58,914 nucleotides of DNA from a virus (lineage: Duplodnaviria; Caudoviricetes): positions 1 to 58,914 of IMG/VR virus record IMGVR_UViG_3300031565_014856; one strand, given 5' to 3'. This document shows positions 1-58,914 of the stretch, in pieces; the first letter of the stretch is position 1; every line of letters starts with the position of its first letter. Under the pieces are notes generated by a model. It was not told where the DNA came from, made no database searches, and was given only the letters and a program-made list of their open reading frames with translations. The position numbers and the translations under genes were made by a program.

Positions 1-348
1 TCATTTCCTTCTTGCGTATTCATTTAAGTCAAAACACCATCCAATTTCTTCTTTACTAGTTGGATATTCACACGTGTCATAACATATTAGTTTTTGATCA
101 TAACATTCTATAATTCCTGGCCATAAACCTAACCACTTATCGTGTTGAACGTTGTCACAACAATCTTCAAATATTGTTTGGTCTCCACAATTTAAACAAT
201 GAGATATATCGCAGCAACTTCCATGGGTTTGGCCCGGTTTTACACCGCAGTCGGGGCAGTTACTAACCTTTTCTTTTTTCCAAAGTTGTTCAACAATTTC
301 GTCAATCTCACTTTGTGATAAACCTTTTTCTTTTGGTGTCAAAAACAT
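1..348 (-). CDS. hypothetical Cys-rich (Zn-binding) protein
   Basis: ORF with CPDC, CLNC and CC motifs, tiled with neighbours. Confidence 0.6.
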   Translation of the reverse strand: MFLTPKEKGLSQSEIDEIVEQLWKKEKVSNCPDCGVKPGQTHGSCCDISHCLNCGDQTIFEDCCDNVQHDKWLGLWPGIIECYDQKLICYDTCEYPTSKEEIGWCFDLNEYARRK

Positions 349-359
349 TGCTTTATTTT

Positions 360-740
360 TTAATCATTGGTCCCTTCAATTAACGATTTAACATAATCAT
401 CAGTGCTTCCTGGATCCGGATTGTATGGGACAAGTTTTTCTTCCATCTTTGATAGAAGTTCGGATTTACATTTATGTGTTTCTATTTCACCATTATCATC
501 TTTGTATTGTATTGTATAAGTTTCAGAGCTCCACTTCTCTTCATCGCTCCATCGAATTTTTATCAAAAAATAACTGGTGACAGCTCCATCAACAGAATCC
601 TCAGATGTTATTTTCATGGTAACATCATCACCAATCTTAAACAGGGCATCCATTTTTTCAGGATCTGTGGAAATTTGAATTCCTCCAACCAATAGGCCGA
701 TGATTACGATCCAAATAAGCAAATTTAAAAAGTCTCTCAT
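360..740 (-). CDS. hypothetical membrane-anchored protein
   Basis: N-terminal hydrophobic helix; overlapping stop/start with neighbour. Confidence 0.6.
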   Translation of the reverse strand: MRDFLNLLIWIVIIGLLVGGIQISTDPEKMDALFKIGDDVTMKITSEDSVDGAVTSYFLIKIRWSDEEKWSSETYTIQYKDDNGEIETHKCKSELLSKMEEKLVPYNPDPGSTDDYVKSLIEGTND

Positions 741-1114
741 TTCCTTTTAATTTTAATAGTATCTACCGGAATAGTTTTCTTATCATCCCAAGGAGACTTA
801 GTCCAAACAAATGTGCTATCGGTAACAGACTTGATACGAATATCTCCTGTAACAGCATCGTCATGTCCTTGGGCATAAGCGGATTTTTTTGCCTTATCAA
901 TGTCATTATCTGAATCCGAAATTAGAACCTTATAATTTACAGTTCCATGGATTCCATCAAATTGTCCTTCTGCATAGGATTGGGCTGTGGCTTGATTGAG
1001 GCCCCTTTGTCCAACAGACATTACCGCAGAAAAGGCCGCAAAAAGAAGTACTAAGATTATTAGTACTGCTAAAGTACCGCCGGTCCACTTGAGAAATTTT
1101 ACTACTTTTTTCAT
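737..1114 (-). CDS. hypothetical membrane-anchored protein
   Basis: N-terminal TM segment; tiled. Confidence 0.6.
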   Translation of the reverse strand: MKKVVKFLKWTGGTLAVLIILVLLFAAFSAVMSVGQRGLNQATAQSYAEGQFDGIHGTVNYKVLISDSDNDIDKAKKSAYAQGHDDAVTGDIRIKSVTDSTFVWTKSPWDDKKTIPVDTIKIKRK

Positions 1115-1116
1115 GA

Positions 1117-2289
1117 TTACTTTATTTTTAAAATGTGTTTACAAATTTCAATTTCTTTTTCATCCCCGAGGTGTTTACCATTGGTATCAGAGAGTTTAAT
1201 GGTTGGAGTCCAGTCGTCGCCCTCGGGCTTCGCCTCTGTCATCTTTATTACCATGTTTAATGGCTTTAATCCAACATCATTGGTGAAGTTTGTGCCAATG
1301 CCGAATGAACACATGATCTTTCCTCTGCAGTACTCTTTGATTTCGACTGCTTTTTCAGGATTTAAACTATCTGAGAAGATAATTACTTTCGATTTGGGAT
1401 TTATTCCCAATTTATTGTAATGTGCGATGGTTTTATCCACAAATTCTACGGGATCTCCACTATCCTGACGAATTCCATCATAAAGTTTGGCAAATTTCGT
1501 TTCAAATGACTTGAAGAAAACATCGGTCGTGAATGTATCTGATAGCGCAATACCAAGGCTCCCCCTATAAACTTCAGACCAGTGTTCCATTGCAAGTGAA
1601 TTGGCCATCTTGTAACCATACTTTGCGGCATGAAACATGAACCACTCATGGGCTTGGGTGCCCAGCGGTTTGATGTTATTTAGAAATGCAAGGTATACAT
1701 TAGATGTTCCTGTGAAGTTTTCATTTCTTCCATTGTTAGCAAACTGCGCAACAACCTCTGCATGGTTATCAAATGATTCTCTTCGGCGAGTTCCTAAGTC
1801 TCCATAATGTATACCATTCATACGGAAGAGTAACATCTTTTGGGCGTTGTTTTTTTCACGAGTCTGAGCATCCCATTTTTTACCGCCTGTCATCTTAAAA
1901 TACAATTCAGAAATGGCAGCCATTAAATTTGTTTCCCATAGGATTGTACGGTGCCAATAACCCTCTATTGAAACGTCAAGGTCAGAACCAGACTGAATGA
2001 TACCAACTTCAGAAGAATCAAATCTGTATCCGTATAAGAAATCAAGATACGTTGGTTCAAGGAAACCATTACACCTCGTATGGAGAAATATTTTTTCATG
2101 TTTAGTCATTGCGAGGGCTTCCATTTCCTTTACTTCTTGACGAAGCGCTTCTCCAAACCCCTCCGGAAACGCAGTTTTTCCCCTATTGATAAACTTATAG
2201 CGTACCTTCGCTCTCGGAAAGAGCTTGATCACTGCTTGTTGCATTGTTAATTTATAGAGGTCGAGATCTAAAATGCTTTTTATAATCAT
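1117..2289 (-). CDS. pncB: nicotinate phosphoribosyltransferase
   Basis: LDLDLYKLTMQQAV N-terminus, DLGTRRR, GTQAHEW (phospho-His), GIRQDSGDP, FGIGT. Confidence 0.93.
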   Translation of the reverse strand: MIIKSILDLDLYKLTMQQAVIKLFPRAKVRYKFINRGKTAFPEGFGEALRQEVKEMEALAMTKHEKIFLHTRCNGFLEPTYLDFLYGYRFDSSEVGIIQSGSDLDVSIEGYWHRTILWETNLMAAISELYFKMTGGKKWDAQTREKNNAQKMLLFRMNGIHYGDLGTRRRESFDNHAEVVAQFANNGRNENFTGTSNVYLAFLNNIKPLGTQAHEWFMFHAAKYGYKMANSLAMEHWSEVYRGSLGIALSDTFTTDVFFKSFETKFAKLYDGIRQDSGDPVEFVDKTIAHYNKLGINPKSKVIIFSDSLNPEKAVEIKEYCRGKIMCSFGIGTNFTNDVGLKPLNMVIKMTEAKPEGDDWTPTIKLSDTNGKHLGDEKEIEICKHILKIK

Positions 2290-2582
2290 GATTCAAATTC
2301 CTCCTTTAGTTTCAGATAAGTTTGGTATCTTCTTTTGCGACTGTCCTCTTTCATGAACGTTTCTCGCTTGGTTCTTTCTTCATGTTCTCCATCCGTCTCA
2401 AGGCGTGTTCTTTCAACGATTAAATAAAAATGAGGATCCCATGCTTCATTTTCGGATTGGTATCCTTCGTCATATCCAGCAGTGATGATGTCATCAGGCT
2501 GAAGTTCGATTTTTATGGAGCTTACTGGAATCGGATGATTTTCCTGTAAATGTAAGGCTTCATATTTTACTTCTTTTTTCAT
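2286..2582 (-). CDS. hypothetical protein
   Basis: tiled ORF with ATGA overlap. Confidence 0.6.
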   Translation of the reverse strand: MKKEVKYEALHLQENHPIPVSSIKIELQPDDIITAGYDEGYQSENEAWDPHFYLIVERTRLETDGEHEERTKRETFMKEDSRKRRYQTYLKLKEEFES

Positions 2583-2836
2583 TGTTGTTTGTTTTTATAA
2601 TGGAATCCCACGGGCCTGAGTGAATCGTTGTCCTGTAGAAGACTTTGTAATGGGTCTTTAAATGGTCCAACTGGTCCGTTGTGGATATCTCTAATGTCAA
2701 TTTCTTTTAGCTCTCCTATATCTGGTGGAGTTTCTCCAATCAGTCTCCAGAGAATGTCCATACCAGTATAATAATCATCATCTGTATGAATCGTTTTAAT
2801 AGCTAATCTTATCAATGCCTTCTCTTTTGCTGTCAT
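2579..2836 (-). CDS. hypothetical protein
   Basis: tiled ORF. Confidence 0.55.
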   Translation of the reverse strand: MTAKEKALIRLAIKTIHTDDDYYTGMDILWRLIGETPPDIGELKEIDIRDIHNGPVGPFKDPLQSLLQDNDSLRPVGFHYKNKQQ

Positions 2837-3066
2837 AATATTGGAGGATTTTTCTGCATTTCTCTGTAAATATAATCACTTATTTTAATTAAAGTCAATT
2901 TTCTTCTTATAAAATACCAAAAATTGTTCCAGTCTCTTGCTAAATTTAAGTCAATCTTTACTGGCGTGAAGCACTTCCACTTCTCCTTTTTTGGTACCTG
3001 AAACCTTACTTTAAATTGAATTTCAAGTACGTATCCATTTATGGTCATCCAATTTCTTGGTTTCAT
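2833..3066 (-). CDS. hypothetical protein
   Basis: tiled ORF. Confidence 0.5.
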   Translation of the reverse strand: MKPRNWMTINGYVLEIQFKVRFQVPKKEKWKCFTPVKIDLNLARDWNNFWYFIRRKLTLIKISDYIYREMQKNPPIL

Positions 3067-3512
3067 TTGAGTAAAGTAAGCGGATTATAAATAATGGATA
3101 ACAATAGTATGGTAAACACTCCATCAAGAAACAATATTAACCATACGTTAAAACTAAATTTTTCTCTCCTTCCAATCATCGGTTTTATTGCATACATTGA
3201 GGCTGTTGATAAACCTATCATTAAAAGTCCTATCCACCACCATGGAGTGAAAAATGTAAGAAGAACAAAAAGCAAATAGATGTATCCAATAAATTGCAAT
3301 ACCGGATTCTTTTGCATTAAGAAACTCCGATTATTTTTTTCGGTGCTTAAACTAAGTTTTAGTTTTTCGCCAGTATGTTTCTTTTTAAAATCTGCGATCT
3401 TTAAAGAAATAAGAACGTTATTCCAAATTATTTTTGGAATAATAACGATTTTTACGGCCTCCCATAATATGAAAGCCAATGCGATGTGTTGTACTACTTG
3501 GTCGAAATTCAT
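3063..3512 (-). CDS. hypothetical membrane protein
   Basis: several hydrophobic helices. Confidence 0.6.
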   Translation of the reverse strand: MNFDQVVQHIALAFILWEAVKIVIIPKIIWNNVLISLKIADFKKKHTGEKLKLSLSTEKNNRSFLMQKNPVLQFIGYIYLLFVLLTFFTPWWWIGLLMIGLSTASMYAIKPMIGRREKFSFNVWLILFLDGVFTILLLSIIYNPLTLLK

Positions 3513-3522
3513 GTTAATGTTG

Positions 3523-4455
3523 TTAAAAAATTAAACTTCCTTCGTCATCCCACTGGCAATATAGCTTTCCGTTCTCACGTAGGATTACATATTTTAATGA
3601 ATCTAAATTATCTTTGCTCATACAGTCATCGTCAACTGCTGTTGACATTCCATCAATTGAATAAACCATGGGTCCAAAGGGAAGTCTGTAAAGTGGTGTG
3701 CCTTCACCATTGTGATGATACCCGGTTTGAAATTCCTCATCTTTTTCTCCAGCGATATATTCGTTAATGCGCCTAAACACAGTTTCGTTACATGCATTTT
3801 CATCCACCCAAATGGATTCTGGGTTATCTTCTCCTCCTCCATATAATTTTCTGAAGGTAATTTGGTCTGCGCCCAATTCTTTGCATCGTATTAGGATGTC
3901 TTCAGGATACATTTTATCATAGACATTTGTCATATTAAGGGATAAACGAAGGTTAAACCCGCTGTCTTTGATGAATCCACAGAGCTCTTCCAGCTCTCGT
4001 CTTAAATTCAAAGGGGTTCCAATTAAATCCCAATTATTTGCAGAATCATTAATATCAGAAACTGATAGCGAAATGGTATTTACGCCTAATGATTTCAACA
4101 GTTCCACATTTGGGTAACGATCATCTGTTCGTATCGTAGAACCTGGAATAGATTTTTCACAATCCATCAACATGACACCCGTTGTTTGAAGTTCAACGTT
4201 TGGAAAGGGGTGTCCCTCTTTGTTCAGGGCATCCCATAATTGGTTCAAAAACCACTTATTTTGAAGGGCCTCTCCGGTGCCTGTGATGATAAGGGTGTTT
4301 ACGTTGTTGTTAGCTGCGTATTTAATTCTTTTGCGATATGAGATCATATCGAATCTGGTTTCATACGGGTTGTTGTGCATCCTCGATACACAGAATGGGC
4401 AGTTGTTTACACATCCTTTTGTGGGAATAACTACTGATATGCTTTGGATTTTCAT
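3523..4455 (-). CDS. radical SAM protein
   Basis: CxxxCxxC motif (CVNNCPFC) and TGTGE motif. Confidence 0.85.
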   Translation of the reverse strand: MKIQSISVVIPTKGCVNNCPFCVSRMHNNPYETRFDMISYRKRIKYAANNNVNTLIITGTGEALQNKWFLNQLWDALNKEGHPFPNVELQTTGVMLMDCEKSIPGSTIRTDDRYPNVELLKSLGVNTISLSVSDINDSANNWDLIGTPLNLRRELEELCGFIKDSGFNLRLSLNMTNVYDKMYPEDILIRCKELGADQITFRKLYGGGEDNPESIWVDENACNETVFRRINEYIAGEKDEEFQTGYHHNGEGTPLYRLPFGPMVYSIDGMSTAVDDDCMSKDNLDSLKYVILRENGKLYCQWDDEGSLIF

Positions 4456-4706
4456 TTTTTGAGTATAAAAACTTTGAATAATAAAAAGAACATAGATGCT
4501 AATAATATCGTTGTGAAAATCATTGCGTAAGCACCCACATAAAACTTCTCAAAAAGGTTGTATTTGTTAACAACATCGAGTGTCTCAAAGAGATTACCGT
4601 CCGCTAATTTAAAAAACATAACGGCGATGTATGTATCTGCGATCATCATAAACACCAAAAAGATGCTTAGAATGATTAAAGCTATTTTAATTAGATTATT
4701 TTTCAT
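4452..4706 (-). CDS. hypothetical membrane protein
   Basis: two TM helices; tiled. Confidence 0.55.
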   Translation of the reverse strand: MKNNLIKIALIILSIFLVFMMIADTYIAVMFFKLADGNLFETLDVVNKYNLFEKFYVGAYAMIFTTILLASMFFLLFKVFILKK

Positions 4707-5092
4707 GCTACCGCAACGTTAAGTTTGTTGTGAATGTCAATTACGGTCTCTTTCTCAATATGGAATCCTTCAGGAATCATCGCCTTGAGCTTCTCCTCGT
4801 CGGAGATAGAAATGATTTGCTTCCAATACTTAGGCATTTTCTTCATCAAAATTGCCATTTGCTTCTCTGACAACCACTTCCGATTGTTATACTGCTTAGC
4901 AAAGGATGAAAGGATCTCTCCGTCAACCCCAGTAAAACCTACACCGTTATATTCGGATGTGGTTTCATACTCTTGTTCGTCTGCGGTTTGGAATTCAAAA
5001 ATCTTGGTGAGTCCGTGGAGTGCCCAACGGGTGTCGTTTGCGAGTTTACCTCTTACGAATTCTTTGATCTGTTGTTTTGTTATTTTTGCCAT
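4703..5092 (-). CDS. hypothetical protein
   Basis: ORF directly downstream of a conserved promoter motif. Confidence 0.65.
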   Translation of the reverse strand: MAKITKQQIKEFVRGKLANDTRWALHGLTKIFEFQTADEQEYETTSEYNGVGFTGVDGEILSSFAKQYNNRKWLSEKQMAILMKKMPKYWKQIISISDEEKLKAMIPEGFHIEKETVIDIHNKLNVAVA

Positions 5093-5120
5093 TGTCTTAA
5101 AGTTTAATTACTTTTATGAT

Positions 5121-5160
5121 AGCTAATATAACAATAATACCCGAAATAAAAAAATTTTGG
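5121..5160 (-). promoter_or_regulatory. recurrent phage promoter (TTTTTnnnTCGG..N..TTATATT(T/A)G); representative copy
   Basis: Near-identical motif also at ~9222, 12094, 17734, 18311, 22010, 24214, 28334, 41544, 44742, 46343, 48127, 50592, 51481, 53405, 54212, 55206 (minus) and 55715 (plus); matches Bacteroidota -7 element TAnnTTTG. Confidence 0.8.
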
Positions 5161-5196
5161 TGAATTTTTATCACCTAAGGACTAAAATTTATCATT

Positions 5197-5676
5197 TTAT
5201 AGCTGTTGAGGACCATTTGGTGTCCCAAACATCAATTGTCCAGTAGCATCATCATAAAAAACCACACCATCGGCTACTTGAGGCGGATCGTCAAGATTTA
5301 GTTTTGGGGTTGGCGCCTTATCCTCTTTCATTAAATTCCTAATGATTTCCTTTTCTTTTTTGGTACGTTCAGAATTCTTCTTTTTGAGAATGTCCTCAAT
5401 TACTGCACCACCAGGACCACATATGTCAAAGTGTTCTATAAAATTTTCTATCATTGATAAAGTTTTTGGTCCGCAAGTTCCAGTTCCTGTCCAAACCATA
5501 CTAGTTCCATCCCAAGTTAATATGTGTCCCTCAAAAGGGTTTGTTTCAATATTTATGCTTAGTGTATCCCCATCTATAACACCACCTAATAGAACTTCAT
5601 TACATGGATTCGCTATAATGCTCCTGTCAGAATAGGCTTCCTGATAATCTACTGAGTATGTAAGTCCATCAGCCAT
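5197..5676 (-). CDS. hypothetical protein
   Basis: tiled ORF. Confidence 0.6.
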   Translation of the reverse strand: MADGLTYSVDYQEAYSDRSIIANPCNEVLLGGVIDGDTLSINIETNPFEGHILTWDGTSMVWTGTGTCGPKTLSMIENFIEHFDICGPGGAVIEDILKKKNSERTKKEKEIIRNLMKEDKAPTPKLNLDDPPQVADGVVFYDDATGQLMFGTPNGPQQL

Positions 5677-6163
5677 GTTGTCTCGTTATTTTAATTTTGG
5701 GTTTCTTCTTCTTTGATTTTGCGATAATTTTCTTAAGAAGTTTTTTATCAGTATTGCTGCGTTCAGAGTGAGGTTTATCAAGTATTCTTGTTAGTTTTGG
5801 AATGTCTCTTATAGGAACATCATATGCTTCAATGAATGCTTCAACGTGTCCTATTATTTCGTCATCCTCTTCGTCATCCTCTTCGACTTCGTTTATTCTT
5901 CTTCTTTGTACTGCTAATAATCTTTCTTGAAGTTCGTTCAATCGTTCTTGATGTGTGCGGGTTTGTTCTTCATCACGTCTATCTCGTTCTCGTCTGTGTC
6001 TGCCCCATATACCTGAATCCCATATACCATCACGATGTGCCTGTTCAGCAAGTTCCGATGCAGCTTCTGCAGCAGCTTCTACCTCTTTTTCATAATCACT
6101 TTGAAGACCTCCCCCAAAGTCTTCATATGATTTATCATACCATCCGTCTGTTATATCAGCCAT
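5669..6163 (-). CDS. hypothetical acidic/basic protein
   Basis: tiled ORF; shares IL(D/K)KxxSER(S/T) segment with 5197..5676. Confidence 0.6.
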   Translation of the reverse strand: MADITDGWYDKSYEDFGGGLQSDYEKEVEAAAEAASELAEQAHRDGIWDSGIWGRHRRERDRRDEEQTRTHQERLNELQERLLAVQRRRINEVEEDDEEDDEIIGHVEAFIEAYDVPIRDIPKLTRILDKPHSERSNTDKKLLKKIIAKSKKKKPKIKITRQHG

Positions 6164-6692
6164 CTTTTAATAATTTATCTAGGTGTTCCCACATTTCTTC
6201 AAATCTTCCATCACGCAAATTCTTTGAGAAAAATTCATGTTCATCACGGTACATGTTTATCATTGAAGATTTTTCGGTAACGGAAAATGTAACGTTAGCA
6301 ATTCTATCACATAGCTTGATGAAAGTACAGTGCTTGTATGCTTTTATACCATCATAATACGTTTTGTTAGCTCTTTCTTTTCGTGTCTTTCCCTTTTCGT
6401 TACAACACACATAAGAATATTCCGCAATTGTTTTGTTGGTTTCGTCTTTTACGTTATTGTAGGTTTCTCTTGCGTCTTCAATGATATCATGACACCAACA
6501 CCCGCCGATTACATCAGATCTATCGATCTCAGGTATTAGGTGAATGAACTCTATCGCTGTATCAACTGTCATCTGTAAGTGATACGCATAGGGATACAAA
6601 GCATTGTAGTGATGATTTACTTCTCTATGCCGTCTTATCGCATAATCTTTTGCTATCTCATCTACTGAGAGGAATTCTCTGTATTCTGGCAT
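6156..6692 (-). CDS. HD-domain protein, RelA/SpoT-hydrolase (small alarmone hydrolase)-like
   Basis: PYAYHL, HDIIED and IKLCDRIAN motifs. Confidence 0.8.
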   Translation of the reverse strand: MPEYREFLSVDEIAKDYAIRRHREVNHHYNALYPYAYHLQMTVDTAIEFIHLIPEIDRSDVIGGCWCHDIIEDARETYNNVKDETNKTIAEYSYVCCNEKGKTRKERANKTYYDGIKAYKHCTFIKLCDRIANVTFSVTEKSSMINMYRDEHEFFSKNLRDGRFEEMWEHLDKLLKDG

Positions 6693-6761
6693 TTTTTCTT
6701 ATTTTTATCTCTATAACCTTGCCATCCAAATTCTCGGATGCGTTCTTGCAATCCGTTCCTC

Positions 6762-6944
6762 TTAGGACGAGTTCTGTTTTTGCTTCTTTTTTCTCGGTGT
6801 TGTTGCTTTTCTGGCATTTATGTATCTTCTTTCGGTTGTTTGTATTTGATCATAATTAACGAATAAATTTCTGTCACCACACATTTCGCATTCTGGAGAT
6901 GCTTTACCCCAGTTTTGTAAGTATGGAATTTGAGGTGTAATCAT
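6762..6944 (-). CDS. hypothetical protein
   Basis: ATG at 6944 overlapping upstream stop; CEMC motif. Confidence 0.4.
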   Translation of the reverse strand: MITPQIPYLQNWGKASPECEMCGDRNLFVNYDQIQTTERRYINARKATTPRKKKQKQNSS

Positions 6945-7159
6945 TCTACACTGGGAACACCAACTCCATCTGTGTTCCCAAGATTCACTATCGCCCATCG
7001 ACTATCATTTACTATTCGGTCCATCACATTTATTCCAGACTCCATGCTTGCAACAGCATGGGCCATTATATATGGAACATAAATGTATCCACCATATTCC
7101 ATGGCCAAGGAATTTTCTTGACCAGTTTCCCAATGCCTTATGAATTCTTCTTTAATCAT
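6941..7159 (-). CDS. hypothetical protein
   Basis: tiled ORF. Confidence 0.5.
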   Translation of the reverse strand: MIKEEFIRHWETGQENSLAMEYGGYIYVPYIMAHAVASMESGINVMDRIVNDSRWAIVNLGNTDGVGVPSVE

Positions 7160-7227
7160 CGCAAAACATTGATTCTATTACTAAGAGATCTAATTGTCTC
7201 GTTTCCCAACGTCTTATAAATTCTTCT

Positions 7228-7875
7228 TTATTCATATAAATGAGAATAGAATTCTTCTACAACCACCCCAGAATCATCAAATTCCAAAAGTACATCATTA
7301 ACATCTTCAGCGATTGCTCGTGTTCCTTCAATGAATATTCTCGTTTCATACCCAAAATACGCGGCATCTTTTGCCGTATCTTTAACGCAGTAATCAAGAG
7401 CGAGCCCAACAATGTCCACAGCTCTAACTCCCTTTTCGATTAGGAATTCATGGAGCCCAGTATTTTCATGACCATCTCCAAACGCTCCATACGGGTGGCA
7501 GTGGCTTTCAATTCCTTTCTTGATGATATAAAATTCTCCGTTTATTAAACTAAAGTCAATATCATCATGTAACTCAGCCCCTTTTGTATTCTGTACACAA
7601 TGTATAGGCCATAGAACTTCAGGCTTCCCGTGTATCTCCATCTCTTCAAACGGCTTCTTCCCCGCGTGCGATGCCGCGAAATAGATATTATCCGGTTTGT
7701 GCCAATCTTTCGTAAAAATAACGAGGTCATATTTTGGTAGTAATTCATTTATCACTGGAACTATCTTATCTCCTTCTTTCACAGCTAACGCTCCGCCCAT
7801 CCCGTTATCGTAATCTTCTTTACTTGCGGGCATAAAATCATACTGTGCGTCAACCACTATCAGTGCTTTCTTCAT
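7228..7875 (-). CDS. pncA: nicotinamidase
   Basis: ALIVVDAQYDF, DWH, WPIHCVQ, GLALDYCV (catalytic Cys). Confidence 0.92.
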   Translation of the reverse strand: MKKALIVVDAQYDFMPASKEDYDNGMGGALAVKEGDKIVPVINELLPKYDLVIFTKDWHKPDNIYFAASHAGKKPFEEMEIHGKPEVLWPIHCVQNTKGAELHDDIDFSLINGEFYIIKKGIESHCHPYGAFGDGHENTGLHEFLIEKGVRAVDIVGLALDYCVKDTAKDAAYFGYETRIFIEGTRAIAEDVNDVLLEFDDSGVVVEEFYSHLYE

Positions 7876-7920
7876 TTTTGAATTTTTAGAGGTTCATACT
7901 ATTATAGTATTCATTTGTTC

Positions 7921-8223
7921 TTAGTTTTCATTATCAAACGTAAATTCTTCATTACAGTGCGGACACAACCACGTTTCTTTCCATGTGTATAATGGTTCCG
8001 GGGCAATGGCGTATTTGCTGATAATGTGAGTGTGGTGACCACTTACGTGTTCTATCTTTGGATAGTATTCAGGCGGTACGGGTAATTCAGTTTCTACGAT
8101 ATCATCGTGGCACAAATCAAACACCTGTTTTCCATTATCGTCTAACCGATAATACGTGCCATCAAATTCGGCTTCATCCCATCCGCATTGTGGGCAATTA
8201 TATTGCTCTAAGTTAAACTCCAT
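7921..8223 (-). CDS. hypothetical Zn-ribbon protein
   Basis: CPQC...CPHC; probable start at ATG 8223. Confidence 0.55.
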   Translation of the reverse strand: MEFNLEQYNCPQCGWDEAEFDGTYYRLDDNGKQVFDLCHDDIVETELPVPPEYYPKIEHVSGHHTHIISKYAIAPEPLYTWKETWLCPHCNEEFTFDNEN

Positions 8224-9037
8224 CAATTGCAGATTTTGGTATGTTAAAGGGGTTATTCCTTTTAAACTCAGTTCGATGGTATCTTTGAAGAACCGGATCA
8301 TCTAAATCGCCAATTCCCGATGCAAGGTGAGACTGTAATCTTAAATCGACGAGTTTGTATCCATCTCTTGAAGATCCCTCCCATGTTGGTAAAATTTGGT
8401 CAAGATCAGTCTTTGAAATTCCAAGACCATCAGTTGCCTGGCATTCAATACATTCTTTTAGGGCTTTTTTCTGGAAATCAAATTCTGATTCATTTTCCAT
8501 GATCCAATCTGCCATTTCATAAACCTCAGTTTTCCAGAGGTTCTGAATCATTCCATAATCCCCAACATCTCCATGCAACGTCCAAAAACCAAGAAGATAT
8601 TCCGTATAATTATCTGTTGATAAAACCATACCTTTATGAATTTGCGCCAAATCATAAAGATAAATCATCCGTAAACGAGCCTTAATGTTTCCCCTGCGAA
8701 TCTTCTCGTTGGGTTCTTCAACGTCCCATCCCTCTGGTCCGGTTACTCCCCATATGCTCGTAAAGGCTGATCCCAATTCATATACATCATCAAATGTATG
8801 GCAAAAAGCTTTTCCAACCAGTTCTCCTCGATCTACTTCATCAATTCCATTTCCAAGAGTGATGCTTCGCCCATGCAATTGGATTCCCAATTCGTCGCAT
8901 ACGGGTTTTGCTAATGCAGCACATAGCGTACTGTCAATCCCACCAGATATTCCCATTACAAGGGATTGAATTTTGTTTTTTTCAATGTAACTTTTTAATT
9001 CTGCCCTGATGTTTTGTGTTGCTTTTTCGTAGTTCAT
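8213..9037 (-). CDS. nadE: NH3-dependent NAD+ synthetase
   Basis: GISGGIDS, NIKARLRM, STDN, GFWTLHGD, KTEVY. Confidence 0.93.
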   Translation of the reverse strand: MNYEKATQNIRAELKSYIEKNKIQSLVMGISGGIDSTLCAALAKPVCDELGIQLHGRSITLGNGIDEVDRGELVGKAFCHTFDDVYELGSAFTSIWGVTGPEGWDVEEPNEKIRRGNIKARLRMIYLYDLAQIHKGMVLSTDNYTEYLLGFWTLHGDVGDYGMIQNLWKTEVYEMADWIMENESEFDFQKKALKECIECQATDGLGISKTDLDQILPTWEGSSRDGYKLVDLRLQSHLASGIGDLDDPVLQRYHRTEFKRNNPFNIPKSAIDGV

Positions 9038-9201
9038 TTATGTTTTCTTTCGTTAATTTCTTTTTCTTCCATTTTGCTGATGTATTGATCCACTGTTTTT
9101 AGTTCGGATTTCATTTCTTCTAACAGCTCTTCATCAACCTCGTTTTTGATGGACTCCTTGAGTCTATCTCTGTACTGATAATAATCTCTTACTGTTTCCA
9201 T
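9034..9201 (-). CDS. small hypothetical protein (not in ORF track)
   Basis: METVRDYYQY... directly after a promoter motif and overlapping the nadE start. Confidence 0.5.
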   Translation of the reverse strand: METVRDYYQYRDRLKESIKNEVDEELLEEMKSELKTVDQYISKMEEKEINERKHK

Positions 9202-9255
9202 GATTTCCTAAAATTGGTTGTTGCTAATATAACAAAAATCCACGACAAATAAAAA

Positions 9256-9585
9256 TCAATCCACTTTTAGTTTATATGGTGGTTGAGATGCAATTTGAAC
9301 GTAAATGTTGTTGTACTCTTCAATCTCTTCTTTCGTGAGCTCCCGTGTTGTTGACTTTGGGAAGCATACATTAAAGAATCCGAATCCAGTTACCCAGTTT
9401 CCGATAACATACTCATCTGTCTCATTACCAACAATACAGAGATCTGCTTTTTCTCTTGAAAGCTCTCCCATTTTATGAAAAGCTTTGGTAGCCATTAGAT
9501 ATCTGTGGCCGCCTTCAATTTCAGTCATTTTGGAGGTTTGTGCTTCAACTATTCTAGCACTTTCTTCAGTTGTAATTTTATCCAT
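9256..9585 (-). CDS. hypothetical protein
   Basis: tiled; probable start at ATG 9585. Confidence 0.55.
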   Translation of the reverse strand: MDKITTEESARIVEAQTSKMTEIEGGHRYLMATKAFHKMGELSREKADLCIVGNETDEYVIGNWVTGFGFFNVCFPKSTTRELTKEEIEEYNNIYVQIASQPPYKLKVD

Positions 9586-10081
9586 TTTGTCTTTGTTTAG
9601 GTACATATAATAGTCCACGATCTTCAACCCATTTCTTTAATTCTTCTGCATTAGGAACTTCTTGAACGTTTACTTTTTTCAACAACGCAGGGTTTATCTT
9701 TACGCGATCATATAAATAAAGATAATAGACGTTCTTAATCCCAGTCATTGAGATGTTCTTGAGACACTCATTACAAGGAGAAAGGGTTGTATACATATCA
9801 CAACCTTCTACCTCAACAGGGTGTCTTGCAGAGAACATGAGAGCATTCATTTCAGCATGAATCTCATTATCATCACTCCATGCTGAGTGTTTTACCCTAT
9901 CAAAATTGTCTTTATCGAACACGTTACAACAATTTGGCATTCCTCCAGGAGTACCATTAACTCCACTTGAGATAATCCTTCCATCCCTTACAATCAACGC
10001 GCCAACATGGTGCGAAACGCACTTACTCTCGTCTGCCAAAAGAAATGCCATTTTAATATATAGCCCGTGTTTTGTTTTCAT
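9578..10081 (-). CDS. dCMP deaminase
   Basis: HAEMNA and PCNEC Zn motifs; VGALIV. Confidence 0.88.
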   Translation of the reverse strand: MKTKHGLYIKMAFLLADESKCVSHHVGALIVRDGRIISSGVNGTPGGMPNCCNVFDKDNFDRVKHSAWSDDNEIHAEMNALMFSARHPVEVEGCDMYTTLSPCNECLKNISMTGIKNVYYLYLYDRVKINPALLKKVNVQEVPNAEELKKWVEDRGLLYVPKQRQNG

Positions 10082-10536
10082 GTTATTTTAGTTTTGTGTT
10101 TGGTACCATCTTCATCTACATATGTAAGTTTGACGCCTTCAAACACCAAAAACGAATATTCAGTATCGCCCTGTACTCCATCTACAAATTCCCAGGCATG
10201 TTCATCATTTTCATCATAATCTTCAGAATCAACAGCACAATTTTCAAACATCATCCTTTCTAAAAATTTACATTCCTCTTCTGTGATCTGTTTTTCTTCA
10301 ACAAATTTGCTCATGTCATTACGGTCAAATACGATTCCCCAATGACCGCCAAGAGGTTTCAACGCATTCAACAACCTAACATATCTTTCTAGGTATGGGT
10401 TATCAGCAGAAACATGCACCTTTTCGCTCGTGTTTCCATTAGCATCACCTATCATGTATTCATACTTGAGAATGTAATAGGGATCACTCTTCTTTTTGTT
10501 TTTCTTTTCTTTTTCTTTTACTATTTCTATCATCAC
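10078..10536 (-). CDS. hypothetical protein
   Basis: tiled ORF. Confidence 0.6.
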   Translation of the reverse strand: MMIEIVKEKEKKNKKKSDPYYILKYEYMIGDANGNTSEKVHVSADNPYLERYVRLLNALKPLGGHWGIVFDRNDMSKFVEEKQITEEECKFLERMMFENCAVDSEDYDENDEHAWEFVDGVQGDTEYSFLVFEGVKLTYVDEDGTKHKTKIT

Positions 10537-11300
10537 GCTAGTTTTTTACCTTTTAATAATTCTCTTATAAATCTATTTTCCTCAGTGCCCATAACTTCTT
10601 TTATCCATTGCTTATAGACATTTGGGAATATCAGGCTTATTTCTTCATATGTTTTTCCTGTAATAGAATATGAATCAAATTTTTGTTTGGTGTTATCCGG
10701 AAAATCTATTGAAAGAATATAATCTATCAAATCTGGATAATCCTTATAATTAAATACCCTTTCATCCGCAATAAAACATACTGCAGTTAAGGCATCTTCT
10801 AAATCAGGTTCAGTGAAATATGACATTTTTATAGATCTCGCAATGCCGTCCCCTAATGATAACTGGTCGGCTAATTGATTTAGACTGCCCTTTGAAACTC
10901 CATCAAAATCTCTTTGAGAATTTGTGGTTCCACCATTAAGTATAATCCAGGTTTTCCAGTTTTTTGCAAAATCAATGAACTCCTCATCATCTTTGTAATT
11001 TAGAGCATATTCTACTGCAGCATGTCCTGCTTGTATTGCCTGTTGTATCGGCGAAAGATTATAGGGTACGAAAAAATACATTCTTAATTCCATGTTGTTA
11101 TTTTTAATATTTACGATTTTTCTCGTGGTAACCATCGTGCACTTATCCGCGATTTCCTCGATTCTCTTTTTTGGAATGTCGTAATGATCTTTATGAAACC
11201 AACAATGTTTGATGTTAAGATCATCAGCCATTACATGTAAATTGTCTATAGAATAAGGTTTACAGACAAGGTGTCTCTTGCTATCGCAAAAGTATTTCAC
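10533..11300 (-). CDS. fusion of small DUF4031-like domain and Pth2-like peptidyl-tRNA hydrolase domain
   Basis: N-part RHLV..LHVMA..HYDI; C-part QQAIQAGHAA ... EPDLEDALTAVCF. Confidence 0.6.
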   Translation of the reverse strand: MKYFCDSKRHLVCKPYSIDNLHVMADDLNIKHCWFHKDHYDIPKKRIEEIADKCTMVTTRKIVNIKNNNMELRMYFFVPYNLSPIQQAIQAGHAAVEYALNYKDDEEFIDFAKNWKTWIILNGGTTNSQRDFDGVSKGSLNQLADQLSLGDGIARSIKMSYFTEPDLEDALTAVCFIADERVFNYKDYPDLIDYILSIDFPDNTKQKFDSYSITGKTYEEISLIFPNVYKQWIKEVMGTEENRFIRELLKGKKLA

Positions 11301-11557
11301 TCCTTATAATTTTTGATCATTTCCTTAATTTCTGGTGTCACTTCTGCTTTAGGAATGTAAGCAAGCCCAATTCCTTCTTGTTGCATGCTCATTTGTTTAC
11401 GAATTATTATAACCGCAAAGACCGATCCAACATCATCCTGAAAATACGTTACCCCGTCCTTAAATTCGTTGGGGTTTGTACGATCTGAAACTTTGACATT
11501 GCAGGATGTTGTTGCGAAAGCAACAACTATTAAAAATACTGATAAAATTTTCTTCAT
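11297..11557 (-). CDS. putative lipoprotein
   Basis: signal peptide ending TTSC. Confidence 0.55.
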   Translation of the reverse strand: MKKILSVFLIVVAFATTSCNVKVSDRTNPNEFKDGVTYFQDDVGSVFAVIIIRKQMSMQQEGIGLAYIPKAEVTPEIKEMIKNYKE

Positions 11558-11793
11558 GATTTTGTTATTTGTTTAAGAAATATACGTTTGTTTTTTATGC
11601 CTATATAAGGATCTTTAGCATATGATTCATAAGCCCCCATTAACATGACTAACATAAACAGGACTGTTGATATTGAGGCGAAAATAAGCACGCTCATTGT
11701 ACCGAATGAAAATAAAATACAAAACACAATAAAGGTTTTTAGTGTAAGTATCCAAAATTGTTTGGCTGAAATTCTTTTTATGAATCGTTTCAT
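11554..11793 (-). CDS. hypothetical membrane protein
   Basis: hydrophobic; probable start at ATG 11793. Confidence 0.5.
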   Translation of the reverse strand: MKRFIKRISAKQFWILTLKTFIVFCILFSFGTMSVLIFASISTVLFMLVMLMGAYESYAKDPYIGIKNKRIFLKQITKS

Positions 11794-11797
11794 GTTT

Positions 11798-12091
11798 CTA
11801 TTTTTCAGGAAGCATATACCAATTAATTGTTCGTTTTTCAGTAATTGGCCCATTTTCTTCGTTTGGTATGATAATGATAGTCATCTGACCATAAAATTCT
11901 TCTTTCTTTATTTCCATTTTAATATCACCGCATTTTAAAATAACGAGACTGTCAGTCCTTTCCACTAATGGCATGCAAAAAACGAAAGACATTGCTGTAT
12001 CGTTAGTGGTGGCTTCATCTAACTTAAGCTGCCCAAATGACACTGTTGAGAAGGTTATTAAGATGGCGAGTACTATGTAAATTCTTTTCAT
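11798..12091 (-). CDS. hypothetical secreted protein
   Basis: Bacteroidota-like signal peptide ending SFG-Q. Confidence 0.55.
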   Translation of the reverse strand: MKRIYIVLAILITFSTVSFGQLKLDEATTNDTAMSFVFCMPLVERTDSLVILKCGDIKMEIKKEEFYGQMTIIIIPNEENGPITEKRTINWYMLPEK

Positions 12092-12158
12092 AGGCCAAAT
12101 ATAACAAAAAACCCCGAGATAAAAAATCCCGGGGTTGTTAATAATCCGTTAAAAAGTT

Positions 12159-12353
12159 TTATACTAAAGATACGTTTACCGCATTTAATCCCTTTTTACC
12201 TTCAACCAGTTCAAATTCAACTTCATCGTTTTCATTTAAAGTGGTTTCATTAATACCAGAAACGTGAACAAAATGTTCTTTTTCTGAATCATTTTCTTTG
12301 ATAAAACCAAAACCTCGGTCTGTGTCAAAGAATTTTACTTTTCCTTGTTTCAT
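12159..12353 (-). CDS. cspA: cold-shock protein
   Basis: GKVKFF, RGFGFI (RNP1), HFVHVS (RNP2), GKKGLNAVNV. Confidence 0.93.
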   Translation of the reverse strand: MKQGKVKFFDTDRGFGFIKENDSEKEHFVHVSGINETTLNENDEVEFELVEGKKGLNAVNVSLV

Positions 12354-12381
12354 TTAATTTGTTTATTTAATTTATAATAAA

Positions 12382-12407
12382 GAAGACCGAGAAAACTCCC
12401 GGTCTTC
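12382..12407 (-). terminator. intrinsic terminator after the TROVE gene
   Basis: GAAGACCGGGAG-TTTT-CTCGGTCTTC followed by T-rich tract. Confidence 0.7.
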
Positions 12408-12415
12408 GTTCATTC

Positions 12416-14092
12416 TTATATCTCGATAGCGTTTATAGCATCGATGACTTCGTTGATATTTACTTCCATTTGTGGAATTTTTTCGTAAATATCTTGAGTG
12501 TATCCGTAAAGACGGAATACCTTTTGTCCACCCTTTATAGGAGCGGTTGTTGAATATCCAACAACATCAATCAAGTAAACGTATGGGGTTCCAAACTTGT
12601 TTACATACTTCTTGAAGTTGTCTTCAACTCTACTGTATCCATCTTGCATGTCAGAGATTATTACAACTCTGTCATACTGAGTGTTATTATCTGCGAACAG
12701 ATTGAAGCAAGACGCAAAGTCAGTACCGTGACTACACTTTCCGTTGTAAGAAGTAAACTTCTTCTTCAGAGTGTTAACAGAATCAGTTGGGTTCCATCCA
12801 GTAATCTTTTCAGACCATGATGCAAAGTGATAAACATCACCTCCGATGCCCTTTGCAAAAGTAGCGGCAACTAGTGCAGCCTTCTCAGCAGGGGTTGAGC
12901 TGGATCTCTTACCACCTGGAAGCGCAACGCCTCTACCAGTCATAGAACCAGATGTATCGAATACAACTGCAGTTCTACCTTCAGGAAGCAATTCCTTAAG
13001 GTTTGGAATGGAAGCTTCATACGCCTTTCCAAGCGCATCGGCAACCTTAGCCAATTGACGACCGTTGAATTCAAGAAGCATAACTTCAAGAGCAAGGTCA
13101 ATTTGGTGTGGCCATACAAGTGACTTCTTAATGAACTTAGGTTCAATAAGCAATTCACACGCAGCATCCAATAGAGGAGTATCATTAGTCTTAAGAATGT
13201 TTCTCAAGTTACGAAGCAATGCCAAGTAACCAATCTTCTTAGTCTTGATAAGTTCCGCATAGTTTTCAGTCTTTTGTTCAACGAGAACCTTTTCAGCTTC
13301 CGCCTTAGTGATTTCGCCTGACTTAACTGCTTCTGCAACCTTCTTACCAGTTTCAGTGTTCTTATCTTCAACAGTATTGAACTGCTTTAGGATTCCAAGA
13401 ACAAGAGCACGAAGTGCAGGAACTCTTACAGTTCCTTCAACAACTTCGTTGAATGTGTCCTTTTCGAACTTTGTACCAACAATAGCCTTGATGTAATCTG
13501 CAGTTGGTACATCAACGTAGCCATTCTTTTCAGTTGGAACTGGGTGAACAGCGTTAACGATGTCAACCAAACTCAAAGTGCTAGACTTCATTTGGTACTT
13601 AGCAAGTTCGTACGCATCAGCGTTTTCAATAGCGCCCTTGAAACCTCTCTTCATGGCACCTGGAATGGTATTGGTCTTATTCTTCGCACGGTAGCACGCA
13701 AGAATTTCCATCATATCGTCAAGACGATAGATTATACCACCTTCGTTGCCCTTACGGTTTCTCTTAGAGAAGAATCTCTTTCCAAGTTCATCACCAGAAA
13801 GGTGAGGCAATAGATTAACCGCTCCAACGTGGGTAACGGATCTTTGACCGAATACGCTACGTGCATAGACGAGTGCCTTTGCAGCAAAGAGCTTATCTTT
13901 CTTCGCGATGGTATCAATAACTTCGCGCAAACGAGTTTCGCGTTCTGATTCCTTTTCATAAAAGGTATTCTGGATTCCTGTGGATAGGATTCCTACGAGT
14001 TCATGTTCTGGTCTTTGGGTTTGACCGGATCCACCTTGGTGAGTAGTAGTCTTTTGAACTACAGGTTCTCTCTTTTGATTGTACTTAGACAT
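12416..14092 (-). CDS. Ro60/Rsr-like TROVE-domain RNA-binding protein with C-terminal vWA domain
   Basis: N-terminal NTFYE, ALVYARSVFGQRS, LAKY, ALLRNLRN; vWA MIDAS DTSGSM, GTD, IISDMQ. Confidence 0.88.
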   Translation of the reverse strand: MSKYNQKREPVVQKTTTHQGGSGQTQRPEHELVGILSTGIQNTFYEKESERETRLREVIDTIAKKDKLFAAKALVYARSVFGQRSVTHVGAVNLLPHLSGDELGKRFFSKRNRKGNEGGIIYRLDDMMEILACYRAKNKTNTIPGAMKRGFKGAIENADAYELAKYQMKSSTLSLVDIVNAVHPVPTEKNGYVDVPTADYIKAIVGTKFEKDTFNEVVEGTVRVPALRALVLGILKQFNTVEDKNTETGKKVAEAVKSGEITKAEAEKVLVEQKTENYAELIKTKKIGYLALLRNLRNILKTNDTPLLDAACELLIEPKFIKKSLVWPHQIDLALEVMLLEFNGRQLAKVADALGKAYEASIPNLKELLPEGRTAVVFDTSGSMTGRGVALPGGKRSSSTPAEKAALVAATFAKGIGGDVYHFASWSEKITGWNPTDSVNTLKKKFTSYNGKCSHGTDFASCFNLFADNNTQYDRVVIISDMQDGYSRVEDNFKKYVNKFGTPYVYLIDVVGYSTTAPIKGGQKVFRLYGYTQDIYEKIPQMEVNINEVIDAINAIEI

Positions 14093-14129
14093 AATTGCCT
14101 CCTTTCATTAATTAAATTTATACTAAAAT

Positions 14130-14166
14130 AAAAAAGCCCGAGTGACGTGTGTCTTCTCGGGCTTTT
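14130..14166 (-). terminator. terminator/attenuator hairpin in the TROVE gene leader
   Basis: AAAAGCCCGAG...CTCGGGCTTTTTT located between the motif RNAs and the TROVE start codon. Confidence 0.8.
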
Positions 14167-14205
14167 GTAATCCAAATAATCGTAATAAAATGGAATATAA
14201 AGTTA

Positions 14206-14293
14206 GTCGAGAAAATTGGTGAGAGTTTTTCTGTCTGGCTTTCGCCTGATCTTTCTTATGGTTGAAACGAAGTATCTCTTACCTTACTACAAC
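14206..14293 (-). ncRNA. Y-RNA-like motif RNA copy 1 (TROVE leader)
   Basis: GUUG-UAGUAA-GGUAAGAG-AUACUUCG...CUCUCACC-AAUUUUCU-CGAC; motif shared with four other loci. Confidence 0.75.
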
Positions 14294-14327
14294 AGTGCTT
14301 TTCAATATTTTAAAGAACAAAAATTTT

Positions 14328-14392
14328 GTTGAGAAAATTGAGCAGAGTATTTTTTCATTTTTCCTACGAAGTAACTCTATTCTTACTACAAC
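14328..14392 (-). ncRNA. Y-RNA-like motif RNA copy 2 (minimal)
   Basis: GUUG-UAGUAA-GAAUAGAG-UUACUUCG...CUCUGCUC-AAUUUUCU-CAAC. Confidence 0.75.
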
Positions 14393-14495
14393 TAAATTTT
14401 ATATTGGTAAATATATACCAAGTTTCGCTTCTGCGAAAATATTTTTTGTTAATTTTTTGTTAAGATTCAATTTATATATAGAATCCCATTTTTAC

Positions 14496-14723
14496 TCAAT
14501 TGATACTTAGTGCCGAGGATGCTTGATATGTTATGTCGCCGATATAAGGTTGGCTCCAGTCTTGCACATACACATCCTCATATTCTTCGGTTATTATCTC
14601 TCTTCCGAGATAACGTCCTTCACAATCGTACTTGTCGATTGTTTTGGTTACTCTTTTGACCATCTTCATTTGTGGGTTCCATGTTGAGATACCCGGATAA
14701 GTTACATTACAATTTTCCATCAC
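14496..14723 (-). CDS. hypothetical protein
   Basis: tiled ORF. Confidence 0.5.
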   Translation of the reverse strand: MMENCNVTYPGISTWNPQMKMVKRVTKTIDKYDCEGRYLGREIITEEYEDVYVQDWSQPYIGDITYQASSALSIN

Positions 14724-15534
14724 AGTTTATTATTTTACATTCAATCAATTCAAATATACGTTGTGCCTGTAACTTTGTGTTTTCTTTTCCATCTATGTTT
14801 CCATCCACTTTAATAAGAGGATTTTTTGGAACTTCATAAGGTGCACTTATTCCTGTGAAATTTTTTATCTTTCCGTCAATTGCCTTTTGGTAGAGTCCCT
14901 TCACATCTCTATCCATACATTTTTCAATATCTGTGTTAACATAGATCTCGTTAAACCCATCACCAATTATCTTTTTAGCATTGGCTCTTGAAGATCTATA
15001 TGGAGATATGAAAGCTGTTAATACTATTATGCCCGCATCGTTGAAAAGTTTTGCTACTTCGGCAATCCTTCTTATGTTTTCTTCGCGATCGGTTTTCTTA
15101 AATCCTAAGTCAGCATTAATTCCCCATCGTATGTTGTCACCATCAAGAATGAATGTTTTATATCCTTTATTGAATAATAATTTGTCAAGTTCTTCAGCTA
15201 TTGCAGATTTTCCGCTACCCGATAATCCGGTAAACCAAAAAACCGTGGGGTTCTGGTGTAGTTGTGCAGCCCTCTCTTCCTTGCTTTCACCCAACGGTTT
15301 AGGATGAATATTGGCAGGTTTTAATATTTTCTTAGCGAACCTAATTCGCGTAAACCAAAATCTCTCATGATAATAATAAGCAAGCATTTTCACAAACACT
15401 TCGATCAATCCTATATTAAGGGCCATTTGTATGTCGCCACTTAGAAACCATGCAATGGCAATTGTAATTAACGTAGCTGTTATCCTCCATGTTACTGTCT
15501 TTAGAAGATGTCTCTTTTTATCATTTCCAACCAT
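14707..15534 (-). CDS. cysC: adenylyl-sulfate kinase with N-terminal DUF2061-like membrane domain
   Basis: WFTGLSGSGKS, LDGDNIR, DREENIRR, FISPY, RDVKGLY, FTGISAPYE; N-terminal KTVTWR..YYYHERFW. Confidence 0.9.
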   Translation of the reverse strand: MVGNDKKRHLLKTVTWRITATLITIAIAWFLSGDIQMALNIGLIEVFVKMLAYYYHERFWFTRIRFAKKILKPANIHPKPLGESKEERAAQLHQNPTVFWFTGLSGSGKSAIAEELDKLLFNKGYKTFILDGDNIRWGINADLGFKKTDREENIRRIAEVAKLFNDAGIIVLTAFISPYRSSRANAKKIIGDGFNEIYVNTDIEKCMDRDVKGLYQKAIDGKIKNFTGISAPYEVPKNPLIKVDGNIDGKENTKLQAQRIFELIECKIINCDGKL

Positions 15535-15582
15535 CTTAAAATAAATTGTAGGTACAAAATATATATTAAAACATTAGAATTA

Positions 15583-16002
15583 ATGAGGGCGAAATTCATA
15601 CATGAATCTTTGAAAGATATACTTAAACCAAAGGATTTGGTCGATGTAATTAAGGAGATGGATTGGAAACAAAAAATTGTATTTTACTATTCCAATTATA
15701 CTTACTATGATGGGATGCCTCTAATAACTAAAATCGGAGATGAATTAAAAAAATATCCTCGATTTAGTAAAATTCATATGGCTTTAAGTAGTGGTTTTTC
15801 ACATCTCCCAATGGCATCTCTTACATTTGATTATAAAGAAAAGAAACTTGCATATTTTGAATTTAGGTTGGCAGAATTTGAAAATGCAAACGATACTCGT
15901 TTAATTTTACCAGGTGATAATCCATATGCCGGTCAAGGCACGCCAGTAAAATCAATCCACGACGTTATTAAGTACATTACTCGATATCAAAAATCTGCTT
16001 AA
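15583..16002 (+). CDS. hypothetical protein (reads on + strand; ORF track labels it -)
   Basis: ATG at 15508 and 15583 and TAA at 16000-16002 all read on the + strand. Confidence 0.6.
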   Translation: MRAKFIHESLKDILKPKDLVDVIKEMDWKQKIVFYYSNYTYYDGMPLITKIGDELKKYPRFSKIHMALSSGFSHLPMASLTFDYKEKKLAYFEFRLAEFENANDTRLILPGDNPYAGQGTPVKSIHDVIKYITRYQKSA

Positions 16003-16019
16003 TCACATCCTTCTGGTCG

Positions 16020-16093
16020 CGATCCCAGCGGGACTCGAACCCGCGACGCTTGCTTTTAGAGAGCAACGCTCTGACCAACTGAGCTATGGGACC
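16020..16093 (-). tRNA. amber suppressor tRNA (anticodon CUA)
   Basis: Full cloverleaf: GGTCCCA/TGGGATC acceptor, anticodon arm TTGCT-CTCTAAA-AGCAA, T-loop TTCGAGT. Confidence 0.88.
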
Positions 16094-16114
16094 ATAGGGG
16101 CCGAAGCCCCATTT

Positions 16115-16423
16115 TTATGATCTATACTTTTTAAGGATTTCCTCAAGAGAAGTTTCGAAATGAGACTTATCATATTCAGTTTCGAATTTTCCGCTATCAA
16201 TCTCTGACAGTTCTCTTCCTCTTAAAATCGCATAAGCTGCGTACATCACTCTTAATTTTTGGCGATTATGAAAGTGATTCATTGTCGCTTCCCAAGGTTC
16301 CATCGTTCTGGTTCCCGAAAACCTTACGGTTTTTCTTTGGTTTCTTAATTCTTTCTGCTCTGCAGCTAACACTCGGATATCTTCCTTTAATTGTTTTACG
16401 TTTACTTTTTCTATTGTTTCCAT
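16115..16423 (-). CDS. hypothetical protein
   Basis: clean ORF between the suppressor tRNA and the Pth2-like gene. Confidence 0.65.
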   Translation of the reverse strand: METIEKVNVKQLKEDIRVLAAEQKELRNQRKTVRFSGTRTMEPWEATMNHFHNRQKLRVMYAAYAILRGRELSEIDSGKFETEYDKSHFETSLEEILKKYRS

Positions 16424-16524
16424 GATTTTTCTTATTTTATTTATGAATTTTAATTACTTACTATGAAAAGTGATTACTTTTCGTCTAAAAATATGAAAAA
16501 TCATTATGGCGGCCGTATGTGTAT

Positions 16525-16650
16525 CTAGGTTTCTTTCATGGTTTCTTTCTTTTTTAAAATATAAATTATTCCATTCTTTTTTGAGACTGTATATCCAAAA
16601 ATATTTAAAACTTCTTCCCAGGTTGGATTTTTATTTTCAGATTTTTCCAT
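16525..16650 (-). CDS. 41-aa ORF ending MKET-TAG, followed in frame by IHIRPP-TAA-TGA
   Basis: translated by hand; starts 1 nt after the Pth2-like stop. Confidence 0.45.
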   Translation of the reverse strand: MEKSENKNPTWEEVLNIFGYTVSKKNGIIYILKKKETMKET

Positions 16651-16651
16651 T

Positions 16652-16984
16652 TTAATTTAATGTTAACGGTAAATGTGCACAAAGTTTTCGAGCTTTATCC
16701 GTCGGTTCCAACGCAATCGCCGTAACCTGGTTCCCTATATCAGGTTCCTTAAAAACTGAATAGTCTAAACCACGCATCTGCGCCTTTTTTAATAATTTGA
16801 GGAGTGATTGTTCGTCCGGAACGGACAAGAAAACTAAATACTTTGATTCTGTATTCCATTTTGTAGCAATTTCTGGGTGCTCATGTTGAAACTCAATTGC
16901 CGCGTGTGCTGATTGAACAGCTTGGTAACCCGGAGATATGTCTCGACGGGTGATAACGATTAATTTGCTCTAAGTGTCTTTCAT
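16652..16984 (-). CDS. Pth2-like peptidyl-tRNA hydrolase with in-frame TAG at codon 5 (readthrough or pseudogene)
   Basis: MKDT*SKLIVITRRDISPGYQAVQSAHAA...KYLVFLSVPDEQSL...FKEPDIGNQVTAIALEP; missed by ORF track. Confidence 0.8.
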
Positions 16985-17042
16985 TTTGTTTAATTTATAT
17001 ATTTATATATCAAAAATTGTGCCAAGTTTTAACTTAATGACA

Positions 17043-17339
17043 CTATGTCACTACTTCATTCTTTTTTATGACATTATATGTCAATTCTAATTCGAGGGCA
17101 TCTATTTTATCTTGCATCTCTTCTTGCATCTCTTCAAACGCTCGTGTCATATCCTCTTCCATAGATTTTAGTTCCACTTTTAGTTCTTCAATCGTAGTTT
17201 CCATACACTCGCAGGGTTCAACCTTTATTTCGAAGGATTTACTTGACCCCACCCAATATGTTTTTTCTGATGTGGATAAAGTAGATTTACATACATCGCA
17301 TGTAACGTCAATTTCTATTTCGCTTTCAAATGATGCCAT
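17043..17339 (-). CDS. hypothetical protein (Zn ribbon plus coiled coil)
   Basis: CDVC...PCEC. Confidence 0.55.
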   Translation of the reverse strand: MASFESEIEIDVTCDVCKSTLSTSEKTYWVGSSKSFEIKVEPCECMETTIEELKVELKSMEEDMTRAFEEMQEEMQDKIDALELELTYNVIKKNEVVT

Positions 17340-17731
17340 TATTTATAAACTCTACGATGATGAGGTGTATGACGAGATCTAAATGTACGTTCTTTCTTAA
17401 CAGGAAGATCATTATTCATTACAAAATCTATGAATTCCTGCGGGGGCAAATAATCATGTTCCTCAATGTAATGTATTATCATTTCGGGGACATCATAGTG
17501 AAGTTTACCTTTTATCTGCCATATAAACTGTGTGCTGCTTGTAGCATTTTTACAAAATGGGCAAGTATGCCAACCTTTCGTATGAACGCGAACATCAAGT
17601 GTTTTGAGTTTTTCAACAAATTCAGAAGGACATTTCCCTTTGGTGTACTGTTTTCCTTCATCAAGCCACGCAATTTTTGTGTGCTTAATGCCGAAGTGGG
17701 TCTCTTCTATGTGTAGGTCTTCGAAATACAT
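17339..17731 (-). CDS. hypothetical protein
   Basis: GWHTCPFC and HYIEEHDYLPPQEF; downstream of promoter motif. Confidence 0.65.
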   Translation of the reverse strand: MYFEDLHIEETHFGIKHTKIAWLDEGKQYTKGKCPSEFVEKLKTLDVRVHTKGWHTCPFCKNATSSTQFIWQIKGKLHYDVPEMIIHYIEEHDYLPPQEFIDFVMNNDLPVKKERTFRSRHTPHHRRVYK

Positions 17732-17772
17732 ATTGCTAATATAAACTAAAAACCCGAATTAAAAAATATTTG

Positions 17773-17856
17773 TGACCATAGGGAGAGTCGAACTCCCACA
17801 TTCTTGCGAACACTAGCCCCTCAAGCTAGCGCGTCTACCAATTCCGCCATATGGCC
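17773..17856 (-). tRNA. tRNA-Leu(GAG)
   Basis: cloverleaf with long variable arm; loop TTGAGGG. Confidence 0.92.
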
Positions 17857-17880
17857 ATGACCCGCCGAAGCGGGCTTTAA

Positions 17881-18252
17881 TTAACGTAAAATTTTAAAGT
17901 TGTCTTTGTACTTTTCGTCAACCGTAATCCAGATTCTTACATTATCTGGACCCTTTTCAACCTGTTCTTCAACCTTTTTTCTATAATCTTCACCTGGCAT
18001 GATGTAGATTGATTTGGTTGGATAATGAACCAGAACATAGGCAAAGATATACTTTGCTTGATGTAGTTGAGCTGGATGGCTTTGAAATTCGAGGTTACCC
18101 TCGGTTGAGGATGTAGAAATGATGATGGGTTTGTTACCACCAACGATGAATGCACTACGTGCGCGCTCACCTGCAGCGCTTTTAACAACGTTAAATCCTT
18201 TTTCGGTAAGTGTACCGAGGGCATGGATACGGCCTTCTCTTTCTTTACTCAT
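17881..18252 (-). CDS. hypothetical protein
   Basis: isolated ORF followed by hairpin CCCGC-TTCG-GCGGG. Confidence 0.6.
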   Translation of the reverse strand: MSKEREGRIHALGTLTEKGFNVVKSAAGERARSAFIVGGNKPIIISTSSTEGNLEFQSHPAQLHQAKYIFAYVLVHYPTKSIYIMPGEDYRKKVEEQVEKGPDNVRIWITVDEKYKDNFKILR

Positions 18253-18353
18253 TTTATATAAATTTAGTTTAACTTAACGAGCCATCAACGACCCGCATTA
18301 ATAATATACTTGAATATAACAAAAATATCTGAGATAAAAAAATTTTGGGGCAA

Positions 18354-18626
18354 TTATTTTCGCCTTTTTTTCACCTTCTTATGATAAGAGTTTGTCTTCC
18401 TTTTCTTTATTCTCTCCAGAAGCAATGGAAGATATCCTAAATCTTTTATGACCATTCTCATGGCATTGTGCTTTCTATGAAGAGCTTTTGATATAGAAGA
18501 AGTGCTGTAAACTTGATGCCACTCTCCAGTTTTTTTACTGATTTGTGAGACGATATATTTCTTTCCTTTTTTCTCGAGTTTAACTCGATCGGAAATCTTA
18601 TCGTATATTCTCATTCTCGAACCCAT
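18354..18626 (-). CDS. hypothetical basic protein
   Basis: start moved to ATG 18626 to avoid the tRNA. Confidence 0.5.
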   Translation of the reverse strand: MGSRMRIYDKISDRVKLEKKGKKYIVSQISKKTGEWHQVYSTSSISKALHRKHNAMRMVIKDLGYLPLLLERIKKRKTNSYHKKVKKRRK

Positions 18627-18649
18627 GGCTTTTATTTTATTTATCTTCG

Positions 18650-18731
18650 TAGCTCCCAAGGGAATCGAACCCTTACTCCCAAAAGAACTGGATTTTGAAT
18701 CCAGCGCGTCTACCTATTCCGCCAGGGAGCC
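18650..18731 (-). tRNA. tRNA-Leu(CAA)
   Basis: cloverleaf; loop TTCAAAA; long variable arm. Confidence 0.92.
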
Positions 18732-19034
18732 TTTTTTATTTAAAGAATGAGCAAGCTCTCTACCATTCTTTGCTTGCCACTCAAGTTGATCATAAATAAA
18801 TTCCACTTCGTTTTCTCCTGGTGGAATTCCTTTTACTGTATCATCGTGTACAGCTATTGAAAAATATTCATGTTTATCTTCAGTGTACATTTCTGCTCTT
18901 CCAGAATTTGAATTTTCATTCATCATTTGAAACGTGAGGCTTTGAATCAAATTCAACGCCTCTTTTGGAGATACCTGGATCATGTATCCCGGCCCACTCT
19001 GGGAGTCCATTTTACTCCATTTAATAACTTTCAT
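18714..19034 (-). CDS. hypothetical protein
   Basis: tiled; 3' end overlaps tRNA-Leu 5' end. Confidence 0.5.
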   Translation of the reverse strand: MKVIKWSKMDSQSGPGYMIQVSPKEALNLIQSLTFQMMNENSNSGRAEMYTEDKHEYFSIAVHDDTVKGIPPGENEVEFIYDQLEWQAKNGRELAHSLNKKGSLAE

Positions 19035-19416
19035 GTGCGTGTTGTTTTATTGTTTGATAAATTCTTTCCAAACTATCATCGATAACAACTGATTCGGCGG
19101 TTACCTTGTAAAATTTCTGTATGGCTTTTTTTGTTTTGAATATGTATTTCCAGGATGGACGAGATCCATGATACCTAAGGAGGGTTTTCTTATCTACTTC
19201 GTCATAAAACTCGCCTTCACTCATCCATGCGTAATACTTGTTTGCATTCCAAAATGAGTATCGAACCCCATTATTAAATGTAACAATTCGTTTATATTCT
19301 TGTGGGGGTCCAACCTCTAAAATTCCACTGTCTAAGCAGGCACGCAATAAAGAAGTTGCGCCTTTATTTTCTTCATATAATCCTGTAACAACACCAAGTC
19401 TTAATTTATAGAACAT
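19021..19416 (-). CDS. hypothetical protein
   Basis: tiled ORF. Confidence 0.55.
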   Translation of the reverse strand: MFYKLRLGVVTGLYEENKGATSLLRACLDSGILEVGPPQEYKRIVTFNNGVRYSFWNANKYYAWMSEGEFYDEVDKKTLLRYHGSRPSWKYIFKTKKAIQKFYKVTAESVVIDDSLERIYQTIKQHAHESY

Positions 19417-19825
19417 CTTTTTCTTTTATGGGTGTAAATCCTGCGAGTCCAATATCTATTGCGTCAGCAAAGTGATGCATAGTATCTTCAAATGTGTGGC
19501 CAAACTTTGTTCGAGTATAGTAAAACATTCCAATCTTTTCGTCCCACCTCGCCTCTTCTGTATGTCTGGTAAGGCTTCCTGTACCTTCCATGGCAATATA
19601 AGTAACTCCGTCTTTCAGTTGATCCTTTGGGATGATTGCTTTTAAAGTATCTTGTTCAAATTTCAAAACATATTCATGACCCTTGACACGATTTATTACT
19701 TCTTTTTTCGCGTCATAACGAGTAGGAATTCTTTTTTCTATTCGCTCGGCTTGAGCAATTATATCTTCCCATTTTTCGGGCCAATATTCCTGTAATTTTT
19801 GTAATATGTCTTTGTCTAGATCCAT
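19406..19825 (-). CDS. hypothetical protein
   Basis: tiled ORF. Confidence 0.6.
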   Translation of the reverse strand: MDLDKDILQKLQEYWPEKWEDIIAQAERIEKRIPTRYDAKKEVINRVKGHEYVLKFEQDTLKAIIPKDQLKDGVTYIAMEGTGSLTRHTEEARWDEKIGMFYYTRTKFGHTFEDTMHHFADAIDIGLAGFTPIKEKDVL

Positions 19826-20184
19826 TATTCAGGTTTTTCAATAAAATTAAAATCAATGTCTTTCATCATGGAATCATAGTCTTCACCTGCTTCTTCCATA
19901 TCATCATCTCCATACTCAAACATCCAAGTTATCTTTCCTTTCATTTTCTCTATCTCACTCATGAGTTTGAGAAGCATCTTTGCAGCTCCCGTATTAAAAT
20001 ACTCAAAATCGAAAGTTACGTCCAACTTATTTCCCTTTTTTGTTTTGCTGATGATTTCAATAATTTCGTTGTAAAACTCTTGAGGATGCTCATGAACAGA
20101 ACGACCTCCAATGTATAAAATCCCTTCGTTATCAAAAATAACTTGTGGTGTCTTTTCTCCGGCTTTGATATTTAAAATTTCCAT
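19825..20184 (-). CDS. SiaC/DUF1987-family protein
   Basis: TPQV.F, GRS.HE, FEYFNT, W...DDDMEEAGEDY. Confidence 0.8.
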   Translation of the reverse strand: MEILNIKAGEKTPQVIFDNEGILYIGGRSVHEHPQEFYNEIIEIISKTKKGNKLDVTFDFEYFNTGAAKMLLKLMSEIEKMKGKITWMFEYGDDDMEEAGEDYDSMMKDIDFNFIEKPE

Positions 20185-20192
20185 AAGGCTTT

Positions 20193-20393
20193 TTATTTAT
20201 TTATCCAATAGGTCTTACTTAAATATCGTTCTCTTGTTTGCTCCTCTGTTTCGTTTAACTTGGTAAAGACGTATATTCTAAGTTCGGGTATGTGAATTCG
20301 TTTTCGTCCCTCAAGACTTTTCTTTTGGGCTTCCCGCAACTTAGGGCTCAGTTTATCTCCTTCACCAGTCAACTTGTAAAATTTCTGTGCCAT
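20193..20393 (-). CDS. hypothetical protein
   Basis: ORF after tRNA. Confidence 0.5.
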   Translation of the reverse strand: MAQKFYKLTGEGDKLSPKLREAQKKSLEGRKRIHIPELRIYVFTKLNETEEQTRERYLSKTYWINK

Positions 20394-20406
20394 AATTAAA
20401 GTTTAG

Positions 20407-20479
20407 TAGCGGGTACCAGGATCGAACTGGTGGCCTTTGGGTTATGATTCCAACGCTCTGCCAGCTGAGCTAACCCGCC
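20407..20479 (-). tRNA. tRNA with CAU anticodon (Met elongator or Ile2)
   Basis: cloverleaf; loop ATCATAA. Confidence 0.88.
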
Positions 20480-20480
20480 A

Positions 20481-20714
20481 TTAAATTTTTATTTTGAACG
20501 AATCTTGAACTATTATTCTATCAGGATACGTCCATCCTATTTTTTGGTTACCATCGGTAATGATTCCAACACTATCATTATATTTTCGTGTTGTATCAAT
20601 TTGTTCAATGGTTACTTTTTTAAAATCTTTACTGTGACCATAAGAATGCACTCTTACGCCACGTGAACCTACAGTAATAGGTGTTCCAAGAAAATCGTTT
20701 ACTTCTACTTTCAT
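20481..20714 (-). CDS. hypothetical protein
   Basis: tiled ORF. Confidence 0.55.
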   Translation of the reverse strand: MKVEVNDFLGTPITVGSRGVRVHSYGHSKDFKKVTIEQIDTTRKYNDSVGIITDGNQKIGWTYPDRIIVQDSFKIKI

Positions 20715-21403
20715 TTTTCTTCTTTTAATAAAATTTCGTCAACCATACCATAATCTTTGGCTTCCTGTGCAGTCATCCAGAAATCTCTGTCTGAATCTCC
20801 TTCTACTTCTTCGAAGGTTTTACCGGAGTGTTTAGCGATGATTTCATAAAGTTCTTTTTTCATCTTTAAGATCTCTCTAGTAGTGATCTCAATATCTGAT
20901 GCTTGTCCTTGTGCTCCTCCAAGGGGTTGGTGTATCATTACCCTTGAGTGTGGAAGCACTGACCTTTTTCCATCAGTTCCTGCACAAAGTAAAACGGCTC
21001 CCATTGAAGCTGCCATTCCTGTACAGATGGTGGCAATGTCACATTCGACATATTGCATGGTATCATAAATTCCCAATCCCGCATGAACCGATCCTCCAGG
21101 GGAATTGAAATAAATTTGTATGTCCTTTCCTGGATCCGCAGAAGCTAAGTAAAGCAACTGTGCCTGGATGATATTTGCAACGTAATCGTTGATTGGTGTT
21201 CCAAGGAATATGATCCTGTCCATCATCAACCTGGAAAATACGTCCATGGATGCGACATTCAATTGTCTTTCCTCAATAATCGTTGGCGAAATATAGTTAT
21301 TATAAGCCGCTGTGATGTTGTGTAAAGACATGCTTGTGATGCCCCTGTCCCTTGCAAATAATTCAAAATCTCTGTTCATGTTATTGTGTTTTTTATTATA
21401 CAT
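20711..21403 (-). CDS. clpP: ATP-dependent Clp protease proteolytic subunit
   Basis: MDVFSRLMMDRIIFLG, NSPGGSV, GMAASMG, MIHQP, DRDFWM; true start may be 21379. Confidence 0.95.
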   Translation of the reverse strand: MYNKKHNNMNRDFELFARDRGITSMSLHNITAAYNNYISPTIIEERQLNVASMDVFSRLMMDRIIFLGTPINDYVANIIQAQLLYLASADPGKDIQIYFNSPGGSVHAGLGIYDTMQYVECDIATICTGMAASMGAVLLCAGTDGKRSVLPHSRVMIHQPLGGAQGQASDIEITTREILKMKKELYEIIAKHSGKTFEEVEGDSDRDFWMTAQEAKDYGMVDEILLKEEK

Positions 21404-21564
21404 ATTATCATGGATATTATCACGAATACTATCATTCCTATGGATCCAAAAATGGAAATATTAAATAAACTTATGTGTAATTTTATTCCTATTAAAACCC
21501 ATATCAAATATAGAATTATGGAAACTATCCAAATTTTTTCTCCTGTAGAAAACACTTTTTTCAT
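21376..21564 (-). CDS. small membrane protein
   Basis: two TM helices; tiled. Confidence 0.5.
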   Translation of the reverse strand: MKKVFSTGEKIWIVSIILYLIWVLIGIKLHISLFNISIFGSIGMIVFVIISMIICIIKNTIT

Positions 21565-21995
21565 ATGACTCTAAATGTTTGTGATTCCATTACTGGCCAG
21601 AAATATTTAGCATCATTAAATCCTTCATCATCAGGAAATTTAGAAAGATAAAAATCTCTATCCTTTTCAATTAAACGAGCTCTCATGCCCCTATGAAAAT
21701 TTTCGTCTCCTAACCACCAAGGTTTGTTACCATCACTTTCAGCTTTAAAGTATTCATATTTCGTATTAATTCCGTGTTTTACTTTAGAAACCCTTAAGAA
21801 CGTATCGAAATAAACTTTAAACTCATTTGTAAAACCAACCCACATTTTAACTGCCGGGTGATTTGCCCATCCAGCACTTCGTCCTTCAAGAACATTTAAA
21901 ATTTGTGCAGCTTCTACAACTTGTTTCCAACAACGTTTTTTATCTAAAACAACTGCAGATTCTAAATATCCTTCGTAAGGTAAAAATGTTTGCAT
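21561..21995 (-). CDS. pyrimidine-dimer DNA glycosylase/endonuclease V-like protein
   Basis: MQTFLPY, LDKKRCWKQVVEA.QI, HPAVKMW, PWWLG, L.EKD..FY. Confidence 0.75.
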   Translation of the reverse strand: MQTFLPYEGYLESAVVLDKKRCWKQVVEAAQILNVLEGRSAGWANHPAVKMWVGFTNEFKVYFDTFLRVSKVKHGINTKYEYFKAESDGNKPWWLGDENFHRGMRARLIEKDRDFYLSKFPDDEGFNDAKYFWPVMESQTFRVI

Positions 21996-22042
21996 ACTTT
22001 TTATTTTGGGTAAATATAACAAAAATAATTGTAACGAGGAAA

Positions 22043-22117
22043 TGGTAGCCCGTAGGGGAATCGAACCCCTGTTACCAGGATGAAAACCTGGCGTCCTAAC
22101 CCCTAGACGAACGGGCC
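22043..22117 (-). tRNA. tRNA-Glu(UUC), CCA encoded
   Basis: cloverleaf; loop TTTTCAT. Confidence 0.92.
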
Positions 22118-22204
22118 ATTTATTTGGAAAGTATTCTTGCCCACCCTCTTGCTATTAGGTAGCTTAATCCCCAAATTCCTATAATTATTAGTGTAGCCAT
22201 ATTA

Positions 22205-22402
22205 TTAATTATAAAAAACAACAGAATCTCTTGTTATGGTATGAAGACCATCCTCTTCAAATTCAATTCTATCAAAATAAATAATTTCTTCTTTCACCTC
22301 AACTTTAGGTTTAAAATCAAGGTGAATTGGCGGAGATTTTTGTATGGTGTAATCCGTAATAAGCAAAAATCCACCTAATAAAAATATAATTATTGTGCTC
22401 AT
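22205..22402 (-). CDS. small hypothetical membrane-anchored protein
   Basis: start at ATG 22402, after the tRNA. Confidence 0.45.
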   Translation of the reverse strand: MSTIIIFLLGGFLLITDYTIQKSPPIHLDFKPKVEVKEEIIYFDRIEFEEDGLHTITRDSVVFYN

Positions 22403-22404
22403 AG

Positions 22405-22490
22405 TACCCGGAGTGGGAATCGAACCCACACGGCCATTACTGGCCACTGGATTTTAAGTCCAGCGCGTCTACCAATTCCGCCACCCGGGC
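22405..22490 (-). tRNA. tRNA-Leu(UAA)
   Basis: cloverleaf; loop CTTAAAA. Confidence 0.92.
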
Positions 22491-22571
22491 AGGTAGTTAA
22501 ATTTAACAATACAGTCTAACCCACGATCGTTGCTGCAACTGCACCCCATTCAGCTTTTGGGTGTTAAATAG

Positions 22572-22789
22572 AGACGGGGGACGGATTCGAACCGCCGACC
22601 TCCAGGTTGTTGTACTTCCTCCTTACCTTCAAATCTCTTTTTTACAATTACCAGGGAGCGACCCCAGATCAAGCAAAATGACCTAAATGATGATTTATCA
22701 GAAGTATCGATACCCATACTTAAAGCTTAATGCATGCTCTTTAAGATGTCATCGATCCTGACGCTCTGTCCGGGCTGAGCTACCCCGCC
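22572..22789 (-). ncRNA. tRNA-like RNA whose anticodon loop is replaced by 150 nt
   Basis: intact acceptor GGCGGGG/CCCCGTC, D arm, anticodon stem TCAGG/CCTGG and T arm; loop spans 22607-22756. Confidence 0.75.
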
Positions 22790-22972
22790 ATTCGTATTTC
22801 AGAACTCCAGAACGGAGCACCGTGGAACCTTTCCTCACTTTCATAAATATCGGTCTACCACACATTTGGGTAACAACTCCCAATGCGAACTGTTTCGTCT
22901 GCCCAGGTTGCCTTAACGGCTGGCTTACTTATCAGTTCAGGCTATTAACAACACAACAAAGAACGTTAACTG

Positions 22973-23055
22973 TGGGGAGAGGAGGATTCGAACCTCCGAA
23001 GGCGAAAGCCAATGGATTTACAGTCCATCCCATTTAACCACTCTGGAATCTCCCC
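22973..23055 (-). tRNA. tRNA-Tyr(GUA)
   Basis: cloverleaf; loop CTGTAAA; variable arm. Confidence 0.92.
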
Positions 23056-23311
23056 GTTTGATGGGTTAAAGTTGCAACTAAAACCCATCTAAATGACATC
23101 AACCGCCGTTTTATCTATCATATCTATAATTATTATCCATATTTGATTTTCTAATACCGGATTTTTATAAGTGATATTAAGGTAATCAAGGACCAACAAT
23201 TCTCCGTAGAGAATGAATCTAATTAACATTTGGCTAACAGCTTTCTAGAACACTGCCGGATAAATCGTTTACCTTGCTCTCATCTGTACTGGTATGCACA
23301 GCAAAAGCGCA

Positions 23312-23378
23312 TGACGTGGGAGTTGCACCCACTTCTCCTTGTGTATAGACAAGGTGACTTACCTAATAGTCTAAATCA
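23312..23378 (-). ncRNA. degenerate tRNA-like element
   Basis: D arm GACT/AGTC, stem CCTTG/CAAGG, T arm GTGGG-TGCAACT-CCCAC, only a 4-bp acceptor. Confidence 0.45.
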
Positions 23379-23432
23379 AAAGGTTAACGAAACCTAGTTG
23401 AATCAAGTATTTTCAAAGAACTCTTTCTTTAG

Positions 23433-23517
23433 TGGGAAGGGAATGGACTCGAACCATCGAAGACCTGAAGGCCACCCTATTTACCATAGGGCCCGTTTGC
23501 CGCTCTGGAACCTTCCC
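23433..23517 (-). tRNA. atypical tRNA-Tyr(GUA)-like (G33, extra nucleotide at T/acceptor junction)
   Basis: loop TGGTAAA; Tyr-type D arm and variable arm. Confidence 0.7.
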
Positions 23518-23555
23518 GTAACGTTAGGAAGATTCGCGTAATCTTCCTAACTAAG

Positions 23556-23773
23556 TGAATTAACCGCCGTATTTCCATGGGCTAACAGATTTTCGAAACC
23601 TGCTGGGTCGGCTCTTAATAGTTTCCTGATGTGGCATATGATCCTCCACCTTGCGGTTTCCTCATGAGCATAAGCACCTCCACTACTCGTCTGCCAAACG
23701 GCCGTCTGCTGTTTTGGAACAACGTAATTGGTCACCACAGACGAACATCTTTAATTCTCTCCCAGTTAATTCA
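23556..23773 (-). ncRNA. structured ~218-nt ncRNA of unknown class
   Basis: 11-bp closing stem TGAATTAACTG/CGGTTAATTCA, GC-richer than flanks, internal hairpins, preceded by boxA-like site. Confidence 0.5.
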
Positions 23774-23789
23774 AGTATTTTTCAAAGAA

Positions 23790-24056
23790 CTAATACAACC
23801 AGTTAATCACTGATTCATATCTAAAATCACTATCTTCATTTAACTGCTCCAATTCTTCTTCTGTCATCTCCCTTCCGTCATATTCTGCGTAGGATATAAA
23901 GGCATCGCAAAAGTCTGGAGCATCTCTGTGATCAATATCTTCTATTTCAATGCTTCCGATTTTGGAGTAATCAAAAATAAATTTATTTCTAGCATTCTCT
24001 TTTTGATTGTGCTCCCAATTTTCTATAGTTTTATCTTTTGACATTAGTTCAACCAT
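23790..24056 (-). CDS. hypothetical protein
   Basis: acidic ORF with DAPDFCDAFISYA motif. Confidence 0.6.
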   Translation of the reverse strand: MVELMSKDKTIENWEHNQKENARNKFIFDYSKIGSIEIEDIDHRDAPDFCDAFISYAEYDGREMTEEELEQLNEDSDFRYESVINWLY

Positions 24057-24261
24057 ATATCTCGTTCAACACACCAAGTATTCATTTTCATTCCAATGTT
24101 AAACCAAACGTCAACGTCGGTTTGAGTGTTGGCATTTTGAATCCTCTTGCAAATAAAATCGGCTATTTTTTGAAGAATCTTTGTTTTCATTATGTGTTGT
24201 TTTGTTAATCTGAGGCTAATATAACCATAATTACCGAAACGAGAAAATTTTTAATTAAAAA

Positions 24262-24379
24262 AGTAGAGAAAATTTAAGAGTGTATTGAGGATTTGAACCC
24301 CGTGTCCCGAAGGACGCCTGTTTTTCAGACAAGTGTGTATACCAATTTCACGATGAAACACTACTTAGTTACTACTACT
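24262..24379 (-). ncRNA. Y-RNA-like motif copy 3 replacing the acceptor stem of a type II tRNA body (anticodon GAA)
   Basis: AGUAG-UAGUAA-...UUUCAUCG + D arm + CUUGU-CUGAAAA-ACAGG + variable arm + T arm + CACUCUUA-AAUUUUCU-CUACU. Confidence 0.8.
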
Positions 24380-24383
24380 ATTG

Positions 24384-24468
24384 TGGAACCAAGAGGACTC
24401 GAACCTCCGACCTCTGGTATTTCACACCAGCGCTCTACGCGTATTGCTACCATCTGAGCTACGGTTCC
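24384..24468 (-). tRNA. atypical tRNA-Phe(GAA) with enlarged D-loop and G32
   Basis: D-loop contains GTA-GCAA-TAC hairpin; loop GTGAAAT. Confidence 0.75.
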
Positions 24469-24547
24469 ATAAAGACGAGGAAAACCCTAAAGTTTATTAC
24501 GATGAGAAGTCTGCCACCAAAAAGGCAGCCACAACAACCCGTCAGTG

Positions 24548-24620
24548 TGGGGAGAGGCAGAATCGAACTGCCGACACATGGATTTTCAGTCCATTGCTCT
24601 ACCAACTGAGCTACCTCCCC
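24548..24620 (-). tRNA. tRNA-Phe(GAA)
   Basis: canonical cloverleaf; loop CTGAAAA. Confidence 0.93.
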
Positions 24621-24624
24621 ATAG

Positions 24625-24704
24625 TGGGATGAGACGGAGTCGAACCATCACAGCCAAGGCGGGGGTTTTACAGACCCTTGGGCTCACCCATGCCCAGCCA
24701 TCCC
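24625..24704 (-). tRNA. tRNA-Tyr(GUA), divergent
   Basis: loop CTGTAAA; variable arm; D stem GGGC/GCCC. Confidence 0.8.
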
Positions 24705-24711
24705 ATAATAG

Positions 24712-24795
24712 TCACCGGTACGGGGGTCGAACCCGTGTTTGTAGCTTGAAAGGCTACTGTCCTAAGCGCAATGCAACCGACTAGACGAACCGGCG
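24712..24795 (-). tRNA. tRNA-Glu(UUC) with enlarged D-loop
   Basis: loop CTTTCAA; D-loop about 10 nt longer than usual. Confidence 0.8.
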
Positions 24796-24837
24796 ATTAA
24801 TATGTTAGCCATTTTTACTGTTTTTGTACAGTTTTAG

Positions 24838-25281
24838 CTAACATGTTAGTCTATTTTTATGATTTCTTCCTCTAAATGTCGGAGTTTGAGAATGGCAATT
24901 TGGACAAAGAATTTGTAAATTTTTTAATCTATTGTCTTTATTATTTCCATTTATATGATCAAGCTCCAAAACTAAAACTTCTTCAAACCATTCTTCCCCT
25001 TGACCACATTTTTCACATTTAGGTTTTTTGTATCCTTCAGCAATCAATCTATTTTTTAAATTATAAGATCTCATGTTTTTCTTTCCTGAAAAAACATCTT
25101 CTAAAAGAGTAACAAGTTTTTGCGTTCCTTTGCCCCCTTGATTTGGTTTCCAACATTCAAGTTTTAAAGCTCTTCTTTTAAAAGTTTGATATGGAATTCC
25201 TACTCTTTTTGCTGCTAATGACATTGTTGCCTCTTCATTACAGGCTTTAATAATATCATCCATTAATTCTTTTTCACTCAT
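24838..25281 (-). CDS. HNH endonuclease within the tRNA array
   Basis: CEKCG, LELDHINGNNKDNRLKNLQILCPNCHSQT. Confidence 0.88.
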   Translation of the reverse strand: MSEKELMDDIIKACNEEATMSLAAKRVGIPYQTFKRRALKLECWKPNQGGKGTQKLVTLLEDVFSGKKNMRSYNLKNRLIAEGYKKPKCEKCGQGEEWFEEVLVLELDHINGNNKDNRLKNLQILCPNCHSQTPTFRGRNHKNRLTC

Positions 25282-25327
25282 GGTAAACACTTTATTTTAT
25301 ATATCTAAGTGTCTACCAAATTTTAAG

Positions 25328-25412
25328 TGACCTCGGAGAGACTCGAACTCTCACTCCCTTAACGGGAACTAGGGCCTAAACCTAGCGCGTCTACCAATTC
25401 CGCCACGAGGCC
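25328..25412 (-). tRNA. tRNA-Leu(UAG)
   Basis: cloverleaf; loop TTTAGGC; variable arm. Confidence 0.9.
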
Positions 25413-26860
25413 AGATGTCTTGGTACAGAAGGAGGAATGATATCTATGAATGTTTCAAACACAGATATTATCACTCTTTTGTACCTTGTTAAAGATGGAT
25501 TTCCATTGTCTGTTACTGATAATATTATGTGTATCTCTGTATTTTCTGCATCTAACGGAATGTTCACATATGATTGTTGAGATGTTGGATTGTCTATCGT
25601 CACATTTCCATTATATGTTCCTGGCTCTTTATAATACCACCATTCGTAACTTAAAACATCTCCATCAGGATCGGTTGCAGTTGATGATAGGTTTATTACA
25701 TCTCCTTTAAACGCATCAATGTATAAAATTTCATTATCCACTATCGGAGGGTGATTAACATTTTCATATGAAGGTGTCAAGCTCCAATCCATCATAGCCG
25801 CAAATTCATTTTGAAAAGGTTCCCACCACCTAAATATTGTTGCATATTTGCTTGTGTATCCGTTCCATGTATCTTCAGCCGGTCCATACATATAATATGG
25901 ATCAAAATCACTTTCTGCATATTCCCTTTGTCTTGGGGGTCCTAAATTAAGATAAGACCGTATACCTGTGACTGGAACTTTTGTTGAACGTCCACCCCAA
26001 CTCCCGTGCCAAGGTTGTTCAGGATCATTAAGTCCATTGTTTACTAAGTATAACAAAACTGGAGTATCTCCTTCTTTTAAATATCTTCTCGGAGGATACA
26101 TTGCACCTAAAACTCCATGACTTCTTACATTGTTATTTGCCCATTCATCACTAGCAAAGGAAGGATCACCTTTCGCGCATTCTCCACAAAAAGGATAAAA
26201 ATAAAGTTGTTCATCTGCTATGGGATCCATTGCACAAAACATATTGTCCCATCTTAAATACCAAAGATCTGGATAATGAGAGGCATCCATCAACCAAGCA
26301 CCACTATCATCTTGACCAGCATTATCTAATACTCTTAATTTACTTACAGCATTATTAACTGCGTCAACCCCTTCAGTTTTTCTTATGTGTTCCAACGCCT
26401 GAGCTAAAACGGCTCCATCGCCCCATATACTTATCCAAATCGGTCTATCATCATCTCTATTGATTGCATCTATTATTATTTGAGCTCCATCTGAAATAGG
26501 TTCTTCATTTAATGCATAAGCAGTACCATAGTCTGCAGGGCCAAGTGCTGTTACCGATCTTAATGATTCAGGAGAAGGATACCCATTTGCATGAACAGAT
26601 AGGTTAGGTAAAACGATTTCATAAGCATCTATCACATCGTAAATAGGTTCCACAAACCTGTAACGCATATTGTGAGAGCATGTAGCTACCAATCCTTCGA
26701 TGTCAAACATATATGAATATGTCATTAGTCTGACTAAGCTCATCGCATCATCTGTTTCTTTATTGGGATCAATGTTTGGGTCTGCCAAAACAATTAATCG
26801 GTGTTGGCCAGAAACAAATACTGCTATGAATAAAAATAAAATTATGAGGAACGATCTCAT
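25391..26860 (-). CDS. secreted DUF1593 / nucleoside-hydrolase-like protein with Ig-like C-terminal domain
   Basis: signal peptide from ATG 26860; ETDDAMSLVRL, RPIWISIWG, QDDSG, EGDTP, SWGGR, DPDGD..YEWW. Confidence 0.8.
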   Translation of the reverse strand: MRSFLIILFLFIAVFVSGQHRLIVLADPNIDPNKETDDAMSLVRLMTYSYMFDIEGLVATCSHNMRYRFVEPIYDVIDAYEIVLPNLSVHANGYPSPESLRSVTALGPADYGTAYALNEEPISDGAQIIIDAINRDDDRPIWISIWGDGAVLAQALEHIRKTEGVDAVNNAVSKLRVLDNAGQDDSGAWLMDASHYPDLWYLRWDNMFCAMDPIADEQLYFYPFCGECAKGDPSFASDEWANNNVRSHGVLGAMYPPRRYLKEGDTPVLLYLVNNGLNDPEQPWHGSWGGRSTKVPVTGIRSYLNLGPPRQREYAESDFDPYYMYGPAEDTWNGYTSKYATIFRWWEPFQNEFAAMMDWSLTPSYENVNHPPIVDNEILYIDAFKGDVINLSSTATDPDGDVLSYEWWYYKEPGTYNGNVTIDNPTSQQSYVNIPLDAENTEIHIILSVTDNGNPSLTRYKRVIISVFETFIDIIPPSVPRHLASWRNW

Positions 26861-26876
26861 TTTTATTTTATTTATT

Positions 26877-26952
26877 TGGTCGAGGTGGCCGGGCTCGAAC
26901 CGACGGCCCCGTGCTCCCAAAGCACGTAATCTACCAACTGATCTACACCTCG
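26877..26952 (-). tRNA. tRNA-Pro(UGG), CCA encoded
   Basis: cloverleaf; loop TTTGGGA. Confidence 0.92.
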
Positions 26953-27013
26953 AAAATATGGCAGCCAACCCGCCTAATGCAGGCACTTACCATAAAAAAT
27001 TAGCTAATTTTTG

Positions 27014-27086
27014 TCGGGGTGGCCGGGCTCGAACCGACGACCTCCTGGTCCCAAACCAGGCACGCTACCAACTGCGCTACACCCCG
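27014..27086 (-). tRNA. tRNA-Pro(UGG)
   Basis: cloverleaf; loop TTTGGGA. Confidence 0.92.
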
Positions 27087-27101
27087 TTTTGTAGTCTTTC
27101 C

Positions 27102-27195
27102 CACTGTCACTCATCTCGACCAACGGTCACGGGAATCGAACCCGTACCTATACCCCTAATGGGTAGTGACTTGCCATTTGTCCATTCCGGCAGTG
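27102..27195 (-). ncRNA. tRNA-like element with defective acceptor stem (loop CATTAGG)
   Basis: good T arm ACGGG-TTCGATT-CCCGT and D arm; outer stem CACTG/CAGTG. Confidence 0.5.
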
Positions 27196-27204
27196 TTGAT
27201 TCAG

Positions 27205-27285
27205 TTACCCTGAGAGGAATCGAACCTCTGTCTCCGGGGCCAAAACCCGACGTGTTGTGCTTGCGCTCCTTTATACTACAGGGCA
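27205..27285 (-). tRNA. tRNA-Gln(UUG) with enlarged D-loop
   Basis: U1-A72; loop TTTTGGC; D-loop contains GC-GCAA-GC. Confidence 0.8.
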
Positions 27286-27294
27286 ATGTAGTTG

Positions 27295-27368
27295 AGTCCA
27301 CACCCAGGATCGAACTGGGTTCCCCGCCATACCAAGGCGGCATTCTATGCCTTCTAAACTATGCGGAC
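27295..27368 (-). tRNA. tRNA-Thr(GGU)
   Basis: cloverleaf; loop TTGGTAT. Confidence 0.85.
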
Positions 27369-27421
27369 TGGTAAGAGGCTTTGCACCTCGGATGAGAGTC
27401 ACTTAATCACTCTTAAGTTTT

Positions 27422-27550
27422 TGGTGGGGAAGGTTGGAGTTGAACCAACTGACTTTAGTATTTCAAACTAACGTTTAACCGATGAAACTCTATGCGTTAC
27501 TATGAAGAAATTCAAGAAAATTGCGAGAGCATTTTTAAAACTTCTTCCCC
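27422..27550 (-). ncRNA. tRNA(GAA)-like RNA with Y-RNA-like motif copy 5 inserted in the D-loop, CCA encoded
   Basis: acceptor GGGGAAG/CTTCCCC-A-CCA; D-loop holds CUCUCGC-AAUUUUCU-UGAA[UUUC]UUCA-UAGUAA-CGCAUAGAG-UUUCAUCG; anticodon loop TTGAAAT. Confidence 0.8.
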
Positions 27551-27554
27551 ATTG

Positions 27555-27627
27555 TTGACCCTCCAGGGCTCGAACCCGGACTCTTGTGGACCAAAACCAC
27601 ACGTGTTACCAATTACACTAAGGGTCA
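27555..27627 (-). tRNA. tRNA-Gln(UUG)
   Basis: cloverleaf; loop TTTTGGT. Confidence 0.92.
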
Positions 27628-27666
27628 ATTTGCACGTCTTTCCGTGCTGTCAATCATTTCGATCCC

Positions 27667-27779
27667 AAATGGATGTTTACCGCTTACACTAATTGAACTT
27701 TAACGACAATGCTAATGATGCATTGTGCGGTTCAATGATGGATTCGAACCATCCTCCCATTATTTTGAGATGTCCATTC
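27667..27779 (-). ncRNA. circularly permuted tRNA-like RNA opened at the anticodon loop (YrlA-like topology)
   Basis: order: GAATGG, variable arm, T arm GATGG-TTCGAAT-CCATC, ATTGAAC, hairpin linker, GTTCAAT, D arm, CCATTT. Confidence 0.7.
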
Positions 27780-27781
27780 AG

Positions 27782-27854
27782 AGCCGGAGACAGGAATCGA
27801 ACCCGCGACATCTTCATTACAAGTGAAGCGCTCTACCTACTGAGCTACTCCGGC
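27782..27854 (-). tRNA. tRNA-Thr(UGU)
   Basis: cloverleaf; loop CTTGTAA. Confidence 0.92.
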
Positions 27855-27861
27855 ATTACAA

Positions 27862-27996
27862 ACTGAGAAAATTGACTAGAGATATTTTATCGTGCTACCA
27901 ATTACACTAATCCCGCATAAACATGGAGCGGGACCCAGGATTCGAACCTGGACTAATCGTTCCCAAAACGAAGTAACTCTTGGTCGTTACTACAGT
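27862..27996 (-). ncRNA. Y-RNA-like motif copy 4 enclosing a circularly permuted tRNA-Pro-like module
   Basis: ACUG-UAGUAA-...UUACUUCG, loop UUUGGGA, T arm, GUCCCGC-U-CCA-linker-GCGGGAU, D arm, CUCUAGUC-AAUUUUCU-CAGU. Confidence 0.82.
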
Positions 27997-28002
27997 CTAT
28001 AG

Positions 28003-28073
28003 AGGTCCCTCCCAGATTCGAACTGGGGTCTCTGGTTTTGCAGACCAGCGCCTAACCGCTCGGCTAAGGGACC
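28003..28073 (-). tRNA. tRNA-Cys(GCA)
   Basis: cloverleaf; loop CTGCAAA; U73. Confidence 0.92.
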
Positions 28074-28111
28074 ATGGAAAACAGTACGTCAAAGAACATA
28101 TAACTTCTTCT

Positions 28112-28149
28112 AAAAAGAAAAACCCTCCAGTCTGTGTAGAAAGGAGGGT
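28112..28149 (-). terminator. attenuator terminator upstream of the tRNA operon
   Basis: ACCCTCC...GGAGGGT followed by TTTTCTTTTT. Confidence 0.75.
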
Positions 28150-28179
28150 GAAGAAGTTATATATGATATGATAATTTCC

Positions 28180-28275
28180 TTAACCTGTCTCTCCTTTCTG
28201 AGCGTAAAATGGCTCCTCACAGAGTTGCGTTAGCATCTGAGTTAAAAAGGGTTGATATGTTAAAGTTGTTATCAT
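28180..28275 (-). CDS. putative 31-aa leader peptide (MITTLTYQPFLTQMLTQLCEEPFYAQKGETG)
   Basis: short ORF between promoter and terminator; contains the antiterminator strand AGAAAGGAG. Confidence 0.6.
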   Translation of the reverse strand: MITTLTYQPFLTQMLTQLCEEPFYAQKGETG

Positions 28276-28384
28276 CACAATTTTTCTTATATTATTATAT
28301 ATAGCGTTCGTTGTTAAAAGTTTTGTAACTGAGTGCAAATATTACACTTTTTTCTGAAATAAAAAAATTTTAGTGAACTTTTTT

Positions 28385-28666
28385 TTAAAATTTTTCTGCC
28401 ATTACGTGTTCAAACTCGCGTTTTTTAGCTTTCTTTCTCCTTATCTTTCCATCAAATTTATGGGATAAATTTAATTCTTCTCTCTTTTCGTTTATCCTTA
28501 TATAAAGAGTTTCATGCACCAGGGTTGGATTTATTACCCCGCTTCTTTTAACCATATTGGTATAAAGTTCGGCTAATCTTTCACATGTTTTGAGTTGTTT
28601 TACATTCGTACAAGAGTCTATGACCTTGAAAATTTTTTTTATTGGTACAATTTTAATTTCGTCCAT
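28385..28666 (-). CDS. hypothetical protein
   Basis: clean ORF. Confidence 0.55.
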   Translation of the reverse strand: MDEIKIVPIKKIFKVIDSCTNVKQLKTCERLAELYTNMVKRSGVINPTLVHETLYIRINEKREELNLSHKFDGKIRRKKAKKREFEHVMAEKF

Positions 28667-28717
28667 TTATTATATTATTTGAATAGTGGTATCTTGAAAA
28701 ATGCAATACTTTACAAT

Positions 28718-29683
28718 TTATATATTATCGACACATTGTATGGTATTGTATAATTTTTGTACATAATCTTCATCCTGAACGTTTGCCGTTAACCTTTCTG
28801 GGTTTGTGATAATTTGCGTATCTCTATCATTTATCCAAGGATTTAATATCCCGGTCCATCTTCCACCTTCCATAGATTTATATTCAAAAACATCATCATG
28901 ATTTACAATATCTTTAAATCCCAATAACATTTGAATTACATAATTGTGTTTTGGACAAATACGTAAGGCTTCCGTTTGTATTTTTCTCTTTCGTTTTGAA
29001 TCCGGTAAGAGATATAATTGCCACGCGTGTTGGTGCAGTGCGTAAATAGGATATAACCTACGTGCCCACCTTTTAATTATATCTGGTTTCATGTTATTAT
29101 TTATCTTCACAAAATCCTCTTGATGGCTTTCTTCTTCAAAAGGAACTAACTTATAAATAATATCATTCCACCAACGACTTACTTTCGTTACTGGTAAACT
29201 AACTGCCAAATATAACCACGTATAAAATTTAGATCCACAAATAGCTCTCATCCAGCACCATAATTCTGGAGTGAATCTAGCAAATTTACTTATCCTAAAT
29301 CTAAGGTGAGTTACAAATTCTTTTATAAATTCATCGGAATAACCGGCATATTTATACGCTAGAACAGTGTATAATGTATGATCTCTTGATAGGCCAATTT
29401 CATCCGGGAAGCGATGTGGATACCTATATCCTTGATAATAATATTTACCAAATAGTAAGCGTTTTATTCCTTTACGCTCAACTTTTTCCCAACACGATTC
29501 AATCCCTTCAAGAAACCTTTCATCGCCATAACAATAATATGCTATGAAATTTCTTCCTATTGCGTCTCCTTTTCCGTTTTCGCCGTTAGGTTTCCAACCG
29601 GGATTTTGTCCCAACATCATTTTGTATTCCTGATCCACAAACCACTGTGTTTCAGTTGCTTCCCAATTAAATTCTGAGGCCAT
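28718..29683 (-). CDS. hypothetical protein
   Basis: 321-aa ORF; no recognised motif. Confidence 0.7.
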   Translation of the reverse strand: MASEFNWEATETQWFVDQEYKMMLGQNPGWKPNGENGKGDAIGRNFIAYYCYGDERFLEGIESCWEKVERKGIKRLLFGKYYYQGYRYPHRFPDEIGLSRDHTLYTVLAYKYAGYSDEFIKEFVTHLRFRISKFARFTPELWCWMRAICGSKFYTWLYLAVSLPVTKVSRWWNDIIYKLVPFEEESHQEDFVKINNNMKPDIIKRWARRLYPIYALHQHAWQLYLLPDSKRKRKIQTEALRICPKHNYVIQMLLGFKDIVNHDDVFEYKSMEGGRWTGILNPWINDRDTQIITNPERLTANVQDEDYVQKLYNTIQCVDNI

Positions 29684-29715
29684 TTTTATTTTATATATTA
29701 GGCCTCAAAAACCGC

Positions 29716-30144
29716 CTATATATTATACTTTTCCTCTAATTTTTTGGCTATCTCTTCGGTTGGTACTTCTTCTGGATAAGCAAATTTTTTCCAAACGAGC
29801 TTATCACCAACATAAAAACCGTAACGTCTTTCGTTTTCAAGAGGTTTAATCGTTAATTTCGGGAAACCATCTGGAAAGAATTCTTCTAAAAACTCCCCTG
29901 CATCTTCCCACTCCCCATATGCGTCAGTATGTTCTAGCAAATATCCTACGGCCGTTTGAATATTTTCTTTAACAGAGATAGGAGATTCAGATTCAAATGT
30001 AATACTTCCGGTACATGGTTCAGCCCATCCTTCATCTAGGTGGTCTTGGTCCCATTCGATCAATTCTTTTGATTCCATCCATTGGGGGTAAGCCGACCCA
30101 TCACCCCCATTCTGGACAGAATAATAAACTGTTAATGTATGCAT
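29716..30144 (-). CDS. hypothetical protein
   Basis: tiled ORF. Confidence 0.6.
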   Translation of the reverse strand: MHTLTVYYSVQNGGDGSAYPQWMESKELIEWDQDHLDEGWAEPCTGSITFESESPISVKENIQTAVGYLLEHTDAYGEWEDAGEFLEEFFPDGFPKLTIKPLENERRYGFYVGDKLVWKKFAYPEEVPTEEIAKKLEEKYNI

Positions 30145-30899
30145 TAATTCATTGCTTGTAACTGTGAATAATCTACTTCGTTATCTACAGGACCAAAGTA
30201 CGCTATAATTTCCATATCACTCAACGAACGAATTTGTTGATATAATTTAATTGAAGACTCCATGTCAATTCTGACAATAAGCTTTCGGAGACCATTTTCA
30301 TAGCCTCTTGCGCTCGCAAATCTTTTTCCATCATCATTCGTATATCCTCTATCTTGTACAAGATTGTGAATGTCTTTATCCACAAGGTACCTCTCCTTAA
30401 GCAATTTCATATAAGGTTCGATAGATTCATTTGGGTGATTATACTTATAGAGTATCTGTCCATCATCATAGGTTCCAACATTCCATACGGAATGGGTTGC
30501 TGCAGCTTTTCCTTTTGTCCCTAAGTGTGATTCTAATATACCTTGCGCAAGAACAAAAACTATGTCCATTTTATACTCTTCGCATTTCTCGACAAGATAT
30601 TCCAGATCTAATTCTGTGTCCGGGACAATTTCATATGTAATTCTCTTTACTTCATTAATTAATTGCGTTTGCGCTCTTTCCCTTACAGTATTCGAATACA
30701 TCGTATTAGGATCTATTAGAATGGTTTGTGCGTTCGCTGGATTTGCGTCCCCGCTAGGAGACGATCCAACCGAGCCGGCAAAAAGCAAAAATGTTGCCAA
30801 TAAAGCAACTTTGAACAGTTTTGAAGATTTAGTCGGCAAACTTCGTAAGAAGCTCCAAATAATTGCAACTCCTTTTTCGATTTGTGTTTCTACTCTCAT
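30144..30899 (-). CDS. glucosaminidase-like (lysozyme-fold) cell-wall hydrolase with N-terminal anchor
   Basis: FVLAQGILESHLG, WNVG, FASARGYE. Confidence 0.7.
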   Translation of the reverse strand: MRVETQIEKGVAIIWSFLRSLPTKSSKLFKVALLATFLLFAGSVGSSPSGDANPANAQTILIDPNTMYSNTVRERAQTQLINEVKRITYEIVPDTELDLEYLVEKCEEYKMDIVFVLAQGILESHLGTKGKAAATHSVWNVGTYDDGQILYKYNHPNESIEPYMKLLKERYLVDKDIHNLVQDRGYTNDDGKRFASARGYENGLRKLIVRIDMESSIKLYQQIRSLSDMEIIAYFGPVDNEVDYSQLQAMN

Positions 30900-31063
30900 A
30901 AATTGTTTTTTAGTTTAACATAGTGTCGTAAGAGACACATTTAAAGTATAAAAGTAACAACATTTTTGACACGGTGACACAAAATACTGACTTTTTTACA
31001 TAAAAATGATCTATTTTTACATAGATGCTCTCTTATAACATTTTTTTTGGGTTGTTTTAAGTA

Positions 31064-31600
31064 CTAATCGTCGAACAAGGAAACATTACTTCCTGATGAA
31101 TCAGTACTGGCCTCTCCAGAGGCTATATGGTTGGGTAATATTAAGTTATGCTCAGAAATCATTTCTTCTTTGCTTTCTTCTATATATCTATCGGATTTTA
31201 CTAGTTTTTCACCCAATTTGATGGTCCTAAACCTCATGTAAGGTTTATCTTTTATTTTACCATCAATAAGTTTAAGTGTATCAAATACGGTAACTTCTTC
31301 TTCTTCAATAAGCCTTGCGATGGTTATTTTGTCATCCTCACCACTCAGAAGTACATATTGTCCGTGGTTTTTATTATGAAACCAATTTTTTAAATCTTTG
31401 TAAAAGATTCCGCCTCTTCCGTTCTTCCATTTAACATAAGCAGCGCCGGTACAGTCCTTATCCAAGTGCAGCTGTAATTCATTATCAACTAAGCCAATTA
31501 TTATTCCATCCACTTCGTTTGGAACTAATTCATCAATTTTTACATCTTTGATTGATAGGTTTTTTTCTTCTACTGCGTCAAGAATCTTTTCTATGTCCAT
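31064..31600 (-). CDS. hypothetical protein
   Basis: tiled ORF. Confidence 0.6.
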   Translation of the reverse strand: MDIEKILDAVEEKNLSIKDVKIDELVPNEVDGIIIGLVDNELQLHLDKDCTGAAYVKWKNGRGGIFYKDLKNWFHNKNHGQYVLLSGEDDKITIARLIEEEEVTVFDTLKLIDGKIKDKPYMRFRTIKLGEKLVKSDRYIEESKEEMISEHNLILPNHIASGEASTDSSGSNVSLFDD

Positions 31601-31832
31601 TGTTAAATATGTTAGGATTGTATAATTTATTTCTAAGATCTAAGTTAAAAGAGATCAATCTGATTTCTTCGTCTGCTGATTTTATATTGCCGTCTTCTAT
31701 TAAAGTTTTAATTTTATGAAGCCACGTATCTTCAAACACTTCATATTCATTTAAGAATATTTTCGCTCCATCTATTCCTCCTTTTTCCCAATGGAGAATT
31801 AATCCCTTTACTGTTGCTTTTAGCTTGTCCAT
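31578..31832 (-). CDS. hypothetical protein
   Basis: tiled ORF. Confidence 0.55.
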   Translation of the reverse strand: MDKLKATVKGLILHWEKGGIDGAKIFLNEYEVFEDTWLHKIKTLIEDGNIKSADEEIRLISFNLDLRNKLYNPNIFNNGHRKDS

Positions 31833-32230
31833 TTTTCAAATCTCAACAATTCTTTTTTAAATTCGTCTGGAAAAATTTCTGTAGCCTCTCTCACAGCCTT
31901 CTGATCAAAACCCATTTTAGAAGCATAATCATTCAATGTACTTTCTTTAAAGTTTGATTTCTTTTCCTTAGATTCCTTGGCTTTTTTAACTCCCTTAGTG
32001 AACATCCAATATGGAGTCTTGGTGAATTGTTTTCTTAAGAAATGCTGCCAAAAATCAACAACACCAACTTCGTTTATCTTTTGGTGTTGTAAAACTTGAG
32101 CTTGTAATGGGAACTGAATGGACATTCTACGATTTATCATGAAGAAATGTTTTCTCTTCTCGCCGGGAGTTACATTCTTGTAACTTTGTGGGTCCTCAAA
32201 CATTATCTTGGTGAGTTCAAATAGCTCCAT
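31820..32230 (-). CDS. possible clamp-loader small subunit (T4 gp62-like)
   Basis: FMINRRMS...DFW..F...W..K pattern and size; near the RFC-like gene. Confidence 0.45.
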   Translation of the reverse strand: MELFELTKIMFEDPQSYKNVTPGEKRKHFFMINRRMSIQFPLQAQVLQHQKINEVGVVDFWQHFLRKQFTKTPYWMFTKGVKKAKESKEKKSNFKESTLNDYASKMGFDQKAVREATEIFPDEFKKELLRFEKWTS

Positions 32231-32327
32231 TTATCTCTATTTATATAAAGGGTCTTTTCCTGAGGGCTTGGTTACCCAATTATATGTATGCTCAAGAAAA
32301 AGTTTTGGTACATGTGTTAAATTTTTG

Positions 32328-32660
32328 TTAAGATCCTATGGATCTTGTTTTGGTTTTTAATTTTATTCTATTGTTTGTTTGTTGACATTCTGGTACTAAT
32401 CTGTTAATGGACCAATATATGTTAGCTGAAGGATCATACATATTCAATGCTGATTTGATTGTTCTTAAAACCCATGTGGCTTCTTTTATTGTGTCAAAAA
32501 CAACGGCATAAGGACCCTCATCATCCTTTTTTATATCCTCAAGCACAATGCTTATAAGTGCAATTTCGCCATCACGGATTTTTCCAATATAATAAAATGC
32601 GGCATCTTTTTTCAGACCCAATTCCAATCCTGTTATTGTACATTTAATCGCCTTCCCCAC
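32328..32660 (-). CDS. hypothetical protein
   Basis: tiled ORF. Confidence 0.5.
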   Translation of the reverse strand: MGKAIKCTITGLELGLKKDAAFYYIGKIRDGEIALISIVLEDIKKDDEGPYAVVFDTIKEATWVLRTIKSALNMYDPSANIYWSINRLVPECQQTNNRIKLKTKTRSIGS

Positions 32661-32925
32661 TTGCCAAATTTATTCGTATGTTATTTAATGCGGTTGTTTT
32701 GCCGAGTTCTGCTAATAAATCAGTATATTCTTGAACTTTAGTTTCTCCTGGGTAAAACACTTGGACCGAAGTGTTCTGTTCAGCCACAGGTAAAATAATG
32801 ATATGATAATCTTCGCCTATTGATTTTCGAATAAAATCTGTGTATTCCTTTGATACCTGCTTCCAATCTAAACCTTCTTTTGCGGTCGCAAGATTTAAAA
32901 GCATTACAAATATTGGTTTTATCAT
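32644..32925 (-). CDS. hypothetical protein
   Basis: tiled ORF. Confidence 0.55.
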   Translation of the reverse strand: MIKPIFVMLLNLATAKEGLDWKQVSKEYTDFIRKSIGEDYHIIILPVAEQNTSVQVFYPGETKVQEYTDLLAELGKTTALNNIRINLASGEGD

Positions 32926-33335
32926 AATTTACCTTCGTTAACTTGAGGTGAGTTTTCTGCCCAGAATTTACGATAATGTTTTGTTTGATCACCTATTTTC
33001 TTCTTCTTGCCGTTTAGCGCTCGGTGCCAAGAGGTGAGTATTATGGCACTCATATCATCTGGGTGATAGATACCCTTCTCGTTAAACCATTGAACGAGGG
33101 GCGCTCTCTCATCTGCCGGTTCTTTTTTACAATCTGCCCACAATCCGAGATTGTTTCGGATGTACATTCCAAGTCCCATGTGAGATACAGCGATCGCTTT
33201 TTTCTCTTTCATTCGAGCAAATTCTCGATGATCAACTACCGTGTTTGCGAGCCAATCAAAACACTCATCCAAATTTTGAATTCGGTAAACCAGATTTTCC
33301 TGTTTGGTTTCCCATTGTTTAATTTCTTTTGACAT
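32922..33335 (-). CDS. DUF6794-like hypothetical protein
   Basis: HMGLGMYIRNNLGLW...GIYHPDDMSAIIL. Confidence 0.6.
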   Translation of the reverse strand: MSKEIKQWETKQENLVYRIQNLDECFDWLANTVVDHREFARMKEKKAIAVSHMGLGMYIRNNLGLWADCKKEPADERAPLVQWFNEKGIYHPDDMSAIILTSWHRALNGKKKKIGDQTKHYRKFWAENSPQVNEGKL

Positions 33336-33340
33336 TTTGT

Positions 33341-34525
33341 TTAAAATAATTCTTTGTTTAATCTGTCTACTTCTCTAAATATGGACGATTCGTTTCCTGA
33401 ATTCTTACCATTTACGTATTGAGTTCCTTCAAGGATGGTGTTCATGTTCCAATCCTGTGGACGTACATTGGGACGTTCAAGTTGTTCTTGTAACTTTTCG
33501 TCAAATCCCTGTGCGATATTCTCTGGAAACACGTGTCTCGCAAGAACAACGAGTTTAATTTGCCTCTGCAAACGCTCATTAATATCAAATGGCGGGCGCT
33601 GTCCAGAAAAATTGACCAATTGGTCATAAATAAGATTGGCTTTCTCTCCGAGATCAAGATAATCCGAGGCACCGATAAACTCGATTATTTTCTCGAATTT
33701 CGAATTCGTAATGCGAGTAGACATTTCCTCGCCTTTTTTGTTTTTACGAATTTCTCCATTTGGTTCTCTAACCATCCAACTATAAATAGAAGGAACGTTA
33801 TCTCCATCATCTCCACAAAAAATCTTCTTCAAAGCAATGTGATCTCCTTTCACCTCCTCAAAAAGCATCTTGTCAGTATTCTTTAACCTAAGGAAATCCT
33901 CTTTGTCCACATCGATAGCTCTATTAAATATGTCTCCTTCTGCACTGTTGTTTAACCATTCATCGAAGTGATCTGGAATAAAGAGTTTCTTTGAGGAATT
34001 CTTCCCCGTTGCAAATGGATTGAACACGGTAGAGAAAGCCATTTTTCCGTGATCGTGGGGCCAAAACTTTACCAACTGACGAATGTCTTCGTCCCCAGAC
34101 ACCAAAATTACATGCTGGTTCTGTTTATACAAAAGTTCATCTCTCCACAAACACATTATGTCATCAGCTTCCGCTGTATCAATCTTTGTTACTATGAATC
34201 CGGATTCATTCAGTATATCACCGAATTCTCTCATTACATTAAATACATTATCCCAATTTATCCCGGGACTTCTTTCACGATCTCCTTTGTATCCTTCATT
34301 CTCGTCAATTGGGATATCTTTACGCCAGGACCTTGAGTCGAGTGCAAAGAGTACACGAGAGGGGTTTGTTTGCCTTATGATGTAGGTTATATCAGTTGCA
34401 ATCTTTCTCATTAACTGATCTACCTCAAATTGATTGTCAAAACTATAATTCTTTGCGCCGTATCCACCAACGATGAATAAACTTCTAAAGAACATGTTTG
34501 GTAAGTCAAAAATTACGTTAGTCAT
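33341..34525 (-). CDS. 5'-3' exonuclease / flap endonuclease (T4 RNase H-like)
   Basis: IFD..N, ALD..SWRK, YKGDR, EADD, SGDED, GDDGDNVP. Confidence 0.85.
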   Translation of the reverse strand: MTNVIFDLPNMFFRSLFIVGGYGAKNYSFDNQFEVDQLMRKIATDITYIIRQTNPSRVLFALDSRSWRKDIPIDENEGYKGDRERSPGINWDNVFNVMREFGDILNESGFIVTKIDTAEADDIMCLWRDELLYKQNQHVILVSGDEDIRQLVKFWPHDHGKMAFSTVFNPFATGKNSSKKLFIPDHFDEWLNNSAEGDIFNRAIDVDKEDFLRLKNTDKMLFEEVKGDHIALKKIFCGDDGDNVPSIYSWMVREPNGEIRKNKKGEEMSTRITNSKFEKIIEFIGASDYLDLGEKANLIYDQLVNFSGQRPPFDINERLQRQIKLVVLARHVFPENIAQGFDEKLQEQLERPNVRPQDWNMNTILEGTQYVNGKNSGNESSIFREVDRLNKELF

Positions 34526-34526
34526 A

Positions 34527-34841
34527 TTATTTTTCTAATTTTATTCTGATATTTTCTCCTGCTTTTTCAAGTACCTTTTTAATAAGATCTTGAATATTTG
34601 CCGCTATGAAATCTTCATTAACTTCTCTGAATTCTATAAATTTTCGAGTCACTTCACACCGAGAATCTATGTTATACATAATACGAGGAGTGGGCCACTG
34701 TTTGTAATAAACAGTTTGTACATTAGTAACTTTCCCTTTTATTATTCTAACATCGCCAATTTGTGCCGTGGAATCTTTAAGATATCGTTCTGTTAAAAAC
34801 ACTACATCGTCGTCGATACTAAATTTAGTTTTAAATTCCAT
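34527..34841 (-). CDS. hypothetical protein (paralog of next gene)
   Basis: M.(F/I).T.(F/Y)....V.FL and GDV shared with 34844..35188. Confidence 0.55.
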   Translation of the reverse strand: MEFKTKFSIDDDVVFLTERYLKDSTAQIGDVRIIKGKVTNVQTVYYKQWPTPRIMYNIDSRCEVTRKFIEFREVNEDFIAANIQDLIKKVLEKAGENIRIKLEK

Positions 34842-34843
34842 AT

Positions 34844-35188
34844 TTAAAATGGTAAATCATCAGGGTCCTCATTTATGATAGCTTCCTCAAGTCTTTTTCT
34901 TTTGGATTCTGCGTTTTCAAGTTGAATTTTCATGTTGCTCTTGAAAAATTTCATTACATCATGTTCATTCCTAAATAAAAATTTTTCACTTATTTCAGGC
35001 CAATTATTATTGTTGTAACTATCCGTATCTAATAATAATTTATAAACTATTTCTTGAACTCCATTATCAGTACAAAGTATTTCAAATCCTTTAATCATTC
35101 CACACCTTACGTTTACATCTCCGGTTTTATTACCGTGTTCCAAGAAGAAAACATTCTCCCGTAAATTATATTCGGTTTCTATTTTCAT
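34844..35188 (-). CDS. hypothetical protein
   Basis: ends DDLPF. Confidence 0.55.
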   Translation of the reverse strand: MKIETEYNLRENVFFLEHGNKTGDVNVRCGMIKGFEILCTDNGVQEIVYKLLLDTDSYNNNNWPEISEKFLFRNEHDVMKFFKSNMKIQLENAESKRKRLEEAIINEDPDDLPF

Positions 35189-35268
35189 CGAGGATCGTAA
35201 TCGTTATCATAATATGGAAGTATGGGATAAATTTAATCAATAAAAAATGAAAAAAGAAAGAATTTTTG

Positions 35269-35628
35269 TTAAGAGTTCGTTAAAATATTATTCATCTCCG
35301 TTTTATAAAGATGTTTTCGAACTTTGTTCTCAGGAATTTCCCGCTTTTTTCGAAGTGAATATCTCTTATTTAATTCATCAAAACGGGGCGTTAATGTCCA
35401 GTATCCTCGTTCAAAGTCCTTGCGATCTTTAAACAAACTCTTAATGTTATTTGTGGAGCGTTGTTGATATATGAACATCCCGATGAAAATAAATCCAAGA
35501 AAAAGTGCTTCCTTGGCCGCTACAATAAAATAAGCAGTACCAAGGAGCAGGGGTGCTACGTGAGCAAATACTTGAAAACACCACAATATGTAAAATGTTA
35601 CCCGACCTCCCATGATTTTTCCATCCAA
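35269..35628 (-). CDS. hypothetical membrane protein
   Basis: two TM helices. Confidence 0.55.
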   Translation of the reverse strand: MDGKIMGGRVTFYILWCFQVFAHVAPLLLGTAYFIVAAKEALFLGFIFIGMFIYQQRSTNNIKSLFKDRKDFERGYWTLTPRFDELNKRYSLRKKREIPENKVRKHLYKTEMNNILTNS

Positions 35629-35831
35629 GGATCCTCTTCCTTGTGTTCGTTATCGATTCGTTCTTTCATATATCCTATGTACTCTCGTACAGTTGCTTTT
35701 TCATCCGTGAAATCACCTTCGCATAGATATCCGTCTGACTCCCTTGTTATGGTAAAATACAGGAATTCATCACCGCCCATTGACATTTCACGCTTTACTT
35801 CTATTTCGTATCCCTTATAATGTGAGATCAT
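35598..35831 (-). CDS. hypothetical protein
   Basis: tiled ORF. Confidence 0.55.
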   Translation of the reverse strand: MISHYKGYEIEVKREMSMGGDEFLYFTITRESDGYLCEGDFTDEKATVREYIGYMKERIDNEHKEEDPWMEKSWEVG

Positions 35832-36775
35832 CGTAAAATATGTTGAATTTTAAAAACACACGCTAATAACGTAATTAGAGGATCTATGACAAATTGTTTT
35901 TGGTATTGATACTCAGCAACAGCAATAATAACTTCTGGTATTTTGTCAATTTTTCCTGGAGAAGCATTTTTTAAATATTCTACAAAATCTTTTCCAAGTG
36001 CTGCTAGGGCATCATCAATCTTTGCTCCATATTGAGCAGAAATGAATTTATAATTAGTAATTGGATCTGGTTTCAATAAACAAACATCGTATAATTCCTT
36101 AAAATCATAATTGATGTTGAAATTCTTTGGATCAAGTTTTTTAACTCCTCTTCGATAAAATGCCTGAACTTTTTGTATAAGGGTTCTCATGTCTGGATAA
36201 TCATTCCTTACAAACTTAACAAGCAATTCATCTGTATACTCTACCTTAATGGCATCCAATATTTTAGCTATTCGTTTTGCATATTCTCCAACAAGAAATT
36301 CCTCTTCTTCAATATCCACAGAATCATATGAAATCATGTGAAATCTTGACTGCATTGGTTCAGGAACTTTGTGTATGAAATTACACGTTGCTACAAAGCG
36401 AGTGGTTGAGCTGAAACGCTCCATGACTGATCTAAGGGCCTTAAAGAATTCATCTGATGCTCCATCTATTTCATCTAACATTACTACCTTAATGTTCTCA
36501 GAACCACCTTCTAATGACATCGTTGAACAGAAGTGTGTAATTGTTTCGCGAATCGTATCTATTCTACCTTCTGATGATGCGTTGATATATTTGTGTGGGT
36601 GATTTTCTGCAAGGAAAAACATTGTTGAAGTTTTTCCTGTGCCGGCCGAACCATACAACAAAAGATTGTCATTAATTCCTTTTGACAATTCTTCTTTAAT
36701 TCTCGGCGGCGCAATGAGTTGCGCTAGATTTTTTGGTCTGAACTTCTCTGTAAACAATTCATTTACAACACTCAT
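35828..36775 (-). CDS. clamp-loader AAA+ subunit (RFC / T4 gp44-like)
   Basis: EKFRPKNL, GSAGTGKT, INAS, LDEIDG, ALR, QSR. Confidence 0.9.
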   Translation of the reverse strand: MSVVNELFTEKFRPKNLAQLIAPPRIKEELSKGINDNLLLYGSAGTGKTSTMFFLAENHPHKYINASSEGRIDTIRETITHFCSTMSLEGGSENIKVVMLDEIDGASDEFFKALRSVMERFSSTTRFVATCNFIHKVPEPMQSRFHMISYDSVDIEEEEFLVGEYAKRIAKILDAIKVEYTDELLVKFVRNDYPDMRTLIQKVQAFYRRGVKKLDPKNFNINYDFKELYDVCLLKPDPITNYKFISAQYGAKIDDALAALGKDFVEYLKNASPGKIDKIPEVIIAVAEYQYQKQFVIDPLITLLACVFKIQHILR

Positions 36776-36813
36776 ATGTTTTTATTGTAATATGTAAAAA
36801 ATATGTAAAGGTT

Positions 36814-37050
36814 TTATCCTTTTCGTTCTTTGATCTTCTTTATGAGAGCTCTTAATGGATTGATGATCCAAGCAAAAACGATACCAACCACTATAAATAG
36901 TGACAATGGTGCCCATGGAATGATTGCTGCGTAATACATCCACTCTGCACCAATAAATTTGTACAAAAAGCCAAATATTACGGATAGCGCCAATAAAACG
37001 CCAATCCAAAACCAAGGTCTTTTGATCCTTTCTTTTAAGTTAAGCTTCAT
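36814..37050 (-). CDS. small membrane protein
   Basis: two TM helices. Confidence 0.55.
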   Translation of the reverse strand: MKLNLKERIKRPWFWIGVLLALSVIFGFLYKFIGAEWMYYAAIIPWAPLSLFIVVGIVFAWIINPLRALIKKIKERKG

Positions 37051-37421
37051 TCGAACATTACGATTAATTTATTATCATCTGTAATCAGACGGTGCCCCTT
37101 CCAATTATTTCCGATAGCATTCTTAACGTCTCTTACGAAATTAGGAGACTTTTCGATAAATGTAAATTCAATGGCGGGTCCGTTCCATTTTACAGATTCT
37201 ACGTTTTCATCGGGACCACTATACACAGTAAAACGAGTAACGATATTAACGGGTTTATCTGCCAACCCGTTTGCTTCATTAGCAAGGCGTTCTTCAAGAT
37301 CTTGATAATTATTTCTCCACCAACTTAAGTTGTTGTCTAACACTACGATAGCTGATTCTATAAATGGAAAGGTATCTTTAATAGAGTTGGTAAATGTTGT
37401 GGCACCTATAAGTTTTTTCAT
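37047..37421 (-). CDS. hypothetical protein
   Basis: tiled ORF. Confidence 0.55.
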   Translation of the reverse strand: MKKLIGATTFTNSIKDTFPFIESAIVVLDNNLSWWRNNYQDLEERLANEANGLADKPVNIVTRFTVYSGPDENVESVKWNGPAIEFTFIEKSPNFVRDVKNAIGNNWKGHRLITDDNKLIVMFE

Positions 37422-37437
37422 TACTCTTTTATTTTAT

Positions 37438-38007
37438 TTATCTCTTCGCCCAGGGCAACCGTGTAATAAAATCATAATAGGATCGAATTATTTGATCGTG
37501 ACCCCACGCCCAATCGTAATGATGCAAATCTTCAATGTGTACCCATTTCATTTTTCCTACTTCTCCTTCAATCTCGTTATTATCAGCGTGTAATACAGGA
37601 AACCACCTTTGTTTAGTGTATAAACCATATCTCAGTGATACATTTTGTTTATTGTTATCGGTGGGATTTGTTTGAACGTGCCATGGTTGATCGATGTTAA
37701 CGCTATAAACCTGAATAGCGTCCTCAATCATATTGGATATATTGATGCCAACTTCTTCCCAGGTTTCCCGTATGAGCGCATCTGTACCTGATTCATCATA
37801 ATCAAGATATCCAGCGACGTTATTCCATAATCCGATATTATCTGCCGCATTTTTACCTCGTTCAGAAACAAGTGCGTATGGTCCTGGACTATCAAAATCT
37901 ATAACATCTATAAGTATTACACCATTGACAGCAACGCTTCTGCTTTCCCAGATTATTCTTCCGTCTTTAACTTTGTGCCATTTATTTGGCGTATTATTGA
38001 ATGTCAT
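37438..38007 (-). CDS. NUDIX hydrolase
   Basis: GYLDYDESGTDALIRETWEEVGI Nudix box. Confidence 0.85.
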   Translation of the reverse strand: MTFNNTPNKWHKVKDGRIIWESRSVAVNGVILIDVIDFDSPGPYALVSERGKNAADNIGLWNNVAGYLDYDESGTDALIRETWEEVGINISNMIEDAIQVYSVNIDQPWHVQTNPTDNNKQNVSLRYGLYTKQRWFPVLHADNNEIEGEVGKMKWVHIEDLHHYDWAWGHDQIIRSYYDFITRLPWAKR

Positions 38008-39302
38008 ACGTCTCTCCCTTCATTATAAATTGCTTTTACTGTTGGAAACCTTAAACTTATTTCTCCGTGTTGATTTACGGTTTCTTCAAAATATTGAACC
38101 GTTATTTCCTTGCCCACAATTCTGTCAGGGTATTTGTAGAAATACTGGCGTTGTTCAATTGAAAATCCAGATCCAACCGAAACTGGGTATCCTTTATGTT
38201 CTATCCAGACACTCCTGACCATATCCTCGGTGACCTCCAGGCCGTCAACTATGATCCTAAATGGACCAATATCAATGTCCTGTACAATGTACTCGGCGTC
38301 AAAAAACTGCTTACATTTAAGAAGATTGTTTGATCTCTTTCCCTCATATGGAGCGTCCTTACGTATCATAATTCCTTCCCATCCATTCTTTTGGGCCATT
38401 GTATTTAGTTCGGTCAAGTGTTCACCTGACTCAACTTTCCATTGTTCAACGTGGCTAAGAACATCTCCATAATAATTATCCATCATAAACCTGATAAACT
38501 TTTGTCTTTCTGATGAAATTTGAGAGCTGTACTTCTTTTGAAAATGATCAAGATCTAACAAATCAAATATCTTAAACCGGGGATTTTGAATGGTGTGATC
38601 TTTTTTATTGTATTCCTTTAAGATAGCCTGGAAATCTTCGTCTCCGTTTTCGTTTACTATACATAATTCACCATCAAGCACAGTATCTATTAAATTTAAA
38701 GGTAACAATGCTTCTTTTACTTTATCAAGTGTAAGAAATTCATTACCGTTTCGAGAGTATGCTTTGATGCTTCCGTCGTGATCGATAATTACAATACATC
38801 GAACTCCATCAAGTTTCCTACTAGCATACCAAGTATCCTTTTTAAAATCCACCTTCTTCACCATCTTCTCATCATACTTATTTGCCAACGCGACATCAAA
38901 TGTAGGAATAAGATCAGGGAAAACTTTGTTTATGATTTTCTCAGACACCCTCGTTTTAAGGTTACGATCAAATATATTAAGAATGATTTCTTTATATTCA
39001 ATATTATCTCTGATAAATGCATTGACATCGGCAATAGCTTCGTGCCCCGTTATTCTTCTATTTCCAAGATCGTCCAATAAATCTAGAATATCTTCATGAG
39101 ATTGACGTGATACCAAATCAGATCTTTTGATTATATTCTTTGGGGTTACATAATATTGTACGAATGGGTTATGAGTAGCTTTCAAAATGGCCTTTATGAA
39201 TTCTGTATCATATTCAGGCTTTGAAAGTGTAGCAGTTTTTTCGAGTGTTGAATTCGAAACATTGAGCTCATCAATGAGCTGTTTGAGAAGATTAAATTCC
39301 AT
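38004..39302 (-). CDS. ATP-dependent DNA ligase
   Basis: KLDGVR, LDGE, EGIMIR, LLKCK, VGSGFS, SLRFP. Confidence 0.93.
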   Translation of the reverse strand: MEFNLLKQLIDELNVSNSTLEKTATLSKPEYDTEFIKAILKATHNPFVQYYVTPKNIIKRSDLVSRQSHEDILDLLDDLGNRRITGHEAIADVNAFIRDNIEYKEIILNIFDRNLKTRVSEKIINKVFPDLIPTFDVALANKYDEKMVKKVDFKKDTWYASRKLDGVRCIVIIDHDGSIKAYSRNGNEFLTLDKVKEALLPLNLIDTVLDGELCIVNENGDEDFQAILKEYNKKDHTIQNPRFKIFDLLDLDHFQKKYSSQISSERQKFIRFMMDNYYGDVLSHVEQWKVESGEHLTELNTMAQKNGWEGIMIRKDAPYEGKRSNNLLKCKQFFDAEYIVQDIDIGPFRIIVDGLEVTEDMVRSVWIEHKGYPVSVGSGFSIEQRQYFYKYPDRIVGKEITVQYFEETVNQHGEISLRFPTVKAIYNEGRDV

Positions 39303-40398
39303 ATCTTTGTTTTCTTATTTTTAGTAACAGATCATCTAAAAGTTCTTGATCTATGTCTTTTGGTAAATCACATTCATCATAAACCTTATCGAGTTCTTCG
39401 ATCATCGCCTCTGCTTCTTTAACGAGTTTGTCATATTCATATTCTCCTCGTCTTATCTCCATAAGAATTTTTATTTCTTCATCGGGTCTGCGAACGTTGA
39501 TAAATTTGATCTTTGGGATTTCCAATGCAACATTCAAAAGACGAAATGTATGCATCATATTTTTGGAATCGTAATTTTTTCCGTGAGACTTATTCATCTT
39601 AACACGATCAGGGTTTCTTTCTTTCAGCCACGTTTGATATTCCTTATATCTTTTGCAATGTGTTGAGTACGCGTCCTTATTAAATATAAGGTATCCAATA
39701 ACCATTAATCCTTTGGGAATGGAAGTTAACTGTACATCATTTGCTGTAACAGGATCAGAAACTATGCCGCTTCCTTCGTGTCTACGGTGAAGTTGATACA
39801 TTGCATAAACATCATGTGCGTGGTCAACTTTTGCTAAACCAAAATCTCTTTGATCTATAGTATCTAACGTTCCAGATTGGTAGTACCTGTTAAAGTATTC
39901 ATTAAGAGTGATTGAACCTCCTTCTTGAAGAACATAACAGAAGTCCAATACATTCTTACGAGTCATCTGTGATTCTTCCCAGTTCATCTTCTTGTTATAC
40001 CCTTTGGCCTTTTTGATTTGATCGATAGCATATCCAGCAAAGGAGTAACGACACGTTTTCGTTAGAAATTTTGATGCGTGATAAGAAATGGATCCCCATT
40101 CTGTAGAATCGTGTTGAACACAATCTTCCGGGGCAAAAAGCAGTTCAAGAACTGTTGGGTTGTTTGTGCGAACAAGAGCAAGAAATCTACTAAGTTCGTA
40201 GTAGACGATATCATTTAAGTCGTCTGCAACCTGCTCAACATACCCATGTTTGAGTATGTCTTCCAACGGTTGCACAAAAACTCCTCGCAAATCTGTGTCG
40301 GATGTCGGTAACGATGTCCCATATGCATGGGATCCCATTATTGCTTCGAAGATAATTAAATCTTCGTCTTTTAAATATTGTATCGTGTAGTTTTTCAT
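39292..40398 (-). CDS. Pol-beta superfamily nucleotidyltransferase
   Basis: GSHAYGTSLPTSDTDLRG, NPTVLELL, YDSKNMMHTFRL. Confidence 0.8.
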   Translation of the reverse strand: MKNYTIQYLKDEDLIIFEAIMGSHAYGTSLPTSDTDLRGVFVQPLEDILKHGYVEQVADDLNDIVYYELSRFLALVRTNNPTVLELLFAPEDCVQHDSTEWGSISYHASKFLTKTCRYSFAGYAIDQIKKAKGYNKKMNWEESQMTRKNVLDFCYVLQEGGSITLNEYFNRYYQSGTLDTIDQRDFGLAKVDHAHDVYAMYQLHRRHEGSGIVSDPVTANDVQLTSIPKGLMVIGYLIFNKDAYSTHCKRYKEYQTWLKERNPDRVKMNKSHGKNYDSKNMMHTFRLLNVALEIPKIKFINVRRPDEEIKILMEIRRGEYEYDKLVKEAEAMIEELDKVYDECDLPKDIDQELLDDLLLKIRKQRYGI

Positions 40399-40449
40399 TT
40401 TAACTTTTCATTTTATCCATAGCGGGCCCATCATTTATTCATTGTGTTA

Positions 40450-40827
40450 TTACCAGCTCCAGTCGTAATGATGATGCCATTTAACGAATGGAAATATTAT
40501 CATAAAAAGACAACCACCTAACATAACAGCGGCTTGTACAATATTTAAGAATTTTCCTTTAAAACCCTCAAAACCCTCAATCAACCATGGAAAACCACCG
40601 TCTGACATTTCCCATATTATGGAAATTCCTGAAGCCAACCCAATTATCAAGAGGGGTATGGTCCATACGAGTAACCAATGTTCCCATCTTATAGTTAAGT
40701 GTATTTTTGGTTTTTCACAATAATTTACCAACTTATGGAAAGTTTCAATTGCTTCATATCCTATATTAAGACGATCTCTGAATTCTTTGAGTATTTCGTC
40801 TCTAGATTTTCCAACTAAGATTTTCAT
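40450..40827 (-). CDS. hypothetical membrane protein
   Basis: two TM helices. Confidence 0.55.
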   Translation of the reverse strand: MKILVGKSRDEILKEFRDRLNIGYEAIETFHKLVNYCEKPKIHLTIRWEHWLLVWTIPLLIIGLASGISIIWEMSDGGFPWLIEGFEGFKGKFLNIVQAAVMLGGCLFMIIFPFVKWHHHYDWSW

Positions 40828-41144
40828 ATCTTCTTAATTTCGGCCTTTAATTTTTCACAAACGGTTTTTTGTCCACGAACAAAGTTCTTTACCATAACTT
40901 CGTCTTTACCAAGTTGTTCGAGTTCAATATCCATATCTTTGTCGATTTCGTCTATCATTTCTGTAAATGATTCAACAGCCTCATCAACACTCTTTGCATT
41001 CTTTGCTGTAAGAGTACGATTCAAATCCAACTTTGTGATTATTGCGTCTGCAAAATCTTGTGGGCTAAAATTTGAAGATGGATCAATCTTTCCGGCAAGT
41101 GATGCCTGAATTAAATTAATTAATATGGTTTTTTCGTCTTTCAT
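40824..41144 (-). CDS. hypothetical protein
   Basis: tiled ORF. Confidence 0.55.
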   Translation of the reverse strand: MKDEKTILINLIQASLAGKIDPSSNFSPQDFADAIITKLDLNRTLTAKNAKSVDEAVESFTEMIDEIDKDMDIELEQLGKDEVMVKNFVRGQKTVCEKLKAEIKKI

Positions 41145-41527
41145 TAGTCGTCTGCGTTAGTGTATGATTGAGCTACTTTTACTATTGACCAAACTATGGC
41201 TGCGGTTGGAACCGCAAACCATAAAATTACCCAAAAAATATTTATGAATGAAAGCATGCTTGGTGTTCCAGGTTCTATCGGAAACCAAAAGAACTTTTCG
41301 GTAAGGGCAACACCGGCCTGAATCATCCATGATAAACAAAAAACCCAGACAAAAACAGCTAAAGCCCATATCCTTGTTCTTTGTGGACGAGTGTATCCTC
41401 TTGCGAATCGTTTTAGGTCGCGTTTATATTGATGATTACCTTCATGCCCTTCTAAACGATGAATGGTCATAAAATCATCTATCATTTGTGATCTCGTCTT
41501 TGGTTTTAAAATGCTTCTGAAACTCAT
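41144..41527 (-). CDS. hypothetical membrane protein
   Basis: two TM helices; downstream of promoter motif. Confidence 0.55.
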   Translation of the reverse strand: MSFRSILKPKTRSQMIDDFMTIHRLEGHEGNHQYKRDLKRFARGYTRPQRTRIWALAVFVWVFCLSWMIQAGVALTEKFFWFPIEPGTPSMLSFINIFWVILWFAVPTAAIVWSIVKVAQSYTNADD

Positions 41528-41576
41528 GTTGTGTTTATTTGATTGCTAATATAATAAAAATACCCGAGAAATAAAA

Positions 41577-42407
41577 TTATTCTGTTAAAAATTTAAACCC
41601 ACCAGAGGCCATTAATGCTTCTATCTTATTTCCGTCTAAATCTTTAAGAAATGCTGAAAGGTCCTCATTGACCCTTTGAAACGTATCTTTTATTTGCTGG
41701 CAAAAGGCTTCACGTTCTTCAGTCCATTCTACTATGGAGAATTCATTCTCGAATGACTCGACGCTCTGGTTGTGATTGGGTAGCGGAAGGAATAAATCAT
41801 CTCTCTCCTTAAAATGGCTGTTATGGTGTTGAATGGATGCTCCTGGGGATGCATATCCAATTTTTGTAATGTACCTTTTCTTTGGACCTTTTGTTTTTTC
41901 CATTATTCCTGAAAATGCCGTAGTCATTACTTCATATCCAATAAAATAATTAAACAATTGTTTAATAACCTCTCCTTTATATGCGCCATTTAGATTATTT
42001 CCCCAATGATTACGATCATGCTCAAACTTTATGAAGATCATTTTTTTCAGTGTGGCATTCTCAATGCTATGTTTTTCATTTATTTTAGAGGTGAGTTCAT
42101 GGAAATAATCCTGAAGCGTGCTTATTAGTTTGGCTGTTTGTGTCTTTTTGAATTTATAGGTGATTTCTCTATCTGCAAAACAACCACTTACTTTCTTGTT
42201 ATTCACATCGTATGATGTCTTGAATTCCGGCTCTGTGTCTGCAAGTTCTTTAAACATAAAATCTGGAATTGTCACTTTAAACTCAAGGTTTCCACGAAGC
42301 ATACTATCTTCAGGAATTGTTGAATTAACAGGCAGCTCTACCCACTCCCATTTTTTGAGATCTTTTGTAGGTATACAAAATTCCGCTTTAAATTTTTGAT
42401 ATTTCAT
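41577..42407 (-). CDS. hypothetical protein
   Basis: 276-aa ORF. Confidence 0.65.
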   Translation of the reverse strand: MKYQKFKAEFCIPTKDLKKWEWVELPVNSTIPEDSMLRGNLEFKVTIPDFMFKELADTEPEFKTSYDVNNKKVSGCFADREITYKFKKTQTAKLISTLQDYFHELTSKINEKHSIENATLKKMIFIKFEHDRNHWGNNLNGAYKGEVIKQLFNYFIGYEVMTTAFSGIMEKTKGPKKRYITKIGYASPGASIQHHNSHFKERDDLFLPLPNHNQSVESFENEFSIVEWTEEREAFCQQIKDTFQRVNEDLSAFLKDLDGNKIEALMASGGFKFLTE

Positions 42408-43213
42408 TATGATTTTTCTAAAAATTCTTTTTCTTCTTTCGACAATGAATTCATTCCGCTTTTGGAAATTTTATCCAATATTCTATCCATATTCATTGAT
42501 GAATTTGACTGTACAGATACCTTTTGTCGGGGCTTGCGGTATGTTGTTTTTTCTGCGGCACAACGAGATTCCTTTCCCAATCCGATAGATGCAAACCATT
42601 TATCAAGCCACCCAAGAATGTTATGTCCTTTTCTTCTATATGAATATCCATACCATGCTCCAAATAGGGCCCCTCCGAGGTGTCCAATCGTTCCAACAAT
42701 ATTGCCGCTAAAGTCTATTACAATTCCAAACAACACGAAGACCAAAGCCACCCATTTTAGTTTAACTCTTCCTATTAAAAACAGGTTCAATTGAAAATTT
42801 GGATTATAAATTGCGGTGGCAACCATTACTGCAAAAACTGAACAACTTGCTCCAAGTGCGTATCCATTAAATGGTGTTAAACGACCTACCAACAATATTA
42901 ATGCGATACCAGTAATTCCACCAACTACGTAAAGGCTCAATACAGATTGTCTTTTGAAAAAGTGTTGTGCAAGCCACCCAAATAACATGAGAATTATCAT
43001 GTTTCCGAATAGGTGTCTGAATCCTTCATGTAAAAAATTGGCAGTGATGAGCGTCCAGAATTTCATTAAGGCTCCTCCTCCTAAAGGAACGGCGAACCAA
43101 TTAACAATGAATGGAGAGCCAACACTTCTCATAATGTTTGCTAACAAGAATATTGCGATGTTGGCAACGATGATCTGAATGTACAGATCTTTGATTGATA
43201 GGTTTCTAAACAT
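42407..43213 (-). CDS. rhomboid intramembrane serine protease
   Basis: FLH...HLFGNM, GAS, HLGGALFG; C-terminal DRILDKISKSG..SLSKEEK. Confidence 0.88.
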   Translation of the reverse strand: MFRNLSIKDLYIQIIVANIAIFLLANIMRSVGSPFIVNWFAVPLGGGALMKFWTLITANFLHEGFRHLFGNMIILMLFGWLAQHFFKRQSVLSLYVVGGITGIALILLVGRLTPFNGYALGASCSVFAVMVATAIYNPNFQLNLFLIGRVKLKWVALVFVLFGIVIDFSGNIVGTIGHLGGALFGAWYGYSYRRKGHNILGWLDKWFASIGLGKESRCAAEKTTYRKPRQKVSVQSNSSMNMDRILDKISKSGMNSLSKEEKEFLEKS

Positions 43214-43230
43214 GATTTATTTCCTTAGGT

Positions 43231-43410
43231 TTATACTTCTCTATTGTAAACAGCCCATAAATTTTGGGCAGATTCTAAGACAGAATATTTTGTGTCGTTA
43301 TAAGCGTCGATAAGTTCGGAATTATCCATAGTCCACTTTACGACATCAGGTACATACTCATCATGTGCTTGAGCAATTTTAATTAGGTGGTGAATAATTT
43401 GTTCGGTCAT
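43231..43410 (-). CDS. small hypothetical protein (not in ORF track)
   Basis: 59-codon ORF filling the gap between neighbours. Confidence 0.45.
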   Translation of the reverse strand: MTEQIIHHLIKIAQAHDEYVPDVVKWTMDNSELIDAYNDTKYSVLESAQNLWAVYNREV

Positions 43411-43421
43411 TATTTCTTAGG

Positions 43422-44222
43422 TTATTTGTTTATGATTACGTTGTCAATAAACTTTTCTCTGTTATGAAACTGGAAGGGCTGCATCTTTGCATCAGTACCA
43501 AAGTCTTCATTATAAAATAAATCTTTAAGCATGAAATTGATAATGACGTCTGGAGTTCCAAACTGTGCAAGGAATTCATACACTTGTTCATTGGTATAGT
43601 CAGAACCAAATTTGTCATGGATGCTTATGTCTTCAAGATTATCTAAGATGAAATAAGGTTCTGCTGGGATTTTAGTTCGTGTCAGATCATAGAAATAACT
43701 GGCGTTTGCATAAGCCAATTGTATCTCAACATCAGTTGTATCTGTGTTGTTGTATAATATTTTTAATGCTACGTTAGCATTGGCGGCGTCTCTCGCCTGA
43801 AAAATATCGATGGTATACATTTCGTTGTCTACCGGCATCTGATCGGTGTCTATTTGTCCAAGGATGGTTATCCGTGATTTGGGGTCGCTCATTGAATATG
43901 GCGATATAGTAAGTGTTCTTCCAACGAATAAAAAATCCGTGTCTTGTGAAATTATTCTCTTCTTCATTCCAGGATTTGTTATGATGATGCTTGTACCCGA
44001 AAAATGAATCGGATTTTCAAATGCATGATCTACGGGGGTGTATGCACATCCAGGAGCTTCAGCTTTACGTGGAGCAGTACCTGTCGCAGCATAATATTCA
44101 GGGCTACCATATTTAATTTCTTGGGCGCACACCGCAAAAGCAGTTAGCCATAATAGTGTTACTGATATCGCAGTTATGATAAGTATCTTGTCCAATCTCG
44201 ATTTGGTTTTAAATGTTTTCAT
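43422..44222 (-). CDS. hypothetical secreted protein
   Basis: signal peptide ending AVCA-Q. Confidence 0.6.
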   Translation of the reverse strand: MKTFKTKSRLDKILIITAISVTLLWLTAFAVCAQEIKYGSPEYYAATGTAPRKAEAPGCAYTPVDHAFENPIHFSGTSIIITNPGMKKRIISQDTDFLFVGRTLTISPYSMSDPKSRITILGQIDTDQMPVDNEMYTIDIFQARDAANANVALKILYNNTDTTDVEIQLAYANASYFYDLTRTKIPAEPYFILDNLEDISIHDKFGSDYTNEQVYEFLAQFGTPDVIINFMLKDLFYNEDFGTDAKMQPFQFHNREKFIDNVIINK

Positions 44223-44224
44223 GA

Positions 44225-44629
44225 CTATTTGTAAATGGGTTTAACTTCAATTTCTACAGAATCAACCGAGGAAGTTAGCGGAAAAGATTTCCAGTTTACG
44301 CTACTCCCAAGATGAACTTTCAATCTATAATCATACTCCAAATATTCAGCGATAGGAAAATCTTTGACGACTCCATAAATTTTCCTGCCCTTTTCGAGCG
44401 TTCCTCCGTTGTCAAGAAACTCGTTAATGGAAACTTTTGTCGTCCTAGATTGAACCCTATTGGAGTGTTTGATTGTAGCTTTGGTGAAACACCTAGCACA
44501 GCAATATCCTAATAAATAAATCGTTGACCATTCTCCACTACTTCTTTTTACTTGTGTACCGTCATGTTCTTTTTGACAATCCGGGTTTTTACATACCCGT
44601 GGTTCTAAAAATGCTCTTTTTTCTTTCAT
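44225..44629 (-). CDS. hypothetical Cys-rich protein
   Basis: CKNPDC...YCCARC. Confidence 0.55.
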   Translation of the reverse strand: MKEKRAFLEPRVCKNPDCQKEHDGTQVKRSSGEWSTIYLLGYCCARCFTKATIKHSNRVQSRTTKVSINEFLDNGGTLEKGRKIYGVVKDFPIAEYLEYDYRLKVHLGSSVNWKSFPLTSSVDSVEIEVKPIYK

Positions 44630-44642
44630 TGTGTGTTTGTTT

Positions 44643-44726
44643 GCGGCTTCGGAGAGATTCGAACTCTCACCCCTTTCGGTTTCCTGGCTCCATCATCAGG
44701 GCTCTCATCCTGCGTGGCTCAGCCGT
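44643..44726 (-). ncRNA. degenerate type II tRNA-like element
   Basis: T arm GAGAG-TTCGAAT-CTCTC, CC-GAAA-GG variable arm, CGGCT/AGCCG ends; anticodon arm irregular. Confidence 0.45.
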
Positions 44727-44813
44727 GTTTCATTTTCTTAAGTAAATATAACCATTTCCTGCGACAGTAGAAAATTTTAAATGTTAAAAAATGTTAAAAA
44801 TTAAGAAAATGTT

Positions 44814-44847
44814 AAAAAAATCCCTTGATCGAATGACCAAGGGATTT
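44814..44847 (-). terminator. intrinsic terminator after SPFH gene
   Basis: AATCCCTTG...CAAGGGATTTTTTT. Confidence 0.65.
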
Positions 44848-44905
44848 GTGGTGGTCTGTACTTTGGGACATCATACAGAACCTATATAGTTCGACAGAAC
44901 CTTTA

Positions 44906-46309
44906 TTATTTACCGGTTGCCGCTGGAGTTGTAAGTTGCTTAGACATTGCCCCCATTATAAGGGTTTCAAGTGGTCCATTTACAGTTCCTTTTCCGCCTG
45001 CTCCACCTTGAGTATTAAAATAGGTGGTTGGCCACGTTGTCTTTGCTAATTCAGCCATCATTGCTACCTGAGCATCAAGTCTCATTTTAAGCTCTTGTTC
45101 AGGAGTAATACCAGCGGTAACTTTCTTAGTAATCTCATATGCATCAGCATCTGCCTTTACCTTAACTGTTTGTGAGTTAAGTTTCTGAGTCTCAAGTTGG
45201 ATTTGAGCTAATTCCTTATTAGTAGCCTCTTCTTTAAGTTTGGTCTCAATAGCGATAAGCTTTTTAACTTGTTCTTTTTCTTGAGCTACACGTTCAGCCG
45301 CCTTATCTCTTTCACCTTCGGCAATTATCCTTTGTTGAGTGGCCTTGGCAGTTTCGATTTTTTGTTGTTCTAACTGTCTGAGAGCTGATTCATCCCTTTG
45401 TTTTTCAAGTCTTTGTTTAAAGGTAGGATCAAGGATCAGTTGGTCAACAATAACCTGGGATACAACGATGTTGTTCTCTGACAACTCATGTTGTATTCTA
45501 ACGGGTATACCATTTACTTCAACTTTTTCTACTTGATAAGTTGTGCGGATTTCCCTTATCTGCCTTTGCGTTCCTTTTTCTTCGATGTTAGCATAAATGG
45601 TATCTTGAAAAGTATTCTTATTAACCTTAAAAGTACCACCTTTTAATTGCTCTTCGAACGTTTGTCTAAATGATTGAGCCTCCCCGGAGATGTAGTCCTG
45701 AGCTGCAAACATGTAGGCGATCTGGATCAGCTGTTCTTTTACAGTGGGGATAATAGTGTTGTTTACAAGGTTAGACATTGAACGGAATTCAACAGCCAAA
45801 CTGATAAATGTAGCTTTATCTTCTGGTAATTGGAACCTTGTAGACACGAGTCCTTGAGCAGTTACTTGATCAATGAAACGTAAATCAACCGGCTTCATGA
45901 TTCCTTCGAGTTCTTTCTCATCATATTCAACACCTTCTCCGACGACTTTAACGTCAATGTACTTTTGCCATGGATCAAGTTTTGCAAATCCTCTCCATTT
46001 GATACCTTGAACCATTACGGCATCAAGCTTTCCACCCGGGTGAACGAGTAAGTAATTATAACCCCTATCAGCAAAGAAGAAAAGGTAAGGGATCATAAAC
46101 ACAAATAGACCCACAACAACAAGTGGGATGGACAGCTTCTTTTTCAAATTTACCATCCAGTCTGGGGATTTACTTTCAACAAGTTGTCTAACTTGTTCTC
46201 CCCTGTGGTTTACACCTTCCTGATATTTGTCTTCAGTAACTGTGAAGTACTTAATGATCAAAATGGCCAAACCGCTGATCAGAATTAAAATTCCTAATAA
46301 TTGAAACAT
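44906..46309 (-). CDS. SPFH/Band-7 (flotillin-like) membrane protein
   Basis: two N-terminal TM helices, SPFH-like core, long AxE-rich coiled coil, ADA motif. Confidence 0.75.
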   Translation of the reverse strand: MFQLLGILILISGLAILIIKYFTVTEDKYQEGVNHRGEQVRQLVESKSPDWMVNLKKKLSIPLVVVGLFVFMIPYLFFFADRGYNYLLVHPGGKLDAVMVQGIKWRGFAKLDPWQKYIDVKVVGEGVEYDEKELEGIMKPVDLRFIDQVTAQGLVSTRFQLPEDKATFISLAVEFRSMSNLVNNTIIPTVKEQLIQIAYMFAAQDYISGEAQSFRQTFEEQLKGGTFKVNKNTFQDTIYANIEEKGTQRQIREIRTTYQVEKVEVNGIPVRIQHELSENNIVVSQVIVDQLILDPTFKQRLEKQRDESALRQLEQQKIETAKATQQRIIAEGERDKAAERVAQEKEQVKKLIAIETKLKEEATNKELAQIQLETQKLNSQTVKVKADADAYEITKKVTAGITPEQELKMRLDAQVAMMAELAKTTWPTTYFNTQGGAGGKGTVNGPLETLIMGAMSKQLTTPAATGK

Positions 46310-46396
46310 AATTTAATAATTTAGGTTAAACATAAAATTTGATACAAATATAATTAAATTCTTTAAAAACTTGTTAAGAAAATTGTTAAGAATTTG

Positions 46397-46918
46397 TTAA
46401 GATTTTTTATTAATAATCTCATCAAAAACATCATAAACATCTTCACCAAGGGTTTCTATAATCTTAATAGCTTGTTTCTTCGCTTCTCTTCTTTTCTTGG
46501 CTTCTCTTGATGCAATTTCCTTTTCTTTCTTAAGCTTCGTTGCAAATTTCTTCTTAATTCTTTCGTAGTGTTGATTTGCGGCTTTATTCAAACGATCATT
46601 AACTTCCTTTTCGGATTCTGTGCGGTACCCATAAAAAACAATTCCTGCGCCATAACGAGTATGTTCGGTTCTAATTGTATTGATAGGACACCCTGAAGAT
46701 TTTGCTGCTGATGCAAACCATTCTTTTACTTTTTCTATAAATTCTTCTTGGTTTAATGATGCCATTGCCGGCGTATGAAGTTCAGAATTTCCTCGTTTAT
46801 AATACTTCTTTCTTTTTGGCGTGAAGTTACCAGTGGCGATCAATTCTTTTTTAATTTGTCTTTTGATCTTTGTAGTGCCCCCCTTGAATTCTTCGTATGA
46901 TAAATCTTTAAGTATCAT
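46397..46918 (-). CDS. hypothetical protein (paralog of 46949..47419)
   Basis: shared R.ES..E...R and G.(D/E).YDVF.EI motifs. Confidence 0.6.
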   Translation of the reverse strand: MILKDLSYEEFKGGTTKIKRQIKKELIATGNFTPKRKKYYKRGNSELHTPAMASLNQEEFIEKVKEWFASAAKSSGCPINTIRTEHTRYGAGIVFYGYRTESEKEVNDRLNKAANQHYERIKKKFATKLKKEKEIASREAKKRREAKKQAIKIIETLGEDVYDVFDEIINKKS

Positions 46919-46948
46919 TTTTATTATTTCTTGAAAAACATCATAAAC

Positions 46949-47419
46949 TTAACCATTGCTTTTTATTTCTTTAAACACATCGTAAATTTCATCACCAAAT
47001 TCATCCACTATTTTCTTTAATTGATCTTTACGCCACTGTCTTTGTTTTCTTTCCTTTTCGACCTCCACTTTTTGTCTTTTCTTAAGTGCTGACATTCTTG
47101 AAGTAAGGCTTCGCTGTTTCCTCTTTTCAAGCTCTTCATTTGATTCTATACGGGCTGAATAGAATATAATGTCTCGATCCCAAAAACGGTCTTTAATTTT
47201 AATGTAAATTTCTTCGATGGGTACATTGTATTGATTTGCGAGATTCGTTTTTAGTTCTTCAAGTACTTGAATAAACTCCTGAAGAGATCTACCTTCTTCC
47301 GGCAACATTAAATCACGACTGTACGAATAAAGTTGTTTCTCTTTAACTTTACGTGGAAGGGCATTTACTATTGTGCGGATTTCTTCCTCTGTTTTTGCGG
47401 CTTTTGTTTTTTGTGTCAT
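46949..47419 (-). CDS. hypothetical protein (paralog of 46397..46918)
   Basis: shared motifs as above. Confidence 0.6.
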   Translation of the reverse strand: MTQKTKAAKTEEEIRTIVNALPRKVKEKQLYSYSRDLMLPEEGRSLQEFIQVLEELKTNLANQYNVPIEEIYIKIKDRFWDRDIIFYSARIESNEELEKRKQRSLTSRMSALKKRQKVEVEKERKQRQWRKDQLKKIVDEFGDEIYDVFKEIKSNG

Positions 47420-47420
47420 G

Positions 47421-48107
47421 TTATTCGAGAACCAATCCTTGTCCAGAAATGTTCTTAATTTTCATGTTTATATTATTGTTACTGAAAATCTTTCGTATCC
47501 CACTAACGTAAACATCCATCGAACGGCTTGTGTAATAATCATTTTTACGCCACAATCTCTCAAGAATGAGTTCCTTTTTAACAGGTTTACCAAGATTATA
47601 TGCAAGCATCTCAATTATACCACCACTTTTTTCAGAAAACACACCGCCATTTTCCTTTGTGATTTCTACGCCATTATGATACAATGTTCTGGTGTTAGGG
47701 TCATAAACACAAGACCCAAATTCAATTTTATCTTTTCTTCGCGATGTAAGTCTCTGTAAGGCATCAAAGTTTTTCTCATAATTCATAACACTCTTGATAA
47801 TTAAACTAAACAAGAGTTCATAATCTTTTCCATCAAATTCAAAGTAAATATCAGCATTATTTGATTTAACAACGTTTTTGCCAATCACCACAACTGGTAT
47901 GTATGGGTGCTTCTTCTTTATAAAATCGATAGATTTTTGTGAATATGTCGTGGAATTATCGATAACAAAGGCGCTCACATCTCCAACTGCTATGCTATCA
48001 AATAGCATCTTCTCTGCATTTGCTGGGATGATCTCAGCGATGTTCTTTGAGATCTTTATAAACCCAGAAATTATATTGGAATCTTGTGCGTTAAGAACTA
48101 TTTTCAT
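47421..48107 (-). CDS. OmpR/PhoB-family regulator with degenerate receiver domain
   Basis: C-terminal winged helix ILERLWRKNDYYTSRSMDVYVSGIRK...IKNISGQG; probable start ATG 48107. Confidence 0.8.
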   Translation of the reverse strand: MKIVLNAQDSNIISGFIKISKNIAEIIPANAEKMLFDSIAVGDVSAFVIDNSTTYSQKSIDFIKKKHPYIPVVVIGKNVVKSNNADIYFEFDGKDYELLFSLIIKSVMNYEKNFDALQRLTSRRKDKIEFGSCVYDPNTRTLYHNGVEITKENGGVFSEKSGGIIEMLAYNLGKPVKKELILERLWRKNDYYTSRSMDVYVSGIRKIFSNNNINMKIKNISGQGLVLE

Positions 48108-48144
48108 AGATGAGAGTTTATTCGTTGCCAAATATAATCAAAAA

Positions 48145-48173
48145 AGTTAAGAAATTGTTAAAAACTTTGTTAA
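48145..48173. repeat. TGTTAA direct repeats at 11-12 bp spacing (putative regulator box)
   Basis: similar pairs or triplets at 12136, 14447, 32315, 44782, 46372, 53454, 55247, 55390. Confidence 0.6.
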
Positions 48174-48538
48174 GATTTTGTTAATTTTTTTCTATCGTTA
48201 CCTAGTGCATACCTAATTATTTCCATCAATTCAACTTCATCTCCAAGAAAAACCCTGTAAACATCATCCCTATAAGGATAAATTTCCCAATAAGGTTTAC
48301 CAACACATCCCAATCGATCATAACAATCCAAGTAAACACTAACCGATTTTCCGGTATCCTTTCTCTTAACCATGAACCTAACTATGGCACCAAGAGACGG
48401 AGGTATTATTTGAACCTCACAATTGCTTGGAAATGTTAAGTAAGGTATTTTTTTCGCCCACTTCTCATATTCCTGCAATTTTTCAGCCTGACGTATTTGA
48501 TCGAAATCATCAAAACTATGTGTAAATCTTACACTCAT
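48170..48538 (-). CDS. hypothetical protein
   Basis: SVYLDCYDRLGCVGKPYWEIYP. Confidence 0.6.
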   Translation of the reverse strand: MSVRFTHSFDDFDQIRQAEKLQEYEKWAKKIPYLTFPSNCEVQIIPPSLGAIVRFMVKRKDTGKSVSVYLDCYDRLGCVGKPYWEIYPYRDDVYRVFLGDEVELMEIIRYALGNDRKKLTKS

Positions 48539-49411
48539 TTACTTGTGTATTTTTTTAAAATGTTCCAGTGTTAAATTTTTATCATTTATAAGTTCTTCTA
48601 TTTCTTCTACGGTATTCCAACCAAAATAATCCGAAGAGTTTGTCCACACTCTTAAATTTTCATTGCGGCAATTTTGTTTCTTCGATTTCTTCGTATCGTA
48701 ATTTTCAAATTTAGCACCACAATAATGAAGTGAATATTCCCCAAACTTTCCTGTTTTCTGTAATCTTTCTCTGAAATTCAATCTGTTCTGTATCCATTCC
48801 AAATCAAGGGTTTCTTTATCAGCATCTTTCATTTGTTGTAACGAATCCTCAGGGATTCTATCAATGATTAACAGCGATAACGATGCGTTTCCAAATACAT
48901 TCGGCGTAAGATTCATAAATGTAATGGATGCGTTATGATCTAAAAATGCATTATAAATGGCCTGTAAGTTTTCTTTCTCCTCTCTTCCCTTAACGATTAT
49001 TCCAAACGATCCTTCTGCCCATGCGGATAACATGGGGTCTTTTCCGTGCTCAACATTACGTTCGATCATTTGTTTGTATTCTTGAAAATCATGCGGAAGA
49101 ATCTTGTGTTCCTCAGTCAATTTTGTTTCAAGAGAATATCTGGCATTTCGTTTTGGCAACTCATGTCTACTCATTATCAAAAATGCATATTCCCCTTTTG
49201 TGGCGAAGTAAAATTTATCCTTTATAGATTTCGCTGTGCAGGTTCTAGATTTTATACCCATCGTTCGACGAGTCAATTCAGGAATTCCTAATTCGCGCTT
49301 AATTCCCTTTATACCCCACTCATGTTCAGAGGTAAAATCGTATCCCAACGAAATTCCAACGAACACTTCTTCTATGTTTATAAATCCAAAATCGTTATAT
49401 GCTAATCTCAT
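48539..49411 (-). CDS. hypothetical protein
   Basis: 290-aa ORF. Confidence 0.65.
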   Translation of the reverse strand: MRLAYNDFGFINIEEVFVGISLGYDFTSEHEWGIKGIKRELGIPELTRRTMGIKSRTCTAKSIKDKFYFATKGEYAFLIMSRHELPKRNARYSLETKLTEEHKILPHDFQEYKQMIERNVEHGKDPMLSAWAEGSFGIIVKGREEKENLQAIYNAFLDHNASITFMNLTPNVFGNASLSLLIIDRIPEDSLQQMKDADKETLDLEWIQNRLNFRERLQKTGKFGEYSLHYCGAKFENYDTKKSKKQNCRNENLRVWTNSSDYFGWNTVEEIEELINDKNLTLEHFKKIHK

Positions 49412-49734
49412 AATATTTTGACTATTGGCTCATTTGTTATTGAAGTGCGTACGTATTTTCTAATGGTGCATTTTTTACACTTGTAAATATATTCTTCGCC
49501 GACTTGTCCATCATCGGTTGTTCGAGTTATTGTTGATCTTTTTTCAACTTCCCAATCGTGGACACACCCAGAAATTCGAGCCGCTCCACACTTTGTGCAA
49601 TATTGCCATCCATCTTCAACAGCACCCCACAAATGAATACATTGTTCTGTATTTGTTTTGTTAAATGGTTTAAATATTAAAACCAAAAGAATTAAAACAC
49701 CTATGATGCCAATACCTATAATTACATAAATCAT
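49408..49734 (-). CDS. membrane-anchored Cys/His-repeat protein
   Basis: TM helix followed by two CxHxW..CxKC units. Confidence 0.55.
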   Translation of the reverse strand: MIYVIIGIGIIGVLILLVLIFKPFNKTNTEQCIHLWGAVEDGWQYCTKCGAARISGCVHDWEVEKRSTITRTTDDGQVGEEYIYKCKKCTIRKYVRTSITNEPIVKIL

Positions 49735-50354
49735 TCCTTTGTATTTTTAGATTCTTCTTCCATTTTCTTTTTAAGATCCTGAAGAACTCCCAAATCAGCA
49801 AATGTCGTGACTTGTTTCTTTTCTACCTTGTGTTCAATTTCTTTCACATCTTTCTTTTCTTTGTGATTCAATTTATCACTTTCTTGAAATTGAGAAAAGA
49901 ATCTGCTTCTAGCCATCTTCTTAGTTAACCACACGATATTTTTATCGTCCCGTAAGATACCATTCTGAGCGAGATCCAGAAGATCCTTAATACATGATAA
50001 ACAAAGCGTTGTGTCTGTTTTTTCTCCGGTCCATCCAATCACTTTGTTTTTTACAACATGTTTAATAATTGGGTGGTCTTCACGTTTAAGTTCTTCACCT
50101 TCAACAAGTGTTCGTTTTAAGAAATCACTCATGTCCTCCCGAATTTCTTGTTCTTTTTCTCCAACCCCCTCAAAATATTCGGAAATAGAAAACAGTTTTT
50201 GTCCACACACATTACATGCGTGCTTCTGTCCATTTTTAAAATCCCAAATTTTCTGTGGTTTGTCTACTGGAAGGTAGGATTGAATTAAGTGATTGACGAA
50301 CCCCTTTGCTTTTGGTTCCTCGTAGAGCTTCTCGATTGTGCTTTTTTCTGACAT
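49731..50354 (-). CDS. hypothetical protein
   Basis: CNVC, CLSC; C-terminal TFADLGVLQDLKKKME. Confidence 0.6.
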   Translation of the reverse strand: MSEKSTIEKLYEEPKAKGFVNHLIQSYLPVDKPQKIWDFKNGQKHACNVCGQKLFSISEYFEGVGEKEQEIREDMSDFLKRTLVEGEELKREDHPIIKHVVKNKVIGWTGEKTDTTLCLSCIKDLLDLAQNGILRDDKNIVWLTKKMARSRFFSQFQESDKLNHKEKKDVKEIEHKVEKKQVTTFADLGVLQDLKKKMEEESKNTKE

Positions 50355-50373
50355 ATAGATTTATTTTACACTA

Positions 50374-50589
50374 CTACTCATATTCGATATTTATTATATC
50401 TTGATCTGAGACAATGATGGTTGTTTCATCATTTTTAAAAATAGTGTGGGGTTCACTTGGAAACATTTCTCCTCCTTTTCGTATTGGGCCAGTGAGTGTT
50501 GTGTGACCAAGTTCTATTAGATCTGTACAAACCTTTTCTACCTTAATGGGTCTATGATCCAAATACGTTAATTTTTTTACTGTTTTCAT
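50374..50589 (-). CDS. hypothetical protein
   Basis: directly after promoter motif. Confidence 0.5.
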   Translation of the reverse strand: MKTVKKLTYLDHRPIKVEKVCTDLIELGHTTLTGPIRKGGEMFPSEPHTIFKNDETTIIVSDQDIINIEYE

Positions 50590-50624
50590 GATCCAAATAT
50601 AACAAAAAAATCTGAAAGTAAAAA

Positions 50625-50828
50625 CTATTTCAGTATTTTTCTTTGTAAAATTACAATGACAATCATTGCAATGGCAGTCGGCATCGTTAAAATACTAAAC
50701 CAACCCAACCACCCAAGTTCAGTTGCTTTCGCAAGAATCAAAGGCAACGCTGCCCATCCAAGCGCAAAGATAACGATAAAAAAATGTAATGCTTTAAACA
50801 ACTTAACAAATCCGTCAAAATTTAACAT
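50625..50828 (-). CDS. small membrane protein
   Basis: two TM helices. Confidence 0.5.
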   Translation of the reverse strand: MLNFDGFVKLFKALHFFIVIFALGWAALPLILAKATELGWLGWFSILTMPTAIAMIVIVILQRKILK

Positions 50829-50846
50829 GGCTTTATTTTTTTTTAA

Positions 50847-51083
50847 TTAATCCAATTCATAATCACTCATTCCAGGAGAAAGAGCAAATTTCTTATATGT
50901 GTAATACGTTTCTCCTTTCTCAAACAACCATCCATCCCTTACCATGATACCCAAAAGGATGCTTACACCATATTCACTTCGGTTATGAAGGAAATCTCTT
51001 TCTATTAATTCTTCCATGGTGGCTGGCTTCATATAAAGAGAAGCTGCAATGTCCTTTTTGATATCTGATAAACCTGCGAGCAT
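50847..51083 (-). CDS. hypothetical protein
   Basis: tiled ORF. Confidence 0.5.
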   Translation of the reverse strand: MLAGLSDIKKDIAASLYMKPATMEELIERDFLHNRSEYGVSILLGIMVRDGWLFEKGETYYTYKKFALSPGMSDYELD

Positions 51084-51478
51084 TATCTAAGTTTTACGTT
51101 GAAACGTTTTTCCCATTTTTCCATTGTTTCTTCTGGAACGTTGTGTATGTTTTGACCATTATGGCGGTTTTCAACAATAACACTTGAAGATCTGTAACCA
51201 TATTTTAAGGCTAAATCCTGATAAGGTTTTAGCTCTCTTTCAGTGGTGCTTGTATTGGCAACCAAAATCACAGGGATTCCTTTTTCCATGAACCTTCTAC
51301 ACTTACGTTGACACCACGCGTGTGACTTACCTACATTTTCTGGTTTCCAGTTATAATTACCTTTACGATCAGTGTGAAAATCATCTGCGGTACAGATTGC
51401 CTTTGACCCAAATTTTTCAGCCAATGTTGATTTGCCACTACCTGGTAATCCTCTTACTATGATTAAATCTCTATCCAT
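51083..51478 (-). CDS. polynucleotide-kinase-like P-loop protein (AAA_33)
   Basis: VRGLPGSGKSTLA, ADDF, VANT, HNVPEE; start ATG 51478. Confidence 0.82.
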   Translation of the reverse strand: MDRDLIIVRGLPGSGKSTLAEKFGSKAICTADDFHTDRKGNYNWKPENVGKSHAWCQRKCRRFMEKGIPVILVANTSTTERELKPYQDLALKYGYRSSSVIVENRHNGQNIHNVPEETMEKWEKRFNVKLR

Positions 51479-51498
51479 GCGGCTAATATAACAATTTT

Positions 51499-51969
51499 TT
51501 ATAACATGAACACCTGAATTGTCCACAAAATTGCATTAAATGCCCACAACCAAGTTTGCCATTGTTTGTAACCATTCGATAATAACGAAAATACAAGCGC
51601 TGAACATGATGTTATGGCTGCTCCTATTACGGCAAAATCACTATCATTTCCATTGAACGTAGATATTATGCTGATAAACATAAATGTGACTGCTATTATA
51701 GCTGTAACTACAAATCCAATTTTCCAAAAGTCTTCGTTTTGTTCCCGTAGAATTCTTAAGTCGTTTCCTATTTGCATGGCTGCTTGTCCTTCACGTACTT
51801 CACGAAATCCCTGACGTTCCCTTGGAATATGAATCTCTCTGTCACTAAGATCAACCCGTACGTTCCTTCTATAATTTGTCATCCTATAACGATGATCTGG
51901 AATGTGTTCCTGGTTTGGGATGGGTTCCCCATCAGGAAGCAAAATCGGTGGTTCATTTCTTTCTGCCAT
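51499..51969 (-). CDS. hypothetical membrane protein
   Basis: C-terminal TM helices. Confidence 0.55.
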   Translation of the reverse strand: MAERNEPPILLPDGEPIPNQEHIPDHRYRMTNYRRNVRVDLSDREIHIPRERQGFREVREGQAAMQIGNDLRILREQNEDFWKIGFVVTAIIAVTFMFISIISTFNGNDSDFAVIGAAITSCSALVFSLLSNGYKQWQTWLWAFNAILWTIQVFML

Positions 51970-52333
51970 TTGTCAAGTGTTCTTTAAACTGTTCTTTAAG
52001 TTGTGTCATTTTTTCTACAAACGCCGGGAATCTTGTTAGGCCGGTGATGTATCTCTCTTGGTTTTCAGAAAAGTATGGATATAGCTTATCATTAATTTCA
52101 TAGAAAATAGGCATTTCCAATTTTGGATTAAATGTAAAACGCGCAAGTAATTCTCCACGATAATGAACCTCTCCGCCTCCAATCGTTGCCTGTTCAGCAA
52201 TATCAAGATTTGTGTAGGTATAAAGCCAATGAATCACGTTACCCATAGATTCGTATTGATAGTGACTCCAAAAACCACCCAGCGAATTTGAGTATAGGTT
52301 TTCAAATTTTATTTCGTCTTGTGACTTTTCCAT
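51953..52333 (-). CDS. hypothetical protein
   Basis: tiled ORF. Confidence 0.55.
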   Translation of the reverse strand: MEKSQDEIKFENLYSNSLGGFWSHYQYESMGNVIHWLYTYTNLDIAEQATIGGGEVHYRGELLARFTFNPKLEMPIFYEINDKLYPYFSENQERYITGLTRFPAFVEKMTQLKEQFKEHLTNGRKK

Positions 52334-52758
52334 TATTTTATATTTGCAAGTTCAAGTTTACGTGCTTCTAAAACGTTTTTGGCTTTTTCGAGATATTCCT
52401 TGCTGTAGTTTCTTTTATCTCTACACAAACGTTCGTAATCCCAGAAGGCCTGGTTTACTCGACTTTGTGCTTTCGCTCTTTGCTTTTTAATGAGCGCTTT
52501 TTTTACACGCTCCCCTTCATCAAGAACCTTCGATCCTGTTACAGTAAGTTCAATGATGTCAGGAGTGCCAAACTTTGGGTATTCGCTGGCCCAAAAAGTT
52601 ACTTGGGTACGGGCGGGTCCAATCTTCTGATAAACCTTGGCACTTTGGATATCATCAACCCATGATTGACCATATCCACTATATCCTTTTGCACGAAAGT
52701 ATTTTCCGTCTTTGGATTTTACGATGTAAAAAGTTAATTCTTCTGTCATGAGTCCCAA
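52333..52758 (-). CDS. hypothetical protein
   Basis: tiled ORF. Confidence 0.6.
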   Translation of the reverse strand: MGLMTEELTFYIVKSKDGKYFRAKGYSGYGQSWVDDIQSAKVYQKIGPARTQVTFWASEYPKFGTPDIIELTVTGSKVLDEGERVKKALIKKQRAKAQSRVNQAFWDYERLCRDKRNYSKEYLEKAKNVLEARKLELANIK

Positions 52759-52970
52759 AATATTAAAACATTAATAATAAGAGCGAAAGTAGTAAACACC
52801 AACCCTATGATTCCAAGGGTTAACGATGCTTGCCATACGCTCAGAACAAAGACGACGCCCATCATTGTGTTTGGGGCGATGTCTTTTCCATTTTCCATTC
52901 CGGACCATACAGATACCATAAACGTAATTGCAAACCAAATTCCGGAAACGAGTGCGATTGCTAATAACAT
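52746..52970 (-). CDS. small membrane protein
   Basis: hydrophobic ORF. Confidence 0.5.
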   Translation of the reverse strand: MLLAIALVSGIWFAITFMVSVWSGMENGKDIAPNTMMGVVFVLSVWQASLTLGIIGLVFTTFALIINVLIFWDS

Positions 52971-53133
52971 AGTTGTGCTGTTTATTTGTGAGTTTTTATC
53001 ATTTGATCAATGAAGTCATTTAACTTCTCTTCTTCAGGCTTTGTTTCCTCAATGAGACGATCCATTTCAGCGTTACGTGTTTTACACATCTCGTCAATTT
53101 CTTTGTCCGCTTTTGATTTTTTCCAAAACATAA

Positions 53134-53388
53134 TTAGATAGTTATAAGTGAATCAAATTGAGTACCGTCTTCTTCATTAAGTTTTGCAACGAATGAGGAT
53201 TGGTTTACGAACAATTTGTGTTGTCCTTTTGTAATTCTTTGTTCGAGGGTTAGGATGGCGTAAGGGGGAACTTCATTTTTTAGAATGAGATTCAATGCTT
53301 TTCTCCTTTTTCGGGTGGAATCTTTACCAAAAGTATAGATGCCAATTTTCCGCCCATCAAATTCTTGTATTGATTCTAAGATATACAT
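53134..53388 (-). CDS. hypothetical protein
   Basis: after promoter motif. Confidence 0.5.
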   Translation of the reverse strand: MYILESIQEFDGRKIGIYTFGKDSTRKRRKALNLILKNEVPPYAILTLEQRITKGQHKLFVNQSSFVAKLNEEDGTQFDSLITI

Positions 53389-53470
53389 AGTGCTGTTAAT
53401 TTAGTGCTAATATAATAAAAATCCCCGAGACTAAAAAATCCCGGGGATAGTATTTAACATTTTTTAACAT

Positions 53471-53992
53471 TTACACCTTGGAGTAATTACGTGCGGCGGT
53501 CTTTCCTTTACAGACATCGTCCGCGACGTGAGATGCAGCCCAAGCGTGAGGCTTGCCTTGTGCTTCGTAACCCATTCCCTTAACAAATCCAAGACCCGCT
53601 GCGTAAAGAACGTTAGAGTATTCTTCCACCTTACTGTTGTAGTCAAGGTGGATCTTAATGTTCTTAGTACAACCATCAAGCATTTGAGCAGTTTGAATGG
53701 TAAATTCTGCTTCAGCCCAAAGCTTTTGGTAGATGTCACTCTTTACACTTTTACTCTTGTCGTCGTAAGATGCAGAAATAACGTGAGCACCGTGACCCCT
53801 TCCGCTTTCGTCAACAAAGTGCATAACGATAACTGTGGAGTACTTAATACATTTTGTGTGCTCTTGTGAGTCACATCCAATGGTTACTTCTCCATAAGGA
53901 TTTTCCTTAATCCAATCTTTTACGTACTTGTTAACATCTGGAACGATAGTTCCATCAACTTTTCTAAAAATAAGGTTTTTCTTTTCGGTCAT
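53471..53992 (-). CDS. RNase H-like YkuK/DUF458-family protein
   Basis: IGCDSQ, KLWAEAE, IHLDYN, KPHAWAASHVAD. Confidence 0.82.
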   Translation of the reverse strand: MTEKKNLIFRKVDGTIVPDVNKYVKDWIKENPYGEVTIGCDSQEHTKCIKYSTVIVMHFVDESGRGHGAHVISASYDDKSKSVKSDIYQKLWAEAEFTIQTAQMLDGCTKNIKIHLDYNSKVEEYSNVLYAAGLGFVKGMGYEAQGKPHAWAASHVADDVCKGKTAARNYSKV

Positions 53993-54021
53993 GATACCCT
54001 CCTTTCTTGTTTTTATTAAAT

Positions 54022-54051
54022 AAAAAAAGCCTCCCTATCAAGAGAGGCTTT
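54022..54051 (-). terminator. attenuator terminator upstream of the YkuK-like gene
   Basis: AAAGCCTCTC...GGGAGGCTTTTTTT. Confidence 0.75.
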
Positions 54052-54076
54052 ATTCAGCTTTATGTGTTCTTAATAG

Positions 54077-54175
54077 TTACATCAGTCGAAATCTAGCACT
54101 CTCGCAAAATTGCATATCGGTCGCATACCCTAGAGGGGCGAGTGACGATAATGATATGCGATTTAACGTTTTCAT
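54077..54175 (-). CDS. putative 32-aa leader peptide (MKTLNRISLSSLAPLGYATDMQFCESARFRLM)
   Basis: short ORF between promoter (54212) and terminator; contains GAGAGTGCT complementary to the terminator 5' arm. Confidence 0.55.
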   Translation of the reverse strand: MKTLNRISLSSLAPLGYATDMQFCESARFRLM

Positions 54176-54229
54176 GATTGCTAAATTTTTATAATATATC
54201 TATTTATACACGGCAAATATAACAAAGTT

Positions 54230-54517
54230 TTACTTAATTACAACTTTTTTATCGTTTTTTTCTATGGTGTACCAAAGCTTTCCGGTTTTAAAGGCTTCAG
54301 TTACTTTTATTCCTTTCATATAATGGTTACCGAATGTTGTTCTTCGGTGTCTTAAACCAGGAAGGTGCTTATTGGCTTCTTCCTTTGTCGAGAATTTTTT
54401 AGCTCCATTAAGATCTCCCCATCGAGGAAGACCAAGCATATAGTCGTTAAAATAGTATAACCTACTTTTTCCGTCTTCGTTTATTTTTCGTTTTATAACG
54501 AATGTTTGCGTCTCCAT
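54230..54517 (-). CDS. hypothetical protein
   Basis: tiled ORF. Confidence 0.55.
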   Translation of the reverse strand: METQTFVIKRKINEDGKSRLYYFNDYMLGLPRWGDLNGAKKFSTKEEANKHLPGLRHRRTTFGNHYMKGIKVTEAFKTGKLWYTIEKNDKKVVIK

Positions 54518-54698
54518 AATCTAAGTTTTTAAGAGCTTCATATGGAGTCTCACCCGCGGACAGAATTTTATCCTGACAGATGATCATCCATTTTCCAGCT
54601 CCGCGTTGATACGTCTGCTTAACTATTACAGCTTCAATGGTGACCGCATAAACTTTGTCACTAAGCTTTTTTGCAAATACTCTTCCAGTCTTACCCAT
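54462..54698 (-). CDS. hypothetical protein
   Basis: tiled ORF. Confidence 0.45.
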   Translation of the reverse strand: MGKTGRVFAKKLSDKVYAVTIEAVIVKQTYQRGAGKWMIICQDKILSAGETPYEALKNLDYGDANIRYKTKNKRRRKK

Positions 54699-55182
54699 AA
54701 AAATAGATTTTAATGTCAGACCTTTTACGATAATTTCCTCGGGAAACGTAAACCTTCTTGGCTTTATTCCACTTGTTTACTTGTAACCCACTCCATTTAA
54801 CAATCTCCTTTGGGACTTGTTTCATGTTGTGTCCACGGTTACGAGCTTGAGCGATTTTCGAGAGTACATACGCTATGGCGCGTAATTCATACCCTTTGTT
54901 ATAAAACCCGTGTTCGTGTAGTTTCTGAATTGCAAATTGCTCTGCTTCGTACTCCTCAGCATAACGAGTTTTGCCTGATTCTTCAAGATGTCCTAACACT
55001 ACGTGTCCAATCTCATGAAAGCACACTCCAAGTGTATCATAGTCAACAGGTTTTGGTATCTTGATTTCTGTCGAACCGTAATAGGCCAAACCACATGAAG
55101 ACTTGCTCCACTGTTTGACTGTAATACCGCGTTGAGACAACTCATTTTCTACGATGCATTGCATCGCTTCTAATTTACTCAT
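54691..55182 (-). CDS. HExxH zinc metallopeptidase-like protein
   Basis: FHEIGHVVLGH...EYEAEQFA. Confidence 0.7.
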   Translation of the reverse strand: MSKLEAMQCIVENELSQRGITVKQWSKSSCGLAYYGSTEIKIPKPVDYDTLGVCFHEIGHVVLGHLEESGKTRYAEEYEAEQFAIQKLHEHGFYNKGYELRAIAYVLSKIAQARNRGHNMKQVPKEIVKWSGLQVNKWNKAKKVYVSRGNYRKRSDIKIYFYG

Positions 55183-55465
55183 ATCAAAGAACTTTTAGTT
55201 TATAAGGTAAATATAAGCATTTTTTCCGAGACTAAAAAATTAATTTTTAACAAAATCTTAACATGAGGCTGAAAACCAACCTCTTGGGGAGCATATAACT
55301 AAAGTCTTTACGCCTCGGGAAAGAAAGTCTTGCACCTGCGACCCCTGCCCGCCCGCGTATATGGAATAAATAATAAAAGGTTTTAAATCTTAACCGAACT
55401 TTAACATCCAAGAATGTCCAAACCCCACGAAATTTATTAAATTAGCTTAAAATAACTATGTACTG

Positions 55466-55711
55466 ATGGGAAAATCTTATCGTAAAACCCCAATCATTGG
55501 CATTGCCGGTGACTCAGAAAAGAAAGACAAGCAAATTGCTAACGGAAAATTCCGAAAAAGATCCAAACAAAAGCTTCACGAAGAAGATCTCGATGGATTA
55601 CCATACGATCTCGATGAAGTCTACAATAAATGGTCCATGGCCAAAGACGGAAAGACTTATCTCGATCCCGACTCCGATTATTATAAAGAAGGAAAGTGGC
55701 GTAGAAAATAA
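55466..55711 (+). CDS. small basic hypothetical protein
   Basis: MGKSYRKTP..., clean ORF at start of the plus-strand cluster. Confidence 0.65.
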   Translation: MGKSYRKTPIIGIAGDSEKKDKQIANGKFRKRSKQKLHEEDLDGLPYDLDEVYNKWSMAKDGKTYLDPDSDYYKEGKWRRK

Positions 55712-55747
55712 TTTTTATTTCTCAGATTTTTTGATTATATTTGTCAT

Positions 55748-56911
55748 ATGAAGTACATGCTTACATATGAGGATGGACAAGAAGTCTGCAAACACTACAA
55801 GAACTTCAATTTTTCTGAACACCAATTTCGAATAAGAGGTTTTAAAGTGTCTACGTTTGATTATTTCATATGTGGTTATAACGATTTCGCGAAGCCCCTT
55901 CCACACAAGTCCGAAGTGAATGCGTTTGATATGAGGGGTGTGACGTTCGTCTTTAATAAAGATGGAACTTTGTGGAATAAATTCTTCATGTTGCCAAAGT
56001 TCTTCAACCTGAATCAAATCGAGGAAACTCAATATCTTAAGGTAAAAGATAAGAAGATCAAACACATTTCTTGTAAGGAAGACGGATCATTGGTAACATT
56101 CATGATGACTCCTGACGAAAAGCTGTTTTCCAAGACCATAAGAGGATTTGATAACGATCAGGCGGTGGCTGCCATGAATTTACTTGGCGCATGGGAAGAA
56201 CGTATGATATGGGTGAAAACTCTTCTTCGACAGGGACTAACCCCGTTGTTTGAATACGTGTCTTGGGATAACAGAATCGTTCTAAAATATTCTAAGCCAC
56301 AGTTGAGATTCATTGGGGTAAGAGATAGTTACAATGGAATGTTCTTTCCTGCCTCTGAGATGAACCAGGCTTACATCCCTGAAGGTGTATATGTTATACC
56401 CAAGGTAGATGCGACTCTCGATGAGTTGATTGAGTTATCTAAGACCGAGGAGAACATTGAAGGATGGGTTGTGATATTCGAAGATGGTACCATGATCAAG
56501 ATCAAGACCCTGTGGTACTTTAACATACACGGTGTGAGAACCGAAAGCATCTTTAGAGAGGATTACATCATTAAGAATTATTATGAAGAAACACTGGATG
56601 ATGTGTTGGCGCAGTTGGATCCAAATGAAGACAAAGATGCGTTTGATTTTGTTAACGTGGTAACACACGCCATTGATAAGTATTCTAATCACATTGATGA
56701 ATGTGTAGAGGAAATGGCGAACCAATTGAATTTGAATTATAATGAAGATTGGAGCAAATTTGCCACAGAAATGCACAAGAAACCATACTTCCAATATGTA
56801 AAATTTTGGATACAGGATAAGAATGAATACAAGAAGCGTAAGATAGAAAATGTGTTGGCACTTACGTATAGATTAAAAAGAGCCCAACAAATAGTGGAAA
56901 AATGGAAATAG
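55748..56911 (+). CDS. T4 Rnl1-like RNA ligase
   Basis: PKFFNLNQ, KEDGSL (motif I), FEYVSWDNRIV, EGWV, KIKT.WY. Confidence 0.88.
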   Translation: MKYMLTYEDGQEVCKHYKNFNFSEHQFRIRGFKVSTFDYFICGYNDFAKPLPHKSEVNAFDMRGVTFVFNKDGTLWNKFFMLPKFFNLNQIEETQYLKVKDKKIKHISCKEDGSLVTFMMTPDEKLFSKTIRGFDNDQAVAAMNLLGAWEERMIWVKTLLRQGLTPLFEYVSWDNRIVLKYSKPQLRFIGVRDSYNGMFFPASEMNQAYIPEGVYVIPKVDATLDELIELSKTEENIEGWVVIFEDGTMIKIKTLWYFNIHGVRTESIFREDYIIKNYYEETLDDVLAQLDPNEDKDAFDFVNVVTHAIDKYSNHIDECVEEMANQLNLNYNEDWSKFATEMHKKPYFQYVKFWIQDKNEYKKRKIENVLALTYRLKRAQQIVEKWK

Positions 56912-57945
56912 TGGTTTTAAATAGAGATGACTTTCGTAACGGTGTTTTCGAACGCGATGGTTACCAATGTGTGATTTGTAAAGAACCCGCTGTTGATGCT
57001 CACCACATCATGGAAAGACGATTGTTTGCCAATGGTGGATACTTTCTTGATAATGGTGCATCGCTCTGTGAGAAGCATCACCTTGAAGCAGAAATGACTA
57101 CTTTAGATTGTGATACCATACGTTCTGCCGCGGGCATAACGCGCGTTATATTACCAGACCATCTCTATACCGAAGTGGAATATGATAAGTGGGGTAACGA
57201 AATACTTAAAAGCGGTGAGCGATTGCAAGGAGAATTGTTTAATGATGAATCAGTTCAAAAGATACTTAAACAAGGAAACGTACTTGGTGATTTTACAAAC
57301 AGAATCAAATATCCAAGAACGTATCACTTACCTTGGTCTCCAGGGATGAATAGGGATGATCGAATGATGACAGATGTGGGTATATTTGATGGCCAACAAG
57401 TGATGATATGTGAGAAACTTGATGGAGAAAACACGACCTGGTATAAAGATCACATGCACGCAAGATCAATAAATACAGATTCACACCCATCAAGAAATTG
57501 GGTAAAGAATTTATGGGCCCAAAAGGCGTACAATATTCCTGATGGGTGGAGAGTGTGTGGCGAGAATTTGTTTGCAAAACACGCCATACATTATGCTGAA
57601 GAAAACGGAAACGCCCTTAAAACATTTTTCTATATGTTCTCTATATGGGACGAAAGAAATGTGTGTTTAAGTTGGAAAGAAACAAAAGAATGGGCGGAAC
57701 TGTTAGAACTTGATTTAGTCCCAGTTTATTACGAAGGAGTTTACGATGAAGATGTAATAGAAAGGATTAATAAAACCATGGAACAAAATCCAGGAACTGT
57801 TGAGGGATATGTAATTCGTTTAACGAGGGAATATCACTATTCAGAGTTCAGGAATGTTTGTGGGAAATACGTAAGAAAAAACCACGTCCAAAACAACCAC
57901 GGACATTGGGCCCAACAAAAAATAACAAAGAATGAGCTCATATAG
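56902..57945 (+). CDS. RNA ligase with N-terminal HNH-like domain
   Basis: N-term RDGYQCVIC..DAHHI..NGASLC..HH; ligase KYPRTYHLPWS, EKLDGEN, GEN, EGYVIR, KYVR. Confidence 0.85.
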   Translation: MEIVVLNRDDFRNGVFERDGYQCVICKEPAVDAHHIMERRLFANGGYFLDNGASLCEKHHLEAEMTTLDCDTIRSAAGITRVILPDHLYTEVEYDKWGNEILKSGERLQGELFNDESVQKILKQGNVLGDFTNRIKYPRTYHLPWSPGMNRDDRMMTDVGIFDGQQVMICEKLDGENTTWYKDHMHARSINTDSHPSRNWVKNLWAQKAYNIPDGWRVCGENLFAKHAIHYAEENGNALKTFFYMFSIWDERNVCLSWKETKEWAELLELDLVPVYYEGVYDEDVIERINKTMEQNPGTVEGYVIRLTREYHYSEFRNVCGKYVRKNHVQNNHGHWAQQKITKNELI

Positions 57946-58147
57946 TATGATGTGGGAATGGGAAAAGGAACAGGAAAAGATTGTGCCAAAACCCATAGAT
58001 GAAAATTGCAAAGAGGGACAACGTATCTTTTGGATTCAATTTGGAAATGATACAAGATATGAAGGGACCCTTAAAAAATGGAAAAATGGCGGGCAATTTG
58101 CCGATATTGAAATGGATGATGGTAGCATAATAGAATTTGAATTTTAA
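57932..58147 (+). CDS. hypothetical protein
   Basis: tiled ORF. Confidence 0.5.
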   Translation: MSSYSMMWEWEKEQEKIVPKPIDENCKEGQRIFWIQFGNDTRYEGTLKKWKNGGQFADIEMDDGSIIEFEF

Positions 58148-58652
58148 AAAAGAAAAAATGGACGACCAAGCTAAAATTTACGTGATGCCGAAAGTTCAGT
58201 TTCACGACACTCTAAACAAAAATGATATCGATGATATGAATGTCGATGAATTTGTAAAAATTGCTTTCATAAGCATAAATGATTCTGATGGTGAGTATTA
58301 CCACCAACCGTTATTTCACCATGATCACCATAATGTTTTAAATCTATGGTTTGATGATGTTGAACACGATTTGGAAATTTCTCCAACAAACAAAGGTGTG
58401 AACAGTGCTTTTTCTAAAGAACAAGCAAAGAAAATAATTGAGTTTTTGGAATCAAACAAGCACGCAAAAACTGTATTGATTCATTGCGCTGCTGGTATAA
58501 GCAGAAGTGGTGCAGTGGGAAGGGTGGCGTTGGAATATCTTCAAGGCAACAGAGAACAATTCAAAATGAATAATAATCAAATAAGCCCCAATCCGCGAGT
58601 CGAAAGAATGTTAAATGAAGCATGGAGGGAATCAAAACAAAATCGTAGATAA
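58137..58652 (+). CDS. dual-specificity/tyrosine-phosphatase-like protein
   Basis: HCAAGISRS (CX5R), FDD loop, PN motif. Confidence 0.85.
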   Translation: MNFKKEKMDDQAKIYVMPKVQFHDTLNKNDIDDMNVDEFVKIAFISINDSDGEYYHQPLFHHDHHNVLNLWFDDVEHDLEISPTNKGVNSAFSKEQAKKIIEFLESNKHAKTVLIHCAAGISRSGAVGRVALEYLQGNREQFKMNNNQISPNPRVERMLNEAWRESKQNRR

Positions 58653-58653
58653 A

Positions 58654-58914
58654 ATGGATGCAACAAAGAAAACACCGTGTCCCAGCTGTGACTGTGACAA
58701 AATGGGTGGATGGGGAGGAAGCTTTGGGGGTAGAATAAATTCATGGAAGCTGAAGTGTCCCGAATGCGATTTTACAATCCTCATAGTCCCAATGAAACCT
58801 AAGTATGAATATACTATCTCTGCTCGTTCTGAAGAAGAAATAATAGAACGTGAAGAAAAACGGAACGAATGGAGCATTAAAAGAGACAAATTAAAAAAAT
58901 TAAGAGAAGAAATT
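58654..58914 (+). CDS. hypothetical Zn-ribbon protein, truncated by window end
   Basis: MDATKKTPCPSC...CPEC; open to the end. Confidence 0.5.
   Translation, partial: MDATKKTPCPSCDCDKMGGWGGSFGGRINSWKLKCPECDFTILIVPMKPKYEYTISARSEEEIIEREEKRNEWSIKRDKLKKLREEI

Follow-up and report, generated by a model that had tools for sequence, protein, structure and literature searches.

In Proteobacteria, the leaders of the trp, his, thr, leu, ilv and pheA operons contain a short, codon-rich ORF, and the position of the ribosome on this ORF selects which RNA structure forms. Leaders that respond to several amino acids exist, as in thr (Thr and Ile) and ilv (Ile, Leu and Val). The pheST operon is preceded by an attenuator with a Phe-rich leader. 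T-boxes bind uncharged tRNA through a specifier codon and the T-box sequence, and do so without translation. All of the described leader-peptide attenuators known to us regulate genes for amino-acid biosynthesis or aminoacyl-tRNA synthetases. Phage tRNA genes are usually seen as a fixed supplement to codon usage or as a counter to the loss of host tRNAs and, to our knowledge, the control of their expression is largely unknown. Searches of the open literature gave no leader-peptide attenuator on tRNA genes or on phage tRNA arrays. The words leader, terminator and promoter, and any word beginning with attenuat-, are absent from an opinion article on phage tRNAs (PMC11025619).

Here we describe an element that stands directly before a tRNA array of a jumbo phage and that is quite probably a ribosome-mediated (leader-peptide) transcription attenuator, sensing the same tRNAs that the array encodes. 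The window, by which we mean the whole stretch of DNA analyzed, is an entire IMG/VR record of 58,914 bases (∼36% G+C) and by estimate ∼15% of the genome. The window is a jumbo-phage fragment, because relatives reach 323–357 kb. What we show, by computation, is the elements and their conservation, the alternative pairings with their co-variation, and the correspondence of the leader codons to the tRNAs of the array.

The structural parts of the attenuator class are present at this locus: a short ORF, a terminator, a mutually exclusive antiterminator, a 1:2 pairing and reporting codons. As in the amino-acid-operon leaders, a codon-rich ORF is combined with pairings 1:2, 2:3 and 3:4 and with a terminator before the first gene; pheL (PMC3082878) is one such leader. 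However, what lies downstream is not a set of biosynthetic enzymes or a synthetase but 18 tRNA genes, so that the molecule sensed would be the product itself. The setting also differs in being a phage, up to nine amino acids are sampled per leader, and several matched devices partition the tRNA set of one phage genome. The leader sequence has no similarity to the leader families of Rfam. Closest in spirit is pheST, where leader-peptide attenuation likewise controls a translation-apparatus gene dedicated to the amino acid being sensed, although pheST controls a synthetase, concerns one amino acid and is bacterial. Similar to T-boxes, which regulate tRNA-charging genes, the phage element is a terminator/antiterminator leader that would sense the state of tRNA; unlike them, it has a conserved reading frame and matches no T-box family.

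Organization of the locus upstream of the tRNA array

Nearly all long ORFs are encoded on the minus strand of the window. All 18 tRNA genes identified by ARAGORN are found on this strand as well, from 28073 down to 16019, with phage ORFs interspersed among them. They comprise the tRNAs for Cys, Thr (two), Gln, Pro (two), Leu (four), Glu (two), Tyr (three), Phe and Met, and one with the anticodon CTA. RNA-ligase and Ro-type RNA-repair genes are encoded in the same window. Across the whole window only tRNAs reach the Rfam gathering score, while matches to YrlA, PyrR and other families are sub-threshold. Searches of GenBank phages revealed no cultured relative, giving no match for the region (blastn) or for the neighboring 321-aa protein (tblastn); in PHROGs, the neighboring genes have weak matches only and the leader peptide has none.

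On the minus strand, the elements follow one another in the order promoter box, ORF, terminator, boxA-like box and tRNA-Cys (Table 1). A preliminary description had placed here a promoter motif at ∼28334, a 31-residue ORF, a terminator and a boxA-like sequence. The ORF, with its frame from ATG to TAA, and the terminator, whose stem and T-run are conserved in all relatives, were recovered at exactly the coordinates it gave, and the promoter motif was located as a −7-type box. The boxA-like sequence is also present and conserved, but it lies one base off the position that had been implied.

Table 1. Features of the leader region, in the order of transcription.
Feature	Coordinates	Strand	Basis
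Promoter-like module: A/T-rich motif (28377–28356) and −7-type box (28347–28335)	28377–28335	−	Repeat family
Leader ORF, 31 codons + TAA	28275–28180	−	ATG start, conserved reading frame
Segment 1, codons 9–11, pairs with segment 2 in the closed fold	28250–28244	−	MFE and RNAalifold
Segment 2, purine-rich 9-mer, codons 26–29, 8 nt before the stop	28199–28191	−	Complementarity
Helix 3′ strands: P2 (28184–28178, includes the stop codon) and P1 (28174–28162)	28184–28162	−	Folds
Outer inverted repeat, 13 bp (28162–28150 / 28110–28098)	28162–28098	−	Window-specific
Intrinsic terminator: stem 28149–28143 / 28128–28122, T-run 28122–28112	28149–28112	−	Hairpin and conservation
Conserved 10-nt boxA-like box	28097–28088	−	Exact 11-mer conserved
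tRNA-Cys, first gene of the array	28073–28002	−	ARAGORN and Rfam

The −7-type box belongs to a repeat family (D1–D4, the box itself being D2) that has 10 or more copies in the window; these stand mostly just in front of protein genes. The 22-nt motif upstream of it occurs three times within three mismatches (0.03 expected), and self-search of the window revealed a second copy of the module at 5122–5169. Among relatives, the module precedes the leader in the L022/L027, L026 and G001 lineages and is absent in L028/L023. Within the 38 nt between the T-run and tRNA-Cys, no other promoter-like box is present. The host promoters are probably of the Bacteroidota type. A simple promoter scan gave 10 promoter-like sites, with 11.4 expected. 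Further copies of the promoter family are found inside the array, at 24215–24251, 18310–18346 and 17735–17771.

The terminator consists of a 7-bp G+C stem and a 14-nt loop, which itself holds an upper stem of 3 bp displaying compensatory changes (RNAalifold columns 186/195). A simple terminator scan missed this hairpin because the loop limit of the scan was 8. Only eight perfect-stem terminator-like hairpins exist on the minus strand of the window, and this is the sole one before or inside the tRNA region. The 13-bp outer repeat encloses both the hairpin and the T-run; its 3′ arm is absent in relatives.

The leader and its reading frame are conserved in four lineages

Relatives were sought through the 321-aa gene upstream of the leader. 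A scan of viral contigs with this single protein gave no match. The gene has 94 homologues in the protein collection, and an alignment of 47 of these was used to scan the viral contigs, yielding 17 viral loci. A tRNA array starting with tRNA-Cys follows in 7 of the 17. A covariance model made from the leader (R1) recognized the window and 8 of the 17 loci, each at E ≤ 5e-23, and a degenerate leader pattern identified the same 8 viral contigs, 9 metagenome contigs and 1 chance match. The last (L029, from the metagenomes) was excluded, as it falls within a gene and has no tRNAs nearby. A match to the exact terminator pattern, L003, was likewise discarded as an unrelated high-G+C contig without tRNAs. 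In total, we obtained 18 copies with 13 distinct sequences, which fall into four lineages. Across these lineages the neighboring protein is 41–59% identical to that of the window, and every copy has the same terminator stem with its T-run and the box. In two lineage members, a homing-endonuclease-like ORF is inserted between the box and tRNA-Cys. One lineage lacks a separate promoter, and in three of its copies the leader is fused in frame with the upstream gene.

Five large related records were also searched with R1, giving weak matches in two, G001 and G002. In G001 (323 kb), a diverged homologue of the window leader stands before tRNA-Cys. A second tRNA array of G001 has the promoter and the box and no leader, indicating that the leader device is not universal.

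In all four lineages and in G001, the ORF is ATG-initiated and 29–33 codons long (29–32 within the four lineages), with the ATG and the stop at equivalent places. At least five indels separate these ORFs and all are multiples of three, so the frame is kept. Substitutions lean mildly to third positions (the window and L022 differ at 4 first, 5 second and 9 third positions), and in the codon alignment nonsynonymous changes exceed synonymous ones. The amino-acid replacements mostly remain inside the same restricted set. Strain variants found among four public DNA runs consist of one synonymous change in a Glu codon and one change of Thr to Pro, which is also an amino acid of the array. Because the substitution bias is mild and nonsynonymous changes predominate, the case for translation is made mainly by the frame-preserving indels and the composition, which suggest that the leader ORF is translated. 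The core of the peptide is conserved as sequence across the four lineages, which could reflect a function of the peptide or the two small hairpins encoded there. Separately, two variant contigs in the public DNA runs skip 28100–28182 or 28100–28314, with unknown letters between.

Leader codons match the tRNAs of the array

The composition of the leader ORF was compared with the downstream tRNA genes by standard wobble reading, with the background taken from 56 long ORFs of the window. The window's 18 tRNAs can read 25 of the 31 leader codons, where the background is 0.389 (binomial, 2.5e-6). None of 10,294 31-codon stretches within genes reached 25 (maximum 22), and the leader ranks first for array-read codons among 349 small ORFs from both strands. 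The match is unevenly placed, in that codons 3–24 are nearly all array codons and the last seven are mostly otherwise.

The relatives were scored for head codons matching each lineage's own tRNA set, and the counts were 18/23, 19/23 and 20/23. In L028, 9 of 22 head codons match and the nearby array is reduced: its leader keeps Thr, Gln, Pro and Phe codons, and the 8.5 kb downstream contains only Cys, Leu, Glu and Tyr tRNAs. Because the codon match in the window had been noticed after the data were viewed, an independent test was sought, and the leaders of G002 and G003 (below) served as that test.

The leader is predicted to form two mutually exclusive structures

Folding of the 272-nt leader gave a z score of −4.69, with none of 200 shuffles as stable. 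When seven sequences were folded separately, the closed leader fold was identical in all seven, with two small hairpins inside it and the terminator following. The RNAalifold consensus (MAFFT alignment) also comprises the closed leader and the terminator, with 37 pairs, 5 of which show double compensatory changes. Within the closed fold, segment 1 pairs with segment 2 in 7 of 7 separate MFE folds and in the consensus (columns 66–70 / 125–129). Additionally, the 3′ strands of P1 and P2 pair with the start-codon region (28278–28259), and compensatory changes are found in both helices.

Segment 2 has a second potential partner. The 9-bp perfect complementarity that the preliminary description had noted proved correct, as 28199–28191 is the exact complement of 28146–28138 in the terminator. 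When the 175-nt leader was dinucleotide-shuffled 5000 times, 19 of the shuffles contained a perfect complement of at least 9 nt to the terminator 5′ arm region. Segment 2 is conserved as nucleotides yet is read in two different frames among the lineages, indicating that it is an RNA element. When the 3′ arm of the terminator is omitted, to mimic nascent RNA, the MFE structure has segment 2 paired to the 5′ arm in 4 of 6 sequences. The resulting antiterminator domain, which includes an inner hairpin made from the post-stop region, has an energy of −15.7 to −21.2 kcal/mol, compared with −11.9 to −15.7 kcal/mol for the terminator.

To model the ribosome, we masked a footprint from −15 to +11 of the A site. 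In this model, which is indicative only because it is an equilibrium one and allows RNA to pair across the ribosome, an A site at codons 2 to ∼16–22 leaves the 5′ arm paired with segment 2 (P 0.75–1.0), and in each of the four lineages the 5′ arm becomes largely free once the A site is at ∼codon 23–25 and stays so up to the stop. It had been proposed that the terminator and antiterminator form a translation-sensing switch in which completion of the leader masks the antiterminator; the comparative data and the polarity predicted by the footprint model agree with this proposal. For the untranslated nascent leader, the predicted share of the antiterminator form is 0.94 in the window, 1.0 in L028, 0.36 in L022 and 0.28 in L026, and the thermodynamic model yields no uniform state across lineages in which lack of translation leads to termination.

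A well-defined, conserved fold with alternative structures is also what speaks for an RNA-only or protein-binding attenuator, whether T-box-like, PyrR-like or controlled by a phage protein, with the reading frame incidental. The Rfam PyrR model (RF00515) has a comparable order, an anti-antiterminator stem and then a terminator, and it gives a weak match over its full length (27.4 bits, E = 0.04–0.11). The match reaches half of the gathering score (54) and lacks the PyrR-binding loop, a 34-nt insert standing where the loop with the PyrR motif should be, and there is no link to a pyrimidine gene; PyrR identity was rejected. Neither a T-box nor any other family reached threshold, and T-boxes were absent at the gathering score over the window and at E ≤ 10 over 27850–28420. 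In addition, the frame survives at least five indels, its ATG and stop occupy matching places, and its composition matches the array. Thus, we regard an attenuator in which the frame plays no part as very improbable.

Matched leaders precede separate tRNA sub-arrays in G002 and G003

The R1 match in G002 led to an ORF of 22 codons in which His, Gln and Pro codons form a run; behind it come a terminator of different sequence and then Pro, His and Gln tRNAs. This leader shares only its architecture with the window leader, the two having no sequence similarity. A second weak match (G002:94558–94707) coincides with a Lys/Tyr leader; other weak R1 matches were on the opposite strand or had E > 0.01 and were left out. 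G002 and G003 are complete relatives. G002 is 327 kb long and encodes 55 tRNAs, and at 4 of its 21 tRNA group starts there is a small ORF with a perfect-stem terminator, each ORF ending 21–37 nt before the terminator. The sub-arrays behind these leaders serve Pro/His/Gln; Asp/Glu/Val/Leu/Ala/Trp (and Met); Lys/Tyr; and Thr/Cys/Ser/Phe/Gly/Asn/Arg. Orthologues of all four leaders are present in G003 (357 kb).

Each leader of G002 and G003 is enriched 1.7–5.0-fold in the amino acids of its own sub-array (binomial, 2e-2 to 6e-6). In G002, the own-set counts in the above order are 8/21, 21/28, 9/30 and 25/39 (P of 1e-4, 6e-6, 2e-2 and 3e-4). No leader is significantly enriched for the set of another sub-array, the highest value being 1.4-fold (P ≥ 0.05), and the true pairing of leaders with arrays is the single best of the 24 permutations in G002 and again in G003. 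As a control, 1,493 small ORFs of G002 from all frames were scored, and equally strong enrichment for the four sets was seen in 1.1%, 0.07%, 3.8% and 0.5% of them, respectively.

The window, G001, four G002 and four G003 leaders make up a set of 10 leaders in five families. In 7 of the 10, the last third of the ORF can form a helix of 8–13 bp (Watson–Crick or G–U) with the terminator 5′ arm, a length reached by at most 6 of 1000 shuffles. The remaining leaders are G003-C, with an 8-bp helix containing G–U (60 of 1000 shuffles reach it), and G001-F1 and G002-B, with a contiguous complement of only 5 bp (423 and 465 of 1000 shuffles, respectively). A comparison of G002 with G003 shows concerted changes in the ORF segment and the two terminator arms, and the encoded amino acid changes too.

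The position of the matching codons is also shared. Across the 10 leaders, own-array amino acids account for 162 of the 231 codons before segment 2 compared with 16 of the 68 from segment 2 onward. In 10/10 leaders, the regulatory run ends no more than 2 codons from the last A-site position at which the ribosome would not yet cover segment 2. In 8 of the 10, no more than 13 nt separate the end of segment 2 from the stop, which puts the segment within the footprint of a terminating ribosome, and the stop codon is 21–40 nt before the terminator arm in the full set.

These comparisons bear on the possibility that the ORF is an ordinary small-protein gene, with the hairpin serving as its terminator or as an insulator and the array transcribed without any sensing, either through constitutive leakage past the hairpin or from promoters elsewhere. 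The peptide core conserved in four lineages is in keeping with a protein-coding role, and copies of the promoter family do stand within the array. However, an ordinary gene does not account for a purine segment held constant as nucleotides in two reading frames, for five leaders of unrelated sequence whose amino-acid sets each reflect the tRNAs that follow, or for the co-varying complementarity between the ORF end and the terminator arm of the same site. The lack of a promoter box between the terminator and tRNA-Cys also argues against it, and we consider a simple protein gene quite unlikely.

A proposed mechanism for attenuation by tRNA supply

We infer a polarity for the switch and a coupling of the leader to transcription, as follows. 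Transcription would start from the phage promoter box, and a ribosome would load on the nascent 31-codon leader. If a tRNA of the array were scarce, the ribosome would stall within codons 3–24, leaving segment 2 (28199–28191) free to capture the emerging terminator 5′ arm. No terminator would then form, and RNA polymerase would continue through the box into tRNA-Cys and the rest of the array. If these tRNAs were plentiful, the ribosome would reach the stop 8 nt past segment 2 and cover that segment, the 5′ arm would pair with the 3′ arm, and transcription would end at the T-run. The released leader would adopt the closed form, in which the start and stop codons are buried. Because the tRNAs encoded beyond the terminator are the ones that read the regulatory codons, the circuit would exert negative feedback on their supply. 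The outcome would be demand-driven control of the phage's own tRNAs that could also answer depletion of host tRNAs. Given the RNA-repair genes of the window, cleavage of host tRNAs is a plausible trigger.

Alternatively, the polarity could be reversed, or the device could depend on translation as such: translation would open the closed fold and give read-through, termination would follow where ribosomes are lacking, and the leader would report general translation capacity. In its favor, the closed fold buries the start codon and leaves the terminator free, and in the untranslated leaders of L022 and L026 the 5′ arm is predicted to be largely unpaired (0.36 and 0.28). For the window and L028, however, the prediction for the untranslated leader is the antiterminated state. 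Furthermore, a report on general translation leaves unexplained why each leader carries codons of its own sub-array in a run that stops just before segment 2. For these reasons we hold reversed or non-specific control to be unlikely, and we retain attenuation by stalling at array codons.

On balance, we favor the view that giant phages of this group have a near-complete tRNA set split into amino-acid-specific regulons, each governed by an attenuator with its own codons. If this is correct, the phage would gauge, codon family by codon family, which tRNAs are lacking and would transcribe only those sub-arrays. Such a system would constitute a virus-encoded circuit of tRNA homeostasis, and would respond automatically to depletion of host tRNAs or to an anticodon-nuclease defence, alongside the RNA-ligase and Ro-type genes. 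The arrangement of ∼55 tRNA genes in four leader-matched sub-arrays would also explain their grouping by amino acid.

For the leader of the window, attenuation of this kind would be the first case known to us in which a decoding tRNA is both what is sensed and what is made, giving direct feedback. It would imply that the host couples translation to transcription tightly enough for attenuation to work. The mechanism predicts tRNA-specific read-through that can be re-programmed by exchanging leader codons, and leaders of this type could act as compact sensors of individual tRNA pools.

A conserved box lies between the terminator and the first tRNA

An exact 11-mer at the box is found a single time in the window and, at each relative locus, a single time behind the terminator, and variants of it follow the terminators of G002-B, G002-D, G003-B, G003-D and G001. 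The box stands 15–60 nt before the first tRNA. This location, together with a T-rich tetramer such as we take the −7 element of Bacteroidota-type promoters to have, would suit a separate promoter of the tRNA array of which the box is a part, with the hairpin merely ending an upstream operon. Against such an arrangement, the box lacks the first two conserved −7 positions and has no upstream partner at the right spacing, and the leader itself is preceded by a promoter of the repeated family. Moreover, at the second tRNA array of G001 the box variant is ∼45 nt downstream of a canonical promoter box and so is inside the transcript. A separate array promoter at this position is therefore exceedingly improbable.

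The box resembles what we take to be the boxA of rRNA operons. Similar to the boxA–Nus sites of rrn operons and of lambda nut (PMC3177189, PMC2800207), it is a short and conserved single-stranded element near the start of a long stable-RNA transcription unit that is not translated. Unlike those sites, the phage box follows an attenuator, and the likeness is one of resemblance and conservation. By analogy, the box may act in Nus-type antitermination. Its placement in the second array of G001 fits a role in the processivity of polymerase through 12 kb of largely untranslated RNA.

RNA-repair-type genes, a suppressor-type tRNA and a candidate Ro/Y-RNA pair

The window encodes RNA-repair-type genes, which fall into two groups on opposite strands (see table). 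Their presence suggests that this phage is under major pressure from tRNA damage or loss. We also found a protein with a TROVE domain and, following tRNA-Cys, an element whose match to the Rfam YrlA family is sub-threshold, at 18.6 bits where the cut-off is 69. Relatives keep this element in the same place, and ARAGORN annotates the copy in G001, a distant 323-kb relative, as an unusual tRNA whose anticodon has four bases. The TROVE protein and the element may form a phage Ro/Y-RNA pair.

The array of the window ends in a tRNA with a CTA anticodon, as do those of four relatives (G001, the large relatives G002 and G003, and the related locus L038). In one of the leader lineages, L028, the leader stop codon is TAG. 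Thus, if this codon were suppressed there, ribosomes would continue through the terminator.

Coordinates of features in the window and in G001
Feature	Position	Strand	Remarks
13-bp perfect inverted repeat	28162-28150 / 28110-28098	-	Flanks terminator and T-run
Element directly 3' of tRNA-Cys	27861-27980	-	Weak Rfam YrlA (Y RNA-like) match
HNH endonuclease ORF (example)	24838-25290	-	Within tRNA array
tRNA, anticodon CTA	16019-16093	-	Amber-suppressor type; final gene of array
TROVE (Ro60-like) domain protein	12416-14092	-	Pfam, 32.1 bits
RNA-repair-type genes	38004-40398; 55748-57945	-; +	ATP-dependent ligase, RlaP family protein, T4 Rnl1-like RNA ligase, Rnl2-like RNA ligase
Repeated promoter module copies	53448-53401, 12136-12095, 5169-5117, others	-	Often with terminator hairpin fused immediately 5'
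Second G001 tRNA array (L074/L069)	G001:237389-237730	-	Promoter box and conserved box

Inverted repeat and strain variants at the leader and terminator

The 5' arm of the inverted repeat around the terminator is also kept in one other lineage, while the 3' arm is found only in the window among the lineages compared. The repeat might be a processing site of read-through transcripts. Two variant contigs from the public DNA runs X2 and X4 retain the flanks and carry unknown letters of similar length at 28100-28182 or 28100-28314, a pattern which suggests co-existing strains whose leader or terminator has diverged strongly.

Organization of the tRNA arrays

The second array of G001 comprises 27 tRNAs, starting with Lys, Lys and Gly, and has neither a leader ORF nor a terminator. 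G002 and G003 each carry four blocks of tRNA genes grouped by amino acid, which jointly span nearly all amino acids and follow an identical order in the two genomes. HNH endonuclease ORFs are dispersed within the array of the window, and in two relatives (L021 and L025) an HNH-type ORF is inserted downstream of the conserved box, before tRNA-Cys. Elsewhere in the window, the frequent joining of a terminator hairpin to the promoter module creates intergenic terminator-promoter cassettes.
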